The notes under the pieces are model-generated. The model searched no databases and was not told the DNA's origin. It saw nothing but the letters and a program-made list of their open reading frames with translations. Below are positions 1 through 64,000 of a stretch of DNA of 64,000 bases, one piece after another; within the stretch, counting starts at the first letter, position 1, and the number at the start of each line of letters is the position of its first letter. Made by a program: the position numbers and the translations under genes. Source of the DNA: Naegleria gruberi (Eukaryota); the NCBI GenBank assembly GCA_000004985.1, contig GG738860.1. One strand, written 5' to 3'.

Positions 1-2
1 TG

Positions 3-1175
3 ATGGAAACGAGCAGTTATTTTCCAACGTCTAAGGACTTGCTGAGGAGAATCATCTCTGAAAATCAAAAGGATACATCACAAGGATTTCAATTTAAATC
101 CTTTTCCCATTTATCGAATTTTATTGGAAATGCAATTCAAGAGGAGATTAAAAGAAGGTTACCACATTCATCATCAGGTATTAATGGGGAAAATCTTAGG
201 TTGGCTCTTGTTTTTACTCAAAACGATTTTATACCCAACACAATCAGTTCAATTCCAGAACACAATCATGATAGCACAATTCAGGAATTGTTAAAGAATG
301 AAAAAGTCGATTTCAATTTTACAGATTGTTTGGAAACACATTTTGGTAAGGAGATAGTATCTTGCTCAAGTAAGCTAATGTTCCTGTGCGTTCAGTTCTA
401 TTCGCCGCTGTTAGATTCAAATATTCAATTCAAACTACCTCTATTACCCAACAATGTCACAGGGGAAACACAGAGGGAGCAAGTTATTCAGACACTGGAA
501 GAACAAGTTGCCCAACTAGAATCAGAACTTGAGGAGATACTATACCAAAAGTATATGTGGGAATTTTTAATGAAGTACACTTTCAAGGTTTTTGATTCAC
601 GGATTATTGATACAACTAGAGTCTCAATAATGAATCAAAAGAGGACACTCAAATATATTGGTGGAGAAAAGGCAACCTGGACCAGTTGTGTTTGTCGATG
701 TCCCATTACACCAGGAAGATTTGTTGATGGCAACTTGGAATCGAATAGTGTTCATGGAGATTTGTCTTCACTCAAGACGAATCACATTCTCTCATTGAGA
801 TTGGACTCATTCCCAACAGGATCTGATATCTTTATAGGTATTATCAATGCAAACCATACAGCCGAACAAATACTTCAAAATTATGTAGTGAGCGGAAAGA
901 GTGATTCGCACACCTTCTTCCTTAAGGATAAACAATTCAGGCATGGATCTCTAATCATCAACTCAATCTCGAACAATGCAGATAGTGAATATTCATTCTC
1001 AGACGGAGATGTCATACAAGTTGTTTTGAACTACTCGAACATGAACATTAATGTCTATAGAAATTACCAACGCATTTTGCCTTCATTTGCTCCAAATGCA
1101 ATAGATTTGGAAAATACGGAATGGTATTTTGTTGTGGGATTAAGCCAAAATGGGCAGCAAATTACTCTAATATAG
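3..1175 (+). CDS. Hypothetical protein with a central coiled-coil segment and a C-terminal SPRY/B30.2-like domain. It may be 5'-truncated by the window edge.
   Basis: Continuous 390-aa ORF ending in TAG. It has a heptad-like segment (EQVAQLESELEEIL). The C-terminal ~200 aa look like a beta-sandwich, which is a weak SPRY-like impression only. Confidence 0.5.
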   Translation: METSSYFPTSKDLLRRIISENQKDTSQGFQFKSFSHLSNFIGNAIQEEIKRRLPHSSSGINGENLRLALVFTQNDFIPNTISSIPEHNHDSTIQELLKNEKVDFNFTDCLETHFGKEIVSCSSKLMFLCVQFYSPLLDSNIQFKLPLLPNNVTGETQREQVIQTLEEQVAQLESELEEILYQKYMWEFLMKYTFKVFDSRIIDTTRVSIMNQKRTLKYIGGEKATWTSCVCRCPITPGRFVDGNLESNSVHGDLSSLKTNHILSLRLDSFPTGSDIFIGIINANHTAEQILQNYVVSGKSDSHTFFLKDKQFRHGSLIINSISNNADSEYSFSDGDVIQVVLNYSNMNINVYRNYQRILPSFAPNAIDLENTEWYFVVGLSQNGQQITLI

Positions 1176-1469
1176 ATGTTATATTGATGACTAGTCATCC
1201 AACTTTGGATTGAATATGCCATTGGTCTCCTCCAAATATCAAATAAGAGACTTGAGGAACATTGCGCAAGAAGAAACAGATAGTATTAATAATCCGAATA
1301 CATCTCGTGTTTTGAAAGCAATCTCGTCATTAGAGCTTAAAATCACCAATTAAGGCTCTATTTTTGGACAAAGATATTATTAATCCAATATTCATTTTTT
1401 TTAGCGGAAGGGACCAATCAATATTGCCTTATGTGTAATTGATCAATTATTTAAGAGGAGGCGGGTAGG

Positions 1470-2246
1470 TTGGTTTTTTGGCTCAACAACAAACAAAAAA
1501 AACACACAATGTCTACTCAAGCCGATATGCAAAGAAGAAGAGCCAGAAGTATTTCAGTGCCAGAAACAGCTTCGCTATCATCATCGCTGCGATCAATTGA
1601 TATTCTGTATGAGAAATTAATGCACTATCTGCAGGAAAATGATCAATTGAAAAAGCAAATACATACACTCAATGAAGAACATCAATCAGAAATTACCAAA
1701 CTGAAAGAAATCAACTCTAGTCTCGTTTTTGAAAATACCCGATTAGAAAAGGCTCTGTATAGTATGAATGAAAATGACAATAAGGTCGATCAACAAGCTT
1801 CCATTCAACAAATCAAATATTCTCAACAGGATTCGTCGACCCTCCAACAACAACAAATGACCATTTCAAATGAAATTGAAGAATTAATGAGAAAATGTAC
1901 AGAATACCAAACCGAGTTGAACAAGGCAAGAAATGAATTACAAGACAAGAATATACTGATACAATCCCTTAACACACAAGTCAAATTAAAGAAGGAAGAA
2001 AACGATCAATTATTAGAAGCATGTAACAGTATGAAATCCAATTTAAAGAACAATCATCAAACTATCAATGTGCTGTCGACCAATGTTAAAGAACTCGTTG
2101 ATGAATGCTCGCAGTTTAGAAAGGATTGTACTCTCAGTATGAATAATATTCAGGACAAGTTTAGAGAACAATTCAAACACGTTCTGCTGAAACGATCTCA
2201 GAGAGAAGCATCCCATTCTGTATCACTAAGCCAATCCAATCTGTAA
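1470..2246 (+). CDS. Coiled-coil protein, paralog A of a tandem pair. The likely true start is the ATG at 1509 (MSTQADMQ...).
   Basis: 258-aa ORF, Q/E/K-rich with heptad periodicity. It shares N-terminal (L..D.L.EKL...L.QEN.Q.K.Q) and C-terminal (N/HVKELV.E) motifs with the downstream gene at 2548-3783. Confidence 0.55.
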   Translation: MVFWLNNKQKKHTMSTQADMQRRRARSISVPETASLSSSLRSIDILYEKLMHYLQENDQLKKQIHTLNEEHQSEITKLKEINSSLVFENTRLEKALYSMNENDNKVDQQASIQQIKYSQQDSSTLQQQQMTISNEIEELMRKCTEYQTELNKARNELQDKNILIQSLNTQVKLKKEENDQLLEACNSMKSNLKNNHQTINVLSTNVKELVDECSQFRKDCTLSMNNIQDKFREQFKHVLLKRSQREASHSVSLSQSNL

Positions 2247-2547
2247 ATAAATGTATACATGTAAATAATATTGTAAATATGTTGAATGAATCTTTTATGG
2301 AAGAACTGTAAATGATTGTTTTGAACAATTCTCTTATTTTGGGAAGATAAATTTCAATTAGATCATCTCTTCTTATTAAGGTGATGGAATCAATTAGACA
2401 TACTTGAATAAAGCTTATGCCTTAATAAAATTTTAGGGATTAGACAGTGACTGTTATTGAAACTGGCGCACCAGAAACAATTATAAAAATTCAAGAGATA
2501 TCAATTAGATCACTTTACAATGAAAAGTACCTATTGAATGCCTATCC

Positions 2548-3783
2548 ATGTCACTCAATGTCAACTCAACTCTAAGAAAAATGCACAAATTATATCAACA
2601 ACAATTAGAGCAAGCTTTAGAACAATTAGAATTTCCCTCCTCATCTTGCAACCCTTCACTTCTTCATCCAAATTCTCATCACTCTCTTCACCAACCATCA
2701 ACAACATCATCATCCTATCATCACGCCACTAATTCAGCTAGGAAACAATTCTCCCTCTCACCTTCTTCCTCATCCTCTGATTATTACCCAAGGAAACGAT
2801 CTCAAAGCGTTGTTGATTCTTCGGAAAATCAAATCGATGTTGCCTCATCACTCACTGCACTCGATGCTTTGCATGAAAAGCTGAAAATGTTAAGTCAGGA
2901 GAATAAACAAATGAAAATGCAATTGGATGGCTGCACCTGTAGAGATAATATGAAAAAAAAGGGTTTTGGCGGGAGTTTTGAGGGAGCTTCGTATCAAGAG
3001 TTGGATTATGAGAATTTTATATTAAAGAAGGAGAAGGAAGAGTTGGTGGCGAGAGTGGGAGTATTGGAGAGGAGAATGAGAGAAATGGAGAGTAGGAAAC
3101 GAGATTGGGAGAATAAGGAAGTGATAATTGAGGAAAATGAAGCGGAGGATTCGAGTAATTTTGACTGCTTGATTGAGGAAAGTAATGAACAGGAGATTGT
3201 GGAAGATTTATCTATTTTATTAGAGAATGAAGAAATTGTAAACGAGAGAAAATCAATGGAAATGAGAACAACAGCAACTTTGGATATTTCAATCCAATGT
3301 GAATCAATTGAAAAAGAAGATAAAGAAACAAATACAAATGAAACAGAACCAATGACTGTAGATAATGAAATTAAGAATAATATTCAATTAGAAATTGAAC
3401 AGAATAATCTGGTGCTTCCTTCTTTGGAAGATGAAAAAATAGCAAATGTTAAACTTGAAGAAATTGAAATGATTTCAGAAGAAATTCAAACTATTGAAGA
3501 TTATCCATCACCAGTTGTAGACAATTCAAAAATCATGCAACTTTCTGAACAAATTGAAAACCTAAAGGCAGAATTACAAGTCAAAACTGATTTAATTTCA
3601 ACTCTCCAAAAGGAAAAGGAACAATACGAAAAGAATGAACAAGAACATCAAAAAGTTATGAATCAACTCACATCCCATGTTAAGGAACTTGTTAAGGAGA
3701 GTGCCCTTCTCAGAAGAGAATACAATGAAAGCATTCGTAAATTGAAAGAAGAATTAATTGCTTGCAATGATGATAAACAGTGA
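2548..3783 (+). CDS. Acidic coiled-coil protein, paralog B of the tandem pair.
   Basis: 411-aa ORF ending in TGA. It has an S-rich N-terminus, an E-rich middle, and terminal coiled-coil motifs shared with the 1470-2246 gene. Confidence 0.55.
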   Translation: MSLNVNSTLRKMHKLYQQQLEQALEQLEFPSSSCNPSLLHPNSHHSLHQPSTTSSSYHHATNSARKQFSLSPSSSSSDYYPRKRSQSVVDSSENQIDVASSLTALDALHEKLKMLSQENKQMKMQLDGCTCRDNMKKKGFGGSFEGASYQELDYENFILKKEKEELVARVGVLERRMREMESRKRDWENKEVIIEENEAEDSSNFDCLIEESNEQEIVEDLSILLENEEIVNERKSMEMRTTATLDISIQCESIEKEDKETNTNETEPMTVDNEIKNNIQLEIEQNNLVLPSLEDEKIANVKLEEIEMISEEIQTIEDYPSPVVDNSKIMQLSEQIENLKAELQVKTDLISTLQKEKEQYEKNEQEHQKVMNQLTSHVKELVKESALLRREYNESIRKLKEELIACNDDKQ

Positions 3784-3976
3784 ATTCCTTTTAGAGAGTA
3801 GCCGGTCGTAGAAAATCTATCCATAATTGATTGACAAAAAATGGTAAATTCCATTCTCTGCTCATTTCTATTATAAGAAATTGAATTGGTTGGTAAATTC
3901 CCAAATCTGAAACTCAATAAATTGATTCCAACATTAAAGTGTAAATGATCAAAAAATCATAACAAAAACATTCACA

Positions 3977-4165
3977 ATGAACGCTTCAAATCCAAACCAA
4001 AAGATGTGGCTTTTAGGTTCAGCAGTTGCTCTAGCTGCTGGTGCCTATTGGTACAATAATAAAAAGTCAATTAAGAAGAAGGCACAAAAGTTAGAAAAGG
4101 AAGCAGGTAAAACAATGGAAGATGTTGGATCCTCATTGAAAAAGGAAGGTAAAAAGATGCAATAG
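3977..4165 (+). CDS. Small single-pass membrane protein with a K-rich tail. It resembles the bacterial YtxH/DUF948 small stress proteins.
   Basis: 62-aa ORF. A hydrophobic helix (WLLGSAVALAAGAYWY) is followed by a lysine-rich segment (KKSIKKKAQKLEKEAGK). Confidence 0.4.
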   Translation: MNASNPNQKMWLLGSAVALAAGAYWYNNKKSIKKKAQKLEKEAGKTMEDVGSSLKKEGKKMQ

Positions 4166-4235
4166 ATGGTGATTTAGCTCTTGGCCAAGTTGAAATTTGT
4201 GTTGATTTTTTATATTACAAATATATTACACTCTC

Positions 4236-4801
4236 TTAAACACTGAACCAATTGAGACAATTAATAAATTCTTGGAAGTTAATCTTTTCATCTCCATTCT
4301 TATCCAATTCAGCTAATACTTGTTCAATAGGATCCATGTCTTCATACTTTTCAGAGAGTTTTTGATGGAATGATGTGAATTCGGGAATGGAAAGAAGCTT
4401 GCTATTGTCCTTATCATATTGTTTGAATAATTTACAAGCAGAAACGAGGAGTTTCAATTTATCAGCTCTTAAAATCCCCTTTTTAGAAGCCAAAGCTTGC
4501 CAACATCCAAAGAATTCATCAAAAGTTAAAGTGTGGCTTCCGTCAGCATCCAAAAACAAGTGAATAGCTTCCAATTCCTCAGCATTAAGCTCAAAGCCCA
4601 TATCTGCAAATAATCTATCTAATTCCTTCAAGTCCATTTCATTATTTTCATTCTAAAATTAAATATCAGATTAAGTTTCAATAATAGAAAAAAGAATTCC
4701 TCAATGATCGCATCAACATGATGAAATTTTAAACCTACCCTATCATACTTATTAAACAAGGCCTGAATAATATTCTTTTCTTCCTCAGTAATAGCGTGCA
4801 T
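4236..4801 (-). CDS. EF-hand calcium-binding protein, calmodulin-like in size at ~160 aa. It has two exons: join(4801..4739, 4652..4236) on the minus strand.
   Basis: The downstream exon is an ORF with three further EF-hand-like loops (DADGSHTLTFDEF, DKDNSKLLSIPEF, DKNGDEKINFQEF). An upstream 63-nt exon (MHAITEEEKNIIQALFNKYDR) is joined through an 86-nt GTAGGT...TTTTAG intron. Splicing reconstructs a canonical 12-residue EF loop, DRNENNEMDLKE, across the junction. Confidence 0.7.
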
Positions 4802-5218
4802 TCTTGGTGTGGTTGGTGGTGGAGATAATTTTTTTTAATTTATTGGTCTCTCTACAATTATCAAGGGTCACCATCATGAACTTGTGTGCAAGAGAAATTA
4901 AGGTCAAGATGAGTGCTGTTGGTTGACAATAACGAAAACGAAGAATTGACTATAATGAATAAATTAAGGGGATTGAATAAGTGGATTTGTCCAGGATTCT
5001 GAATGAAGAAATTAGTATTAATTTGCAGTAATTAAAACGATTCTAGAAGTTACTATTTTCTCAAATGATCATCCAACCCTTTATACAAACAGATTTACAA
5101 CATATTACAACATATTCACAAAAAGAAGATCATTGGTCCCAAGTTTACAACAAAGAAACATTTCCAATAGCTTGACCAATAAGAAGATTTTCAAAATCAA
5201 GAACATCATTATAAAAAA

Positions 5219-5875
5219 ATGTCTGACAACAATTTACCCATTCTCCACTCTTATTGGAGAGCATCCAGTCCATACAGAGTTAGAATTGCTCTCGGCTTGA
5301 AGAATATTGAATATCAATATGCACCTGTTAATTTATTGGAAAATAAACAAGCTTCCGATGAATATATGCAAAAGAATCCTGCCAAGTTACTGCCAACATT
5401 GGAGATTGATGGTCTCGTACTAACACAATCTGTTCCGATCATGGAATATTTGGAAGAAACTAGACCAAACCAAGGAGTACATTTACTTCCTTCCGATCCA
5501 ATTAAAAGACACACTGTGAGACAAATTACACAAATGGTTGCCTCTGATATTCAACCAATTCAAAATTTGAGATTGTTGAAAAAGCTTAAAGAGGATTTTA
5601 ATGTTGATGAGCAAGGAAAGGCTGCTTGGTCTAAACATTGGATTGAACTTGGATTCAATTCTATTGAAAAGGTTTTGGAAAAGACTGCTGGAAAGTTTTG
5701 TGTTGGAGATGATGTATCCATGGCTGATTGTTGTTTAATTCCTCAAGTGTATGGTGCCAGAAGATACGGTGTTGATATGAACAAGTATCCAATCATTGCC
5801 AGAATTGAACGTGCCTGTGCTGAAATGGAAGCATTCAAGAAGGCTCATCCAGAGCAACAAGTTGATAAATTTTAA
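5219..5875 (+). CDS. GSTZ1: Glutathione S-transferase zeta / maleylacetoacetate isomerase.
   Basis: 218-aa intronless ORF. The N-terminus (LHSYWRASSPYRVRIALGLKNIEYQ...LLPTLEIDGLVLTQSVPIMEYLEE) matches the GST-zeta signature (SSCSWRVRIAL...VPTL.IDG....S.AI.EYLEE). The length matches GSTZ. Confidence 0.9.
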   Translation: MSDNNLPILHSYWRASSPYRVRIALGLKNIEYQYAPVNLLENKQASDEYMQKNPAKLLPTLEIDGLVLTQSVPIMEYLEETRPNQGVHLLPSDPIKRHTVRQITQMVASDIQPIQNLRLLKKLKEDFNVDEQGKAAWSKHWIELGFNSIEKVLEKTAGKFCVGDDVSMADCCLIPQVYGARRYGVDMNKYPIIARIERACAEMEAFKKAHPEQQVDKF

Positions 5876-6018
5876 TTCATTTCAATTTATTCCCAATAAT
5901 TGATCAGCATTTACTGATATGGGTGATTTGAAAAGTTATATAATTACAAGTTAAATTATCATTTTAGTAGTTTAATATCTCGTTAAAATTGTCACAATAG
6001 ACCTCACTCAGTCCATTA

Positions 6019-7915
6019 TCATATTTCTTCAATACTTTCTCTGGCCTTTTGCTTTTCAGCAACAGTGAGTTTTTCAAGTAATGTTCCTGCTGTGGATGGA
6101 TTCAATTTATCAGATGCATTTTCCACAGCAGTTTGAACGAGAGAAACAATCTCTTCGTCGAAATGTTTCAGTAAATGTTCATCCAAAAACCAGAAAATCC
6201 TCTCAGTTGGTACCTTGCACGATACAAAGAGTGAAATAATTTCATTGGAAAAGTGCTCCTTGTACAAGTATCCACTTTCAATGTATTTTTTCAGAAAGTT
6301 TTCACTTTCGTTTGCTATTTTAGATTGTGTATTACTCCACATTGTTCCCATTATGAAAACCATTTGAAGAAAATTAGAATGTTCACCCTCATATATTGAA
6401 TCCAAGAGAGATTGATTAGGAAGTACATTGTTGATAAGATCCAATCCTTTACAAATTTCCTTTCCCATATGAACATCTCCTGATTGGTAAATTAGCTCAA
6501 TAGCACCAATTAATACATTCAAAAATGTGACATTTTCTAAATAATAGCAATAAAATACAGTAACACATATACCATATTTTTGTAGACGGTTAGAGAATGT
6601 ATTGAATAATTGAAACCTACTTGGATCTTTTGGTGTTTGCTCACTGATTAGGAATCGATAGGCTTGTAAGATGGGATGTTTAGATAATTGCTCGACTGAA
6701 ATTCTATCTGCAGGATTAGCTGCAATACATAAACTGATTAATGTGCGAAGGGATGGTAGTTTGATTTTTTCAAGAAGAGGTTGTAAGTCAACCATATCTG
6801 ATTGGAAAAATGAGGCAAATTGCTCGTGAGAAACTCCTGAACAAACCTCTAAAAATGTTATTCCCATACTGTGGTAGGTCAGTATTTTGAAGTATTCAAT
6901 AAAACTTACGAAAAGACATCAGCTTTAGAGCTGTATGCATTTCTGAAAGCAACTTCAGGTGATATATATATTGGACTGCCACAAATTGTGTGATTTTGAG
7001 TTAGTGTGACTTCCATTACAGATTTGGCCAAACCAAAATCAGCCAATTTTACAACACCACTACTTAATAACAAATTTCCAGGTTTGATGTCTCTGTGAAT
7101 GACTCCCTTTTTTTCAAAGTATACCAACACATCAACCATTGATGAAAACCATTCCACTAATTTCTTATAGGGCAGTCTCGAGGTTTGTCCCAAATCTATA
7201 ATATCTCCTAAGCTCCCTCCATCACAATATTCCGAAACAAGTGCAATAGCATCCTTCTTAATTTTTGGTGTAAAATCTTCAAGATTATTTTTTTTAATGC
7301 ATAATTGCACAGCTCACAACTTACCAATTTTCAAATAAAATTGATCTATGTATTTCAATACATTTTGGTGATCCAATGATTTTAAAATATTAATTTCATT
7401 GTCAATTTTAGCTTGTGCATTCACCATTTGTGTAGTGTTGGTTGTAGTTGAGCTAGTAGGAGCAACCATTACTTTCATTGCATAGAATTGACAGGAAGGA
7501 GTAGGTGATGAATAGGTCGCAGTGGATTTTCTAGTTGGTTGGTTGAAAACTGTGTCGAAAATCTTGCTATTGACAGCTGACAAAGGACTGTGAGCATTTC
7601 TCACACTCGGAGACCTGTCCTCTCTAACTCTCTTCACTTTAAACACTAACAGAATAATAATATTAGCATCACATTCATCATCATTTAAAACCTACCCTGT
7701 CCAAATGCACCTAAATAATTAATAGATCAATATTTCATCAAATATTTCTTCTTACCTTCTCCAATTTTAGAGACAACTTCATAACTTCCATAAACTTTTC
7801 CAATAGCACAAAACGTATTACCACTACTCGCTGGTTTACCATTAAATAACATATCAGAAGCTTCCCTATTGAGAAATCCATCCGAATCTTCACTCATAGA
7901 GGTTCTATTGCCCAT
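6019..7915 (-). CDS. N-myristoylated Ser/Thr protein kinase with a C-terminal helical (ARM/HEAT-like) domain. It has five exons, one of them a 15-nt micro-exon: join(7915..7756, 7710..7696, 7645..7325, 7276..6910, 6868..6019) on the minus strand. Predicted length ~570 aa.
   Basis: Kinase motifs are spread across four ORFs: MGNRTS (Met-Gly-x-x-x-Ser myristoylation start), YAMKV, HRDIKPGNLLL, DFGLAK, SPEV and DVFSMG. The introns are GTAAGA/GTAGGT/GTAAGT...AG, 41-50 nt. The micro-exon GTGCATTTGGACAGG restores the glycine loop GEGAFGQVFKV. Confidence 0.8.
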
Positions 7916-8385
7916 TTTTTTAGATGTGAAAATTGATCAGTGTTGATTCCTTGTCTAATTTCCAATCAATTTAATTTATACCAATAATATATTATTATTA
8001 TTAATAATTTAATGATGACGATAGAGAAAAATCTCTTGGGAAATGTGAGTTTTCCCTCCAAAACACAAAATCGTAATTTTTTTAAATTTTTAAAAAAAAA
8101 AGAACTCTGAAAATGAATTGGTTAACCAGAGAGATTTAATCTCAAACCGGAATTAAAGTGTTTGATTGATGGAGCTGAATGTTGGACTTGCTCGTTTACA
8201 TAACTTGCAACCAATAGTAAAGTACCAAGAATTGATGTCAGACAATCCAATAGCTTATTATAAGGCAAAAAAAGAATAGTCCAACAAGCTTCTTGATAAG
8301 ACAAATAGCTTCATTCATTTTGTAAATCGAAAGAATAGTTCATAGTTTCATCAATATTTAGAAAGAATTTATTGAGAACAGTGAA

Positions 8386-10020
8386 TTATTGTTGCTTGAC
8401 TGCAAGACTACTTAATTTTCTTTCTGACTTATCTTCCTTCTTTCTCAACTTGCCCCTAAGCGCTTCCTTTTGGGTTTGTTTTTGGAATTCTACAGTTTGT
8501 TTGAAACGGTGATGAGTATCGAGCATGAGGATGCAAATTTCTGATTCAACTCCATCGAACAATTGATCTCCCAAATGCTCATTTTGGCCAGTTGCAAAGA
8601 AGTCTAACTGTTGCTTGACCTTATCTCCAACTTGTTTGTTGATATTGACCGATTTTTCACCATGAACATCCAAGAAATCGGTAAAGATTTCAAAGGCAAT
8701 TTCATACTTTTTCTTTTCAATTTCAGCAAGATCCTTTTCAGTATAGCCCTTTTTCTTCTTCTTCTTTTTGGTTTCAGTGGCAGAACTTGCTTCAGAAACA
8801 CCATCAGAAAGACTCAAGTCGCTGTCATAGAGGTAGACTTGAATGTCAAATGATTTTTCACAGAGACACTTGTAATCAGTAATCTTGTCCAATAGGAGAA
8901 AGTTATCCAAACTCATCTCTTGCTTGCAATGGTTCTTGAATAGATTTCTCAATTTGTCATCTCTAAAGGTATCCATCAAAAGGAAGGCTTTAATTTGCTT
9001 CAACTTCTTGGAATTGGTGGCATCCTTCTTTACAGAGAGAACAATTGAAGCTATCATGACAGGAACAACAATCAAAATTGAAACACAAATAACAATCAAA
9101 CAAATCGTGGTAATGATTACAGAAAAGTCCAAGCTATCTTTTGTCAATTGTTGGATATAATCAACGAGTGGTTCAAATTCAATATCAAAACCTTCGACAT
9201 AGTACTTGTATGCCTCACTTTCCAAAAGGTCCATAGCTATGGAGTAGTTTCCTTCTTTGGCATACTTGATAACTAAACTTTCAACTCCCATTGCCTTTGC
9301 AGTTCTTAAATCATCAATGCTAATATTGTGAGCTACTTGGTATTGGAGATTCTTTGGAACAGATGCCAAGATTATATTAATGTTGGCCATGAACCCCTTA
9401 TAGTGTCCTGAGTAATCTTCGATGAATCTTTCAGCAATCTCCTCATTGCCATTGCAAAATGCTGCTCCTCTTGCATCATGTATCATCAAGTGTCTATAGT
9501 ATGCTGTATCATCATCAATACCACTTAGTTTCTGACTATAATTGCTAGTCATTACAAATGATACAATAATGATAGCTCCCAAAATTAAAAAAGCCAATAA
9601 ATTGAAACTCAACGAGGACAAGTTCAATATTTTCAACCATGATAACTCCAAAGTACCACAGCATGTTCTCAACTTGATAGCTCCTTCAGATGAGGTTGTA
9701 CTCTTAGTTGTGGATGATCGAGGAGTTTTTGAGGAGGCAATGGAACCACTCTTGTCATGAGGCTTGTTTGCTGAAGGGAAAGATTTTCCATTATCTGAGT
9801 GATCATCTGATGATGAATTGTCATATTTACTCATAGCAATATTCAATTTAATTTGAGTTGTTCCTTCTCCAGTGGAGTACCTAGGTGAAGCAAATTTGAG
9901 TTGATGTTCTACAGATGATTTTTGAATACCTTCACTAGAACTGGCCACATCACTCAACTCTATCATTGTACTTCCTATTAAATTTGCTTGGGATGAGGAA
10001 GAAAAGCCTGAATCTGACAT
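8386..10020 (-). CDS. Membrane-anchored RGS (regulator of G-protein signalling) domain protein. The 5' end is lost in the assembly gap.
   Basis: 544-aa ORF running into the N-run. It has two hydrophobic segments (LLAFLILGAIIIVSFVMT; VIITTICLIVICVSILIVVPVMIASIVLSV). The RGS-like core (MSLDNFLLLDKITDYK...YEIAFEIFTDFLDVHGEKSVNI) lies near the C-terminus and is followed by a K-rich tail. Confidence 0.7.
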   Translation of the reverse strand: MSDSGFSSSSQANLIGSTMIELSDVASSSEGIQKSSVEHQLKFASPRYSTGEGTTQIKLNIAMSKYDNSSSDDHSDNGKSFPSANKPHDKSGSIASSKTPRSSTTKSTTSSEGAIKLRTCCGTLELSWLKILNLSSLSFNLLAFLILGAIIIVSFVMTSNYSQKLSGIDDDTAYYRHLMIHDARGAAFCNGNEEIAERFIEDYSGHYKGFMANINIILASVPKNLQYQVAHNISIDDLRTAKAMGVESLVIKYAKEGNYSIAMDLLESEAYKYYVEGFDIEFEPLVDYIQQLTKDSLDFSVIITTICLIVICVSILIVVPVMIASIVLSVKKDATNSKKLKQIKAFLLMDTFRDDKLRNLFKNHCKQEMSLDNFLLLDKITDYKCLCEKSFDIQVYLYDSDLSLSDGVSEASSATETKKKKKKKGYTEKDLAEIEKKKYEIAFEIFTDFLDVHGEKSVNINKQVGDKVKQQLDFFATGQNEHLGDQLFDGVESEICILMLDTHHRFKQTVEFQKQTQKEALRGKLRKKEDKSERKLSSLAVKQQ

Positions 10021-10070
10021 TGGTCCTAATGCTTGTGGAGTGAGATTGTTATCCTGATTTGAAGAGAAGG

Positions 10071-10428
10071 NNNNNNNNNNNNNNNNNNNNNNNNNNNNNN
10101 NNNNNNNNNNNNNNNNNNNNNNNNNNNNNNNNNNNNNNNNNNNNNNNNNNNNNNNNNNNNNNNNNNNNNNNNNNNNNNNNNNNNNNNNNNNNNNNNNNNN
10201 NNNNNNNNNNNNNNNNNNNNNNNNNNNNNNNNNNNNNNNNNNNNNNNNNNNNNNNNNNNNNNNNNNNNNNNNNNNNNNNNNNNNNNNNNNNNNNNNNNNN
10301 NNNNNNNNNNNNNNNNNNNNNNNNNNNNNNNNNNNNNNNNNNNNNNNNNNNNNNNNNNNNNNNNNNNNNNNNNNNNNNNNNNNNNNNNNNNNNNNNNNNN
10401 NNNNNNNNNNNNNNNNNNGGATTTTGTC
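10071..10428. other. Assembly gap (358 N).
   Basis: Run of N characters. Confidence 1.
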
Positions 10429-10439
10429 ATGCTTGATTG

Positions 10440-11392
10440 CTGATATTTAGCCTATTGGCAATAGTGAACTTTAATCTTTCTAACTATGTTAATTGAGTAA
10501 TTAGGAATGATTCTCACATTGTAGGTGTCGCAAATGTTGTTTGTATTCAACTGAAATCCAATATGAAAAATCTTCGCTTTCAACCACTCAATGACCATTT
10601 ACAGCTTTGCCTTTTATTTTTGAACTTTGGATGGTTGCTCTATGAGAGCTCTTTTCTGTTGTTTTTCTTCCATAACATTGAGATAATGATTTAATGATTC
10701 AAAAAATAGATCATCATTTGGTCTCTCGGCTTCTTTTTGATTCCTCTTTCTATTAGTAGATCCTTAAACAGTCTATGATAAGTATCTTGTCTGTTTCTTG
10801 ATGGATGAGTAAAAGAAGTCTGCTTCTAACAGTCCCAATAGGTATATCTAGATTTGTTTTCTTCCTCAACTCAACCATGAATGAGACACTCAAATAAGAA
10901 CGTTTCTTTTCAACATCAAATCGACATCAATAAGCATGTACCATTCCAGTGAATTAATACACTTCATGTGCGATACCAGAAGCATGCTTCCCAACTTTTA
11001 CAAAATCTGACAGGTGTAACTGAACAAAAATTTGGATCCCTTAATGTAAAATACTCTGTATCCACATGTTGAAAAACAATTTCCTTGTTAGATTCAATAT
11101 TAAAGGTTTTACCATCTGGAAATTCATTTAAAACTCACTGATTGCAATCATTAAGATTTTCCAATCTGAAGTCATTGAATATTTGATTGTCCAAATTGAT
11201 AATTTCAGTACCACACTTTTCACAGAACACAACTCTCCAAGATTCTTTGCAATTCCATATCTTACTAGAACTGATATCATTTTTTTCAACAAATTTAAAA
11301 CAAGAGGGAACAATAGACTTATTTTCTCTCTTTTTAATTGCACACTTCATAAGCTCCAACAATTTCAAGTATAATCTGGATTTCAGCAGCAT
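10440..11392 (-). pseudogene. Possible decayed gene or gene remnant: an 85-aa ORF followed by in-frame TGAs and frame shifts.
   Basis: The ORF 11392..11135 (MLLKSRLYLKLLELMKCAI...) reads through a TGA into a further ~65 codons (VLNEFPDGKTFNIESNKEIVFQHVDTEYFTLRDPNFCSVTPVRFCKSWEAC). That stretch then breaks again by a stop and a frame change. No clean GT-AG intron rescues it. Confidence 0.3.
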
Positions 11393-11414
11393 GTAAAATC
11401 AATCATAAAAAAAA

Positions 11415-12728
11415 ATGAGCAAACAATCAGAAGGACAAATTGATCATCACGAAAATCACAGAGATTCAGTTCTAATACTTCTCGATCATGATCCAAATAA
11501 TTATCTGAATCAAATGCTAAACGAAACCATGACCGCCAACAAACACTACACTCTCGGAAAGTTTAACTATTTATTTGAGATGAGTTTTTCAATGCGATAT
11601 CAACCAATTCCTATAGAATTTGCATTGGATAGAGAAGTGGTGTGCACTTATTTACATTTAAATTTATTTGGATTTTTGCAACAGAGAACAAAGGTTAGAG
11701 AATGGAATGCCAAGTCAATCATGTTGGAATTGGTCAAGTTTCATGGATTGCAATTGATGAATGTTGGAATGGAATTGAGAGATGATAGGGATATTGTGAT
11801 GGAGGCTGTCAAGAATTGTCCATTTGCTATAAAACATGCTTCGGAAAGGTTGCAGAATGATAGAGAAATTGTTTGCATTGCCATGAAACAAGATCCACTT
11901 ATTTATGAATATATTGGACATGACGCAAAGCACGATCCACAGTTTATAGAGATGGTACTGAGTAAGGATGGATTGTCATTGAATTTGGTACCTGGAAGTT
12001 TGAGTGTTAATGATCCAAATTTTGTGAATTATGTGAAAATTGCTATTCGACAGAATCCATGTGCTATATTGCTTGCCCCAGACCATATTCAACAAGATGG
12101 AGAAATATTTATGGATTGTTTGAGAAGAAATCCCTTATTGGTTGTTTTGATTTCAGATTCGAATATGAGCATCGACAAGAAAACTGCCATTTATTTAGTG
12201 AGTCAAGATGAGAGAACTTATCAATTCCTGCCCGAGACATTGAAACAAGATCAAGATGTAGTTATAGCCATGTTAAAAAAGAATATCAATGCAGTAGATC
12301 TGCTCGGACAAGACAACATGTCCAATGAGGAACTAATGATTCCAGTTTTGAAAATATTTCCACAATGTTTCAATCTTCTGCCATTCAACTTGAAAGTAAG
12401 AGATACAATCATTGAAGCAACACATAGTGGAGATGATAGTGAATTTTCAGAATATGACATTGAACACGAAGAATTTGCTGCACTATATTTGGAAAAGAGC
12501 AAAGTTAAATCATGGCTCTCCACTAGAAAAAATGTAGCCACATCAACTCAAGTTAATACCACAGAAATCTCCATAACAACGCCTTATAAGGAAAATGCAA
12601 GACTTATCATGCATTTTGGAAATTCCTATTTTCGAAATAGAGTAGTAAACCTCAATAATACTAAGTATACATCAAATCCAGAATCAAAATTTGGAAGATT
12701 TCCCATTAAAGTTGATACCATTGAATAA
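11415..12728 (+). CDS. DUF4116-like repeat protein. It carries tandem ~35-aa repeats of the type DREIVMEAVKNCPFAIKHASERLQNDREIV.
   Basis: 437-aa intronless ORF. Its internal repeats have a conserved ...A(L/I)K.A.E.L.ND.E... periodicity shared with the 17301-19682 gene. Confidence 0.7.
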   Translation: MSKQSEGQIDHHENHRDSVLILLDHDPNNYLNQMLNETMTANKHYTLGKFNYLFEMSFSMRYQPIPIEFALDREVVCTYLHLNLFGFLQQRTKVREWNAKSIMLELVKFHGLQLMNVGMELRDDRDIVMEAVKNCPFAIKHASERLQNDREIVCIAMKQDPLIYEYIGHDAKHDPQFIEMVLSKDGLSLNLVPGSLSVNDPNFVNYVKIAIRQNPCAILLAPDHIQQDGEIFMDCLRRNPLLVVLISDSNMSIDKKTAIYLVSQDERTYQFLPETLKQDQDVVIAMLKKNINAVDLLGQDNMSNEELMIPVLKIFPQCFNLLPFNLKVRDTIIEATHSGDDSEFSEYDIEHEEFAALYLEKSKVKSWLSTRKNVATSTQVNTTEISITTPYKENARLIMHFGNSYFRNRVVNLNNTKYTSNPESKFGRFPIKVDTIE

Positions 12729-12830
12729 ATGGATCATTAAGATCGATTACGATACTTGATTACCTACTAGAAAATTAGGAGGTTAATTGTATTTCAAGTC
12801 CTGATGTATATATTAAGGAATGTTGTTAAT

Positions 12831-14246
12831 TTATTGGAAAAATCTAAAATGTTTTCTACCAGTAATGCCCAACAAGTGAGCTGCTTCGGCAGTTGTCACG
12901 ACAGGGGAAGGATTGACCATTGTTATCCTAGAGTTACGTCTTACAGGAGCTTCAGAAGCTTCATGTGGATCAATGTCCATTGAGGGTGAAATGGCATGAT
13001 TTTGGTCCTCATCATCAATGTCCAAATCTCCGTGCAAAAGTCTACGTCTGGCAACAAAGTCATCGCCAGATGTATCTTCTGTTCTCTCTGATTTACTCTC
13101 ATCTACCTTGCTTCCATCCATTTTTCTCATTCCTCTATAACACAACCAAAAGACAGCAAGGAGTAAGAGGGCAGAACCTCCAATCACACTGAAAACCATT
13201 GTAATACCTCCCAAAACTACTAACAAGAGCAAAAATCCAGTCCAAGTACCAGGTGACTCAAAAACAAACACCTGTGAAGTTTCATTACAAAATGCCTTTC
13301 TTCTCAAAATGTCTGAACAAGTCTTGTTAGGATTAAGTTGCATACTTAAAACAAGATCAGCAGTGGAGATTGGAAAATCCTTAATTACAAAATTGTTATT
13401 CCATTGGAATTGATTGAAATAGAAACAAATTTGTTCCAGTGAGAAAAGTTTGTAATATTCCACAGTTGGATTTCCCTCCTTCTCGCTTGAATTTGAGACA
13501 AAGAAATCAAACGAACCAATGAAAATATAATCCAAAATTGTTTCACCAAACCCATTATCTTGAACTTGGGAAAGAGCAGTTGATTTGTACTTTGATGTGG
13601 CTTTCATACTTGACAAGGAAGTAATATTGTGAAATCTCAATTTGCCAAATCTCCATTCCTTGTGATAAACACTGTGATGGTCACCTAGATGGCCACTAGG
13701 ATAAAGCATATAATCAATAACAATTGTAGATCCATCAATGACATTAAGAGAAGAAAAGCTTGATGTTTGAATCAGTGAACTAGATTGATCAATACCTTCC
13801 GACCTAACGGGACAATGTCCAAAATTCCATGAATTTCCATCATGCCTCTTTGAAGGATTTCTCAAATATAAATGTTGAAAGAAGTGACCATATGTAAGAT
13901 TAGATCCTGTAAAATCACCAATCCATTCCCCATCCTTTTGAAATATTGATTGATTATCATCACCTAATAATTCTTTTCCTATAGAACTCTCTATAGAATT
14001 TTTAGAATAATAATATCCGAGTGTTTTCTCTATGAATGATAATTTTGAATTAATTAATATTGGTACATCTGATGAAAAGGCATTATACAATAATATTGAT
14101 GATAATATTCCTAGTAATAATGTAACAGAAAATAGAGTAGCAAATATACGGTAGAAGGTTGTTTTTGAACATTTTGTTGATGAAGTATTATGATGATCAT
14201 CCACAATATTATTGTTATTATTTGATGTTATTGTTGTATCCATCAT
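12831..14246 (-). CDS. Hypothetical membrane protein with an N-terminal signal anchor, a large luminal domain and a TM segment before a charged C-terminal tail.
   Basis: 471-aa ORF with two strong hydrophobic segments (FATLFSVTLLLGILSSILLY; GFLLLLVVLGGITMVFSVIGGSALLLLAVFWLCY). No confident family assignment. Confidence 0.55.
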   Translation of the reverse strand: MMDTTITSNNNNNIVDDHHNTSSTKCSKTTFYRIFATLFSVTLLLGILSSILLYNAFSSDVPILINSKLSFIEKTLGYYYSKNSIESSIGKELLGDDNQSIFQKDGEWIGDFTGSNLTYGHFFQHLYLRNPSKRHDGNSWNFGHCPVRSEGIDQSSSLIQTSSFSSLNVIDGSTIVIDYMLYPSGHLGDHHSVYHKEWRFGKLRFHNITSLSSMKATSKYKSTALSQVQDNGFGETILDYIFIGSFDFFVSNSSEKEGNPTVEYYKLFSLEQICFYFNQFQWNNNFVIKDFPISTADLVLSMQLNPNKTCSDILRRKAFCNETSQVFVFESPGTWTGFLLLLVVLGGITMVFSVIGGSALLLLAVFWLCYRGMRKMDGSKVDESKSERTEDTSGDDFVARRRLLHGDLDIDDEDQNHAISPSMDIDPHEASEAPVRRNSRITMVNPSPVVTTAEAAHLLGITGRKHFRFFQ

Positions 14247-14648
14247 CGTGTTATATATAATTAAATATTGATATTGTACAGGGCGTATATTGTTGTGTAT
14301 GATGAAAAATCACCAAATTAAAGTACAATAGTGATACAGAAAATTCAGAAAATAATATGTGTGTGTAAGCTACTCCGTTGCAACAATACAGTTTGAAAAC
14401 TCTCAATTCTCTACTAGGATGACTGTTTCTAGGATATAAATCGGAGTAGGAACGATAATGGTGCTCTCAAATTTTTTGCTTTCTGCGCAAGTTCAAGTTT
14501 ATTAATAAAAAATCTTTTCATCACGATTTTATTATCATGTCAGAATTATTGCATAGAAGTATGGATGTGTTATTCGTGATGGATGGTTATTATGTGGATT
14601 ACAATTGCTTGAAAAACAATAATAAATATAAATAATTAAAAGGTGCAA

Positions 14649-15292
14649 ATGATGAACAATTATAACGGAAAAGAAAAAGGCGCCAAGTTAAAGTTTCAAA
14701 AAAAAATGCCTAGAAGAAAGTCTGCTGGAACTGCTGTCGGATCTGGAAGTGCATCATCGGGGGTAACGTCTTTTTTTTCTACTCCAGAATATCTCATAAT
14801 TCCACCATCTGTGGATCATCACACATTATTGGAACAATCTAGGAGAGGTGATTTAAATTCAGTAAAAAGTCTTCTTCAAAATAATCCTAGTTTGAGTGTT
14901 AATTATGGAGATGGAAGATTTGTATATGTATGTTAAAATTATTTTGGATTAAAAATTAATTGGAAAAATAGTACGGAATGACACCTTTAATGTGGGCTTG
15001 TGATAGTGGACATGTTCATATAGTTAATTATTTACTTTCAGTTCCAGGAATTGAAATTAATCGTGTTGATGAAATTGTAAGTTTTTCCTCATGAGTTCAA
15101 CAATTGATGAAATTGTAAATTTAGACTGGACGAACTGCTTTGCATTATGCTGCCATTAGAAATTATAAGGAAATTTGTGAAGTATTATTGAGACATGGAG
15201 CAGACAAGAATATTAAAACTTCTCTAGGAAGTGATGCTGAAGAAATGGCAATTGCAAGAGGTCAAATTGAAGCTGCCAGTGCATTCAAATAA
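14649..15292 (+). CDS. Ankyrin-repeat protein with three exons: join(14649..14921 or 14927, 14972..15076, 15125..15292).
   Basis: Exon 2 (YGMTPLMWACDSGHVHIVNYLLSVPGIEINRVDEI) and exon 3 (TGRTALHYAAIRNYKEICEVLLRHGADKNIK...) are canonical ANK repeats. Introns are GTATAT or GTATGT...AATAG (44-50 nt) and GTAAGT...TTTAG (48 nt). The first donor is ambiguous between two in-phase GT sites. The upstream in-frame GTG at 14643 is not taken as the start. Confidence 0.7.
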
Positions 15293-15474
15293 TGTAGATG
15301 AACCCCTAAAACTAGTGAATATATTCTCACATCTAATTTATAAATAATTACAAAATAAACAGAAATACCAATTCTAATAAGGATTGTTTATATTTTACAG
15401 GGTTATCAGAAGCAAATATATTTGAGGAAATTGAATGTTAATGCAATGATCAGAATAGGAAATGAAAATGCTGC

Positions 15475-15747
15475 TTATATTTTCTGTTCTCGGAATGGAT
15501 CTTTTTCAGTTGGATAATCTGTTATAGGATTTGTAGTAATATTTGTAAAGGTATTTGCAAAAACACGTTTACAAAAAGGACAAGTTAAACCTTCCAAAAC
15601 ATTTCCTTGGAATTCTTTCAAATAAGTTGATTTGTGACAATTAGGACATTCACAATTAACAAGATTACCAGCAGCAGAATGTTCCAAAGAATCAACAGTC
15701 AATACTACCAAATCTTTAACAAAATCTCCTGCAGTCAAATCAGACAT
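15475..15747 (-). CDS. Small zinc-ribbon-like protein.
   Basis: 90-aa ORF with two Cys pairs (CECPNC ... CPFC) spaced as in a zinc ribbon. Confidence 0.4.
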   Translation of the reverse strand: MSDLTAGDFVKDLVVLTVDSLEHSAAGNLVNCECPNCHKSTYLKEFQGNVLEGLTCPFCKRVFANTFTNITTNPITDYPTEKDPFREQKI

Positions 15748-15821
15748 TTTTTATAGTTAACTCTCTCTATTCAATAGACTTTCCAATTTCTACAATTATC
15801 TAAATTTGTACACACCACAAT

Positions 15822-16130
15822 TTACTTTTCCTCTTCTTCTGGTAGCACAAAATCAACCGAGTCTTTAAAATTCAAAGCTTGTGACATTAATTTTGGTGAT
15901 AATACATCCACAGGTTCCGAATGATTATGATGAGTATTATTATTCTGTTCAATAGTACTATTATTAATCATTAGTGATGAATTATTATTATTATTTTGAT
16001 CGGAATGATGAGGTGAGAGTGGAGAGAGAGGTGATGTATCTTGCAAACCCTCCACTGCTTCAACTGCTGGATGTGGAGTGATAATTGGATTGAGTGGTGT
16101 TCGACGTGATAAAGACATTTTTTCTATCAA
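15822..16130 (-). CDS. Hypothetical N/S-rich small protein.
   Basis: 102-aa ORF only. Composition is low-complexity. Confidence 0.3.
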   Translation of the reverse strand: MIEKMSLSRRTPLNPIITPHPAVEAVEGLQDTSPLSPLSPHHSDQNNNNNSSLMINNSTIEQNNNTHHNHSEPVDVLSPKLMSQALNFKDSVDFVLPEEEEK

Positions 16131-16303
16131 TTTTGAGAACCAAATATTGATTGGAACTAAATTGTGCGAATTACAATGAAATTGATGAGATCTATTTAAA
16201 TCAATTTGAAAGGTGGTAGTTGTGCTGAGAGAGAGATAATGTATGTGAATGAAAATGTTGTTAATTTTTATTTAGAGTTGGAGATTAGTTTCTAATAATA
16301 TGA

Positions 16304-17017
16304 CTATTTGACTGTTCGTTTGGAAGAAGAATTAAGGTCTGGAGAGGAATATCCTTTTTCATTCCTACATATCTGTTCCACATTTTGCTCATTGAATTGA
16401 CAAATTCTCTTTCGTTTCTTTGTTTTTAAATCATTTCCATGCATCATTTTCTTAATTTCCATTGACAATGATGAAGATTTTTCACTATTTTCCATCGTGC
16501 CACCATTTGGTAAAGAATATTGTGTGGAAATGTTAGGAATGAATGGATTGGAGCTTTGCAAAGTGGAAGTGGTGATGGGAGTGTAATGTTTGTTTAACAA
16601 ATCTTCAATGCTTGAAGAAGAAACATTTGAAGAAAGTGGAAGAAAGCCCAGAGGTAAAGTTAGTGGAGAATCAGAGAAGGGTGATGATTGGTTGGTGATT
16701 GATTGGAAATCTACTTGTTGCTCATCTCTATTCTGTGTTGAAACATGATCACCACAATTATTAATATGAACGAAACTCTTCTCTTGTTGATCAAGTGTTG
16801 GTGATGACGATGTGAACTTTAAGGCCAATTGTTGTTGTGGTGAAGATCGGGTGATAGAACTCTTCATTGTTGAAGTAGAATACATGGAAAATATTGAAGT
16901 CTTATTTTTCTTACGAAGGCTTGGATTGTTTCGTATTTGATTAAGATTAGACGAATCATTGGCGTGTGAAGGCTTGAGGGATGACATATTTTTTTTTGAG
17001 GAAAAGTTGTAGAGCAA
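16304..17017 (-). CDS. Hypothetical S/N/Q-rich protein with a basic C-terminus (KKRKR).
   Basis: 237-aa ORF. Low-complexity with a possible nuclear-localisation-like basic patch. Confidence 0.4.
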   Translation of the reverse strand: MLYNFSSKKNMSSLKPSHANDSSNLNQIRNNPSLRKKNKTSIFSMYSTSTMKSSITRSSPQQQLALKFTSSSPTLDQQEKSFVHINNCGDHVSTQNRDEQQVDFQSITNQSSPFSDSPLTLPLGFLPLSSNVSSSSIEDLLNKHYTPITTSTLQSSNPFIPNISTQYSLPNGGTMENSEKSSSLSMEIKKMMHGNDLKTKKRKRICQFNEQNVEQICRNEKGYSSPDLNSSSKRTVK

Positions 17018-17300
17018 CTGTGTGGGATATTTAAGCCTTTGAAGTTAATCACATTGTTGCAGCAATCTGTCAGCGTTCAAAGTATCCTTGATTCCGTAGA
17101 CAAGCACCATTGTAAAGATAAAAGCAACTAATTTTTCCCGCCAAAAAGAAAAAGTTCACTTTCCCAATAAGCAAGATTTCATTGCTTCACTTGAAGATGC
17201 AATTTTTTGGTTGTATCAATAACAATTGCTGTTATGCGCTTTACAATAAAATTGTATTTTGATAGAATTGGAACTCTTATGAACAATTCCATTTAAAAAA

Positions 17301-19682
17301 ATGATTAGACACCTTCTGCATGGATGTAGGAATCGCCTTCTCACACCTAAAAGCAATATCTTCTTTTCTCTTCCGAAAGTAAATTCTTGTAGAAGAAACC
17401 TTTCTTCCATAATTGACAATCCAGAATATTTGAAAATGGCTACCACTGAAAATTCACTTGAATTTTTGCAACATTCAGATAAAATCGACATTGATCGTGA
17501 ATTATTAAAAGCTGCTCTTATGGGTCATGGAGAGAATTTGAAATTCTGCCCTTTCGAATATAGAAATGATATTGAATTGGTAATGTTGGCTGTGCAAAAT
17601 AATCGATTTGAGATTGCTTTAGAATTTGCCTCTGAAGAAATGAAGGATAATGAACAAGTAGTTGAGGAATCAATGAAAGGTGTTCCAAGTAGTTTCAGAT
17701 TTGCATCTGAAAGGATTCGAAATCAGAAAGAATTTGCATTGAAGGCAATTTCATATTTGCCATCAAATATATTCTATCTTTCGGAAAGATTACAAAATGA
17801 TTGGGATATTATTGAGAAAACTTTAGAATTGGATGGTGAATTAATTCTTTCTCTTCAATTTAGAAGAGAAGAAATGATGCAAAATAAGGAAATACTTTTA
17901 AAAATATTGAAATCGTGTTCCTTGTATTGCAGGAGATGTATTTTCAGATATTTGAAGAGTACTGATTCTGCCTTATTGAAAGATCAAGTAGTTTTGCAAA
18001 ATTTCGTACTTCCAAAGATATTAACTGATGGGTGGAATGTTAAAAATATTGACACTGGAAAAGAGGATGTTAAAATGGTTGTTGAAACTGGTAATTTGAA
18101 AATTGATGGTCCACTAATTCTCAAACAATTAGAGTTATTCAAATATGCACCCTTAGAAATACGATCTGATATTGAACTGGTTAAAAAATTTGTTTCAAAA
18201 AGAGGTGAATTGTTAGAGTTTGTTGATGAACCGCTTAAGGATGATTACAATGTGGTTTTACGTGCCGTTTGTTCTACTTATAATGCTCTCCGGTTTGCTA
18301 GTGAGAGGTTGAAAAACAACCAAGCAATTTGTCTTGCAGCAATGAAAGCCAATCCAAAACAGTTCATCCATGTGTCAGATAGCATAAAATCAAACAGAGA
18401 GTTCATTCTCGATTTATTAGATGACTGTGGAAATATTTTCCTTTTTAGGGGAGATTATTTTGGATCCATATTTGAGTATATGGACGACAAACTCAAATCA
18501 GATTTGAGTTTTGTAAAAGAAGTTTTTGGAAAGAATATTAACTCTATCGTGAAATATATTTCAAACATTGATGGAGAATTATTTGAAAGGATTCTTCAAA
18601 GCTGTTCATTACATTACATTCCAAAATCAGTTAATATTCAAGCGTACCGAGGAAAAATTGTTGAATATTTGAGTAAATACCCCTATAGGTATTCTGATGT
18701 TGTGAGTCATTTTCCAGATGATAGAGAATTAGCTCTCAAATTTATTGAACTCTCACCTAATTGTTTCAGAAAGTTAAGCTATCGACTTCAAAATGATCCT
18801 GAAATTGCAGGCATAGTATTCTCAGGAACAGGTTTTATACATTTCAAAGAAGATATGGACAGGGGATTAATTATTAAAAAGCTGAAGGAGAATGCCTACA
18901 GTTTGTGGTCATTGCCAGAAAAATATCACCAAGATAGAGAAATTGTTTTAAATGCAGTGAAAAAGGGAGGCAGCATTGCTATAACAAAATACTTTAGAGA
19001 AGATAGAGAAATTGTGATGGAGGCCTTAAACAACACCAACTTTGATTTGAGTAGTATTTCTTCAAATCTGAGAAAAGATAAGGAGATTGTAATGAAAGCA
19101 ATTGAAAATAATTCTTATAATTTTTGCTATGCTGACAAGGTATTCAGGTCAGATAAGGAATTTATTATGAAACTATTTGATAATCCAAAGTTTGCACTAC
19201 ATAGTCCATGTATTTCTTCCTTGGACATCAAGTTGAGGGATGACAATGAAATTGCCTCAATGTTTCTGAAACGATGTCCATCACACTTTGTCTACTTGAG
19301 TGAGAGATTGAGAAATGACCCTTCCATTGCAATTCCTCTCATTCTTGATAATCCCTACTTGTTGCCTCATTCTCCATTGTTTAGCCAAGACAAAAAATTG
19401 AAATTGCAAATTGTTGAAAATGGTTATTTCTTTCATTTATTTACAGAATTCCATGAAGATCTAGATATTCTTCGAGTATTCTTCTCCAAATATCCAAAAG
19501 AAGCAGCTGAATTCTGCCAACATTACAATTCAGAAGAGTGGACCAAACACAAAGACCTTGTTGCACTAGTTTTAGCTCATTATCCCGATGCTTATTATAA
19601 AGCAAGCAAAGAGATTCAAAATGATCCAGAAATTATTCGGCTTTATAATAAGAGCAGGAAGTGCCTTGTACTGCTGCAATGA
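17301..19682 (+). CDS. Large DUF4116-like repeat protein with ~15 tandem repeats.
   Basis: 793-aa intronless ORF ending in TGA. It repeats units such as NDIELVMLAVQNNRFEIALEFASEEMKDNEQVV, DREIVLNAVKKGGSIAITKYFREDREIVMEAL and DKEIVMKAIENNSYNFCYADKVFRSDKEFI. It is paralogous in repeat type to 11415-12728. Confidence 0.75.
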   Translation: MIRHLLHGCRNRLLTPKSNIFFSLPKVNSCRRNLSSIIDNPEYLKMATTENSLEFLQHSDKIDIDRELLKAALMGHGENLKFCPFEYRNDIELVMLAVQNNRFEIALEFASEEMKDNEQVVEESMKGVPSSFRFASERIRNQKEFALKAISYLPSNIFYLSERLQNDWDIIEKTLELDGELILSLQFRREEMMQNKEILLKILKSCSLYCRRCIFRYLKSTDSALLKDQVVLQNFVLPKILTDGWNVKNIDTGKEDVKMVVETGNLKIDGPLILKQLELFKYAPLEIRSDIELVKKFVSKRGELLEFVDEPLKDDYNVVLRAVCSTYNALRFASERLKNNQAICLAAMKANPKQFIHVSDSIKSNREFILDLLDDCGNIFLFRGDYFGSIFEYMDDKLKSDLSFVKEVFGKNINSIVKYISNIDGELFERILQSCSLHYIPKSVNIQAYRGKIVEYLSKYPYRYSDVVSHFPDDRELALKFIELSPNCFRKLSYRLQNDPEIAGIVFSGTGFIHFKEDMDRGLIIKKLKENAYSLWSLPEKYHQDREIVLNAVKKGGSIAITKYFREDREIVMEALNNTNFDLSSISSNLRKDKEIVMKAIENNSYNFCYADKVFRSDKEFIMKLFDNPKFALHSPCISSLDIKLRDDNEIASMFLKRCPSHFVYLSERLRNDPSIAIPLILDNPYLLPHSPLFSQDKKLKLQIVENGYFFHLFTEFHEDLDILRVFFSKYPKEAAEFCQHYNSEEWTKHKDLVALVLAHYPDAYYKASKEIQNDPEIIRLYNKSRKCLVLLQ

Positions 19683-19733
19683 TTAAGCCACACCGAATAA
19701 ATAATATTTTTTATTAATATTTTATTTAAAAAA

Positions 19734-21605
19734 ATGGCGCCACTCGTTTTTATCGATGATGTTCTCCACCTCATATTTACGTCCTTTCTTGATGACGAGT
19801 CTATGGTAAAATATGGTTTTTCAGTCTGTAAACAATGGAATAATATGGTTAGATCAATTCCGATTGACTTGATATTGGAAAAGTATAAATTGGCTAGGTT
19901 GGTCAAATCCTCTCCGAATTTAAACCTTCGATCATTGGTTTTAAATCAGGCTATCGGTGAAGATATGCGGGAGAGAATTCAACAATGTAGTACCATGTCC
20001 ACTCTACAAGTACTGGTATTGGATGGTGTCATGGATTTTTCATCCATGATGAAATTAATTACGAGTCCGGTAATGTCAAATCTTGTGGATGTTAGATTTA
20101 ATGGTAGTTATAATAAGAAGGATAAGCTAATTGCTCCTTGCCCTCAAATGAAGGCTTTGAAGAGTTTGGGTTTAGATGGAACTGTTGATGAATTGTTAGT
20201 GTCCATTTCAAAAAACGAATACTTGGAAAATTTAACAGAGTTGGATTTGGATATGGCAAGTTATACAGATAAGGGAATTGTAGCTTTGGTTTCTAATAAT
20301 TCTCATGTTAAAAATTTAACAAGTTTGAGTTGTGAATCAAGTCAATTAACTGGTACAGCTATACGTGCTATTGCCAATTCTCCTAATATGAAAAATTTGA
20401 CCAAACTAAATATTGGCTACAATTACAAGGGAGTGGAAGGAATACGAGATATCATTCAAAGTGAATACATGAAGAATCTCCAAATTCTCCATCTCACTGA
20501 GGGTTTCGAGCTTCTTGTCTCTGAAAATTCACAAATCAAGAATTTGAAAAAGCTCAAAATGATGGGACATCGTTTGAACGAGGATATCATCAAAATTGCC
20601 AACTGCCCTCATATGAATCAAATTGAAAAATTGGGAAGATATTTTGGTACTTCTACTAGTGCTTTGGAAGCCTCAGGTGATACTGCTCTAGCTGAGAGTA
20701 AATACATTACCAAATTGAAAAAGTACTATTTGGAATTTGAAGAAACAGATGAACCAACCATGTTCATTACCAGCCCTAATTCTGAAAATGTGCAGAGTAT
20801 CTACGGAGCTGTCAACAGCTTCAAAATGGCTAAAGCCCTTGCCGAATCTCTTTATTTGAAAAATCTATCCCGTTTGCACATTTATGGACAAGATGAAGAG
20901 AATATTTTTGAAATATTATCAGAAAGCAAGAATTTGAAAGAAAATTTACAATCTCTTTCCTTTAGATATACAGGGAATGAAATGATGTCTTCATCTTGCA
21001 AGGTTATATCTCATATTGGAAAATTTTCAAAATTGAAAAAGTTAGATCTTGCATTTATCAACATTGGATTGGACGGAATGAATTTAATCATTTCAAGTGC
21101 ATTTATCAAGAATTTGAGCAAGCTCTCCCTGACTGAATGTTGTATTGACAGCGATTGCCTAAAGGCTCTTTCTGAGTGTCAAGATTTCCAACTCACTAGT
21201 TTATCCTTGGGAAATAACGAGAAGCTTAGAGGGCAAATTCATTTACTCTGTGAAATGACAAGTTTAACATGTTTGCAAGAATTAAATTTGAAGAGTTGCG
21301 ACCTGTCTGATGAGGACATTTTGAGCATTTCACAATGTAAATACTTGACCAATCTTAGACATCTCAACGTAAGATTTAATAATGTATCCAATGAAGCTTT
21401 AAAATTCATATTCCTTTCAGATAACATGCAAAAATTGTCCATGTTAGATATGTTCCGTAGCAACATAACCATGACACAGGAATTATCAGATTTAATACTT
21501 GAAAATGTTTCTAGATTCACCAATTTATCATTTTTAAGTATTCCAAGACAGGGCAAATTATCAAACAAGCTTGAAGAACAATTGGATAAATTTGGAATTT
21601 CCTAA
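19734..21605 (+). CDS. F-box / leucine-rich-repeat protein.
   Basis: 623-aa ORF. The N-terminus is F-box-like (IDDVLHLIFTSFLDDESMVKYGFSVCKQWNNMV). It is followed by many LRR units (L..L.L..N.I...). Confidence 0.75.
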   Translation: MAPLVFIDDVLHLIFTSFLDDESMVKYGFSVCKQWNNMVRSIPIDLILEKYKLARLVKSSPNLNLRSLVLNQAIGEDMRERIQQCSTMSTLQVLVLDGVMDFSSMMKLITSPVMSNLVDVRFNGSYNKKDKLIAPCPQMKALKSLGLDGTVDELLVSISKNEYLENLTELDLDMASYTDKGIVALVSNNSHVKNLTSLSCESSQLTGTAIRAIANSPNMKNLTKLNIGYNYKGVEGIRDIIQSEYMKNLQILHLTEGFELLVSENSQIKNLKKLKMMGHRLNEDIIKIANCPHMNQIEKLGRYFGTSTSALEASGDTALAESKYITKLKKYYLEFEETDEPTMFITSPNSENVQSIYGAVNSFKMAKALAESLYLKNLSRLHIYGQDEENIFEILSESKNLKENLQSLSFRYTGNEMMSSSCKVISHIGKFSKLKKLDLAFINIGLDGMNLIISSAFIKNLSKLSLTECCIDSDCLKALSECQDFQLTSLSLGNNEKLRGQIHLLCEMTSLTCLQELNLKSCDLSDEDILSISQCKYLTNLRHLNVRFNNVSNEALKFIFLSDNMQKLSMLDMFRSNITMTQELSDLILENVSRFTNLSFLSIPRQGKLSNKLEEQLDKFGIS

Positions 21606-21837
21606 TTTTCCAAACAAATTCTATTAGAAGTTGTTCATTTATATTTCTTAGTTGTTGGCAGCACTTGGTGGATACGTATACCAACCCAACAATTAACCAA
21701 TCATTCATTGTAAAATCAATTTCCGTCGTTCGCTTAAATTGACAATTCCCAACCAGTATCAATCTATCAACACCACTGCCAACTCTCAATTCCCAACCCA
21801 AATAATCTGAAAAAAACTAACCACACACAACAGTTAG

Positions 21838-24774
21838 ATGAAAAAGCACTCATTATTGAATTTCCTGAAGGAATCACAACAAGCTCTCAAGAACAGAAGA
21901 GAACAAGACAGCAAGCCTAGTCACAGGATTCAACCATCCATTGAAGAGTTAGAAAAGTATGCTCACACACCACTTGGTGCATCCTATTTGAAAGCCAGAT
22001 TATTTTTTGATGAGGGAAAGAAGGAATTCTTCTCTGGACATCAAAAGAAGGGCCTTGAATTGATCAGGAAGGGTTTTTGGGAAGATGAAAAGGCATGTCC
22101 ATTTTCTGAAGATGAAGGAGATGCAGTATTGAAATATTGTTGGGATCAAGTGACTCAGAAATCAAGTCCTGATGTCGAGCTTCAAAACACATGTGGCTTG
22201 GTAATTGCATTAATGCATCCTGCCATGGAACCAAAAATCATGACATCTCCATACTTGCTCCAAGAAGGTTCCTTTAGAGCTGTTACATTGGTAGCCTCAT
22301 GGTTGGCATCTGCAGGGGAATGGGAAAATGCACTCCCATTATTCATGCAAGGTTATCAAATTGACCCAACAGATGTGGAGAATTATTATGCTATTGGTGT
22401 GATGTTCAAGTTTCTAAATGATTGGACAAGTGCTCGTGCATGGTTGGAACGTTACATTCAACATTCGGACATTCAGGGTTTCAAGAGACCAGCAGCTCAC
22501 TATGAATTAGCTGCGATTGCACTCGCAGAAAATGATATCACTGAAGCTGCAGAACAAGCCAAACTTGCTAGAATAACTCTCAAAGAGAGAATACCCTACT
22601 TGCCTCCTCTATCTACCTCATCCCAAATGATGGTAGAGAGCATGCTTGGATTAATGGGTGAAACAAACTCCTTCCCAAAGAATGCAAGAAAGGCCGCTGA
22701 AAAAATTGGCAAACAGCATGCATCCAACAATTCAACAAATGCATCATCCTCATCTTCATCAACAACCTCAACAAGGGTTGTTACTGTTCCACCTCCATCA
22801 AAGGAAGCATCAGACTTGAAAGAGAAGGGTAATCAATTGTTTGAAAAGAAAAAGTATAAGGAAGCAATTGAATGTTATTTGAAAGCACTTTCTCTTGGAA
22901 AGAGCAGTATTGATGCAATCTTGCACTCGAACATTTCTGTTTCATATGCGAAAATGGACAATTATGTTGAATCTCTAACGCATGCCGAGAGTTCAATCAT
23001 TGTAGATCCATATCTTTCTAAAGGTTATGCAAGAAAAGCGTTTGCCTTGATGAAATTGAACAGAACTCAAGAGGCCCGTAAATTCACCATTATTAGTAAT
23101 GCATTGGGAATGAAAATTGTAAAGGGTCATGAGCTACACTCACTCTTACCTGATTCCCAAATTGTACTTGTTAAGAATTCATACAATTTGAAAAAGTCCA
23201 TGTTGGAGCAAAATACCACTCAGAGACTATTCATTGTAATTACAGATGAAGACTCCTACAACTTTTCCACTGATATTACTAGACCATGTTCTCTTATTGG
23301 AATTGGAAGAGAGAAACCCAAGTTTACAGGCATGTTTGATACTCTATTTTGGGTTTCCTCTCCTGATTGTCACTTTGATAATCTCAGTATTTCACACTCG
23401 AGAACTCAACTTGTCTATGTTCGTGAAAAGGGTTCATTGACAGCTAGGGATTGTCATTTCTTCTCTTCCAGTAATCCAATGCCACTCGTTGCATGTGGAG
23501 AAGGTGGAAAGTTAACACTTTTGGATTGTGAAATTTATGGAGCTATGGAATCTGGAGGAGTGATGGCTCATGATAATGGATCTATTGTTAAAATGACAAA
23601 TTGTAAGATTCATGATTGCAGTAGGGCAGCTTTAGAAGTGGTGACACATGCAAAAGCTGAAGTTGACAATTGCGAGTTTTATGAATGTGGACAAGGCATA
23701 ATTGGATACAATAGAGGAAAGAGCATTCGTGTGAATAATACAAGAGTTTACCAACATGCAAAGGAAGGAGTTTTGATAGCTATGGGTTGTTCAGCAACAT
23801 TCTCCAAAGTTTCCATCTTTAAGAATAATCATTTTGGATTGAGCGTTGATAATACTGGAACTGCAAAGTTGACCGAATGCGATATTACTGACAACTTGTT
23901 CTATGGCGTGAGTGTGAAGGGAGATTGTCCATTCGAAATGAATAATTCTACCATTAGTGGAAATCAATGTGGAGGTGTTAGAATTGGAATTAATTACACC
24001 TCACCAATCATTATATCTGGATGTAAAATTGTCAATAACACAGGTCCAGGAATCCACAATGAATCTGACAAGTTGAAAATTCCACAAGAAAAGAAGAATT
24101 TCATCAATCAAATGAAACAAATGGGATTGTCAGATAGAGATACGTCCAACAAGGTTTTCAAACAAGTTGCCTCAGCCATAGGAGGAAGCTTAAAATTGAC
24201 CATTACTGATTGCATTCAAGAAGGAAATGATTCACGTGCTGTAGAATCTTCTCAAGCTGATAAGTGCTCATTTTGTCATGTTTCTGCTGAAAAGTGTTTC
24301 AAATGTGCCAAATGTAAACAAGTAATGTATTGTGGCACAGCTTGTCAAAAGAAGGATTGGACCAAACACAAGATATTTTGTGATAGCATGGCTGAAAGCA
24401 ATACAGTTACGATAGACATTTCAAGCAGTTCTGTTGAGGGAAAATTGGTTAGAAATTCAGACCTTTCCTCCAAATATAAGAAACGTCAAGAAGAAAAGAA
24501 GGGAAAATACATGGATGGTGATGATTTTGTTGTGAAAATTCAAACAATCGAATTGGATAGCTCACCAGATCAAACATTGACTCTCTATGATGAAAGTAGG
24601 GAGTTGGTACTCAATTTTAGTAATAGAGATATATTCTATTTGATCATGAAATATGGCACATTGGGAGAAAATCAAATGACATCAAAAAAGATTTTCGTCA
24701 AGGCAAGATTTAATAAGGAAAATAATCAATTGAATGTCTATACTCATAAGGTTTTGCCCATTAGATTGTGGTAG
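21838..24774 (+). CDS. Multidomain protein with N-terminal TPR repeats, a parallel beta-helix (PbH1-type) repeat region and a C-terminal MYND zinc finger.
   Basis: 978-aa ORF. TPR-like helices: ...KEKGNQLFEKKKYKEAIECYLKALSL... Beta-helix repeats: NCKIHDCSRAALEV / NCEFYECGQGI / SGNQCGGVRIG. MYND finger: CSFCHVSAEKCFKCAKCKQVMYCGTACQKKDWTKHKIFC. Confidence 0.8.
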   Translation: MKKHSLLNFLKESQQALKNRREQDSKPSHRIQPSIEELEKYAHTPLGASYLKARLFFDEGKKEFFSGHQKKGLELIRKGFWEDEKACPFSEDEGDAVLKYCWDQVTQKSSPDVELQNTCGLVIALMHPAMEPKIMTSPYLLQEGSFRAVTLVASWLASAGEWENALPLFMQGYQIDPTDVENYYAIGVMFKFLNDWTSARAWLERYIQHSDIQGFKRPAAHYELAAIALAENDITEAAEQAKLARITLKERIPYLPPLSTSSQMMVESMLGLMGETNSFPKNARKAAEKIGKQHASNNSTNASSSSSSTTSTRVVTVPPPSKEASDLKEKGNQLFEKKKYKEAIECYLKALSLGKSSIDAILHSNISVSYAKMDNYVESLTHAESSIIVDPYLSKGYARKAFALMKLNRTQEARKFTIISNALGMKIVKGHELHSLLPDSQIVLVKNSYNLKKSMLEQNTTQRLFIVITDEDSYNFSTDITRPCSLIGIGREKPKFTGMFDTLFWVSSPDCHFDNLSISHSRTQLVYVREKGSLTARDCHFFSSSNPMPLVACGEGGKLTLLDCEIYGAMESGGVMAHDNGSIVKMTNCKIHDCSRAALEVVTHAKAEVDNCEFYECGQGIIGYNRGKSIRVNNTRVYQHAKEGVLIAMGCSATFSKVSIFKNNHFGLSVDNTGTAKLTECDITDNLFYGVSVKGDCPFEMNNSTISGNQCGGVRIGINYTSPIIISGCKIVNNTGPGIHNESDKLKIPQEKKNFINQMKQMGLSDRDTSNKVFKQVASAIGGSLKLTITDCIQEGNDSRAVESSQADKCSFCHVSAEKCFKCAKCKQVMYCGTACQKKDWTKHKIFCDSMAESNTVTIDISSSSVEGKLVRNSDLSSKYKKRQEEKKGKYMDGDDFVVKIQTIELDSSPDQTLTLYDESRELVLNFSNRDIFYLIMKYGTLGENQMTSKKIFVKARFNKENNQLNVYTHKVLPIRLW

Positions 24775-25039
24775 TTTTGAATAATTCAATAATTAGCTAT
24801 ATATTCAAGAAATAGATCTATCAAGATATTTATTAATAGCAATAGATAAATAAAAACCTAACCTTTAGAAAACATTTAACTTTTGACACTTGGCATTAAT
24901 AACATGACAGCTGGCATTTGACACATGCTTACTGAACTCAATAATTCCTGTATCATTTATGATAAAAAAGAACTCTAAAATTGTTGAATAATTACTATTT
25001 CATTTATTCAAGTGTTAAAATGATTGGAAATTGAGAAAT

Positions 25040-26079
25040 TTAGAGTTGAGCCAAACCAGACCAAACATTATCCTCAATACCACATTCATCAGAACCTCTC
25101 AAGATCCAGAAGAAACCTTCTTGACCCCAGTTGGTATTCCATGAGTTGGCAACAATCCAGTATGGAGTATCCTTACCATCAGAGGTAACACCCCAACCAA
25201 CAATTTTGATGGCATGTCCACCTGCCAAAGATCCAGAAACATGTCTATAGACACCTGACTTATACGAAAAGAAATCTTGGTAAACAGAGAAAGCAGCTTG
25301 AACTGGGCCATTTGCTTGGATATCCTTTTGAATATCATCAATAGAACTCAATTGAGCAACAGAGGAAGACTTGGCCTTGTAGAGCTTGATAGCAGAACCA
25401 TCAGTACAAGAAGTTGGGCAAGAACCAACATCACCATTACCAGAAGTGTATGGATCACACTTATCAGATGGAATACCAGTACCAGCAAGGAAAGCCCAAG
25501 CATTGTTCAAATAACCACCATCACAACCATAATCAGTAGAGTCACATTGCAACATGTATTCTGGTGACAAGACAACATCAACTGAACCATTTGAAGCAAT
25601 ACAGAATCTATCAGACAAGACTTCAGAAGCAGAGAAAGCCCAACATGATCCACATTGCTTTAACATTAACAAGAAAATGTCAAATTAATAATTTGATTAT
25701 TGACATTTTGCAAAATAAATGTTAAAACTGCTAATTAAATTAATAAAAAACCTACTTGTTGATCTCTAATTGGATGAACACACTTGCCCCACTTGGTTCT
25801 AGCATCGAATGAGGAAGCAGCCTTCAAATTAGCTGGCATTGTCTTCTTTGGCAAATTGTTGATTGGATGAACCAAGACGGTACCCAACAATTTACGAGCG
25901 TCGCGCAAGGTCATTCCAGCGAATTGCGGATAGGCGGCGGCGGTCCAACCAATGCTAGAGTCAGCATTGATCTTTTGGATCAAGGTGTGATCGTGGACTG
26001 GTCTGTCGAGGGTGGAGAGTTGAGCAAAGGTGCTGACGGCAGCCAATGCTAACAATAAACAAATGATGGCGACTTTCAT
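25040..26079 (-). CDS. Cathepsin B-like cysteine protease, paralog A, preproenzyme with signal peptide. Two exons: join(26079..25756, 25657..25040) on the minus strand.
   Basis: The signal peptide is MKVAIICLLLALAAVSTFA. The active-site Cys motif QCGSCWAFS opens the second exon, and the His (GGHAIKIVGWG) and Asn (NSWNTNWG) regions are present. The intron is 98 nt, GTAGGT...TTAAAG. Predicted 313 aa. Confidence 0.9.
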
Positions 26080-26555
26080 TTTTTTTTTTGATTGATGAAA
26101 GATGGGAGGGTGGTTGGTGCGTCCGTTTTTATTGAAGAGAGTAAAGCAGAAGAGGAAAGAGAATGGCGGATGAGTGTTACAATGGGAGATTTGAACTCCT
26201 TGGGAATAAAAACAGCCGACAATGACGGAATGGATTGTTGTAAACTTGATGTTTATATTCGAAAGTTCAAAGAAGGTATTGTGGAGGAAAATGTCGTATT
26301 TAAAAAGTGGTTGTATATTCAGGAGTCTGATTTGAAAAATTTGCTGCGTGGATTAATAAATGATGATTGACCATTTGCAAAGTCAAATCATTGGTAAGAA
26401 TTGATGCTTTTGATAATTAATAGTGTATTTGATATTATTCAAGATTAAAAACAATTGTTTTAAGAAGCTCTCATGTGAATTCCATCTACTTTCAGGCAAT
26501 AAGGTAAAATGATGTGTATCTTATGATACGATGTTTTTAAAAACTTAATAAGGAA

Positions 26556-26637
26556 GTTGAGGTGGCCGAGTGGTTAAGGCGCCAGCCTGCTAAGTTGGTG
26601 GAGTAATCCGCGTGGGTTCGAATCCCATCCTCAACGT
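26556..26637 (+). tRNA. tRNA-Ser(GCU)
   Basis: Cloverleaf GTTGAGG-TG-GCCGAGTGGTTAAGGC-G-CCAGC-CTGCTAA-GTTGG-long variable arm-GTGGGTTCGAATCCCAT-CCTCAAC-G. It has a class II long variable arm and a Ser-type D-loop. Confidence 0.9.
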
Positions 26638-27791
26638 TTTGCTTGATTAATATTTTTTTATCAAACAAAGATTTTTATTGAGGACAATTGTCCTCCCAAA
26701 AAACAGAGCTGTCCATGACCCTTAATATTTTTTCCGATTGGGAGCTTGACATGATCTTATTCACGGAGTGCAATTGGTGAACATGTTCCTCACCTGGTCC
26801 TTCCTTTGAGTTGCTCCAAAGATGAGTTTAATACAAAATTAATATTTATTACAATGATAAAAATAGTGATGAATAGCTTGTTGGTTCGCTCTCAACAGAT
26901 CCATTTCCTCATTCTGACAATGCTTCTTGTCTTTCCAATAAATTTTTGATTGTGCATTCAATGAATTGAAAGTTCACAATCTGGTTATAACTCAACCTTG
27001 TTGTTTGTTCAATAATAAAGAGGAGTGGATTCTGTTGTATATACTGCATTTTACAACCACAATTATATTAGATTCCAAACTGATTACACTCTCCCATGTC
27101 TCACCGATAGGAGTAATGAAACCAAGTATCCATTCATTTAGATATTAGGAGATTAAGGTGAAACAGTCTCCCAACTACAGTTATGAGAATGCCCAAAGAC
27201 AAAGTTCTTTTAGGAGATGATTGGATTAAATGTTTAAATGTGATCCAGGAGTTCTGAGGCAAAAAGGAAAAGTTTAATCTCCGTTGATGCAACCAGATTT
27301 GAATATTCACTCTTGTTTCATTACATTTTTAAAATCATTCTAATTGGTATGAAATGTTATTGTTTCGATTGAATGTATTGTTATTAATCTTGTTGAAGTG
27401 TTTCTTTTTAAAATTGAATCCAAAATGTGTTAATTCACGACAGAGTGGAATACTGCTATTTTTAAAGTTGTGATAAATGATTGGTTGTCAATGAGGATCA
27501 GCCGACTCCGTGATCAAATTGTATATCAAATAACGACATTAATTTCAAGTCAATTTGTTTACCACATGAAGCATACCCAAAAATACAATATTCAATCTAG
27601 ATAACAATTTTATTGGTGTTGCATTTTCTTTTAAGTGGCTTCCTGCTGTTACTTGGAAGCTGCACTGAACGCTAAAAAGAACCAATTGTAAACTCGTCAA
27701 AAAACTCCTATCAACTTCCGGTCCGTTGCGTCTTCTAGAAGCTTTAAAAACACAGCCAACCGCAATTCCTCAACAAACAGATTAAAAAAAA

Positions 27792-28941
27792 ATGAAATCA
27801 GTCTTTATTGCTGCTTTGTTGTTGGTTCTTGCCACTGCTGCATTTGCCTTCGACTCTGAATTCTTGGCTCAACCAGTCCATGATAACACCCTCATTAACA
27901 AGATTAACACTACCCCAAGAGTTGCTTGGAAGGCTGGTTCCTACAAGCAATTTGAAAACATGACCTTGGGTCAATTCAGAAAGGTATGTTTATATTGTTT
28001 TAACTCGTGGTGCCAACAATATTTTATTATTTTAATTTGTTATTAATTTTTTTCGCTACTTGCTCTCTCACTTCATGATGAACCACCACAACAAACACAA
28101 ACAAAATAATAATAACAATTCCACTCTACTCTAATGATATAGATGCTCGGTGCTGTCCTCATTCAAAAGGGTACTGCTGAAATGATCAAGAAGAAGACTG
28201 CTACTGGTGCTGTTGCTGCTGTCCCAGCTTTCGATTCTAGAACTAAATGGCCACACTGTGTTCACCCAATCAGAAATCAAGAACAATGCGGTTCTTGTTG
28301 GGCTTGTAAGTATTTAATTGTTGTGAAATTTTGTGATATATATTTCATTAATAGTCTCTGCTTCTGAAGTCTTGTCTGACAGATTCTGTATTGCTTCTGG
28401 CGGTAAGGTTGATGTTGTCTTGTCTCCTCAATACATGGTTTCTTGTGACTCTACTGATTATGGTTGTGATGGTGGTTATTTGAACAATGCTTGGGCTTTC
28501 CTTGCTGGTACTGGTATTCCATCTGATAAGTGTGCTCCATATACCTCTCAAAATGGTGATGTTGCTGCTTGTCCAAGCAAGTGTCAAGATGGTTCATCTG
28601 TCAAGCTCTACAAGGCTAAGAACCCACAACAATTGAACGATATCCCATCCATCATGGAAGATATGCAACAAAATGGTCCAGTTCAAGCTGCTTTCTCTGT
28701 TTATAGAGATTTCATGTCCTACAAGTCTGGTGTTTATCATCACGTCTCTGGTTCCCTCTTGGGTGGTCACGCCATCAAGATGGTCGGTTGGGGTGTTGAC
28801 TCTGCTACTAACAAGCCATATTGGATTATTGCTAACTCATGGGGCCCATCTTGGGGTTTGAACGGATTCTTCTGGATCTTGAGAGGTTCTGATGAATGCG
28901 GTATTGAGGACAATGTCTGGTCTGGTCAAGCTCAACTCTAA
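27792..28941 (+). CDS. Cathepsin B-like cysteine protease, paralog B. Three exons: join(27792..27983, 28143..28305, 28355..28941).
   Basis: Signal peptide MKSVFIAALLLVLATAAFA. The 159-nt intron is GTATGT...ATAG. The second exon ends ...CGSCWA and a 49-nt GTAAGT...AATAG intron splits a Phe codon (t|tc). The result is FSASEVLSDRFCIAS, co-linear with paralog A. Predicted 313 aa, the same as paralog A. Confidence 0.9.
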
Positions 28942-29609
28942 ATATCTCAATATTTGAGTTTGTTGACAATAAATGTACCATTATTCACAAAATATTCAAA
29001 TTTTATTATAATCGGAAATGATAATTTAAAAAGTATTAATTATTAATTAAGATTAATAAGAGATCATATCGAATTGAAAATATTTAAGAATGAATTTATT
29101 AAATAACTAAAGCCTTGAAATAGATTTCTCCCATGTGCCATTGGAAAGAGCTCCATCTTGTAGATGCAATTTGAAATGCGATGGAATGCGATGATTGGTT
29201 GGTATTGACAATTCTACAAGAGAGACTTAATGTTTGTGTAGATGAAACAATGAATTTAATTAATGTTTTTAAATATTAACTATCTATCATTTATTAAAAG
29301 TGGAAGTGATATGAGTATGATGATTCTTACAAGTCAGAAAATGATCTGATTGAATCTGAAAGAGAAATTCCCAAATTGAATGTTAGTGAAATAATTGAAA
29401 AATCTTCTCAGCCCTGTTTCATTTGATGGGTAAGAAATTCCAAGCTTGTAGGTTGACGAAGAATTATTGTTTAAATTGGACCTAAGTGAATATTTCATAA
29501 AAGAATTTGATCATTTTTATTTTATTTGAATGTTGGTCAACCAACTTGTTATCAAGGTTAGCGATTTTCATTGTAAAATTCGAAATTGATCTAAATTGTT
29601 AAAAAAAAA

Positions 29610-32600
29610 ATGGATGAACAGAGGGATCATCCTGTTATTGGATTAATTCAATTTTTACCTCTCGAAGTTTGGTATGAACATATTCTTACATACTTTCCAT
29701 CGAATTTACTTTTATCCACTCGATTGGTCAACCGAAACTTTTCGAATATCATCCTTTCATATTTTATCAAACTAAAAAAGGAGTTTAATTATTCTACCTT
29801 TCGTCTTTCTAAAAAACAATTGAAGTATTCACTCAATTTTCTATCTAGATTTGAAAATTTACAAAGTTTCTGTTTTGAAAATCCCATTATGATAATTAAT
29901 GATAAAAATGATGAACAAGCAATGAATAGTTTACTTTCGGATTTGGTTTTTCTTGAACATTTACAAGAAATTGATTTAACAAGTTGTAATCATGATGGAC
30001 AATTTATTGAAAAGTTGCTGGAAAGAAATAATTCCAATAGAATGATTGAGAATTTAACAAGTTTATCTATGAATGTTGTTGAAAGTGAACATTTCACACT
30101 CATTTTGGAACATTTCATCAATTTGAAGAGTTTGAAAATAGAAAATTTTGAATATTCTTCATTTAATAATTCAATAGCTATTAAGTTGAATGATAAATTG
30201 GAAGAATTATTTATTCATTCAGGTATTACAGCCGAACATTTAAATCAAATTATGAAACAAGGAAGAAATTTGAAAAAATTATTGATTAAAATGTCAGCAA
30301 TAGAAATGGAATATCTTGATGACTTGTCAGCATTTGAAAATTTGACAAGTTTAACAATTGAAACCAACTGTGATGTTTCCTATGTTGATATTGATCAAAT
30401 TAATTCTGAACCTGAATTTCATGCCAACTATTTCAGTTCATTGAAAAATCTTAGAAATTTGACAGAATTGGAACTTCCTTGGACAATTTCAAATGAAAAT
30501 TCAGATTCAGTCAGAGAATTCTGCCATTTGTCTCAATTATCATCTCTAAAAACTCTTTATTTAACAATATTGCAGGGAAATGATAATCAAATTGAAATGG
30601 AAAAGACTTTGGAAAAAATTATTGTAACTATTAGTCATTTATATAATTTAACAGATCTTTCTCTTGATTTCTTGGAAATATTTACAGATTTTGAAGAGAT
30701 TGATCAAAATGTACTTGATAATATTCCTCAATTGACCAAACTTGAAAAATTTACCTTTGTAGGAATACCCTATCAAGATGGAACACATGTAAAGAATCTG
30801 TGTGATTATTATTGTGTTCCAACTTTGAAATATTTGTCCGTTTCCATAAAAGATGGAATAATTCCAAGTAGAAATGACTTGAAAAGTGTTGAAAGCATTG
30901 AAATGGTTATTGAGGAGGAAAATGATGTTTATTATCAATTATTTAACAAGACAAATCTTTCAAATATTACATCATTGGAAATTGGTTTGGTTAAATTGAA
31001 AGATTTGGAATTAATTTCACAAATGACAAATCTCAAAGACTTGTCAATGAAACTTGGAAACATTTCATCTTTTAAAAGTGTGAAATTTCCCAAATCATTA
31101 CAAAGTTTAGTACTTGAGGATTGTAATTTCCTGACTGGTATGGAGAATGAACACTTTTTTGACAGCTTTGGATCTTGTCCATTCTTGGAAATTATTAATT
31201 TTACAAAATGTCCACTTTTACAAGATTCATTTGTGAGAAAGCTCAGTAAATGGATTGAAAATAGCTTGGATTGTAAACAGATTATGTTTAACCAATGTGA
31301 TGGTTTGACTAATGATTCAGTTTTCTATTTCAAAGATTTGAAAAATTGCAAATACGTACATTTTTATGAATGTAGAGAATTATACTTTACAATGGAGATT
31401 TCAAATCTTTTGATGCGTAATACTTTTATAGAAGTAGAAACAGCATGTATTGTACCAAAAAGATTCTTTGATAGGCTAAACAATACCGAATCGTATATCA
31501 TTCATGAAGAAGAAATTGTAAATTCTCTAGAAAATTTCGAAAATATGATTCGAAAATTATTGGAATTAAGGCAATTTCAAAAGGCATCTCTTTACTTGCA
31601 AGCAAACATGTTTGAGAATTGTAGTGAAGAATCAGGAAATCACAAGAAATTACATCAGTTGCTTCAAGATAAGTCTACATTATTCGAAACCAAATGGTTT
31701 TTCTATTATTCCTTTTTAAAGTGTCATGTTGAAAACATCACTTTTACAACCTATGCAGATGTTGAATTTATATATAATCAAGCAATTGAATTAATTTTCA
31801 CCCAAACTAACCAAAATGAAGAATTTATTGAAGATTTAAAGATTTTACTTGTTGAACTGTTTGAGACAGGTAAAGAGTTTGAATGTATGATGAATAACAA
31901 GTCATTGGAATATATTACAACATATCTGTATGAAAAAAGAGATTTTGACAAGTTATTGAAATGTGCTTTAACAGAAGAAAGTGCATTAGAGTTGGTTAAT
32001 CAAATAACAGAGAAAGATTGCTTCCAATTGACCAGTTTGAACAACTTGTTGGAGTTAAATGAGGATTTTCTTGATAATATCATTGAAAAGAGGTCACTTT
32101 TCAAAAATTCTCCTTCATTTACTGAAAAGATGAGGGACAGAGGAATTGAAATGGATGAAAATGATTCAGAACTATTGGAAATCAATCAAAGAGTTCCTGA
32201 AAGATTCAGGAATTCTTATTTGACAGAATTGACTGTCACCATGAGTGAAAAGAACGATTTTACAGATGGGGAATCAGAAGCATTTAATGCATTTGGTTTC
32301 AGATGGAATTTAAAAGTTCAGGAAGAAGGTGATCGGTTATTGATTGATATTAACTTACTCTCCTGTATTCCCCTCAATAGGAAATTTGATTCTTATGAAA
32401 ATATTAATGGAAATGATGGAGATTCTATTGAAATTTCATTCATGTTACTGAATTATGATAATAATCCTTATTCTTACATGAGTGGAAGAAAAATATTCGA
32501 TCAATCTTCAATGCAACATACCTTTGAAATTTCCACTACTTTGATTGAGGAGTTCTCTGAAAATAATTTCAAATTTCTAATTGGATTGGGCTTGATATCG

Positions 32601-33080
32601 ATTAAGGAGAGAATAACATGTCCATTCACATCCACTCAATTTGTAATTCATAATTTGTCATTTGACATTGCTTCTGATTTGAAGGATTGCTATTTGGATG
32701 AAATTATTCTTTATTCGGCTCCAATTACGATATTTGGAACTAATTGGAATGTGAAATTCGTACAGAAATTAGAAAGTGGAATAATTGAACTTTATTTAAT
32801 GTTGGCCTCACTTGATCTATTTGATGACAAGGCAGCCATTCATGCTTGTTGTGTGGAATTTTATTTTGCCAATAAGAATCTTCATCCAGATTCCACTTTT
32901 GGTATGAAAAGAAGTTTCAATTCTCAGAATACACCTTATGGTGGTCCAATTGAGCATCAAGAATTATTAAAACCTGAAAAGAGAGTAAATCTCAATGGTG
33001 AATTGGTTGATAGATATGAAATTTCGCTCATTATGAATGTTAAGAGTATTAGTAAGAAACACTATTCGAAATTATACTAA
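29610..33080 (+). CDS. Large F-box-like / LRR protein with a C-terminal region that may contain MATH/TRAF-like domains.
   Basis: 1156-aa ORF. The N-terminus is F-box-like (LIQFLPLEVWYEHILTYFPSNLLLSTRLVNRNFSNII). There are extensive LRR-like repeats. The C-terminal MATH-like call is weak. Confidence 0.65.
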   Translation: MDEQRDHPVIGLIQFLPLEVWYEHILTYFPSNLLLSTRLVNRNFSNIILSYFIKLKKEFNYSTFRLSKKQLKYSLNFLSRFENLQSFCFENPIMIINDKNDEQAMNSLLSDLVFLEHLQEIDLTSCNHDGQFIEKLLERNNSNRMIENLTSLSMNVVESEHFTLILEHFINLKSLKIENFEYSSFNNSIAIKLNDKLEELFIHSGITAEHLNQIMKQGRNLKKLLIKMSAIEMEYLDDLSAFENLTSLTIETNCDVSYVDIDQINSEPEFHANYFSSLKNLRNLTELELPWTISNENSDSVREFCHLSQLSSLKTLYLTILQGNDNQIEMEKTLEKIIVTISHLYNLTDLSLDFLEIFTDFEEIDQNVLDNIPQLTKLEKFTFVGIPYQDGTHVKNLCDYYCVPTLKYLSVSIKDGIIPSRNDLKSVESIEMVIEEENDVYYQLFNKTNLSNITSLEIGLVKLKDLELISQMTNLKDLSMKLGNISSFKSVKFPKSLQSLVLEDCNFLTGMENEHFFDSFGSCPFLEIINFTKCPLLQDSFVRKLSKWIENSLDCKQIMFNQCDGLTNDSVFYFKDLKNCKYVHFYECRELYFTMEISNLLMRNTFIEVETACIVPKRFFDRLNNTESYIIHEEEIVNSLENFENMIRKLLELRQFQKASLYLQANMFENCSEESGNHKKLHQLLQDKSTLFETKWFFYYSFLKCHVENITFTTYADVEFIYNQAIELIFTQTNQNEEFIEDLKILLVELFETGKEFECMMNNKSLEYITTYLYEKRDFDKLLKCALTEESALELVNQITEKDCFQLTSLNNLLELNEDFLDNIIEKRSLFKNSPSFTEKMRDRGIEMDENDSELLEINQRVPERFRNSYLTELTVTMSEKNDFTDGESEAFNAFGFRWNLKVQEEGDRLLIDINLLSCIPLNRKFDSYENINGNDGDSIEISFMLLNYDNNPYSYMSGRKIFDQSSMQHTFEISTTLIEEFSENNFKFLIGLGLISIKERITCPFTSTQFVIHNLSFDIASDLKDCYLDEIILYSAPITIFGTNWNVKFVQKLESGIIELYLMLASLDLFDDKAAIHACCVEFYFANKNLHPDSTFGMKRSFNSQNTPYGGPIEHQELLKPEKRVNLNGELVDRYEISLIMNVKSISKKHYSKLY

Positions 33081-33116
33081 ACAAAACTCTTCCATTAGAA
33101 ACATATAATACTCAAT

Positions 33117-33707
33117 TTATAATAAACGACGTTTAGTTGCCAATAGTTCAGCATCATCTTCATCTCCCTTAACAATGATCAAAATCAATGCACTAACAAT
33201 TGAAGCAATTCCACACAAAATATTCAAAATACTTGCAACTAAGAGACAAATAATTGATGAAGCAACTGGTAAGTGAAGAAAATTAACACTTCTAATTCCA
33301 TAAATTATAGAAAAGGATGCATCCAAATTCATTCCAAAACAAATAGAAGCAGCAATCAATAACGCAACCTTAAAGCCAAGAATGACATTTGGTGGAATGA
33401 CACATGAAGGTTCACTTGACATGCACTTGCTCATGTCCTTTTGTAATACATTAGACATGGTGATCAAGTTTAAAATGGCCACAACCATCTGTAAGAATGA
33501 ACACAAGCTCAGTGAAATATAACTTTCGAATGGAGAAATTGGCATTTTACTTCCGGCTACATCTGTAAAGTAAAGAATGAGTGCAACCAAATTGAATACC
33601 ACCAATAGCATGGATGGAATTGCAACGAGGGAGGAGAAGAGTTTAGGAAGAAGAGGTGTGGACATTGTGTGAAATGATTCGTTTTTTTTTGCTTTAGAAT
33701 AGCTCAA
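33117..33707 (-). CDS. Hypothetical small polytopic membrane protein with four or five TM helices.
   Basis: 196-aa ORF with several 20-aa hydrophobic stretches. The probable start is the internal Met (MSTPLLPKLF...). Confidence 0.45.
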   Translation of the reverse strand: MSYSKAKKNESFHTMSTPLLPKLFSSLVAIPSMLLVVFNLVALILYFTDVAGSKMPISPFESYISLSLCSFLQMVVAILNLITMSNVLQKDMSKCMSSEPSCVIPPNVILGFKVALLIAASICFGMNLDASFSIIYGIRSVNFLHLPVASSIICLLVASILNILCGIASIVSALILIIVKGDEDDAELLATKRRLL

Positions 33708-33851
33708 AATTTATCCTTTTATTTCGTCTTATGAAATTAGAATTGAATTGGATTCTAATACGGAGTGAATTTGGCTAAGACCAACAATGTGGAAATTATC
33801 TGCTCTAATTATTTTGATATTAACTTTATTTCAGTCTTCTGACTCAACAAT

Positions 33852-36800
33852 TTAAAACCACACAAATAAGACCAATATCATTAATATTGTTGAAACTCTT
33901 AAAATGCTCAACTTGTTAGCATCTGAAGTTACTATTGAACTTTTTGGTTGAATTGTTGAGCTTGTTGGAATCATTGATATTTGTGCTGAAGGTGCTGTTG
34001 GTTGCTTACAAGTATCAAGTGGTGGCAGTGAAGGAATGGCAACAGTAGGAATAGAAAACGATGTCTGTACAGCTGTGAAAGTATTTACAAAAAATGTGTA
34101 AGGATCCTGATCATTTGGTATTGTAAATGGGAAAACAACTTGTAAAACTGGAGATGATGGAACAAATGTGGAATTGTAGGTAATATTCACATTAAGGGGT
34201 GTCCAAATGACAGTAACAGAATTGGCTGATTGAACCCATGTTGAACTTTGCTCTGAAAAGAATGCAGTACCAAATCCATTCATTGATGTACCATTGTACA
34301 GACCCTTACTATGTAACCAATGACCTGGTACACTTGGAGATGTAATTAGACTTTGAGTTTTTGCAGAATTCCATGAAGAATCTCCAATATGTGCCTCTCC
34401 ATTAGTTGTAATACTTTGAACAAGAATACTCTGACCGTCAGTTCTCAAATTTTGAATACTCAATATTTTAACTACCACGAGTGGTATTCCAGGAGCGTAG
34501 GAAACTACATTCACTTGTAACATGACAACGAGACCACGTGAGGAAATTCTCTGTTGAATGAGTACTGCGGCACTTGTTTCTGATATGCTGGCCTTTAATA
34601 CAGAGCTAGTGGTATCAGGAGCATTCCATGAGGTGCTACTTTCACTGGATAGCATTGTACCTGTTGTTATTCTCAAAGTAGCAAGTCTTGAACCTTTCCA
34701 CGACAGTCTCACAATGGAGCCATCAATTTTAACAGAACCAAAGTCATAAGCAAGCCCATCAGGAATCGATCCAGCTAAATTTTGAGCAGTGACATTACCA
34801 GTTGGTGATGAAAGTGGTTGAGTTTGATATATTGTGCTATTCAAACCTGCACTATGACGAGCACAAACATTGAAATTCATTGAAATGGCTGCTTGAACCA
34901 TGAGTGGGTAAGGATCATCATTCACATTCAGTAAACCATAATTGGAATTCTCAGGGAAAGTGGTACTAATACCAAGAGCTGGCTCATCAACATACATGAA
35001 ATAGGAATTACCAACAATTAATGGATGAGATTGTAAAAAAGTATTAAAGTAGGAATAACATTTGGCACGTTGAGCTTGATTATCAACTCTCATTCCAGCT
35101 CCATGAGTGGATGGTAAGCCAGCATCCAGAGCAGGGAACGACCACTCTGTAATGATTAGAGGACGATTATAATTTCCTACCCATTGTTGTGGAGTTTGTT
35201 GAACTTGTTTTGGAATTCCCAAATTGACCTCAATAGAAGGATACCAATTGTATGTAATGACATCACAATATTTGGCTGCAATATCTACAATGTCAGGCGC
35301 TTGTCCTGGAAAACGATTACACAAATAGACATGATTTGGATCAACTTTTTTGAGTGCTTGTGAAACTGTACTGAAATAAATCTCTGCAACATTTCTAACA
35401 AATTGACGTGAGACACTGATGGCCTTCTCACTCATTGGTATGGCAGGAGAGGTATTGTTAACAAGTGTTGCGAATGAATTAATTCCTGAAATACCCCATC
35501 CATTCATAAACTCTGTTTCCAAATTGACCAAACCAAAAGTATCAATAATGAGATTTGCCCAAGCAATCTTGGCAGTGTGATTTGACTCCTTAAGCCAAGC
35601 CTGATTAAACAAACAATAGTCCTTACTGGAACAACCACTATCTCCCCACCATTGAATTTCATTATCTACAAAGTGTCCAATAACCCACGGATCATCTCTA
35701 TATTGTAAATAATCTGAAAAGGTAAAATAGAGAAAATCAGTCCATTGTGGATGGAAAACATTTGGAAATCCAGTCCAAGTGGTCTTTGGTGTAATGTCAC
35801 TAATCTTGCCTGAAAATTCATTGGTTGTGTGAGTGATTGTGTGAGCTAGTCCCTTATATCTCAAATAGGTTGACACATCAGTTCCAAGAGTATTGAATCC
35901 CCATGATAGTAATCTCTGAGCTTGTGCATTGGCCCAATTAGATTCATTTCCATATTTAATAGAAACATTGCAAAACCTCCCAAAGCTTCAGTAGCAAATT
36001 CATAATAATTAACATGGTCAACTGCAACAAAATAGAATGGATTACCAACAGGATCAATGAACCACCACTTCCCTGTTGTAATATCTTGCTCGACACGGAA
36101 AAATCCAGTGGCTTTACGTGGACACATTGAAGTACAACTCAAAGATGGATTCCATGCAGGAAATTGTCGAGTAATTGTCATATTCACAGGTACTGTCCAC
36201 GATGAGGTAACATTACTATAGACAACATTAAGAAAACCAGTGTGAAAAGCACCTCTTCCTGTAAGTACTGCTTGTGGATTTGTGATACACCAACCAAGTG
36301 AGCTAACTACACTTCCATTGGAGGCAAAAGCCCATTTTGCTTGAACTTTAGCAATACAACTGATATTGTTGCTAGGATGATATCCACCAATGGACATGGA
36401 AATAGTTGCAGTATAATCTACACCATATTGCCAATTATAGGAACTTCCACTTGAAGGAAGTGAAATTGCATCCTGAGATGAAGAAAGCCAAACGCCATTC
36501 TTCATTTCACCCAACTCTACAAAGTGACTTGAGCCAGATTGTAATGGAGATTCAACAAGATGAGTAGCCCAATAATTACTCGAATCCTTATAAATAGCAA
36601 CACCTCCAGTCAACCACACAGTATTAGTAACTTGTGAAATACGGGACAATATTCTAACATTGGTAGAGAAGGTTGTATCATTGGCCAAACTAGCTGCCAC
36701 ATGCTGAACAGTGAGAGAACCATAACCATTATCAATCCAGAATTTACCCTCTGAAATGAATGAACCATACGAAGAAGCCAACCAATTCGGAGCTCCAAAA

Positions 36801-36937
36801 GCACCATTAATATAAGCAGCAGATGAGAAATTGTCGGTTACTGTTGTGGCTGTTATTGTTGTTGTTGTCGTTGTGGTGTGGATTGTGAAAATAAGCAACA
36901 GCAACAGCATCAACAATTGTCCGCAAAGTTTGTTCAT
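33852..36937 (-). CDS. Secreted clan GH-A (TIM-barrel) glycoside hydrolase. It has an N-terminal beta-sandwich domain, a Thr-rich linker and a hydrophobic C-terminal tail. The reading frame is broken near 35930-35990 by a frameshift or by an intron with a non-canonical donor.
   Basis: Two overlapping minus-strand ORFs (36988..35861 and 35876..33852) read as one protein. Signal peptide MNKLCGQLLMLLLLLIFTIHT, then a poly-T linker. Catalytic-type motifs: FVDNEIQWWG (acid/base NE) and LIITEWSF (nucleophile TE). The segment QRLLSWGFNTLG lies in the -1 frame relative to the upstream FYFVAVDHVNYYEF. Confidence 0.6.
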
Positions 36938-37106
36938 TTTTTTTAATGATTCGAACTCATCTTTGAAAACATTGTAATCGGCAATCATCTTTCATTTTCA
37001 ATGTGAGATCTTGTCTTGGATTTCATTCTTCTTAATTTTTTACATTTTACATTTTTTTTACATTTTTATGTTTTTTGAAAAAGAGTTTTTTTAAATTACA
37101 AAAAAA

Positions 37107-38306
37107 ATGCAATACGAAGATGACGATCCCATGAGTGAAGCCTTATCACTCAATGATCCTTCTTCCGAAGTAGAGTATGATTTGGGATCGATGCCTTTGG
37201 AAGAATTAATTGAACTATATGAAAAGATGGAGAATGATCGGATTGACTTGGAAAAATTAAATGAAATTGTTTATGAAATTTGTGATGTGTACATGGTAGA
37301 AAATAATGAAGAGAAAGTCTTTGAATGGAAACTCAAGGCAGCAGAGAAGGGAATTGTAGATGCTCAAGCAAGTGTTGCAGAAATGTATGATGAAGGGCGT
37401 GGAGTTTCGGCCAATTATGAAAAGGCATTGTATTGGTTGATTAAAGCAGCTGAGGGAGGTGATTTGGAATCACAAATACTTCTTGGTTGGTATTATGAAA
37501 AAGGAAAAGGAATGGATCAACCAAATAATGAAATGTCATTTAAATGGTATAAGCAAGCTGCTGATTTTGGGGTTGTTGATGCCATTCATAGATGTGGTTA
37601 CTCACTATTGAAGATTGGAGATGCTCAAGGTGCCATGTCATGGTTTATAAAGGGATTGGAGTGTAGGGATGGACCATCAATGGTTGAGCTTGCAGAAATG
37701 TATAGAAGTGGTGAAGGAGTAGTTAAAGATATGAAGAAGTCGTTCGAATATTACGAAATGGCAGCCAAAGTTGAGTGTAGACGAGGTCTTATGGGTGTTG
37801 GAACGGCCTATCAATTTGGATTTGGTGTTGGAGTGAATTTTGAAAAGGCAAGGCATTATTTTGAATTGGGTGCTTTACAGAACTGCCCCGGCTCAATGAA
37901 TAATCTTGCGGATATGTATTGGAAAGGCGAGGGAGTCGAACGAAATTTCCAAAAAGCCCTTGAATGGGTTAAAAAATCTATTGAACTCGGTAGTTATGAT
38001 GGAATTGCAACATATGGAGAAATGATTTTGGCTGGTGATGGTGTAGAACAAGATTACAATAAGGCATTTGAAAATTTCAAAATTGCATCAGAAAACAACT
38101 GTTCCTTTGCACATGCCCTTCTTGGAAGAATGTATGAAAATGGTTGGGGATGTGAAAAGGATATTTCCAAAGCTTTTCTATTATATCTGAAAGGAGCAAA
38201 AGAATATGATGAGGCAGCAGTCGAGAGATTGGAATCAACATTTAAGACTTCCTTGTATAAAAAGTCATTTCATCTTTGTGATGTGGTGATTACAACTGAA
38301 CCATAA
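37107..38306 (+). CDS. Sel1-like repeat (SLR) protein.
   Basis: 399-aa ORF with ~9 tandem 36-aa Sel1-type repeats, for example AEMYDEGRGVSANYEKALYWLIKAAEGGDLESQILLGWYYEKGKG. Confidence 0.85.
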   Translation: MQYEDDDPMSEALSLNDPSSEVEYDLGSMPLEELIELYEKMENDRIDLEKLNEIVYEICDVYMVENNEEKVFEWKLKAAEKGIVDAQASVAEMYDEGRGVSANYEKALYWLIKAAEGGDLESQILLGWYYEKGKGMDQPNNEMSFKWYKQAADFGVVDAIHRCGYSLLKIGDAQGAMSWFIKGLECRDGPSMVELAEMYRSGEGVVKDMKKSFEYYEMAAKVECRRGLMGVGTAYQFGFGVGVNFEKARHYFELGALQNCPGSMNNLADMYWKGEGVERNFQKALEWVKKSIELGSYDGIATYGEMILAGDGVEQDYNKAFENFKIASENNCSFAHALLGRMYENGWGCEKDISKAFLLYLKGAKEYDEAAVERLESTFKTSLYKKSFHLCDVVITTEP

Positions 38307-38553
38307 TTAAATTCTAAATTTAATTTCAATATTAGTATGAAATTATTGGCCTTATTTAAGGTTGGTTGAGCTAACATCTGAAAAGTAGAGAACAAGAGCC
38401 ACCCAATTGAAAACCAAAAGCAAAGCTTCAGATGGGAATGTAACGATCTTAAATATTAATTTTAAATAGTGTGAGTGTCATCATTTAGATGACCAAGTTA
38501 GTTTCGATTTATTAAGAATTTTTTCCAATCCTTAATAGAGATGATGTACAAAA

Positions 38554-39885
38554 TTACTGTTGGAGTTTTTCTAACAATTCAGCAGTTGTTTGTTGTGGTT
38601 GAGGTGTCGTGGTATTGGAAGTGAGTGGCTCAAAAGAAATTCTCACAATTCCATATTTCATTAAGGTATCCTCTCCCATCATGTCAATTGAGGTTGATGA
38701 TGAGGAAGAAGAGAAAGTACTCGAAACTCCATGAGTTGTCCTATTGGTTTTCAATTCACAAGATTCATTTTTCTTTTGATTGACAGGTGGTTTGGCTGAA
38801 GATGGAGTTCTTTTAAATGATTTCATTGAACACAATTCATTATTAGCTAAAGATGAGAGTGATTTGTTTGAATTTTGATTGTTGGACTGAGTTTGATCCA
38901 ATACATCATTTGAATAATCCTCAAAGAAGGCATCAAATGATGAAGAGCTTTGATGCATTGAATTATTTGGTTCAAGCATTTTCTTTTCTCCTAATTCACT
39001 TGTGCTCGTTTCAGATTTGAGTTCTTCCTTCATTGATGTTTGTTTTGGTGAATTATTTGCAGTAACTCTTGGTGAAGATTGAGAGGTTGGTGAAATAGTT
39101 TTAGGTTCTGAAAGCAACATGTTGAGTGTTCTCGATGATGGTATTCTCAAATTAAATTCAGAATAGTCAATATCCTCTGATTGACTTGTTGAGCTAGTAC
39201 CACTTGGTTGAGTAGTAGGCAAAGCTCCTGTTGTTGATGACGTTCTTTTACAATCCAAATCACCCGAAGATCTTCTCTTCTTTGAGAAGAAATCAAATCG
39301 TGGAGAGGTTGATGACTTTTTCTTTTCCTCCTTATTTTCTTTCAGAGCCAATTCATCCAAACAACTAGAAACCGAAGAACTTCTCTTATATTTGGAAAAT
39401 AACTTTCTCGATGTTCTTTTCGATGTGTTATTATTATTATTATTATTTTGATCTTGATGATGATTTGTATGATTACTATTTGTTGAATTGGCATCATCCA
39501 TAGAACTAGTTGATTTTCTATTATTTCCATCTCCGTCTAATGATATTCTGCTAGCAGAATTATTTCCTTGTTGTTGTTGTGGTTGTTGTTTTCTTGATAT
39601 ATTTGCTCTGATTTTCTCAGTATCCCATACAAAAAAGTGTTCTTCTTCTTCGACAATCATTGTGGCATCTTCTATGATCATCATATCATCCTCTCCACCA
39701 CTTGAATAGTGTAGTGAAGAGGAGGAAGAGTTACGTCTTCCTCGTGGTGTATTAGAACTGGAGTGGCATCTCCTCTGTTGATGCTTTTGATTTGTTTTTG
39801 TAATAGTTGTTGTATGATTCTCTTCATGATAATGTCGTGGCGAGAGTTTCTTCTTGATGGCACCAAAGAGTTTGACAATTTGCAT
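38554..39885 (-). CDS. Low-complexity S/N/Q/T-rich protein. The N-terminus probably extends into the 39973-40022 gap.
   Basis: 443-aa ORF. The frame stays open upstream of the first Met (..QQQQQSSSSPSPPPNSNNKKNK-MQIV..) all the way to the N-run. Confidence 0.45.
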   Translation of the reverse strand: MQIVKLFGAIKKKLSPRHYHEENHTTTITKTNQKHQQRRCHSSSNTPRGRRNSSSSSLHYSSGGEDDMMIIEDATMIVEEEEHFFVWDTEKIRANISRKQQPQQQQGNNSASRISLDGDGNNRKSTSSMDDANSTNSNHTNHHQDQNNNNNNNTSKRTSRKLFSKYKRSSSVSSCLDELALKENKEEKKKSSTSPRFDFFSKKRRSSGDLDCKRTSSTTGALPTTQPSGTSSTSQSEDIDYSEFNLRIPSSRTLNMLLSEPKTISPTSQSSPRVTANNSPKQTSMKEELKSETSTSELGEKKMLEPNNSMHQSSSSFDAFFEDYSNDVLDQTQSNNQNSNKSLSSLANNELCSMKSFKRTPSSAKPPVNQKKNESCELKTNRTTHGVSSTFSSSSSSTSIDMMGEDTLMKYGIVRISFEPLTSNTTTPQPQQTTAELLEKLQQ

Positions 39886-39972
39886 TTTGTTTTTCTTATT
39901 ATTGCTGTTGGGAGGTGGTGATGGTGATGAGGATGATTGTTGTTGTTGTTGTAGGTGATGATAATTGTTTCT

Positions 39973-40022
39973 NNNNNNNNNNNNNNNNNNNNNNNNNNNN
40001 NNNNNNNNNNNNNNNNNNNNNN
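39973..40022. other. Assembly gap (50 N).
   Basis: Run of N characters. Confidence 1.
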
Positions 40023-40433
40023 TTTGATGAGTTAAGTTTGTATGCTTTTTTATATGAGATGAATATTGAGAGTCAATTATTGGAAAACAATGAGAGAGTA
40101 ATTATGAAACGAAAGAGAATCTATATTTTCTTTGATTCCTCTTGATGAAGATGATGTGTGTTTGTTGGGAAAGTGTTCAAAAGGCAATGAAAGGAAAGAA
40201 AAAACTTCAGTGAAAGAAGTACCACAAAAGTAATGCACATATTCTTATGGGTGAAGAATGACATTTTGAGCTAGCTTTCTCATTTCAGTTTTCTCATCTT
40301 TCATAAAAGCGTTAAACTTGACGATTGTTGAGCGAAAGTAGGATTATTGTGATTGTCTGAAAAGAGAAAGCCATTTATGAAGGTATTAAGCAATTACAAT
40401 ATGGTGGTTGCCATCATGATATCTTGAAAAAAA

Positions 40434-42141
40434 ATGAGACGACTGTCAAAGCTTGTAGGTCAACTGTCAATTAGTGAAGAAGAAGAAAAGCCTCCTCAAA
40501 CTCTTCGACAAGATGTTAATCCATCATCAGCATCATCATCAATTAACAAACATCAACGAACCATTATCTTTCTAGGATGTGGTGGTTCAGGAAAAAGTAA
40601 GTTTCCATTTCGAATAAACTTTCGAAATACAAAAAGGTTCAATCATGAGAGCCATTCATCCCATACCCGAATTCCTATCTCTCAAACTTATCGATTACAT
40701 GTACGAAAACATCCTAAATATTCCAACATTTATTTTGGGCACTGATTTTGGAAAGGAATTGAAAAAACGTAAAAATCAAGAATTTTTCGAAAATGAATTT
40801 AATCATCACAGTTTAATGATTTATATGGCAAAAACTGCAAGTATTTGGGATGAGGAATTTGCAAAGAAAATTTATTCAATGTGGTGGGATCCTGGTTTTC
40901 AGAAATTTGTCTTTGAAAGGAGGAGCAGTTTCGCATACATGGATGCAGTTCATTATTTTATACAGCAACGAAATTTTAAGAGGATAATGAGGAGTGGATT
41001 TCATCCGTGCAGAGAGGATACCTTCTATTGCATGATAAAGACGACTGGATTTGTGGAAATTTCGTACAGGAGTGGATATGTTTGTGTGGATAGTGGAGGT
41101 CAGAGAACTGAACGAAAGAAATGGCCAATCCACCTGCAATATGAAGAGGGAAAAGTCATTTGTTTTGTGGTTTCTCTTTCAGAGTTTGATGAATTGTGTT
41201 ATGAGGATGATGTTACCAATCGATATGAAGAGGGATTATCAAATTGGGACACGTGGTATCATAATGAACTAGTTCAAAAATTGCCAATTTATATCATATT
41301 TAACAAGATGGACGTTTTGGAGAGGAAGGTAAAGAATGGAATTAAATTTTCTGATTATGTCAAGTCCTATGATGGTGATGATAATGATCCAGAGGCAATT
41401 TCAGAATTTATCATTCAAAGATATTTGGAAATTGATACATTCTTTAATAGAGTTGTGAAACATTTTAAAATTTCTGCCAACAACTTTGATCAATGTGTTA
41501 ATACTATCAATGAGATATTCCACATTGATGAGAGGGTGAGTCCAGAAGATGCGAATTCACAGCAACATTCTCTTCCTGTTCAAAATACAAATAACACCAG
41601 AAGGAAAGTTGTGATAAATTCGGATCTTTTAATAGAGGATGTGATTTATAGTATTTTGGAATTCATGACTTTAGAAGAATTGTTGAACATCTTCTTGTTG
41701 GTCTCAAAGAAATGGAGCAAAGCAGGATTCAAAGTTCCCATTGATTTATTCAGACCTAATATGGATAATTTGGTGAATTCTAGATTTGAGAATGTGAGGA
41801 GTTTGAGTTTGCAATCAACATTTATGCAACGACGTCATATTGAACAGTTAGCTCACAATCCAATGTTTAAAAAATTGACCTATCTCAATCTGAGTAATAA
41901 CTACTCTCTATATATGCCTGATTGGAGCTATTTATTTGAACATAATCAATTTAAATATTTGGAGAAAATAGCATTGGATGATTGCTATCTTAATTCATCA
42001 CTCGTTGATTTCCTTCTCAAAATGCCAAGATTAAAAGAAGTCTCCCTACTTGGTAATCATTTATCACCTCTAGATTTGAAACGGATTAATCATATTTTGA
42101 AGGAAGACTTTGAAGATCCACTATTGGATTTGGAAAGGTAA
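40434..42141 (+). CDS. Heterotrimeric G-protein alpha subunit fused to a C-terminal F-box + LRR module. Two exons: join(40434..40596, 40637..42141).
   Basis: Exon 1 ends in the P-loop IIFLGCGGSGK. A 40-nt GTAAGT...AAAAG intron splits a Ser codon (a|gt), giving GSGKSSIMRAIH, as in G-alpha G(A/S)GESGKSTIVKQMKIIH. Downstream motifs: the helical domain, the switch-I region MIKTTGFVE, then DSGGQRTERKKW and FNKMD, which stand in place of the G3 box DVGGQ and the G4 box NKKD. Then an F-box-like segment (LLIEDVIYSILEFMTLEELLNIFLLVSKKWSK) and LRR-like repeats, all in one ORF. Confidence 0.8.
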
Positions 42142-42207
42142 TCACAGAAGCTATGAGTATGAGTAGTAACACTTTATTTAATGAATTTCGAAAATGGAGC
42201 TAGAATA

Positions 42208-42666
42208 TTAACCTCCTCTCAATCTCAAAACTAAATGAACTGTTGAATCCTTTTGAAGATTGTAATCGGAGAGTTGTCTTCCATCTTCTAATTGTTTACC
42301 TGCATAAATCAATCTTTGTTGATCAGATGGAATACCTTCCTTATCAAAGATCTTTTGTTTCATATTTTGAATAGTATCATTTGATTCCATTTCAATTGTA
42401 ATTGTCTTTCCAGTTAGGGTTTTAACAAAGAGTTGCATACCACCTCTCAATCTCAATACCAAGTGAAGAGTAGAGTCTTTTTGAATATTGTAATCATTGA
42501 TCGTTCTGCCATCTTCCAATTGTTTACCAGCATAGATGAGTCTTTGTTGTTCTGGTGGAATACCTTCCTTATCTTGAACTTTTCTTTTAACATTCTCAAT
42601 TGAATCATTTGATTCAACTTCCAATGTGATGGTTTTTCCAGTAAGTGTCTTGACGAATAATTGCAT
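42208..42666 (-). CDS. Di-ubiquitin-like protein: two tandem divergent ubiquitin domains, each ending LRLRGG.
   Basis: 152 aa = 2 x 76. Repeat 1 is [76 protein letters not shown], about 85% identical to ubiquitin. Repeat 2 is more divergent. K48, K63 and G75-G76 are retained. Confidence 0.85.
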
Positions 42667-42795
42667 TGTTGTTAACTGCTTTTTTCTTGAATTGTTTGTG
42701 TTTCATGTGGTTAGTCCTCTTTGGTTTTATTGCAAATCTTGGAAAAATATTTTTAGACAAAAGTTCTGAAGAATATGAGAAAACCTTGATGAACT

Positions 42796-45700
42796 CTATT
42801 TTGTTTCTAGCCACAAATTATGAACTGCTGTTGGTAGTTCAACAGAGTTTACAACTTCTTTTGGTTTCTTTTGTTTTCTCTTGACCAACACAATGATAAC
42901 AGGAACCACAACAACCCCAACTATTGCAATACCTATTAATATGATCAACAATAACAGGAATAGAAGGTAAAGCAAGTTGTTACTTGATTGAGTAGTTAAC
43001 GATTGAGTTGTATCTTCTGAATATTCAGTAGTAAGAATGGCAATTTGAGAATTATTTTGAATGGAAGTACATTTACATGTTAATAAGTGGCCATCAATAG
43101 ATAGAGAACAATCATTCTGTCTAAGAATTTGGGTATAATTCTTCACAACANNNNNNNNNNNNNNNNNNNNNNNNNNNNNNNNNNNNNNNNNNNNNNNNNN
43201 AATTTCATGTGATCTTCTCCAACGAATCTAGATCTTAATAATAATTGTGAAATACTTTCCATCATTGAATTCATTTCAATTAATTGATTTCCAAGACAGG
43301 ACATTTCCCTACATCCAGCATAAATCAAGTAACCATACAAGGAATTTAAAATGCTAGAACTTAAATTATCAACTCCTTGACCAGGTTGTAATTGAGAGTT
43401 ACCATGTGCTAATTCTATAAGAGACTTGAATAGTTTAGATCCTCTTTCAAACATTTCTTGATCTATTTCGTCATAATTAGATAATAAAGAATCTAATCCA
43501 TATATTTGACATATTAGATAAGTGTCAGATATCTTCATTTGATTATTTTGATTGGCTGTCAAAAAGTTGTTGAATAGTGACCTTTTAATTTCTTGTACCA
43601 TTAAGAAATCATCAGTTGACAAACTACAGTCCCGCTTTGAATAACCTATTGGACATGAACATTTTTGTAATTTTTCACTGAATGTTCCTCCGTTCAAACA
43701 AACTTCTTGAATACTTCTTCTTCCAACTGACAATTTTGCAATCATTGCATCAATTGTTCGAGAAATAATTGCAGAATTGAAAATCATTCTACGTACATCG
43801 TCTTGTTGAAGCGAATTTTGAATTCCATTCCATTTTGTTGAATAAGTCTTAACAGCCCGCAAACTTGTGGCTATTGGAAGTTGAATTTGAATAATTTGAT
43901 AGGTTGTAACTGATGCTTCGCTATCTTTATCAATAATTTTCGTAGATAATTGGAGTGGATTTAAAATTGGATAAGGTAACTTGGTTGTGAAACTGTTTCC
44001 TCCCCTAATGACCAAAGGAATTGAGGCACCTTTATCAATAAAGTAATGCGAAAACACCAAGGAATTTTCCTTATTTTGGCAACTAAGACAATTAAATGTA
44101 AAATCTGTTTCCATTGCAAAACCAGTGGTGGGTGAAATTAAGCAACTACATTGCTGAGGAGATTTTGAAATAGTGAATGAATAATCAAAGCGATTGGATA
44201 ATCCAGTATCCAAATCAGTAACTTGTAAAGAAACTTGATTGGTAGTTCCTTCCTCTAAACCTCTTAACTCCATTATTAAAGAATTGGATTCCAATGAAGC
44301 CATTCTCTTCAAATAATCTAATGGAATTGAATTTCCATTCAGTAACCAATTTCTCTTAATATTAGTTAAATCAGAACCATCAGATTTTGTCACTGATAAC
44401 TGCAGATTTAGCACCTCATTCACTGAGAGTTTTTGTCTATTTGGAATAACATTCAACAAGCTTATTAGTGGAGGAATATTATCATTTGATTTTGGATATG
44501 TTAATTGAACAGAACTTGAAACCAGTCTCATTCCTTTTGTAATTACAATGCTAATTAAATATGTTGAATCTTGTTTTGAAAAGTCGGATGCAGTTAACTC
44601 TAACAAGTTCGATTTCAATAATGCCAAATTAGAAAGTTGATTAGAAATTGTTGATCCACAATCACTCAAAGTTGTTAAACCTTGGCAAGTTAAAGTCCAT
44701 ATTTCATTTTCATTGCTTTGTTCAATATCTTGACTTTCAACAATAATTTTAGCTTGCTTTGATGAGATGTCATCGATGTACAAGTTGGAAAATAATTGCT
44801 CTGATCTTGTTTCAATAACCAATTGTATTGAACTAATGGAAAGAGGATTGCTTATTAAATAAGCAGTAACATTAAATGTGTATTGATAAATTCCCTTCTT
44901 TTGGAAATTTGGTATCACCAAATCGTTATTTGAATTAATGTAGTAATTCAATAAATCGCCACCACCACTTGGGTTCCATTCAACTTTAACAAGTTCGTTC
45001 GTGTTGGTCAAACATGAAGGAAGTGAAACTGACTTTTCAACAAATAATGGAACATCCATTGTTTTCACATTGATATAACCATCCTTATATCCAATAATAG
45101 ATAAATTAGGAATACTGTCCAGTGTTATGGTGAATTTGAAATCTTGATAATCGCTCAAGCTATTGGTGAATGTACTTTCTACTTGTAATCTCACAATGTA
45201 ATCTCCAATAGTCCTACTCTGATCCAAAGGTAGTGTGATGGATGAATTTGTTTGAGTATTTTGAATGAGAGAATTGACCAGCGTTTCGTTTGAAGGGGAT
45301 TGAATAATTGACCACCTAAAATTCAATGGTCTTCTATCCGGTGAATAAGAAGATGATGCATCTATCTCAATAATTTCACAAGCATTGTACATTTTCCTTA
45401 GTGTTGAAATGATGGCTAGTGGTTTTACTGGATCAGAAGGAGTTTGAACTGTCCTTGTTACATATTGAGATGCATTTCTATTAAAATCAAATACTGAAGT
45501 GTAAAATCTGATAGAATCTTGGGATTTCAATGAGTAATTATCTCCAAATTCAATGACAAACACATTGTTCAGTTCTTTTGATTTCCAAAAACATTTAGGA
45601 TTTTCACCAAATAGATTCAGGTCATTTTCATGAATTAATAATGAGCACTGAACGCTAAATGATTGATATTTAAAAGGACTTGTCAAATTTAACTCAACTC

Positions 45701-48209
45701 CTTTACAGTCATTTGTAATTCTCAAAGTTTCACTAAAACTAGTCGAACACAATTCACCATAATAGTTGATTTGGCAAGTGCTACAATTCTCCAATGTGAA
45801 ATATCCATCAATACTATTTGAATAACAAACACAAGTACCATTGGCTGAACATTCACCGTGAGACGAACAATTCAAGGATGGCACACAAATTGGTGAAGTG
45901 GTGGAATTTAACGAGCTTTCATTCATAGTCAAGTTATTTGAACAATCTGATCCCTTCCATCCATTAAAACATGTACAGTTATCTAAAGAAAAACATTCTC
46001 CATTTCCCGAACAAACTAAACTATCATTTTGTGATTTTCCAAAACAAGAAACATTTTGGCTCTCACAAAATTTTCCATAATAGCCCCATTCACAAAAGCA
46101 TTGATCATTTGTTGTACAATTTCCCCTTCCATTACAAACACTGGCATCATCATACATTGTTCCATTACATCTCGTAAAAGTTAATCTTCTAATCAATTGA
46201 GAGCTTCTATCTGAAAAAATCAAATCTCCATTAGACAAAAGATACAGTCCCCCTGTGTTGATATTAGCACTGGTTGATTCAATACCATCAGTATACAAAA
46301 AAATACCAGTCACAATTCCAGTACCTGCAACAGTGGAGATGACGCCTTTCGAATCAATCTTTCGAATTCTAGAGCTTCCGACATATAATGCTCCACTTTT
46401 TGAATCTAGTGCAATGTTTGTTGGTGCCTCTACTGCAGCACTTGTTGCAAGGATGTTGTCTCCATTGTAAGTTCTTTCCCCATTCCCTGCTATTGTTACA
46501 ATGGTTCCATTTGTAAATACTTTTCGAACTCTATAGTTATTTTGGTCAGCTATGAAGAGTTCCCCATCCGAATTTAAAGCGATTCCATATGGAGTATCTA
46601 AATTAGCACATGTTGCCTGAATGCCATCCCCATTATAAGGTTTAAGTCCAGTTCCTGCATATGTGATAATGGTACCATTTGTCAAGATTTTACGAATTCT
46701 GTGGTGACCACTGTCAGATATATAAATTTCACCAGTTGGAGAAAGAATAATCTCAGAAGGAGCAATTAATGAAGCTTTTGTTGCTAATTCTCCATCTCCT
46801 AGAATGGTTGTTTGAGTTCCAGCAATTGTTGAAATTATTTTTGAAGGTGTAATTTTTCTAATTCTATTGTTCTTGGTATCTGCAAAGTATAAGTCGCCAG
46901 TTTTAGGATCCACAGTTACTCCACTAGGATTATTTAACTTGGCTGTTGTTGCCACTACATTTTCTCCAAAGAAATTTGCTTCTCCAGTTCCAGAAACTAG
47001 TTCAATTTCACCATCACTTGTAATTTTACTAAGTCTTTGATTAGTAGAATCTGCAAAGTAAATATCACCAGTGGTGGGGTCAAGGGAAATTCCTCGAGGA
47101 GATGGGGTTCTAGAACCAAGTGCCAATCCAGCATCAGAACAATAAACCTTGTCATCATTCCCTGAAAATGTTGAGATTATGTTTTGTTGGGAAACCTGAC
47201 GAATTCGATTATTGTTAGTGTCAGCTATGTAAAGAACACCACTGGCAGTGATTGCCAAACCTCTTGGTCCAGAAAGCCTAGCCCTTTTGGCGTCTGCTTT
47301 ATCTCCAAAAAAACCACTTACTCCAGTTCCAGCAAATGTTGTAATTATTCCATTGGTTGAAAGCTTTCTTATCTTGTTATTGTTTGTGTCAGAAATGTAA
47401 ACATCACCAGTTGAAGATATAGCAATACCACTTGGACCACTCAGTTTGGCACTTGTTCCTTCCGCATTATCTGAATCAGAACCTATTGTTCCATTACCAG
47501 CAACTGTTGTTATGGTGTTGTTAGCAATTTTACGAATTCTATTATTTCCATAATCTGCAATATAAATAGCACCATCAGAACCAATTTTAACATCATATGG
47601 GTTGTTGAGTTGTGCTGTAGTTTGTGGAATGTTATCACCATTATATCCTCCAGTTTTAGTCCCAGCAATTGTGATGACAGTTCCATCTTTCAGAATTTTC
47701 CGAATCCTATGATTTTTCGAGTCAGCAAAGTAAACTTCATCATTGGAATCAACAGTGATTCCTCTTGGTGAATTGGCACTTGCAACAATTCTAAATGTAC
47801 CATTGGTCAGAATTTTACAAATTCTATTACGGTCAGTATCTGATATATAAACTTGTTCCATAGAATCCACAGCAACACCATAAGGATTGATCATCATTGT
47901 TTTTGGATCTACGTTTTTATCATAGCCCCATCTTCTTCCAAGAACAGTAAGGATGGTACCATTTGTATAAATCCTTCGGATCCTATAACTTTCAGTATCA
48001 GCAATAAATAAATCACCATTTGGCCCTATGGAAATATAAGAAGGAGAAGTAAGGATGGCATACTTTTTATCATCACCATCACAATCACCTCCGCCGGCCA
48101 GTGTTGTGAGTAAGCCGATAGAACCAGCTGCCTCAACAACCAAGCATAACAGAAGAACCATCAAAAAGTAGTAGTTTAAGCTGGCAGTGAATGTTCTCTT
48201 GTTCATCAT
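42796..48209 (-). CDS. Giant type-I membrane protein, ~1800 aa. It has a signal peptide, ~14 NHL repeats, EGF-like Cys-rich modules, a long extracellular region, a TM helix and a short basic tail. A 50-N gap (43151-43200) interrupts it.
   Basis: The 1688-aa ORF 48209..43143 starts with MMNKRTFTASLNYYFLMVLLLCLVVEAAGS. It has recurrent NHL motifs (YIADTNNNRIRKI, YFADSKNHRIRKI, YISDSGHHRIRKI, ...). EGF-like modules include CNGRGNCTTNDQCFCEWGYYGKFCE and CSGNGECFSLDNCTCFNGWKGSDC. The ORF 43146..42796 beyond the gap supplies the TM segment LLYLLFLLLLIILIGIAIVGVVVVPVIIVLV and the tail KRKQKKPKE. Confidence 0.75.
43151..43200. other. Assembly gap (50 N) inside the NHL/EGF gene.
   Basis: Run of N characters. 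Confidence 1.
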
Positions 48210-48506
48210 TTTTTTTGTTCAAGATTAAGGATTTCAAACAGATACTGAAAAGCGGGTTCATGGGAACTTGGGTTTTTAAATTTAAACAAAAATTAATTCA
48301 AAGATTTGATAATTATCTCAATCCATGATTGGTGATTTATGCTTAATTTTGAGGTTAAAATTTGCTAGTTGAAAGGAGGTGAATATCTCGATGAATACTC
48401 TTCTATTTTGAGAGAAAATAGAGAATATTGTGTCAATACATGTCTTCTAAGTGATAGAAAAATAGTTAAAATTACTTTAACAATGAAGGAATGAAAAGAT
48501 AATTCA

Positions 48507-48577
48507 TGCGTCGACCGGGAATTGAACCCGGGTCACGGCGATGGCAACGCCGTATTCTACCACTAAACCATCGACGC
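48507..48577 (-). tRNA. tRNA-Gly(GCC)
   Basis: The reverse complement gives GCGTCGA-TG-GTTTAGTGGTAGAATACGGCG-TTGCCAT-CGCCG-TGAC-CCGGGTTCAATTCCCGG-TCGACGC-A. Anticodon GCC, 71 nt. Confidence 0.9.
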
Positions 48578-48686
48578 TTCACATTCATCATGAACCTGAT
48601 CTAGCACTGCAAAATCTGGAGAGCTCTTTTCCCTCTCCCATTTGTAAAATCTGTCAAAGAATGCTTGTTAAGAAATAAACATGTCT

Positions 48687-50270
48687 TTAATCCAATTCCT
48701 CTAAACCATCTATAGTTGTTTTGTAAATGACTGGCAAATTCACTCCCAAGGAATAGCTATCTTCAATCATCTTTAATTGTTCTTCTCTAGAGAGAGTTCT
48801 ATCGTACTTTGTCATTTTAATTTGTTTTTTAATATCTTTCACCAGAGCATTCACCACAATATTACAATCATCATCGACATGCATTGTAATTGAAACTTTA
48901 ACTTTTGAGTCATTCTCTAAATTTTGAAAAGAAATCTGTCCAAGCCAAATATTATCAATTACATTCTGATACATTCCCTCGAAAAAGTTAAGATCTATGG
49001 AGCCATTCACTACAGTCCTTGTCAATTCTGCTTCCTTTGAAGTAGCATACCATGTGTTACGTGGAATTATTTCCAACATTTTCCCAGAGTCATTATCTAC
49101 TCCAATAGATAAGGGGAGTACATAACTAACTAGACAATTGTCAAGTCTTGGTTTGTGTAGATATTCTGCTTGTTGGGCTATTCCTCTAACAATAATTTCA
49201 TCAGGTTCTGAGCTGGTTAGAATGTTGATATCACTGTTAAATAATTGTCTTACTCTTTCATTCAAATAATTGGAGTTAAATGAGCCTCCGCATAAAATTA
49301 CGTTTTCTATTGAACGACATTTCATCTTTTCCATAATATTTGGAATTTGTGATAGTTTTTCTTCATAAATTTGATTCAATTCATCTCTATTAACATTTAC
49401 AGTTTCATATCCAATTGAAACACTCATACTTTCCAAACTTCCTTGAGAAAGTAGCTCTTTAACTCTCTCACATTTGTAAAATAATCTCTTTGCATCATAA
49501 TCCAATATCTGATTGCTCAACTTTTTCAAACAAAAATTGACCAATTCCATGGTTATTGCACAACCACCGAGTAATGAATCTCCATAAGTTTCCACTAATT
49601 CAAATATTGAATCTTCCTCCACAATTTTTGTAATTTTCAATTCACTTCCCCAATCGATAACCAAAATATTTCCTTTGGCTTTTCTGTGAAAATTCAAACA
49701 AGCAGCCACTGGTTCCTGAATTGTTCGTTGAACTGAAATACCAGCCATTCTAAATGGATCTTTCCAATATTCTCTCCTATTCAAAAGTACAGTTGATTGA
49801 CCGACTACAGCCTTCACAATCTTATTTTGCATTTCATTTTGAGCAATTTGAATACCATGTTTGATAAATTGACTCATTAAATTCATTATTGAATTCGGAT
49901 CAGTCAAATGATCAACAGTATTAAACTTTTCCTTGAATCGATCCATAATTGTCCATCGCATATTCTCTTGATCATCAAAATTTGATTTTCCGAAAATTGT
50001 TTTTCCATCATTCATTTCTGTGCAAATATTCGTATGAAGTGAAGATTTACATTCATCACTCTCATCAGTGTTTGATAATTTAATTAGATGAGAACCAGAA
50101 TTATCAATATAAGCCATTTTCATAGAGTATTCACCAAAATCGATGGCAAATCCTCCATTATATTCTCTCCATTCGAATGGATTCATTTTTTTTGCCTTTT
50201 CCAAAGTAACATCAATAATTTTGTAAAGTTGGTTACGGTTTACAGATTCCGAAACTTCCAGAGTTGCCAA
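48687..50270 (-). CDS. Divergent Hsp70-family (actin-like ATPase) protein.
   Basis: 527-aa ORF. It is co-linear with the Hsp70 nucleotide-binding-domain motifs: AIDFGEYSMKMAYID (phosphate-1), IQEPVAACLNF, ILVIDWGSELKITKI (phosphate-2), FELVETYGDSLLGG, VILCGGSFNSNYLNERVRQLF (adenosine motif). Confidence 0.7.
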   Translation of the reverse strand: MATLEVSESVNRNQLYKIIDVTLEKAKKMNPFEWREYNGGFAIDFGEYSMKMAYIDNSGSHLIKLSNTDESDECKSSLHTNICTEMNDGKTIFGKSNFDDQENMRWTIMDRFKEKFNTVDHLTDPNSIMNLMSQFIKHGIQIAQNEMQNKIVKAVVGQSTVLLNRREYWKDPFRMAGISVQRTIQEPVAACLNFHRKAKGNILVIDWGSELKITKIVEEDSIFELVETYGDSLLGGCAITMELVNFCLKKLSNQILDYDAKRLFYKCERVKELLSQGSLESMSVSIGYETVNVNRDELNQIYEEKLSQIPNIMEKMKCRSIENVILCGGSFNSNYLNERVRQLFNSDINILTSSEPDEIIVRGIAQQAEYLHKPRLDNCLVSYVLPLSIGVDNDSGKMLEIIPRNTWYATSKEAELTRTVVNGSIDLNFFEGMYQNVIDNIWLGQISFQNLENDSKVKVSITMHVDDDCNIVVNALVKDIKKQIKMTKYDRTLSREEQLKMIEDSYSLGVNLPVIYKTTIDGLEELD

Positions 50271-50363
50271 CTCTACCTAATTTTTCAACGTTGTACACAG
50301 AAACAGACCAATAAATTATAATAAATTAGTTTTGTTTTATTTGATTAATACTGATTAATCCAT

Positions 50364-52289
50364 TTAGAACAACATGTTAAAAGCAATGATCAACACTGAG
50401 CACAAAACAACCAAGAGAGTTGAAGCTGGTGAAGCAGTGGATGGAGCAGCAGAGTATCTACCACCTTGAACAATCATGATAGCCTTTTGACCTCTGTTGG
50501 AGAAGTTGTTATTTCTGGTACACATGTAGTAGAATTTACCAGAAGCCCACATTTGAACCAAACCACCATCAAAGTATGGACCGTATGGAGTATTGGCCAA
50601 TTTACCACAATTGTTATCATCTAATTCAGCATTGGCAGTATTTTGATTATTCTTGGCCAACAAGGCAGTCTTTGATGGACAACTGGTAACATTGTCAGCA
50701 ATGTTTTGACCAAGGAAAGCAAGTTTGTGGACGAGATCAGTATCAATGGTACCATCTTCTTTCAAGAACATGGTAATACCAGAGAATTTACGTGGAGTAT
50801 TCAAACCAGCAACATCCATTTGGACAATGTTGGAACGATCAGCTCTGTAACCATTTTGAGCTGGATCCTTTGGACCACCTTCAGCATTGTTTGGAGTTCT
50901 GTTTGGATTATAGTCAGAACCAGTCCATTGAACGTGGATTCTATGGCTGTTATCAACAGTCAAAGTGTTTGGAACAAAGTCATATTCGACAGATGGGAAA
51001 ACGTTGACAATGTTACCTCTCTTACCACGAACGTTAAGATTGTGAATAGTAACCCACTTTGGAACAGTTGATGGACGTTCTCTAATTTCAAAGACATAGG
51101 ATCTATCTTCAAAGGTTCTACCATATTGGTTAGTGTTAACAGCCAAATGGAGTTCAGATTGATAACCAAAGGTTTCCCATGGATCTTGTCTAATTGGAGT
51201 AGCAGATGTCTTATCATTAACTCTATAGTTATACTTATAATCCATAAAGAATGGAGTTTCAGTAGTAGTAATGTTATATCTCATTCTCAAGACACAATTT
51301 TCGTGGTGAGTCTTCTTAGCAACACTATCATATGGCATCTTTTCAATGAATGGCAAAGTCCACTTATAAGTAGCATGTTGACCATCAACAGAGTTACCCA
51401 AATAATTGTCACGAGCAGCAATCAATGTTGAAGATAAACATTCTGGTGCATCAACACCCCAAGCAGGAACTTCAACCCAAACATTGGTCTTATCCTTATC
51501 AGTACAATCACGAATATTATTGTATTGCAAATAATTCTTCTTACCAGCATCCCAACATTCACCACGTGGAGCAACATTTTGGGAGTTTTCTTGATACCAT
51601 TGACACATTGAAGTATTTGAAGTATAGACAGCAATATCAACCCATGGAGATGTATGCCAATATGGATAATAATCACGTTCTTCAGTACATTCGAAACCAA
51701 ATCTTTCAGCACCATTGTTTTGTCTGGTAGAGGTGGCTTGAGAACCCAAATTTCTATCAGCAATATACAAGCCAGAATTTCTCAATCTCTTGCTACACTT
51801 GAAGTAATTTTGGAATTGTTCGTGTGCACCGTATCTCAAGTCATTTTGTGTGGCTTCACTGATAGTATCAGTTGCGTCGTCGTTTGCGTCGGTTGGAATA
51901 CCATCACGAACAGCATAATAATCGCCATAGTCTGCGTCAGTACCAACAACTGTATCGTTACACATGTATTGAATAACCATCTCACAATAATTGTTATGTT
52001 CACCGCAAGAGTGTTGTGAGGTCCATTCCAAATACAATTCAGAGCCTTCATAATAGTACATCTTTGGAGTCTTGACTGCCTTGCCACCAACCTTTCTTGG
52101 GCAAGCATAACCACCTGCAGCGTTATCTTGAGAGTCGAATAAACGGTTAGCATTACGACGATTGGCATCACGTTCACAATTTCTATTAATTGAACCACGT
52201 GGGTTGTGCATGTACAAGTCACACAAGGCAACGTTGGCCATTAAAATGGCACACAATACAACCAAAGTAACTGTGGTTGTGTATTTCAT
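50364..52289 (-). CDS. Secreted Cys-rich protein with a signal peptide and a hydrophobic C-terminus (possible GPI anchor). The ORF allows an alternative upstream start at 52334.
   Basis: Long ORF. Predicted signal peptide MKYTTTVTLVVLCAILMANVALC, many Cys and N-glycosylation sequons, and the C-terminal sequence ...LLVVLCSVLIIAFNMLF. Confidence 0.6.
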   Translation of the reverse strand: MKYTTTVTLVVLCAILMANVALCDLYMHNPRGSINRNCERDANRRNANRLFDSQDNAAGGYACPRKVGGKAVKTPKMYYYEGSELYLEWTSQHSCGEHNNYCEMVIQYMCNDTVVGTDADYGDYYAVRDGIPTDANDDATDTISEATQNDLRYGAHEQFQNYFKCSKRLRNSGLYIADRNLGSQATSTRQNNGAERFGFECTEERDYYPYWHTSPWVDIAVYTSNTSMCQWYQENSQNVAPRGECWDAGKKNYLQYNNIRDCTDKDKTNVWVEVPAWGVDAPECLSSTLIAARDNYLGNSVDGQHATYKWTLPFIEKMPYDSVAKKTHHENCVLRMRYNITTTETPFFMDYKYNYRVNDKTSATPIRQDPWETFGYQSELHLAVNTNQYGRTFEDRSYVFEIRERPSTVPKWVTIHNLNVRGKRGNIVNVFPSVEYDFVPNTLTVDNSHRIHVQWTGSDYNPNRTPNNAEGGPKDPAQNGYRADRSNIVQMDVAGLNTPRKFSGITMFLKEDGTIDTDLVHKLAFLGQNIADNVTSCPSKTALLAKNNQNTANAELDDNNCGKLANTPYGPYFDGGLVQMWASGKFYYMCTRNNNFSNRGQKAIMIVQGGRYSAAPSTASPASTLLVVLCSVLIIAFNMLF

Positions 52290-54079
52290 TGTTGAAAGTT
52301 TTTTTTTGTGGATGATGATTTGTTGGTGGGTCATTTTCAGAGGCTAAATTGACAGCTGGCAGGTGGACTTGTAGATCTCTCAAGCGAAGACGTTTTAAAC
52401 AACATGCGTGTGATGGAAACTCTTTGTAACTTGTCTTTTAAAAATAGTGATGTTTGATATTGTGTAATTATTGATTGGACGCTTAATCTCCAACTATGAG
52501 GGTTGAGAATCATTGATTTGATGATTGGGATAAATCGGGTAGGCACTATTTGATTCTATTTGATGGATTGGTGAAGAATCAAGTATTGGATTGTATTAGA
52601 ATTTCATCTACAGTTATTCAATTTGATCCTAAAAGGCCTTTTCACTTTTAGCCTTTTCATATTGTTTGTTATTGTTTGATATTGAATAGTTACTACAAAG
52701 ATGTCGAATGTGTATAGTGCGAGTATAAGTAAGCATGATGCAACATTGGTTTGTACATTCAAGATGAGTTGACTTGGGTTGTTTTGACTGTTTGAACTGG
52801 TTCTCTAAATATTTGATAGATGGTCTGTGTGTTTCAATTGGTTCGAAGAGTTTCTAGTGGGTGATGAACAACTTGTTATTATTAAAACAAGATTCACCAT
52901 TTTGGAGAGATGTGGAAAGGGAGTTTGCAAATCGAGATCTACTTTGTTAAATTGGGAAAATTGAAACTGTAGATGGTGCTGTACCATCATCAATGAAATA
53001 TATTTGCTTGAGCTGTAGATTTGCATGTTTAGAGTTGTAAAGTGTTACAGTAGTTGGTCCAACTAGGATGTGTTTCAGTAAGAACGTTCACAGTCATCAG
53101 ACTCGCGGTTTTTTCCTTTCAAGAAAATGTTCTACAGCGCTTCCTTCGTAAATGTTATTTAAGGAGTGTGCTTCAAGGAGAGGTTCTTTCAACACTGCTT
53201 CGAATGTTGTAACACACTACAGTGAAGCATGATACAATGTATTTTCCAAGTGAAATGAACTTTGTAATAAGGTAATTGGGTGATATCCTTCAAGAATTGT
53301 GAAATGGATAAGAAGAATGTAACCCCATTAACCTTTGTCAATTAGGTAACAAATTGGAATAAGATGATGATAACGTATTTGCAAGGAGATTCGCTTCTTT
53401 CTGGTTAAAAAGAGGATAGTGATGACATTAGTAACGTTTCATTCTTTTTTGTTGGGTTGCTCTTGGTGGTTGGCTGAAAGCAAGCTCATAACTCATCAAA
53501 AAATACTACAAAACTCAAAAGATTTGTTCTCTATCGTAAATTTGAAGACCAGGAATGTCTCTCTGAATAATTATTTTAACCCCTGGTATCAAACTAAATA
53601 TTAAATTTGATGAAGGAGGAGCATCAGGAGGAACAAGTAATGAATCACCTTGATGGAAACATTTTAAATTGGTTTGGGTGGTTCTGGGATGTGAAAATCA
53701 TGTGAGTGGCTGGTGATGAAGAGTTGCTTATTGTGATGTGGAAATTTCTCAGTAATAGTGAAGCTCACATATTAAGGCATTTTTTGTGCTTTATTATATT
53801 TTATAATATACCGGAAAACATTCATGTTCTGTCAGAAATGAAAAGTTTTAGATCCTCGTATTGAATTGAATTGGGATTGATAACATAATCCAATATTAAC
53901 ATAAAGGAATATCAAATCAAATTGAGAAAATGAAAAAGTATCAACATGATTTTTTTATTATTTGATAATGAAAAAATGTGTCATGTTCTCATTATCACCT
54001 ATTTTAAGCTTTACTATTAAATCAATTTGATGAAATTACATTGTTTGTTGCGCAGTGAATTGTGAAAACATTATCAACA

Positions 54080-54150
54080 GGGGCGGTGGTGTAATGGTAA
54101 CATCGCAGCCTCCAAAGCTGTGGCCGGGGGTTCGATTCCCCCTCGCCCCC
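54080..54150 (+). tRNA. tRNA-Trp(CCA)
   Basis: GGGGCGG-TG-GTGTAATGGTAACAT-C-GCAGC-CTCCAAA-GCTGT-var-GGGGGTTCGATTCCCCC-TCGCCCC-C. The anticodon loop reads CT-CCA-AA. Confidence 0.85.
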
Positions 54151-54278
54151 TGTGATTTTAAATTTAGTGGCTTTCTATTTATTTAAGGCTTTTAACATAA
54201 AACTGGAATAGTTCAATATCTCAAGTTGGCATGTTTTATTATTGAGGCAGTTATCTTAATAATAATTTTCTCTAACAA

Positions 54279-54660
54279 ATGAGTATTTTGTGCCGTATTT
54301 TGAAAGCACGTCTGGCCTTTCTTGAGGAAGATTTTTTTACTCTTTCTGACCTTTCTTCCGAACTTTCTACCCTTTCTGACAGCTCTCTTCAAAGCTCTTC
54401 TCTTCTTCAAGGATTTCTTAGCCTTCTAGCTTTTCTGACCTTTCTTCTAGCAACACATCTTGCAGATCTTCAAGCCTTTCTAGCGTTCTTGGCAGCTCTT
54501 CTAGCAGGACGTCTGGCCTTCTTGATCTTCTTAACGACCTTCTTCAATGTTCCTCTTCATTGTCTTCTCTTCTTAAAACATTTAGGCACATCGCCTCCAT
54601 TTTCTGAGCTTTCTTTGTTGTTTCTTTGCTTTACAATCATTCTTTCTGGCCTTCTTTAAC
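54279..54660. repeat. Degenerate CTT/TCT-rich tandem repeat between tRNA-Trp and tRNA-Ala. The minus strand reads as decayed K/R/A-rich units resembling a histone-H1-like tail.
   Basis: Recurrent units include ctttctgacctttcttc and gctagaaga..gtcagaaa..gctagaagg, and aaggccagacgt occurs three times. The minus-strand frames give LKKVVKKIKKARRPARRAAKNARKA*, RSARCVARRKVRKARRLRNP* and KKRRALKRAVRKGRKFGRKVRKSKK, each interrupted by a stop. Confidence 0.5.
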
Positions 54661-54755
54661 AATCTCTTAACTTGTCTTCAAGAGTTTTCAAAACCTTGAA
54701 ATAGCTGTTTGTTAAACCCTTGTTAAAAACAATGTTTTGAGAAAATTGATTATAA

Positions 54756-54761
54756 GGGGTT

Positions 54762-54792
<31 letters not shown>

Positions 54793-54828
54793 TGCAGAAG
54801 GTCTAGGGTTCGATTCCCTATGACTCCA
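54756..54828 (+). tRNA. tRNA-Ala(UGC)
   Basis: GGGGTTA-TA-GCTCAGTTGGTAGAGC-G-TCTGC-TTTGCAT-GCAGA-AGGTC-TAGGGTTCGATTCCCTA-TGACTCC-A. It carries the G3:U70 alanine identity pair and anticodon TGC. Confidence 0.9.
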
Positions 54829-55089
54829 TTTTTGGTGTTGTTGAAGATTATTCTTAACAATGTAAATCTGAGTTTTTAAAATGTCTTATATCTTTGTTGG
54901 CCGAAGGAATTGCTTTATTCCTAAATTCAATATTCTTTAGAAGTGGACTTTAAATAATATGAAAACAATTTACTAAGTAAAACTTTGATTGATGAATAAT
55001 TGGACACATTCCAATACTCTTCTTCACTCTATGTTTGATGTGAGTCTTTGTTGTTTAAGAAGAAAGCAAATTAGTAGTATAAACATGGT

Positions 55090-57468
55090 TTACTTGTTTT
55101 TATTTTGTGGTCTTGGAAGAGATTGTTTCAAATTGTCAATACGTAAATATGGACATCTGAAGAAAACCAACTTCTTTTCACCAACCATGATTGGAATGAC
55201 AAGATAAGGTTTAGCAGAACTAGTAAGAAACTTGTCAATTACATCTAAAAAGTCATGAGTTAAATTGTAACAATCAGAGACTTTGAGATTGATGATATTT
55301 GACAGTGGTGTTCCCTTTCTTTCTGGGCTCGTTAACATGCTCAATAAACCATTATCCGAAAGTTTGGTTCCTGAAAAGTCAATTTCTGTTAAACATGGAA
55401 GTGAAGAAGGTTCAAATAATTGCTTACTAATCAAATAGTCTGGATCGCATTTGTTACAACTGTTGAGTTCCAATATTCTCAAGTATTTTGTCTGTCTCAA
55501 AATACTTTCGATTGCAATGTGAGTCACATCAAAGCAGAGTGCAAGCTTGAAATCTTGCAAATTTGTCAACTTTCTCAAATGGACCAATTTGAAAAATGCA
55601 TTATTTGATAACTGTCTACAATATCTCAAATCCAAATAAATTAATTTGGAACTGGCAAGGGATGAAATAGTTTCATCTTGAACCTCATTACATCCCATCA
55701 AACCTATGCTCTCCAAATTTGGAGCATTTGCGATTATAAATCTTATACTCTTATCACTTAACAAGTTTGCTCCATCAGCTTTGAAAACTTTCAGCTTTGG
55801 GAATACCAAATTTGCATTTTCATCATTTGGTAAAATATTTACAAGAGATTTACAGTCGCTAATATCTAAATAGGTTAAAGTTTTTCTCAAATTGAGGAGA
55901 GTATCACCAATTACAGAGTTGTTTCTACCAACAACTGATAAACCTTTCATCTTGAGTGTAGAAAGATTTGAAAGCTTGGACAACTTGGAAAGTTGAGCAT
56001 CTGAAATAGAAATGCGAGAAATGTCCAATTCACAAATACTAGACCATGAGTGAGTCCAAGTATCAAGAAAGACTAAATTTGTTGTACTGTCTGTGAGTGT
56101 CAACTTTTTAACATGTTGCAATTTTGGTAAATTCTCAACGAGCCTCGATTCAAATGCATCAGAATTGGCTTGATATAAATTACTAATGTCAAGAGAGGTG
56201 ACATTTGGGAATAAATGTACTATTGTTGGAAGATCATTGACTGAACCAGAAACGTTCACATCTAAAATGTTTGAAAACTTCTTTTGCCCAACAAAGCCCA
56301 AAAAGTGATGAACTTCTATTGTTTCTAATTGTGTCAAATTCAAACCGTCATAGATTTGATTAGATTGTTGTGTAACAATCAATTTGAGTTCTTTCAATTT
56401 CCCAAAGTTATTGTACATTTTACAAATAGAGTCTGTCTTCTCCTGTGTTGTATATTTAATGGAAAGGTTGGTAATATTTGGGAATAGATCATTTAAAATT
56501 GAGAGTAAATTACTTGTAACAACTGGAGTTTCCAAATGTAAACGTCTAAGATTTGGAAATGAAATATCTCTAATACTACTCAACTCTGATTCACTCGAGT
56601 CATAAAGACTCAAAGATCTTAAAAAGGAAGATGTCGATTGAATTTCTCTCAAACATCTTCTTCTCAAATCAGTATGTGCATCTCCATATACAGATATTGA
56701 TGAAAGTATTGGAAATTTCCTAACAAATTCCAACACATCCCCAGGTGTTGCAAATCTGAGCATACTCTTTGTAAAGTTCAATTGTAAACTCATTTCACTT
56801 TCAATAATAAATGAATTCCATTTCTGTGAAGCAACTCTAATAAATCTAAATCTCTCACTAAAATCCAAGAATGAGAAAATATCCTTCAACAAATCCTGTG
56901 GAATCATTGAAAGAATTGGTTTATCATTCACCAACACAACTTGTTCAATATTTTCTTCATACTGAACATTTTCCAATACTTGAAATTGACTCAAATTATT
57001 CAATTGGTTTGAATTAAACCTTGGAGAGAGTGGTGTATTACTTGCATTGGCCGTGCTATGAATACTTGAAGATGAAATTGATGGAGAAAGAATGGTTGGT
57101 GAGAGATCTCCTCCATTATTATTATTATTATAATAAGAAGTATTATTGTTGCTACCATTCTGTTGTTGTTGCTGATAGAAATGTTCCATCATTGGACTGT
57201 TACCATTGTGAGAACTGATATGACTTGGTGATTGATCGCCACTACCACTAATGAAATCATTATTAACTGATGATGGAGGTGAATTGTTATTGCTGCTGCT
57301 GTTGGTTGCTGTGGTTGTGGTGTTCATCATGATGCGAGAATTGTTGGGATGATCTTCAGAGTTGGTGGCAGAAACTCCACGAAAAATCAGGGAGGATAAT
57401 TTGGATAACATATGATTACTAGAAGAATAGAATAAATATTTTAGATGATTGTTGATAATAAGATACAC
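55090..57468 (-). CDS. F-box / LRR-repeat protein (FBXL-like, cysteine-containing LRRs) with an N/Q/S-rich N-terminus.
   Basis: 792-aa ORF. F-box: IPQDLLKDIFSFLDFSERFRFIRVASQKWNSFI. More than 15 LRR units follow (LxxLxLxxCxxItD). Confidence 0.75.
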   Translation of the reverse strand: MYLIINNHLKYLFYSSSNHMLSKLSSLIFRGVSATNSEDHPNNSRIMMNTTTTATNSSSNNNSPPSSVNNDFISGSGDQSPSHISSHNGNSPMMEHFYQQQQQNGSNNNTSYYNNNNNGGDLSPTILSPSISSSSIHSTANASNTPLSPRFNSNQLNNLSQFQVLENVQYEENIEQVVLVNDKPILSMIPQDLLKDIFSFLDFSERFRFIRVASQKWNSFIIESEMSLQLNFTKSMLRFATPGDVLEFVRKFPILSSISVYGDAHTDLRRRCLREIQSTSSFLRSLSLYDSSESELSSIRDISFPNLRRLHLETPVVTSNLLSILNDLFPNITNLSIKYTTQEKTDSICKMYNNFGKLKELKLIVTQQSNQIYDGLNLTQLETIEVHHFLGFVGQKKFSNILDVNVSGSVNDLPTIVHLFPNVTSLDISNLYQANSDAFESRLVENLPKLQHVKKLTLTDSTTNLVFLDTWTHSWSSICELDISRISISDAQLSKLSKLSNLSTLKMKGLSVVGRNNSVIGDTLLNLRKTLTYLDISDCKSLVNILPNDENANLVFPKLKVFKADGANLLSDKSIRFIIANAPNLESIGLMGCNEVQDETISSLASSKLIYLDLRYCRQLSNNAFFKLVHLRKLTNLQDFKLALCFDVTHIAIESILRQTKYLRILELNSCNKCDPDYLISKQLFEPSSLPCLTEIDFSGTKLSDNGLLSMLTSPERKGTPLSNIINLKVSDCYNLTHDFLDVIDKFLTSSAKPYLVIPIMVGEKKLVFFRCPYLRIDNLKQSLPRPQNKNK

Positions 57469-58282
57469 AAAACGCGTGTTATTGTTGTAGGTTATGATGA
57501 TTAGAAGTTTGTATTTTAAAAACTTCTTTTTAGAAACTAGCAGAAAGGCCTTGTAGAATTCTATTAGAAACTATAATGAAAATTCTATTACGCTGATGAT
57601 GATGATATTATTCTTTATTCTACAATACGAAACCTTTCGATAAGAGAGAGCGAATGAACCTCTCAAAGGATGACTAACTTTTTTTTGTTGTGAATTTCAT
57701 TTCGTGAATAACCACGGATGACAAGTCATCGAAGCTGTTTGATGGACCAATGACATGTTCAAAGCCGAAAGTCAAAAGAAACAACTATCAGTACTCATTG
57801 AAAAGATTCGAATGGTATTCATGTTTTCAATATAATGTTTCGAATACTAAAGTTATAATATTTTAGCATGCACATGTATCATTAAAAAGTGATAAAAAGG
57901 TAACAAGTTACATTTTATCAATAATTTCCGATAAAGAAGGAGAGATTTAAATTGGGTCACACCCTTCCAATCTTTGAGCGTTACCAAATAGATGAAAAAT
58001 CAACAATTTGAGGAAAGGTTTGGTTATGAAAATTGAACTCTCAATTTTTTACAAGTGATTGGAATGGATAGGGAATGGGCATCCAAGTATTCCAATACAT
58101 GTTTTTTCAATAATTATATGAACAAGTTGCGAGAAAAATTATAGATTCCTAAACCGTGAGTGGTTAAATTTGCAATGATCTATTAAAATTTACTTTATTC
58201 AATTCAAAATCTTTCAAAAATCAACAATTTCTCTTTAAAATTCAGTTTTTAGCATGGAATATTTAAATATTTTTTTTAAAAA

Positions 58283-59635
58283 ATGAATGAACACAATGCC
58301 AACAATTCCGATGCTTCTGGAAAATCATCAACAACAATAACAACTCCTCAAGTCGTTCAGATGATTAGCAGCGATGGTTTGGGAGGTAGTATTAAATCTA
58401 TTCAAACTATTAATAATTCAGTAGAAGCAACAACAAATGGAGGGGAACATCATCCCGATATTGAAACTCATTGGAATAAATTGGATAAGACCAAGTATTA
58501 TTCTATTGGAGTGGTTGCTTCCTATGGTTTACGTTCAATATTCTTTCCTATTAGTTTAATTGGAGCCCATCAAGTTGCAAATTTGCATGTAATGTATTAT
58601 TATTCGGAATTAAAATACTTAATATATGCTTAATATTAATTATAATATAATATATAACATAATAATTTTGGTTGGAATTTAATGATATTGACAATATTAA
58701 ACAGGCTCATGAATCCATGTCAACAGTTGCCAAGAGAATTTATTCACAACAGGGAATAAGAGGATTTTATAGAGGGTATTTTACAGCTGCCTCTGGTAAA
58801 TGTATGGTGCAATTCACATACTTGAGCTCATTGGAGTTAATCAATCAATATTTGGTTTCAAAGAGGAATGATGAGGGAATTTTCGGACATTTAACAACCT
58901 TCCAAAGACAAGCTGTTGGTATGTTTCATTCTTCTTTATTATTGTGAACTGTTGATAGCTGGATTATTGGCTGAGATGCTTTCAAACTTTATTGTGGTTC
59001 CTTTTGATGTGGTCTCACAAAGAATGATGATTTCAAATGTGACCCATCCAAATGAACATGTGAAATTATCGAGTGTTATCAAGGAAGTTTGGAGAATGGA
59101 AGGATTAAGAGGATTTTACAGAGGAATGCTTACTACATTAGCAACATATGGACCAGGTAAGATTCAACAGCCTTTATTTTTCTAATATGAATGAATAATA
59201 TTCGTGACAATTTAAATCTATGTGTATTTTACAGAGAGTGCATTTTGTTGGGGAACTTTTAGTGCTCTCAGAGAAAACATGTCAGATAAATTGGCTCCAC
59301 AATTTAAGAGAGATTTTGATTTGATGGTTGTGACTTCTGTAATCTCTGGAGCTTGTACTGGATTTTTATCAGCATTAATTTTCCATCCATGGGATATTAT
59401 AAGATTGAGAATTCAAACAGGCATTTCCTCTTCAGAGAGCGATAGTTTGAACCAACACAAATTTGGAACCTCTTCTGTGAGGCAAGTTGTGGTTGATTTG
59501 TTAAAAAGAGAAGGTTGGAGAGGATTTACTAAGGGAATATTCTCCAAGGTAATGTACAACTCTGGAACATGTTCGTTAGCAATGACAGTTTACTCAGTTT
59601 TGAAATGGACGTCTCGTAAACAGGAGAGTGATTAA
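58283..59635 (+). CDS. Mitochondrial carrier (SLC25) family protein. Four exons: join(58283..58588, 58705..58918, 58959..59156, 59235..59635).
   Basis: Carrier signatures PFDVVSQRMMI and HPWDIIRLRIQT, plus GIRGFYRG / GLRGFYRG motifs. Introns are GTAATG...AACAG (116 nt), GTATGT...GATAG (40 nt) and GTAAGA...TTACAG (78 nt). The phases are consistent and give 372 aa. Confidence 0.7.
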
Positions 59636-59636
59636 T

Positions 59637-62600
59637 TTATTGGTAGGCGCTATTCATCATGTAAAGAACATGATCAATTGTAATATTTCTAAATATTGAG
59701 ACTGTTGTTGGATTTGTGGGGACTGATTGCACATTTTGTTTTTTGCTCATAATAAGGTTCATTGTCATTGAGGTACTGAAATTCATCAAACTTAAAAAGT
59801 GACTATACCATTTCAAACTTTGTATTGTTGTTGGGAATTTGAATTCTACAACTCTACAGTTGTCTTGGTCCATCTTGATGACTATCTTTACAATACCTTC
59901 TATGGTTAAATGTAAAAGATCTGGTTGTTGTTTCAACATGTTTTGTGGAGGATAGTGATCAATCTTTAAAATTTGTGACATGTCCGAAAGGACAAGCTCC
60001 AATCTAGAAATACCAAAATAAATTGAACCATCATTGCAGAAGCAAATTCTTCCAGTTTTGGTATTTTCGTCCACTTGAATGAGTGAATCACTTCTCACAC
60101 TATCGTCCAATGATGAAATTTTGGAAAAGAAAAATGAGGCTTTACAAAAAGTGCTTTGGGTAAGAACGACATGTTTGTGAGATTCTTGATCTGCCAATAA
60201 GGATGATGGAACTTCAGAGAAAGACTCGATTTTTCTCAGTCTGAAAGTGGAATATTGGTTGAATTGATTAATAGTTCTGAACCATGAAAGGAATTTTTTG
60301 AGTGTTTCTGGGTTGAGCAATGTATCTGGAATGTTCAACTTGTCTTGTTGAATTTCAACGAGTTGTTGATACACTCTGTCTCCATCTTGTTTGGAGAAGA
60401 ACATTCCACTCTCGAATGTAATCATTGAGAACATTTCCTTTGAAATATTAACACAAGCAACCTCCTCATCCTTCTTTTTCTTTACAAATATGCTTGCACT
60501 TCTCCTTCTTAGACTTGATGCCTTGTTGATAGATTCGATATTCTTTGGTATGAGTTGTTGTTCAATTCTGGAGAAGTTAATATAGGGCAGCGATAAAAGA
60601 ATAGAACCATTCTTGGTGTTAATATTTGCAGTCCTACTGGATGGCACTTGTGATTGAAGTGGTGAATCGGTTGTGACATCAGTGAACGATAATGATCTAC
60701 GTTTGGTGAGAGGAGTTTGTAGGCCTTCAATATCATCATTTTCTGGTGGTGAGCTTGGAGAAACATCTTCAGTATCGTCTGGTAAAATAATTGATTCATT
60801 AGGAAGAGAAGAAGCAAGAGGGGTATCATTATTTTCTTCAAATGAGAAGGCATCAGTTTCTCCAGCTTCATCCAAATATTCGTGGAAGGATGTTCTTCTT
60901 CCACTCTTAATTGAAACATCTATGGTCTTGGATTGTTCAAATATTGATTTCACATCAGTGACATGACTTTGGTGCATTTCCATGATAATCTTTTCTAAAA
61001 AGCTTAATCTGTAATTGTCCTCAGGAGTTTGAATGTATTGAGTTTTCATCTTGGCTATATATTGTGAGAGGTTCTTCTTTGGGATTCGGAGAATGATCGA
61101 TTCAAACCATTCCCTCTTTATGAGCCTTTCATCCATACAGGTAGTAATACATTCGAGGGTATCTTCTAAGCATTTTATGTATTGCTCCTTTCTCTCATAA
61201 ATGAATGCTCTCATAAGTACAAGCCTAGATTTTACATAGTTCAATAAAATTTCATTATTACCTAGTGAGTGGGTATTATCTATTTTGTTCTCTATCCATA
61301 AAAGAAGAGAATCATTTGGATTGGATTGAGGTACTATTGAGTTTTCAAATAAATTAACATCAAAGTCGAGCAATGTGTTGGTACCAGAATAGTCGCTTGG
61401 CAATATCAGGTTTTTGTAATTTACCAATTGTTCCATCTCTCTATTTACGAATATCGAAAAGCAGAGCTCTTGGTAAAAGTATTGCTCCTCCATTCCGTGA
61501 TTGAGAAGCTCTGAAAATATCTGATTATTAAACAAATTTCTGAGAAATTCTTTAAGACGAATATCAATATCCTCTGCTTCTTCAGTAACATATTTCTTGA
61601 TATTGTCAATATAATCATTTTCGTTTCTCTTGTTTTTCTTTACCCATTTACGAGTAAGAATGTGAATATTTAAAGGTGAGAGTAATTTACAATAGAGTGA
61701 GGTAAAGGCTTCCCGAATTTTGGTGTCAGTAGAGGAATTTTGTTCATTCTGTGTGTAGGCAGCTCCTTGTAAAAAGTCCATTGTTTTGAAGGATGGCTTT
61801 TGGATAATTTTAAGTTTTTCAATTAATTGAAATCTGTATGGTTCTGGGAACTTGAATTCTCTTTCTGGAGATTTTCCATATAAGAACATGGAATTATCAA
61901 TATCTAGAACTATTAAACTCTTATCATGCTCGGTTTCTCCATTACTAATTTTTGCTGTTTGCTCAAACATTCTATTTTGTTGTTCAATTACTGAGAAGAG
62001 TTCTCTCTTGAGACTTCCATGAACACCCACAATATATGGCACGGGTGAAAGAATGGTTTCCAAAAGTTGTACAGGCAAATGTGGGATGAATGCAAACATG
62101 AGTGGAAATTGGAAAGGATATAATAGAATTCTAAGAGCTTCTGCACAGTAAGTCATGAGAGCAACACTATCACTAACGAGAATGATTTTCTTTTCGAGAA
62201 GGATAAGATTAATCAAATCAACAATCATCTCCTCAGATAAAACTCGGAATATAGTTTGAGATATGGAAATCTTTTTTCAGATTGACCTTGTTAAAATTGA
62301 AAATGTTTGAAAACAACATACATTACAAAAAGGTAACTCCTCCACATCTGGGAATCTAAGTGAATATTTCTTCTTTAAGGGTCTAAAACTCACAGAGCTA
62401 ATTCTAGAGGGTGCAGGTATTGGTACCTTATTCAGTAGCATATCTATTGTTCTTTGAAAAGCTGCCTTTTTGAGGGGAAGTTTGTCATCATTTGGGAATG
62501 TGGATCCATTGTTAAGTGTTGTGCTTTGATTTCTCATTTGTTCTTCTCTAAAACCCTTATTCAGAAAAATATCAAAAATTCCACAATTAAACATTTCAAG

Positions 62601-63611
62601 AACCATCTCTTTCAATAAATCATAAATTGGCAAAGAACTCTCAAATACTATTGCCACTTTTTCCAATTGATTATCAATTCTCAAACAAAAACAATAACAT
62701 TCATTCTTGAAAAAGTCTGTAGTAACAAATGGAAATAATTGTACAACAATTTCATCTCTATTTACATTATTCATGAGTGATGATTGTGATGTTGTTGGTG
62801 GAACTACTATCTTTGAATCTCTTGCAACATAACTCTCCTTGTTTTCATGTTGAGAATAGAAACAAAAGAGAGGCATGGATTTTAAATTTACCATCTTATC
62901 CTGTGATAGTACAGAAGGAAAGGTATAGACCAAATCTGCCTGTGGAGATGCAAACTTTTTCGGATTGAAACTCTCCTTCTGATTCGATTTTAAATGTTGT
63001 TGATAATTCATCACAGATGTTGATTCTGGTCTCTGAAAATCCAATGATGTTTTCTTCAAGGCAGGTGATGAAAAGCTCTTTCCCAACAATGATGGAGATG
63101 AAGGCTTGCTGCTATTATTCCTAGAAAATGATGAAGATGCTGATGAAACAATCGGAGAGGAAACAGGTGTAGAAGGTTGGCTGCTAAAACTATTCATAAA
63201 TAATTGATTTGAAACAGGTTGAGGAGATCCCACCTTCATCCGAGAAGACGATCCATTCAAAACACTCCCAAACAAATCACCATTCTGTTGTTGTTGTTGT
63301 TGCTGCTGGAGTTGTTCAGGTAATACAAACACGGCTACAGTCGATAAGAGAACTGCCGCTTTGGTGCTCATTTTTTCAAGATGAGAAAGAAGAGTGCTGT
63401 TACGAATAGACATACGATCCAAGAGTTTTGATGAGATATTTGAATAGGAAAGATGGACAAATTGAGAATGTACATGGATACTCGAAAGATTGTTAGAATG
63501 TTGCTGCTGGCAATAAGAAATGGTGGATGTCAATGGTTTTCTTAAATTTGGAATATTGTATGGAAATGTTGAATGAGTAAGATGGATTGTCCAGTTGATT
63601 TGTTTATCCAA
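59637..63611 (-). CDS. DENN-domain protein (uDENN + cDENN) with a long S/Q-rich N-terminus. A single in-frame TGA at 62277-62279 interrupts the reading frame.
   Basis: The upstream ORF has uDENN-like YTFPSVLSQDKMVNLKSMPLFCFYSQHEN and AIVFESSLPIYDLLKEMVLEMF. The downstream ORF has the cDENN core LILLEKKIILVSDSVALMTYCAEALRILLYPFQFPLMFAFIPHLPVQLLETILSPVPYIVGVHGS. Both ORFs are in the same frame, separated only by ...TRSI-TGA-KKISISQTIFRVLSEEM... Confidence 0.7.
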
Positions 63612-63769
63612 AGAAAGTAAGGGCTTTAATAGATAATTTCCTTCTGGAATTTTTCGTATTTCTCAAATATTTGAACTGTGTTCTCTCCATGTTTGAAAAT
63701 ATGATTCTAAATTTAGTTCGCACATTCAATAAGTCAATTATTGAATGAAGGAATTCAATATTATTAAAA

Positions 63770-64000
63770 TCAATTATCCACCGAGAAGATTATTTGATTG
63801 TCTCCATCGACAGCTCTCTCAATTGAAGTTGTAACTTTTGGAATAATCTTTTGAGTCATATGATTCATGCAAAAATAGGTCATTAGCAATTTCTCATTAA
63901 CAGTCGTGAGAATAACCAAAATGATTGGCTGTTTGGAATCTAAGGCTTGTCGAACAGCATGTTCACTGAAACCTGAATAACTCACAAACACGCCAACTAC
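63770..64000 (-). CDS. C-terminal fragment of a gene whose start lies beyond the window edge.
   Basis: The frame is open from the window edge (VVGVFVSYSGFSEHAVRQALDSKQPIILVILTTVNEKLL...SVDN*). No family assigned. Confidence 0.35.
   Translation of the reverse strand, partial: VVGVFVSYSGFSEHAVRQALDSKQPIILVILTTVNEKLLMTYFCMNHMTQKIIPKVTTSIERAVDGDNQIIFSVDN

Follow-up and report, generated by a model that had tools for sequence, protein, structure and literature searches.

The 15-nt segment at positions 7710-7696 on the minus strand of the Naegleria gruberi window, the 64-kb stretch of DNA analysed here, is very probably a genuine and constitutively included micro-exon of the six-exon kinase gene NAEGRDRAFT_66011, as judged from its sequence and from the corresponding loci of three related amoebae. 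The gene runs from 7915 to 6019 with a 1629-nt coding sequence for a 542-aa product (Table 1). Exon 1 translates as MGNRTSMSEDSDGFLNREASDMLFNGKPASSGNTFCAIGKVYGSYEVVSKIGE plus one G and terminates with ...AAA ATT GGA GAA G, and the micro-exon is bordered by canonical splice sites, TTTAG with its 3' AG on the upstream side and GTAGGT with its 5' GT on the downstream side. The gene's five introns, short and AT-rich, are of the U2 type, with splice sites near consensus. In an exact-sequence look-up, the 542-aa spliced model was identical, letter for letter, to XP_002678900.1 / EFC46156.1 / UniRef100_D2VAX4 of Naegleria gruberi. The exact match to XP_002678900.1 therefore confirms the exon boundaries, and the micro-exon is already known, being correctly present in the public gene model. 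A homology search lacking the N. gruberi protein itself had given the impression of an unannotated gene; the exact look-up ruled this out, because the protein was filed under a 92-aa representative. The gene and its orthologues bear the database labels "predicted protein", "uncharacterized protein" or the generic "non-specific serine/threonine protein kinase", and the gene models of all four species are computational annotations. A literature search found no mention of four gene and protein identifiers of the N. gruberi gene or of one of the N. fowleri orthologue, and nothing specific on micro-exons in Naegleria or on a micro-exon combined with a glycine-rich loop.

Table 1. Coordinates of the kinase gene in the N. 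gruberi window and of the corresponding micro-exons in the other three species
Feature	Location	Strand	Details
Exon 1	7756..7915	-	ATG at 7915-7913; MGNRTS...VVSKIGE and the first base of a Gly codon; ends in phase 1
Intron 1	7711..7755	-	45 nt; GTAAGA...TTATTTAG; 18% G+C; donor 7755-7750
Micro-exon, N. gruberi	7696..7710 (window 7710-7696)	-	15 nt; GTGCATTTGGACAGG; codes (G)-A-F-G-Q-(V); both boundaries phase 1; flanking introns 45 / 50 nt; loop codons GGT GCA TTT GGA CAG GTG
Intron 2	7646..7695	-	50 nt; GTAGGT...TCTGTTAG; terminal letters TGTTAG
Exon 3	7325..7645	-	begins TGTTTAAAGTG; beta2, long low-complexity insert, beta3 Lys (FYAMKV), alphaC Glu (NEINIL)
Intron 3	7277..7324	-	48 nt; GTAAGT...CTTGAAG
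Exon 4	6910..7276	-	catalytic core HRDIKPGN, DFG, SPE
Intron 4	6869..6909	-	41 nt; GTAAGT...CCACAG
Exon 5	6621..6868	-	kinase domain end
Intron 5	6537..6620	-	84 nt; GTAGGT...TTATTTAG
Exon 6	6019..6536	-	conserved C-terminal region without Pfam match, then TGA stop
Micro-exon, N. fowleri	L003 1842-1856		GAGCCTATGGCCAAG; flanking introns 175 / 208 nt; loop codons GGA GCC TAT GGC CAA GTA
Micro-exon, N. lovaniensis	L004 1790-1804		GCGCCTATGGACAAG; flanking introns 123 / 176 nt; loop codons GGC GCC TAT GGA CAA GTT
Micro-exon, W. magna	L001 3239-3253		GTGCTTTCGGACAAG; flanking introns 42 / 40 nt; loop codons GGT GCT TTC GGA CAA GTA

The micro-exon carries the centre of the ATP-binding loop. Two phase-1 introns split the DNA for the loop, one within the first Gly codon and the other within the Val codon of GxGxFGxV, and the product of the three-way splice is GEGAFGQVFKVKRV, the spliced reading being KIGEGAFGQVFKVKRV. 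The loop GxGxxGxV is present as GEGAFGQV (residues 52-59) only with the micro-exon spliced in. We enumerated the splice paths across 7825-7620 that leave the frame open and contain one or two GT..AG introns, each 25 nt or longer. Among the 228 open-frame paths, GxGxxGxV was restored solely by those using 7710-7696, and the loop sequence GEGAFGQVFKV, as found in the orthologues, was produced solely by the pair of 45- and 50-nt introns. A tandem donor at 7691 (GTAG|GT) was considered as an alternative and rejected: its use with the normal acceptor puts the message out of frame, and it gave no open path with the canonical loop. A degenerate pattern for the segment, AG + (G)AF/YGQ(V) + GT, matched once in the 64-kb window and in none of 100 dinucleotide-preserving shuffles. 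Retention of intron 1 or of intron 2 leads to a stop 13 or 12 codons past KIGE, respectively, and in each of the four species a transcript retaining either flanking intron of the micro-exon runs into a premature stop, so that both introns must be removed for the protein to be made. Skipping the 15 nt preserves the frame and yields KIGEVFKVKRV in a 537-aa product lacking GAFGQ. An earlier note on this DNA had proposed a kinase gene whose glycine-rich loop core (G-A-F-G-Q with split Gly and Val codons) is encoded by a 15-nt micro-exon, with subdomain I restored only by the three-way splice and the frame kept upon skipping. These proposals hold in the light of the annotated identity and the conservation in the three other species, and all coordinates and strings of that note are correct, its interval 7646-7755 spanning intron 1, the micro-exon and intron 2.

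The best homologues of the protein were found in N. fowleri (FDP41_008209, 56% identity), N. lovaniensis (C9374_007671) and Willaertia magna (ABK040_006779, 47%), and their loops read GEGAYGQVFKV in the first two and GEGAFGQVFKV in W. magna. All four genomic loci contain a 15-nt exon at the corresponding position, flanked by AG and GT and with both boundaries in phase 1, and the orthologous gene models include it. For the loci of the relatives, the cluster members P0121 and P0122 were used in place of the N. fowleri nr entry P0001, which has no contig on record. With exact protein-to-genome mapping, the proteins annotated in N. fowleri and N. lovaniensis were recovered through the micro-exon. 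In W. magna, exon and flanks were taken directly from the locus sequence, and only the first five mapped exons, which agree with that sequence, were used, spurious exons of 0-9 nt at the 3' end being left out. In the six loop codons, GGN GCN TWY GGN CAR GTN, the third position varies in every one among the four species, and the sole change at a first or second position is of the TTT/TAT type, exchanging F and Y. Among the species, the flanking introns of the micro-exon differ four-fold in length. Even N. fowleri and N. lovaniensis, which form a close pair, share only 52% and 58% identity in these two introns, compared with 55-83% in the gene's other five. The combination of synonymous-site variation with diverged introns is the signature of a translated exon. 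These comparisons provide strong evidence that the 15-nt segment is a genuine coding exon under purifying selection, and the exon is older than the split between Naegleria and Willaertia. Introns have been gained or lost elsewhere in the gene: in N. fowleri and N. lovaniensis, three exons of 249, 52 and 66 nt take the place of N. gruberi exon 4, and the W. magna gene has an extra intron within exon 1 and lacks intron 3. Yet both introns flanking the micro-exon are kept in four of four species. The W. magna paralogue P0003, with the loop GKGSYGEVY, is intronless.

One might suppose that exon 1 is always joined directly to exon 3, leaving a loop-less pseudokinase, with the GAFGQ segment as a relic or a chance match, since this direct splice is also in frame. 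Such a relic or chance match would hardly be expected to keep the 15-mer, its AG/GT flanks and its phase across four species in two genera, nor to accept only synonymous changes and a single F/Y exchange while intron sequence and length diverge freely. All the remaining catalytic residues are retained, and the pattern was absent from the 100 shuffles. We consider this possibility scarcely credible.

The product of the gene is a Ser/Thr protein kinase as its sequence predicts, with every catalytic motif intact. The Pfam Pkinase domain (PF00069) was detected at residues 110-354 with E = 5.4e-45 and 154 bits against a cut-off of 31.7. K116 (AMK), E142 in alphaC, HRDIKPGN (226-233), DFG (245-247) and SPE are invariant in the four orthologues and one paralogue, and we infer kinase activity for the 542-aa protein. 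The ATP-binding loop aligns with LGEGSYGSVFKA (GEGSYGSV) of human MST2 (5dh3), which is, together with ULK1 (4wno) and NEK7 (2wqm), among the closest solved structures, with E values of about 1e-25 over the C-lobe. Because several families (NEK, STE20/MST, ULK and MAP3K) score almost equally, no family was assigned. The Naegleria kinase shares the canonical eukaryotic kinase domain and all catalytic motifs with the STE20/MST, ULK and NEK kinases, but differs from them by about 45 extra residues, with a high content of Ser, Thr and Pro, inserted between beta2 and beta3, and by a conserved C-terminal region of about 180 aa without Pfam match.

The kinase had also been described as myristoylated. 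The N-terminal MGNRTSM of N. gruberi fits the PROSITE pattern PS00008, G-{EDRKHPFYW}-x(2)-[STAGCN]-{P}, and Gly2 is invariant among the orthologues. The favourable residue at position 6 is absent from the three orthologues, where the pattern fails at an Ile (MGQNPIK in N. fowleri and N. lovaniensis, MGNHIIL in W. magna). N-myristoylation of the N. gruberi kinase is a plausible prediction from a motif match, and the motif as a whole is not shared by its orthologues.

Conservation and annotation together make it most likely that the micro-exon is included in the mature mRNA. Each short GT..AG intron would be recognised separately by intron definition. It has been argued for plant micro-exons that 15 nt are too short for complexes on both neighbouring introns at once (PMC8831610). 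As a 15-nt exon cannot hold both complexes, removal of the two flanking introns is probably sequential. After the loss of either intron, the micro-exon would sit inside an exon of ordinary size, and the mature mRNA, containing the micro-exon constitutively, would encode the normal beta1-turn-beta2 clamp for the ATP phosphates. Plants have a well-established class of coding micro-exons, 15 nt long at most, that are conserved and constitutively spliced, and in Chlamydomonas, Pkinase is the domain most often hit by such micro-exons (PMC8831610).

The flanking introns might also be detained, with the micro-exon included by default, slow and sequential removal of its neighbours, and stop-bearing retained transcripts tuning the amount of kinase. 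The premature stops caused by retention of either intron in all four species would suit such an arrangement. Among constitutive plant micro-exons, more than 72% are flanked by at least one detained intron, and the two neighbouring introns are taken out consecutively (PMC8831610). Outside animals, alternative splicing takes place mainly as intron retention (PMC6142364). The N. gruberi introns are, however, very short with splice sites near consensus, and we saw no conserved intronic elements between N. fowleri and N. lovaniensis; detention is unlikely. It would control quantity and would not act as an activity switch. Detention would elaborate on constitutive inclusion, with which it is compatible, and is not a true alternative to it.

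A different matter is whether the micro-exon is a regulated cassette, in which donor 7755 is joined to acceptor 7646 to give the 537-aa loop-less protein as an inactive or dominant-negative pseudokinase. The exon has 15 nt and the same phase at both ends, so that skipping is frame-preserving here and, by geometry, in the three orthologues too. That a skipped isoform would stay in frame in four of four species also speaks against constitutive inclusion. Any exon whose length is divisible by three stays in frame when skipped, which happens by chance for one exon in three. The combined "super-intron" of 110 nt would be near the natural intron sizes of the gene (41-84 nt). In N. fowleri and N. lovaniensis, all other introns of the gene are shorter than the two around the micro-exon, a possible sign of something unusual. 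The identity of these flanking introns between the two species, as given above, shows no excess over that of the other introns. No animal-type UGC motif occurs within the 40 nt of intron that precede the micro-exon in any of the four species. In a collection of 15 billion protein sequences the included form was present and the skipped protein was absent, although protist annotations rarely list isoforms. Loss of five residues from the beta1-beta2 hairpin may, moreover, simply destabilise the N-lobe.

Transcriptome surveys bear on the same question. RNA-seq of N. gruberi was generated in a 2018 survey (PMC6142364), in which short exons were generally more prone to skipping, and exon skipping as such was detected in N. 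gruberi transcriptomes. In the same survey, every species but one had more intron retention than exon skipping, and skipped exons outside animals were not enriched for frame-preserving lengths. In published surveys, frame-preserving exon skipping comes out as an animal trait, and the prior for a regulated form outside animals is low (PMC6142364). A search of metagenome contigs for the cDNA-like junction TCTAAAATTGGAGAAG-N{0,15}-TGTTTAAAGTGAAGAGAG, covering both inclusion and skipping, gave 0 hits for either form, in a mostly genomic collection that is uninformative on this point. The 92-aa Logan/ENA cluster representative P0125 was considered as a possible RNA-seq contig and rejected, as it derives from a genomic metagenome contig with introns present; this contig is 99% identical to window 7181-6032 and stops short of the micro-exon.

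Taken together, a regulated cassette that converts the kinase into a loop-less pseudokinase appears improbable, and regulated skipping of the micro-exon in any form would be quite surprising. We give still less credence to stage- or stress-dependent skipping, for example at the amoeba-to-flagellate or cyst transition, by which a membrane-anchored kinase would become a P-loop-less pseudokinase in heterolobosean amoebae. The suggestion of "an unusually clean alternative-splicing on/off switch" in the earlier note was accordingly not borne out: neither a skipped isoform nor an excess of flanking-intron conservation nor a UGC element was found.

Its probable constitutive inclusion places the exon closest to the conserved coding micro-exons of plants and green algae. 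Those of 15 nt or less (Yu et al. 2022, PMC8831610) are likewise tiny, internal, old and situated inside a conserved domain. They are mostly constitutive, and their inclusion is required for a functional motif, as with the Naegleria kinase exon. Intronless paralogues also occur beside the micro-exon copies in plants and algae (PMC8831610), in the same way as the intronless W. magna P0003. The Naegleria exon differs in belonging to Heterolobosea within Discoba and in having flanking introns of only 40-50 nt in N. gruberi and W. magna, and, unlike most of the plant cases, it is annotated correctly. As a phenomenon, the kinase micro-exon falls into this plant and algal class.

Animal micro-exons usually code for surface loops. 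The Naegleria exon encodes a motif of the catalytic core, occurs in a single-celled organism and lacks conservation of its flanking introns, in contrast to the animal neuronal micro-exons under SRRM3/SRRM4 regulation (PMC7821500, PMC12626424). Its size class (30 nt or less), its length, divisible by three, and the in-frame outcome of skipping are features that it shares with them. As far as sequence can tell, the features by which we looked for an animal-type regulated micro-exon are absent from the Naegleria exon.

The public annotation already carries the correct gene structure, and little follows from the finding in this respect. Interest would rise only if RNA data gave condition-dependent skipping; a regulated cassette, if true, would represent a functional frame-preserving skipping switch in a lineage believed to have essentially no regulation of this kind. 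A gene-finder or aligner missing the micro-exon would wrongly label the protein a pseudokinase. The exon is of modest value as a clean and deeply conserved case, in neither an animal nor a plant, of a micro-exon no longer than 15 nt, and in an organism with introns of 40-50 nt it might serve as a possible test case for how intron-definition spliceosomes deal with an exon too short for two assembling complexes.

Both introns flanking the 15-nt micro-exon that encodes the glycine-rich loop of the kinase are present in all four species compared (N. gruberi, N. fowleri, N. lovaniensis and W. magna), unlike introns elsewhere in the gene, where introns have been gained or lost. N. fowleri and N. lovaniensis each have three exons, of 249, 52 and 66 nt, in place of the 367-nt exon 4 of N. 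gruberi (window 6910-7276), the counterpart region in the N. fowleri locus (L003) being 2476-2962, and the W. magna gene carries an additional intron within exon 1 and lacks intron 3. The flanking introns are of ordinary length in N. gruberi (45 and 50 nt) and W. magna (42 and 40 nt). The same two introns are the longest of the gene in N. fowleri and N. lovaniensis, where the other five measure 43-72 nt, and no special sequence conservation was found in them.

Features of the kinase loci and neighbouring genes (window, N. gruberi; L003, N. fowleri locus; L004, N. lovaniensis locus)
Feature	Coordinates	Strand	Details
Introns flanking micro-exon, N. fowleri	L003 1667-1841 and 1857-2064		175/208 nt
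Introns flanking micro-exon, N. lovaniensis	L004 1667-1789 and 1805-1980		123/176 nt
Ser/Thr/Pro-rich low-complexity insert	within window 7325-7645		residues about 66-110
Kinase C-terminal region	window 6019-6536		about 180 aa; residues about 370-542
Glutathione S-transferase (GST) ORF	window 5219-5875	plus	218 aa; intronless; GST_N, E = 5e-14
RGS-domain gene	window 8386-9198, extending upstream past 9198	minus	PF00615, E = 6e-6

Outside the catalytic motifs, the low-complexity insert is located between the glycine-rich loop/beta2 on one side and the beta3 lysine on the other. The orthologues differ in its sequence and length, and the W. magna paralogue (P0003) lacks it. The C-terminal region, for which Pfam gave no match, is conserved in the orthologues from Naegleria and Willaertia; LPNQSLLDSIYEGEH and FLKKYxESGYLYK are two examples.

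The gene encoding a regulator of G-protein signalling (RGS) domain lies immediately upstream of the N. gruberi kinase. N. fowleri and N. lovaniensis have an RGS gene at the corresponding place, so the RGS/kinase pair is syntenic across Naegleria. Downstream, the GST ORF and the kinase are convergent, with about 145 nt between their stop codons, whereas a PLDc_2 (phospholipase D-like) gene takes the convergent downstream position in N. fowleri, N. lovaniensis and W. magna, which marks a break of synteny on this side of the kinase.

A homology search with the kinase returned neither the N. gruberi protein itself nor any N. gruberi paralogue among its matches. However, the exact sequence is present in the protein collection, in a cluster represented by a 92-aa fragment, and its absence from the matches is therefore not evidence of an unannotated gene. 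Among environmental sequences, one metagenome contig, about 1.2 kb long (L005/L006; ERR1078381, PRJEB11402), is 99% identical to window 6032-7190, covering the 3' two-thirds of the kinase gene with the introns present. Judged from this nucleotide identity, the match indicates that a near-identical strain of N. gruberi was present in the environmental sample.

Follow-up and report, generated by a model that had tools for sequence, protein, structure and literature searches.

In the genome of Naegleria gruberi NEG-M, two cathepsin-B-like protease genes, A and B, that stand head to head form an old duplicate pair whose members have exchanged short segments by gene conversion. The account that we favor, and regard as probable, is that the two old paralogues carry three unrelated introns, with independent gains after the duplication accompanied by recurrent conversion between the copies. 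Both genes are already annotated in N. gruberi, and their orthologues in Naegleria fowleri have been studied as secreted, virulence-associated proteases. The locus offers a small, clean case of intron-position turnover that can be read in orthologues and paralogues at once, in an intron-poor protist.

The gene pair and its products

The window, by which we mean the whole 64,000-nucleotide stretch that was analyzed, contains the following gene features:

25040-26079, minus strand: gene A, 313-aa product (splice model)
25756-26079, minus strand: gene A exon 1, encoding the signal peptide, the propeptide and the beginning of the mature domain
25658-25755, minus strand: gene A intron, 98 nt, GTAGGT...AAAG, phase 0, IRDQQ/QCGSCWAF, 18% GC
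25040-25657, minus strand: gene A exon 2, from QCGSCWAF... to ...SGLAQL, stop codon 25040-25042 (splice model, tblastn, EFC46160.1)
26556-26636, plus strand: tRNA-Ser(GCU), 81 nt with a long variable arm (ARAGORN and Rfam RF00005, 62.4 bits)
27792-28941, plus strand: gene B, 313-aa product (splice model)
27792-27983, plus strand: gene B exon 1, encoding the signal peptide and propeptide to GQFRK (colinear with N. fowleri NfCPB-L)
27984-28142, plus strand: gene B intron 1, 159 nt, phase 0, after GQFRK
28143-28305, plus strand: gene B exon 2, whose 3' end lies at ...QCGSCWA plus 1 nt
28306-28354, plus strand: gene B intron 2, 49 nt, phase 1, within the Phe codon after CGSCWA
28355-28941, plus strand: gene B exon 3, stop codon included

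This arrangement bears out an earlier note on this DNA, which had proposed two 313-codon cathepsin-B genes head to head with tRNA-Ser(GCU) and about 1.7 kb between them; the genes are divergent, and their start codons lie 1712 nt apart. The discordant introns that it described also hold, gene A being interrupted in phase 0 at IRDQQ/QCGSCW and gene B after GQFRK and again, in phase 1, after CGSCWA. The second intron of B lies 22 nt (7 codons and 1 nt) downstream of the A intron site. The near-identity that the same note remarked on is one of coding length and does not extend to sequence: identity is 69% between the proteins, with compensating indels, and 70% between the coding DNAs, and the equal length is a coincidence.

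Both products match Peptidase_C1 (PF00112, MEROPS C1A) at E values of about 1e-62, with 210.7 bits for A and 209.7 bits for B against a cut-off of 20.7, and both comprise a signal peptide and a short propeptide along with the catalytic Cys, His and Asn. The catalytic Gln/Cys/His/Asn motifs Q..QCGSCWAF, GGHAIK and ANSW are present in both and align with cathepsin B structures. Matches to Propeptide_C1 (PF08127) fall where such a propeptide is expected, at residues 33-69, and reach 22.2 and 28.1 bits, below the gathering score of 32.7. Among solved structures, cathepsin B or B-like proteins account for every one of the 24 best-scoring PDB sequences (1e-61 to 1e-50), and other branches are weaker (dipeptidyl peptidase I, 1e-43; cathepsin H, 1e-34; cathepsin K/L, 1e-28 or worse). 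A and B are, as had been supposed, inverted, divergent paralogues in the cathepsin-B branch of the papain family. They resemble cathepsin B proper (procathepsin B of human and rat, PDB 1pbh and 1mir) and the trypanosomatid CPC (4hwy), which they match at 1e-61 to 1e-55, in the context of the catalytic Cys, His and Asn and in a putative short B-type propeptide. What sets the Naegleria proteins apart from cathepsin B proper is the absence of about 18 residues in the occluding-loop region, its His-His pair among them; against 4hwy the loss appears as two 9-residue gaps in the query, the "shhs" segment included. Because this loop is absent, we file A and B as cathepsin-B-like rather than as cathepsin B proper, and we do not expect them to show the dipeptidyl-carboxypeptidase activity that typifies cathepsin B. 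By orthology, both are predicted to be secreted or lysosomal cathepsin-B-like cysteine proteases; the B orthologue in N. fowleri, NfCPB-L, is a characterized, acid-active enzyme that is secreted by trophozoites and is described as an active cysteine protease, assayed at pH 4.5 on Z-LR-MCA (PMC6988287).

An old duplication and gene conversion

Neighbor-joining (NJ) trees built from all columns pair gene A with N. fowleri fowlerpain-2 and gene B with NfCPB-L, each with 100% bootstrap support, and the same pairings return at 95-100% when the pro region and residues 173-290 are taken separately. Fowlerpain-2 (AKC55965.1, FDP41_005005), the orthologue of A, is 75% identical to it and has the same layout of signal peptide and propeptide; NfCPB-L (X5D911/AHW50664.1, FDP41_005002), the orthologue of B, is 79% identical over 313 aa and of equal length. 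Outside the conversion tracts described below, dS between A and B exceeds 1, and orthologue dS between N. gruberi and N. fowleri is about 0.9. Given these pairings and this paralogue dS, A and B are not recent duplicates, and their duplication is older than the split between the two species. Purifying selection acts on both genes, as shown by dN/dS values between orthologues of 0.25 (A) and 0.17 (B).

Gene conversion between A and B is a new finding, absent from the first reading of this locus, and is seen as contiguous runs of sites that group by species beyond what chance would produce. Of 143 informative sites, 87 are of orthology type and 43 of species type, and the latter include one run of 11 sites (codons 150-175) and one of 12 (codons 296-316). 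In permutations, a run of at least 11 arose at a frequency of 6e-5, and two such runs in 0 of 200,000. Species-type sites outside the two long runs may reflect species-specific codon preference instead of conversion. The runs correspond to two pairs of segments:

25456-25546, minus strand: conversion tract, A arm, 91 nt, exactly equal to the B arm, encoding CDSTDYGCDGGYLNNAWAFLAGTGIPSDKC
28444-28534, plus strand: conversion tract, B arm, 91 nt, exactly equal to the A arm
25030-25129, minus strand: homogenized 3' end, A arm, comprising the final ~25 codons, the stop codon and about 10-13 nt of the 3' UTR
28852-28951, plus strand: homogenized 3' end, B arm, 87% matched to the A arm

The tract in the mature domain is identical over 91 nt in the N. 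gruberi pair and over 84 nt at the same place in the N. fowleri pair, with 84-93% identity across species; dS within it falls to 0 for the N. gruberi pair and 0.055 for the N. fowleri pair, compared with values above 1 elsewhere. A 36-nt core is the same in all four genes and may be a conversion hot spot or an effect of codon bias. At the homogenized 3' end, all informative sites group by species, and in each species the identity between the two copies extends 13-18 nt beyond the stop codon. The C-terminus of NfCPB-L reads GVLL and that of gene B reads AQL, a difference that arises because each species homogenized its own pair. A model consistent with this pattern is that the inverted copies would have undergone recurrent conversion in two short tracts, with the same tracts homogenized independently in N. 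fowleri.

Concerted evolution of inverted duplicate genes through intrachromosomal gene conversion is a general phenomenon. A and B resemble such cases in being mosaics of paralogue-specific and species-specific segments, with perfectly identical tracts embedded in otherwise diverged copies. They differ in that the tracts are very short (~90 nt) and in that the same tract was homogenized independently in two species whose orthologues stand at a dS of ~0.9. Trees built by segment disagree accordingly in their groupings, the mature domain placing A with B and the pro-region placing B with paralogue C. Short conversion tracts thus distort cathepsin-B phylogenies, which bears on the orthology tables used in studies of Naegleria pathogenicity.

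Intron positions and their origin

We mapped introns in 11 genes, namely A, B and nine heterolobosean relatives that include both N. fowleri orthologues. The phase-0 position after FRK is common to gene B, NfCPB-L and, in N. fowleri and N. lovaniensis, a third paralogue, C; B intron 1 is thus ancestral, predating the divergence of B and paralogue C. The gene A site and the second site of gene B are each unique in the map, being found in none of the nine other relatives: NfCPB-L, though like B in its FRK intron, differs in having none after CGSCWA, and fowlerpain-2, unlike A, has no intron at QQ/QC. Instead, fowlerpain-2 has its own phase-1 intron in the Tyr of FSYKSG (10716-10849 of its contig, L001), a position that is also unique and occurs in neither A nor B. 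Both N. fowleri orthologues are free of introns throughout the active-site region, the Acrasis gene has no introns at all, and an environmental relative (L020) has a short intron near residue 291 and is otherwise uninterrupted across residues 95-292.

L020 was the best match in a profile scan of metagenomes with A, B and P0006; it is genomic and 65% identical, with an intron-free active site. The scan yielded 80 loci, nearly all ~1-kb uninterrupted open reading frames of 42-57% identity that are probably transcripts. An A-like uninterrupted reading frame ending in SGQAQL (L007, encoding P0006), which could be cDNA or genomic, was left out of the polarization of introns.

Comparison with orthologues, which the earlier note had put forward as the way to separate gain from loss, favors gain, with the A intron and B intron 2 absent from all nine relatives. 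We infer that these unique introns are gains, and we draw their timing from the same distribution, with the A/B introns polarized from two Naegleria species, N. gruberi and N. fowleri. The A intron (QQ/QC, phase 0) would be an independent insertion made once A and B had diverged, and B intron 2 (within the Phe codon after CGSCWA, phase 1) a separate one, likewise after the divergence, such that neither would be a displaced copy of the other. Parsimony would place both insertions on the branch to N. gruberi, once it had separated from N. fowleri. A more specific version, in which the A intron, B intron 2 and the fowlerpain-2 intron are all de novo spliceosomal gains postdating that split, is possible, and we put it forward only tentatively. 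If it is true, two introns landed next to the codon of the catalytic cysteine, no more than 22 nt apart, in an excavate that otherwise loses introns, and the gene family would lend itself, as a tractable natural system, to the study of recent intron gain and of preferences in insertion site. Loci of this kind help to date intron gains when more Naegleria genomes are compared.

The chief alternative, which we consider unlikely but the strongest of those weighed, is that the unique introns are older: they would have been gained on the A and B stems soon after the duplication, before the species split, and recombination with reverse-transcribed mRNA would then have removed them from the N. fowleri orthologues and, likewise, the fowlerpain-2 intron from N. 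gruberi A. Naegleria is an intron-losing lineage. Its genes are intron-poor, with about 1.7-2 exons each (PMC8296547). Within this family loss has clearly been at work, given the 5-6 introns of paralogue C and the 1-2 of A and B, and on the NJ tree a single additional event per intron would suffice. This history nevertheless requires three gains and three losses as opposed to three gains alone, and no outgroup gene has an intron at any of the three positions.

Sliding was the other half of the earlier suggestion that the introns slid or were gained after duplication, and here the gain half is the one that the unique sites and the nine relatives uphold. Had sliding occurred, one ancestral intron moved by 22 nt would account for both the A intron and B intron 2, or both would derive from a displaced phase-2 intron at HPIR, an apparently ancestral intron that Willaertia and the Naegleria paralogues C and D carry 10-13 nt upstream of the A site. 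Four distinct intron positions do fall within 13 codons at the catalytic Cys (Ile in Willaertia, Arg in Naegleria C/D, QQ/Q in gene A and Phe in gene B), and those of Willaertia and Naegleria C/D, 3 nt apart in the same phase, resemble a shift by one codon. To connect all of these positions, however, shifts of 10, 13, 22 or 32 nt together with changes of phase are needed, and the coding sequence between them (R-D/N-Q-E/Q-Q-C-G-S-C-W-A) is conserved on both sides. Closely spaced, non-identical positions in homologous genes such as A and B recall the near-neighbor introns treated in PMC3488318, in which sliding has statistical support only over 1 bp. Sliding in that sense is a very short displacement of one intron between two homologues, ideally with related intron sequence; the offset between A and B is 22 nt, with phase 0 in one and phase 1 in the other, and across the family the offsets are 10-32 nt with a change of phase, unlike the 1-bp cases. 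The absence of any intron from this region in the N. fowleri orthologues of both genes points to gain or loss. We therefore rate sliding as improbable for A and B, although a relocation of the nearby phase-2 HPIR intron to the A site is formally conceivable.

The intron sequences were compared as well. Similarity between the A intron and B intron 2 does not rise above that of shuffled controls, which also counts against sliding; B intron 1 and the positionally homologous N. fowleri intron likewise show no similarity, so dissimilarity between introns carries little weight here. With an introner-like (transposon-derived) or other repeat origin in mind, a search for copies of the three A/B introns in the 64-kb window and the fetched loci returned only AT-rich, low-complexity matches. 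An origin of the introns by tandem duplication was considered and set aside, similarity between introns and their flanking exons being no higher than in shuffled controls. On the reading that we prefer, with independent gains into two old paralogues, intron turnover and conversion at this locus amount to ordinary gene-family evolution and leave current understanding unchallenged.

The genomic neighborhood and the gene models

The tRNA-Ser(GCU) gene lies 476 nt from the gene A ATG, in the divergent intergenic region, and in a second strain (see below) it is also found upstream of B. The earlier note had pointed to tRNA genes as hot spots of duplication and recombination, and one could imagine that this one promoted the duplication or inversion behind the pair, situated as it is between the copies, all the more as the A orthologue of N. 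fowleri also has a tRNA gene, about 540 nt upstream. That gene, however, is a tRNA-Leu(CAA), which together with an RCC1 gene forms part of an older synteny block also present in Willaertia; homology between the two tRNA genes was considered and rejected, the matches falling largely at positions general to tRNAs. The N. fowleri pair is convergent, its members about 3.4 kb apart with two unrelated genes and no tRNA-Ser between them. Moreover, the inverted homology between A and B in N. gruberi, whose extent we determined, covers the coding exons only and ends about 10 nt past the stop codons, and the duplication is older than the species split. The link to the tRNA is unsupported because N. fowleri arranges its pair differently and without tRNA-Ser, and we give it almost no credence; the gene would be a bystander in the 1.7-kb intergenic region.

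Flanking genes in the window show no synteny with the N. fowleri contig beyond the two cathepsin genes. One gene between the N. fowleri copies encodes a DUF6691 protein, and its N. gruberi orthologue is on another scaffold. As a route to the A/B region of N. lovaniensis, this gene led to no N. lovaniensis orthologue in the database, and to an environmental contig (L091) on which no cathepsin gene is adjacent.

It is very improbable, finally, that the discordant introns are an artifact of the gene models, through wrong exons, intron positions really common to both genes, or one copy being a pseudogene. Both GenBank models are truncated, and we assigned splicing from homology, from annotated models and from a comparison of strains. 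An unspliced reading of all three introns meets stop codons, such that the introns need removal, and each interval contains in-frame stops or frameshifts, with unambiguous GT/AG choices. The spliced products are colinear with the independently deposited N. fowleri proteins AHW50664.1 and AKC55965.1 and ungapped at the junctions. An exact search for the two spliced proteins in a collection of 15 billion proteins, made as a proxy for transcript assemblies, found neither. A pseudogene is also at odds with dN/dS values of 0.17-0.25.

The second strain, an environmental contig (L006) that is 98% identical to the window, keeps both B introns, with intron 2 at 46 nt as opposed to 49 nt. Its indels all fall within the two B introns or in intergenic DNA, as expected of introns, and its exon differences are two synonymous changes. 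The N. gruberi GenBank/JGI models agree as far as they extend: EFC46160.1 (P0011) is identical to residues 5-293 of the gene A product, with the same A junction, and EFC46029.1 (P0125) to residues 78-313 of the gene B product, with the same intron-2 junction. The former lacks the first 4 and last 20 residues of A and the latter the whole of B exon 1, and the full 313-aa models given here mend both annotations.

Gene models and protein family

The paralogues, gene A and gene B, lie in AT-rich eukaryotic DNA (GC 34% over the window) and were modelled by reading positions 24500-29500, listing ORFs and assembling exons by GT-AG boundaries and frame:

25756-26079, minus strand: gene A exon 1 (GT-AG/frame splice model)
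25658-25755, minus strand: predicted gene A intron, 98 nt, phase 0
25040-25657, minus strand: gene A exon 2 (GT-AG/frame splice model)
26556-26636, between A and B: tRNA-Ser(GCU) (ARAGORN; Rfam 62.4 bits)
27792-27983, 28143-28305 and 28355-28941, plus strand: gene B exons (GT-AG/frame splice model)
between 27983 and 28143, plus strand: predicted gene B intron 1, 159 nt, phase 0, after GQFRK
between 28305 and 28355, plus strand: predicted gene B intron 2, 49 nt, phase 1, in the Phe codon after CGSCWA

These models confirm in full the earlier note's description of two head-to-head 313-codon genes flanking a tRNA-Ser(GCU), with a single phase-0 intron predicted in A and two introns in B: both predicted products are 313 aa, and 1712 nt separate the divergent start codons. 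A 92-aa ORF (26092-26370, plus strand) also lies between gene A and the tRNA, and three further tRNA genes (Gly-GCC 48507-48577, Trp-CCA 54080-54150 and Ala-UGC 54756-54828) bring the total in the 64-kb window to four.

Reading through any of the three intron intervals produces stops or a frame break. In a protein search, GenBank EFC46160.1 (P0011) and EFC46029.1 (P0125), both from N. gruberi NEG-M, were identical to residues 5-293 of the A model and 78-313 of the B model, respectively, indicating that independent annotators chose the A junction and the B intron-2 junction modelled here. Both records are incomplete: the former (289 aa) lacks 4 N-terminal and 20 C-terminal residues of A, and the latter (236 aa) begins at an internal Met, without B exon 1 and intron 1. 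The spliced B product, exon 1 included, is colinear with its N. fowleri orthologue NfCPB-L (NfB), in which an intron matches the position of B intron 1. In addition, an environmental contig (L006; ENA ERZ929261, k127_248607) is 98% identical to NEG-M over 26553-29020, spanning the tRNA-Ser, a 1.1-kb spacer and all of gene B, which shows that a close N. gruberi strain was present in an environmental sample. Its indels are confined to the two B introns (intron 2 is 3 nt shorter than in NEG-M) and intergenic DNA, and its exons carry two substitutions, both synonymous. The exact spliced A and B proteins were absent from a large protein collection, and no transcript sequence turned up.

Both products match Peptidase_C1 (E ~1e-62) and, weakly and below threshold, the cathepsin-B propeptide family; the 24 best-matching distinct sequences of solved structures all belong to cathepsin B or B-like proteins. 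In the alignment, A and B lack ~18 occluding-loop residues, the His-His pair among them, and are therefore cathepsin-B-like rather than cathepsin B proper. The enzyme NfCPB-L is secreted and has been assayed at acid pH (PMC6988287), and 35 C01 peptidases, with cathepsin B clade expansions, have been reported in N. gruberi (PMC8296547).

Origin of the discordant introns

Intron positions from exact mapping in 11 genes
N. gruberi A (NgA): phase-0 intron between QQ and Q; unique among the 11
N. fowleri A (NfA, fowlerpain-2): active site intronless; one phase-1 intron in Tyr of FSYKSG; unique
N. gruberi B (NgB): phase-0 intron after FRK; phase-1 intron in Phe after CGSCWA, unique among the 11
N. 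fowleri B (NfB): FRK intron only
N. fowleri and N. lovaniensis C (NfC, NlC): FRK intron, common to NgB, NfB, NfC and NlC
Willaertia, three genes: phase-2 intron in the Ile codon of HPIR
Naegleria paralogues C and D: phase-2 intron in the next codon, Arg of HPIR
Acrasis gene: no introns

Its distribution makes the FRK intron ancestral at least to B and C. The sole NfA intron (134 nt; 10716-10849 of the N. fowleri locus L001) occurs in none of the other 10 genes, and thus the A orthologues of the two species have no intron position in common. In the environmental relative L020, no intron interrupts residues 95-292.

Under the simplest scenario, A and B had already split when the A intron and B intron 2 were inserted independently, and parsimony favours the N. 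gruberi branch for both. Intron gain after duplication, one of two origins suggested in the earlier note, is reasonable, as the relatives mapped have neither intron, with two Naegleria species compared for A and B. With two species, the introns may instead have been gained on the A stem and the B stem, respectively, and lost in N. fowleri, although this requires one extra event per intron. Sliding, the other suggested origin, is unlikely, since it would need shifts of 10-32 nt with altered phase through coding sequence that is conserved, whereas statistical support for sliding extends over only one base (PMC3488318), and the N. fowleri A and B orthologues are intronless in the active-site region. 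The A intron and B intron 2 share no sequence similarity, but this alone proves little, because the positionally homologous B intron 1 is also dissimilar between species.

As for the source of independently inserted introns, there was no sign of an introner family in the 64-kb window and fetched loci, or of tandem duplication of a flanking exon in the introns tested. The A intron holds a perfect 10-bp inverted repeat, AAAATGTCAA ... TTGACATTTT, 16 nt apart (25674-25709), with no other copies in the window or fetched loci.

A better candidate for sliding than the A/B pair is the HPIR intron, which in Naegleria C and D (L004 6001-7716, L005 5366-6884, L090 1001-2837; ATTAG^gt..ag^A) lies exactly 3 nt downstream of its position in Willaertia (L002 10001-10987, L003 10001-11006, L089 1001-2177; CCAAT^gt..ag^C/T), a one-codon offset with both introns in phase 2 and unambiguous junctions. 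Exact spliced mapping of the annotated product of N. fowleri paralogue D (P0098, L090 1001-2837) needs seven introns, with micro-exons of 7 and 15 nt shortly before the active site. This points either to unusual fragmentation of the gene there or to a doubtful annotation.

Age of the duplication and its neighbourhood

A and B are both 313 aa, but their near-identical coding length does not extend to their sequences, which are only 69% (protein) and 70% (coding DNA) identical; the equal length is a coincidence made by compensating indels. In N. fowleri, fowlerpain-2 (P0003) and NfCPB-L (P0122) also lie on one contig (L001). Neighbour-joining with 500 bootstraps grouped NgA with NfA and NgB with NfB (100% each), and dS is ~0.9 between orthologues and 1.1-1.3 between paralogues outside conversion tracts, placing the duplication before the N. 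gruberi/N. fowleri split. Orthologue dN/dS values of 0.25 (A) and 0.17 (B) indicate purifying selection on both copies. A second, nearly identical NfCPB-L copy in the N. fowleri assembly (P0121, FDP41_005701), on a small 36.5-kb contig, differs from P0122 (FDP41_005002) by one residue within shared residues; it represents a haplotig or else a duplication of very recent date.

Nothing we found links the tRNA-Ser to the duplication, and the idea of a tRNA recombination hotspot was not borne out. The N. fowleri genes are convergent, ~3.4 kb apart, with a DUF6691 gene and one other gene but no tRNA-Ser between them at L001, and inverted homology between A and B covers exons only, stopping ~10 nt beyond the stop codons. 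A tRNA-Leu(CAA) lies 540 nt upstream of NfA; as a candidate relative of the tRNA-Ser it was rejected, matching only at positions largely general to tRNAs. The order tRNA-Leu(CAA) (minus), cathepsin-B-like gene (plus), RCC1/WD40_RLD is common to N. fowleri (L001 9379-9459 and 19666-21073) and Willaertia (L002 4374-4454 and 11221-12699; L003 13147-14524), so N. fowleri seems to retain the older context. In N. gruberi the neighbours of the pair are a TPR/beta-helix/zf-MYND gene on one side and an uncharacterised 1156-aa ORF on the other, and the DUF6691 orthologue is on another scaffold; the pair or its surroundings have thus been rearranged in N. gruberi.

Gene conversion between A and B

Gene conversion is new relative to the earlier note. 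In a four-way codon alignment (NgA, NgB, NfA, NfB), 87 of 143 informative sites were orthology-type and 43 species-type, in a mosaic. Two stretches, codons 150-175 and 296-316, held unbroken runs of 11 and 12 species-type sites, respectively; the fraction of permutations with a run of at least 11 was 6e-5, and none of 200,000 had two. In the first tract, A (25456-25546) and B (28444-28534) are perfectly identical over 91 nt, and the N. fowleri copies are identical over 84 nt, versus 84-93% identity across species. The second takes in 13-18 nt of 3' UTR as well as the C-terminus, which reads AQL* in the N. gruberi pair and GVLL* in the N. fowleri pair. These species-specific homogenised tracts indicate that conversion was active in both lineages after their split. 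Conversion also accounts for conflicting trees, in which B joins C for the pro-region (78%), consistent with the common FRK intron, but joins A for the mature region (82%). Overall, this is an ordinary, if tidy, case of intron turnover and concerted evolution in a known protease family; the practical gains are chiefly corrected full-length gene models and a warning about conversion tracts in Naegleria cathepsin-B phylogenies.

The first tract contains a 36-nt core, TATGGTTGTGATGGTGGTTATTTGAACAATGCTTGG, with no difference among the two N. gruberi and two N. fowleri genes (25479-25514 and 28476-28511; within L001 10001-11073 and 14437-15689). Orthologue dS is 0.18-0.20 in codons 149-178, compared with ~0.9 elsewhere, and other paralogues encode the same residues with different synonymous codons. 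Codon bias may account for the core, as may a hot spot or a constraint at the nucleotide level.

Follow-up and report, generated by a model that had tools for sequence, protein, structure and literature searches.

The GH50 beta-agarases of known structure include Aga50D of Saccharophagus degradans (4bq2-4bq5), AgWH50C (5z6p), PfGH50B (6xj9) and BpGH50 (5t3b). A gene of the amoeba Naegleria gruberi, located in a 64,000-nucleotide stretch of genomic DNA (the window), specifies a protein with the same clan GH-A (beta/alpha)8 barrel. Its nucleophile Glu and the Asn-Glu motif of its acid/base residue occupy positions equivalent to those in these enzymes, and a ..KYG..W...R(L/M)L.WGF.. segment ahead of the barrel strand is conserved between them. 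However, structural alignments give an identity of only 17-22% to the GH50 agarases, the agarases carry an insert of ~90 residues between the linker and the KYG motif that is missing from the Naegleria protein, and the latter possesses a beta-sandwich of its own at the N-terminus and a further beta domain at the C-terminus. The GH2 beta-glucuronidases and galactosidases and the GH42 beta-galactosidases, also of clan GH-A, likewise share the barrel fold and catalytic motif, but these matches are far weaker than those to GH50 (Foldseek 1e-14 versus 4e-30) and are confined to a portion of the barrel. The full three-domain architecture is found, in colinear form, in uncharacterised bacterial homologues of ~930-1150 aa (for example, P0002 and P0005) that derive from MAGs of Hydrogenedentes, Planctomycetota, Armatimonadota, Kiritimatiellota and Lentisphaerota; these differ from the Naegleria protein in having no poly-Thr linker, no Ser/Thr/Pro stalk and no hydrophobic C-terminal tail. 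Among other protists, secreted GH50 "agarase" genes have been reported in the phagotrophic cryptomonad Goniomonas avonlea, where they were read as prey-digestion enzymes (PMC6260743). By description, the Goniomonas genes resemble the Naegleria gene in belonging to a heterotrophic protist, in encoding a signal peptide (a putative one in Naegleria) and in their GH50 affiliation.

The Naegleria gene has already been deposited, but it is mis-modelled in the public record. The entry XP_002678906.1 (EFC46162.1; UniProt D2VAY6), an "agarase" of 1009 aa from N. gruberi NEG-M, represents the same locus and the same sequence and is identical to the translation of the window except for one spliced-out stretch. 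It removes the same 56-nt intron (35921-35976) that a preliminary description of this DNA had proposed, and consequently has no counterpart of 23 residues that are present in an intact sister allele and in the bacterial homologues. The reading that we favor, and regard as probable, is that this is a single N. gruberi clan GH-A glycosidase gene of bacterial ancestry whose frame is broken by 13 missing nucleotides and whose public intron is false.

Organization of the locus and of the encoded protein

The gene is on the minus strand and runs from 36937 to 33852, where two long open reading frames in different frames jointly describe one secreted-type glycosidase of ~1,030 residues that is GH50-like and broken once. 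The N-terminal frame opens with the ATG at 36937 and meets its stop at 35861-35863, and the C-terminal one, open from 35987 onward, stops at 33852-33854 (both minus strand). These frames overlap by 124 nt, and passage from the first to the second requires a -1/+2 shift. The broken frame with a -1 shift noted in the preliminary description is thus present, and the position given there for the break is only a few bases off. The peptides that it quoted (FYFVAVDHVNYYEFATEALG, QRLLSWGFNTLG, FVDNEIQWWG and LIITEWSF) are all found in the translation of the locus, as is the 56-nt GTTTTG...CACAAG segment of length 3n+2 in its DNA, all within one secreted-type gene. Both halves are matched by the same bacterial proteins, with E values down to 1.7e-143, which supports a split single gene far beyond chance.

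All features of the encoded protein are given here in minus-strand coordinates. The N-terminus MNKLCGQLLMLLLLLIFTIH (36878..36937) is signal-peptide-like as read from the sequence by eye, and is preceded by an additional in-frame ATG at 36988 with the frame open; a Leu run at ~36909 is the site of a 6-nt indel between strains. A separate in-frame indel of 21 nt changes the length of the poly-Thr linker that follows (36836..36877). Both the signal peptide and the poly-Thr tract had been pointed out before and are readily visible. Next are an N-terminal all-beta (beta-sandwich) domain (36185..36835), the catalytic (beta/alpha)8 barrel (34845..36118; RKATGFFRVE to NVCARHSAG), which is delimited by sequence and fold matches and by a predicted structure, and a C-terminal all-beta domain (34065..34754), with both all-beta domains common to the bacterial homologues. 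The protein ends with a Ser/Thr/Pro-rich stalk and a hydrophobic C-terminal tail ILRVSTILMILVLFVWF (33855..34061) that are Naegleria-specific, with no counterpart in the bacterial homologues; the tail looks like a putative GPI signal or membrane anchor. An AlphaFold model built on the intact sister allele, and not on the window copy (pLDDT 83, pTM 0.82), agrees with the beta-sandwich and TIM barrel that had been predicted from the sequence, giving an all-beta N-terminal domain and a (beta/alpha)8 barrel.

Assignment to a family was settled by sequence and fold searches of the PDB and not by CAZy/dbCAN family models. Phmmer against the PDB gave E values of 1.7e-33 (GH50 5z6p), 1.8e-31 (Aga50D 4bq2) and 3.6e-28 (6xj9) over ~360 residues, and a Foldseek search with the intact-allele model returned GH50 enzymes at ranks 1-17 (E 4e-30 to 7e-21) with GH2 next at ~1e-14. 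A profile search, which the preliminary description had suggested, was run on Pfam and NCBIfam with a 1-nt-repaired protein; it returned marginal GH2-type matches (including a weak Pfam Glyco_hydro_2_C match, E 7.8e-5) but no match to a GH50 model, while some of the homologues match PF02449. The FVDNE of the Naegleria protein aligns with the FIDNE of Aga50D, in which the Glu is a Gln in the mutant entry 4bq4, and ITEW aligns with IGEF. The acid/base Glu is the GAA codon at 35658..35660 in FVDNEIQWWG, which aligns with the Aga50D residue mutated to Gln in 4bq4, and the nucleophile is the GAG codon at 35145..35147 in LIITEWSF, which aligns with IIGEFH of the GH50 agarases (both minus strand). 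The corresponding residues E439 and E610 are invariant across 76 homologues. The protein is, as first suspected, a secreted-type clan GH-A hydrolase, with GH50 beta-agarases as its closest solved structures and with both catalytic glutamates in place.

To our knowledge, all characterised GH50 enzymes are agarases, and the name "agarase" for the Naegleria protein is based solely on its distant GH50 similarity. Many of the named homologues come from Hydrogenedentes and Armatimonadetes, phyla that are largely non-marine, so agarose is an unlikely substrate; a beta-linked galactan-like or a bacterial or biofilm polysaccharide would be a better candidate. The gene neighborhoods of two bacterial homologues contained no agar-utilisation genes and gave no clue to the substrate, and our literature search returned nothing usable on agarase in Naegleria.

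Ancestry and genomic context

Among the 119 matches listed outside of the protein's own cluster, each source name that is given is bacterial (many of the matches are nameless), and no other eukaryotic protein occurs among the best 120 matches. Identity to the bacterial matches listed is 33-45% for the better-scoring ones and drops to 28% among those ranked lowest. No close relative turned up when JGI metagenome contigs were scanned. In a crude neighbor-joining tree calculated without support values, the Naegleria protein forms a long branch that is nested within the bacterial diversity. The gene itself is well settled in its present genome, with a GC3 of 25-28% against 25-29% in the neighboring genes and with eukaryotic-type genes on either side on a 537-kb scaffold; the same neighbors are found in an independent assembly. 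Bacterial contamination was rejected in view of this synteny, the host-like GC3 and the independent assembly. The bacterial origin raised in the preliminary description, along with a call for a phylogeny, fits the listed matches, the rough tree, the host-like codon usage and the synteny, which together support a putative old acquisition from bacteria by an ancestor of the N. gruberi lineage.

The frame break and the annotated intron

An intact version of the gene is present on a contig from ERZ929261/ERR1078381, a sample labelled as a metagenome; a literature search on its accession PRJEB11402 yielded nothing of use. This contig is 97.5-98.7% identical to the window over 9.1 kb and carries the same neighboring genes, with the sister Naegleria strain being 97.6% identical. 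Its allele is an uninterrupted reading frame of 1040 aa from the upstream ATG, or of 1023 aa from MNKLCG, and reads EFATEALGGFAEYHYNVSIKYGNESNWANAQAQRLLSWGFNTLG at the junction. Compared with this allele the window is missing 13 nt, GAATATCACTACA, at 35968..35971 (minus strand), although CA microhomology leaves the placement of the gap uncertain by 2 nt. The gap constitutes the frameshift and is the only frame-breaking difference between the two copies, as the other two indels (6 and 21 nt) are in frame. There are 28 synonymous and 17 non-synonymous substitutions, giving by rough estimate a dN/dS of roughly 0.2, and therefore the gene would have been under purifying selection until recently. 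Bacterial homologues, 15 in a first alignment and then 75, are colinear with the intact allele and gap-free across the junction. The frame break thus appears to consist of 13 missing bases and to be neither an intron nor a one-base error, and the reference copy either is an allele that was frameshifted recently or contains a gap left by assembly.

The annotated 56-nt intron (35921..35976, minus strand) begins with GT, ends with AG and, with a length of 3n+2, restores the frame, but encodes NVSIKYGNESNWANAQ, a stretch conserved in the homologues, and we judge it to be spurious. It shares the frame of the downstream exon and is read through as coding sequence in the sister allele. Its GT donor exists only because of a synonymous difference at 35975 (minus strand), where the window has GGT and the intact allele GGA (A>T), such that the latter carries GGATTT, with no GT, at the annotated donor site. 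The 23 residues that the intron removes include W347, which is invariant in a 76-sequence alignment, along with Y333, E344 and A348, for each of which conservation is 90% or more in the first alignment, that of 15 bacterial homologues; Y333 stays at this level among the 76 sequences. In the model of the intact allele the 23 residues make up helix 332-341 and continue to the middle of helix 344-357, and the pLDDT of the block is 91-98. The repair of the frame by splicing that was put forward in the preliminary description does not hold up against these observations, whereas its remark that the donor is weak is borne out. The GTTTTG donor shares only its GT with the local GTAAGT/GTATGT pattern, which is drawn from a small, hand-picked sample. 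Two introns of the window (41 and 48 nt, with AAG at the end of one) were validated in that a Pkinase match runs across them unbroken, and both start with GTAAGT; five other plausible window introns start with GTAAGT, GTAAGA or GTATGT. A blind search of the window for GT-AG pairs produced too much noise to define an intron consensus, and nothing usable on a Naegleria splice-site consensus was found in the literature. The spliced product is recorded on the reference scaffold only. The 56-nt intron therefore seems to be a patch introduced by gene prediction that restores the frame, and not a real intron.

Weighing the explanations and their meaning

In the favored explanation, an ancestor of the N. 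gruberi lineage would have acquired the gene from bacteria, after which it would have become adapted to its host. The product would be a secreted, retaining clan GH-A glycosidase that is probably tethered to the cell surface. In the reference, the frame would be broken by a loss of 13 nt just ahead of the first helices of the catalytic barrel, and translation of this copy as it stands would give the N-terminal beta-sandwich and 39 out-of-frame residues followed by a stop, and therefore no catalytic domain. The 56-nt intron of the gene predictor would then restore the frame on paper and mask a probable null allele. An unlikely competitor is that the organism does possess the 13 nt and that a sequencing or assembly artefact removed them from the reference, with the gene being intact and functional in NEG-M. 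This would be in keeping with a single frame-breaking lesion and with substitutions that are consistent with purifying selection, and a look-up of the exact products of both window reading frames found no independent assembly or transcript of the reference strain that would confirm the gap. However, base-calling errors usually affect single bases in homopolymers, and a clean 13-nt loss with 2 nt of flanking microhomology resembles the deletions that arise by replication slippage or end joining. We infer that strain NEG-M did lose the 13 nt, and recently, as opposed to an error of assembly, although the loss may concern one haplotype only.

True splicing of 35921-35976 would make it a newborn intron, formed by "intronisation" after the 13-nt deletion with a GT made by the A>T change, that rescues the frame and yields a 1009-aa enzyme. 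The terminal dinucleotides and the exact restoration of the frame are as expected for such an event, the length of 56 nt and the AAG acceptor are compatible with the validated introns, and there is a CTAAT ~20 nt upstream of the acceptor; the poor donor, the coding status of the segment in the intact allele and the loss of W347 plus one and a half confidently modelled helices where the barrel begins, as a result of which the spliced product would probably misfold, make it quite improbable. We give even less credence to an error of one base in the homopolymer of the ggaggttttgc stretch, which the preliminary description offered as the other possibility. One added base does open a continuous frame of 1028 aa, and the repaired protein matches GH50 structures, but the intact allele differs by 13 nt and not by 1, and at this point the repaired protein falls four residues short of both the sister allele and all of the homologues aligned, and is without the conserved Y333; this explanation was rejected on these grounds. 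Least credible of all is programmed -1 ribosomal frameshifting within the 124-nt overlap, for example at T TTG GGA. The shift needed is indeed -1 and this heptamer, at 35978-35984, has the X XXY YYZ form, but canonical slippery sites do not have GGG as their YYY, and recoding is not called for since the sister allele and all of the homologues encode the protein in one frame, for which reason it too was rejected.

The main value of this analysis is a correction, in that a frameshift appears to be concealed by an invented intron in the public model of the N. gruberi "agarase". It illustrates how gene predictors convert frameshifts into introns in intron-poor protists, and such false introns inflate intron counts and spread truncated proteins through databases. 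Additionally, the locus adds one well-supported transfer, from a bacterium to an amoeba, of a large three-domain glycosidase whose amoebal copy gained a eukaryotic linker and a predicted anchor, and whose bacterial family is widely distributed over a number of little-characterised phyla (Hydrogenedentes, Armatimonadetes, Planctomycetes and others). If intronisation were true, this would be an intron caught in the act of being born, one that repairs the frame of a gene gained by horizontal transfer. If, as we favor, the deletion is real, then the axenic laboratory strain would carry a null allele of an enzyme that its wild relatives keep under selection.

Gene layout and the intact allele

The glycosidase gene is real and is already present in public databases, and the window belongs to the N. 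gruberi reference genome. It occupies 33852-36937 on the minus strand as two open frames, the first running from an ATG at 36937 to a stop at 35861-35863 and beginning MNKLCGQLLMLLLLLIFTIH followed by a poly-Thr tract, and the second open from 35987 to a stop at 33852-33854. The frames overlap by 124 nt and passage from the first to the second requires a -1 (or +2) shift, in agreement with the preliminary description. When a trial repair by one added base was used as query, the best match in the protein collection was the 1009-aa entry XP_002678906.1 (EFC46162.1, D2VAY6), recorded as "agarase [Naegleria gruberi]" and located on a 537-kb scaffold. Across the junction this sequence joins EFATEALG to AQRLLSWGFNTLG, and the public model therefore spans the break with exactly the 56-nt intron (35921-35976, GTTTTG...CACAAG) that had been proposed as one of two possible repairs. 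This segment and the peptides quoted with it are all found in the window. A second in-frame ATG upstream, at 36988, is also open and adds 17 residues (MIADYNVFKDEFESLKK, 36938-36988, minus strand) that are identical in the sister strain. On the sister contig a prokaryotic gene caller began the gene at this upstream ATG; the start in the public model is the downstream ATG, which has an A-run before it, and either is a candidate.

The sister contig was reached by exact-sequence look-up of the adjoining Sel1-repeat protein. It is 9.1 kb long, was assembled from run ERR1078381 (ENA ERZ929261, project PRJEB11402) and matches window positions 30076-39232 at 97.5-98.7% identity, with gene content and order alike. 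The sample is labelled 'metagenome' and includes a Naegleria strain that differs from the N. gruberi reference by about 2-2.5%. Here the glycosidase is a single unbroken ORF of 1040 aa (1023 aa from MNKLCG) that reads EFATEALGGFAEYHYNVSIKYGNESNWANAQAQRLLSWGFNTLG through the junction. Compared base by base, the two genes differ by 45 substitutions (28 of them synonymous, 17 non-synonymous), by indels of 6 nt (Leu run) and 21 nt (poly-Thr tract) that both keep the frame, and by only one frame-breaking difference, a 13-nt gap at 35968-35971 (minus strand) where GAATATCACTACA of the sister strain is not in the window; its placement is ambiguous by CA microhomology. The synonymous excess, with a dN/dS between the two strains that we estimate at roughly 0.2, indicates that the gene has been under purifying selection for most of their divergence. 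The lesion in this deposited gene is thus a 13-nt gap relative to the intact allele.

The Sel1-repeat protein (399 aa, 37107-38306, plus strand) lies directly upstream of the glycosidase and is divergently transcribed; it is 100% identical in the sister contig, where the surrounding DNA differs by 2-3%. On the other flank are a leucine-rich-repeat-like ORF of 1156 aa (29610-33080, plus strand) and a small hydrophobic ORF (33117-33707, minus strand; 196 aa here versus 182 aa as called on the sister contig), and their order is kept on that contig. The signal-peptide Leu run and poly-Thr linker (36836-36915, minus strand) vary in length between reference and sister strain; the 21-nt indel falls in an ACAAC-type repeat, and the linker differences resemble microsatellite-like variation.

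Intron, deletion or assembly error

Splicing of the 56-nt segment would agree with its length and AAG acceptor, neither of which is unusual for the N. gruberi genome. Its GTTTTG start, however, is unlike the donors of local introns. In a protein kinase gene of the window two introns, both very short (7277-7324, 48 nt, GTAAGT...AAG; 6869-6909, 41 nt, GTAAGT...CAG; minus strand), were validated by a Pkinase match that runs unbroken over both junctions once they are removed, and five further plausible introns begin GTAAGT, GTAAGA or GTATGT. The GT of the candidate donor is itself created by a synonymous difference at 35975 (GGT in the window, GGA in the sister strain), and the intact allele has no GT there. 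The segment is coding in the intact allele and conserved in bacterial homologues, of which 15 and then 75 aligned gap-free to that allele across the junction with the consensus HWCEKLGYAPYxRNxxxKYGSExxWAxxTxxRLxxWGFNTL. Within the "intron" fall W347 (intact-allele numbering), which is invariant in the homologue alignment, and Y333, E344 and A348, which are at least 90% conserved in a 16-sequence alignment, Y333 also at this level in the 76-sequence alignment. Because its donor is atypical and the segment is coding and conserved, we regard the intron as an artefact of gene prediction, and genuine splicing is very improbable. The other proposed repair, a 1-nt homopolymer error, also fails given that the intact allele differs by 13 nt; a 1-nt repair leaves the protein four residues shorter at the junction than all relatives.

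The gap-free alignment and the conserved residues indicate that the long form is ancestral and that the window copy carries a deletion. This 13-nt gap is probably a true and recent deletion because the loss is clean, flanked by microhomology and the sole lesion in an otherwise constrained gene. We consider an assembly error unlikely, and a search for independent data from the reference strain with which to check the gap found none. A true deletion may be fixed or heterozygous. The reference strain NEG-M is a laboratory strain kept in axenic culture, and one could speculate that relaxed selection on a secreted glycosidase forms a plausible background to the deletion.

Predicted structure and activity

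The intact allele was modelled with AlphaFold from the 76-sequence alignment (pLDDT 83, pTM 0.82). In the model, residues 39-255 fold as a beta-sandwich, about 285-710 as a (beta/alpha)8 barrel and 742-951 as an all-beta domain; a disordered stretch of Ser/Thr/Pro and a C-terminal helix of hydrophobic residues complete it. Residues 329-351, the 23 without counterpart in the public model, make up helix 332-341 plus the first half of helix 344-357, directly before the GFNTLG strand, with a block pLDDT of 91-98; a protein built from the public model would probably fold incorrectly. At the protein end (33855-34061, minus strand) the Ser/Thr/Pro-rich, low-confidence stretch precedes a strongly hydrophobic tail, ILRVSTILMILVLFVWF, and bacterial homologues are without both. 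The tail looks like a GPI-attachment signal or tail anchor gained after transfer. Several non-synonymous strain differences cluster in this region.

The preliminary description correctly recognized a secreted clan GH-A enzyme. Pfam and NCBIfam scans gave only marginal GH2-type matches, while the best PDB sequence matches were GH50 beta-agarases (5z6p, E 1.7e-33; Aga50D, 4bq2, 1.8e-31; 6xj9, 3.6e-28). In a fold search with the model GH50 structures filled ranks 1-17 (4e-30 to 7e-21), followed by GH2 glucuronidases at about 1e-14. The Glu of FVDNEIQ (codon 35658-35660) aligns with the Aga50D residue that is Gln in mutant entry 4bq4, that of ITEWSF (codon 35145-35147) aligns with IIGEFH, and both catalytic Glu are invariant in 76 homologues. 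On these sequence and fold matches we file the protein as GH50-like, within clan GH-A. Agarase activity is doubtful: the protein is 17-22% identical to characterized agarases and lacks an insert of roughly 90 residues that GH50 agarases carry, many of the homologues with a named source come from phyla we take to be largely non-marine, and no agar-utilization genes were found in two bacterial homologue neighbourhoods. Our best guess is a retaining beta-glycosidase that would act on a galactan-like or bacterial/biofilm polysaccharide and may be displayed on the surface of the amoeba or within its phagosome.

Probable bacterial origin

The glycosidase is likely of bacterial origin, as had been suspected. 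Among the 119 matches listed after the N. gruberi entry (best E 1.7e-143), the better scorers show 33-45% identity and the bottom of the list 28%. Many are nameless, and all with a named source are bacterial (Hydrogenedentes, Planctomycetes, Armatimonadetes, Kiritimatiellaeota and Lentisphaeria), with no other eukaryote among those listed. In a rough NJ tree Naegleria forms a long branch nested within the homologue sequences. Contamination was rejected on the grounds that eukaryotic-type genes surround the glycosidase on the 537-kb scaffold, that synteny repeats in an independent assembly, that its GC3 (25-28%) is that of adjoining genes (25-29%), and that the poly-Thr linker, Ser/Thr/Pro stalk and hydrophobic tail all lack counterparts in the bacterial homologues. 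The case, which is not a surprising one, is useful for correcting the annotation and offers a tidy example of likely horizontal transfer.
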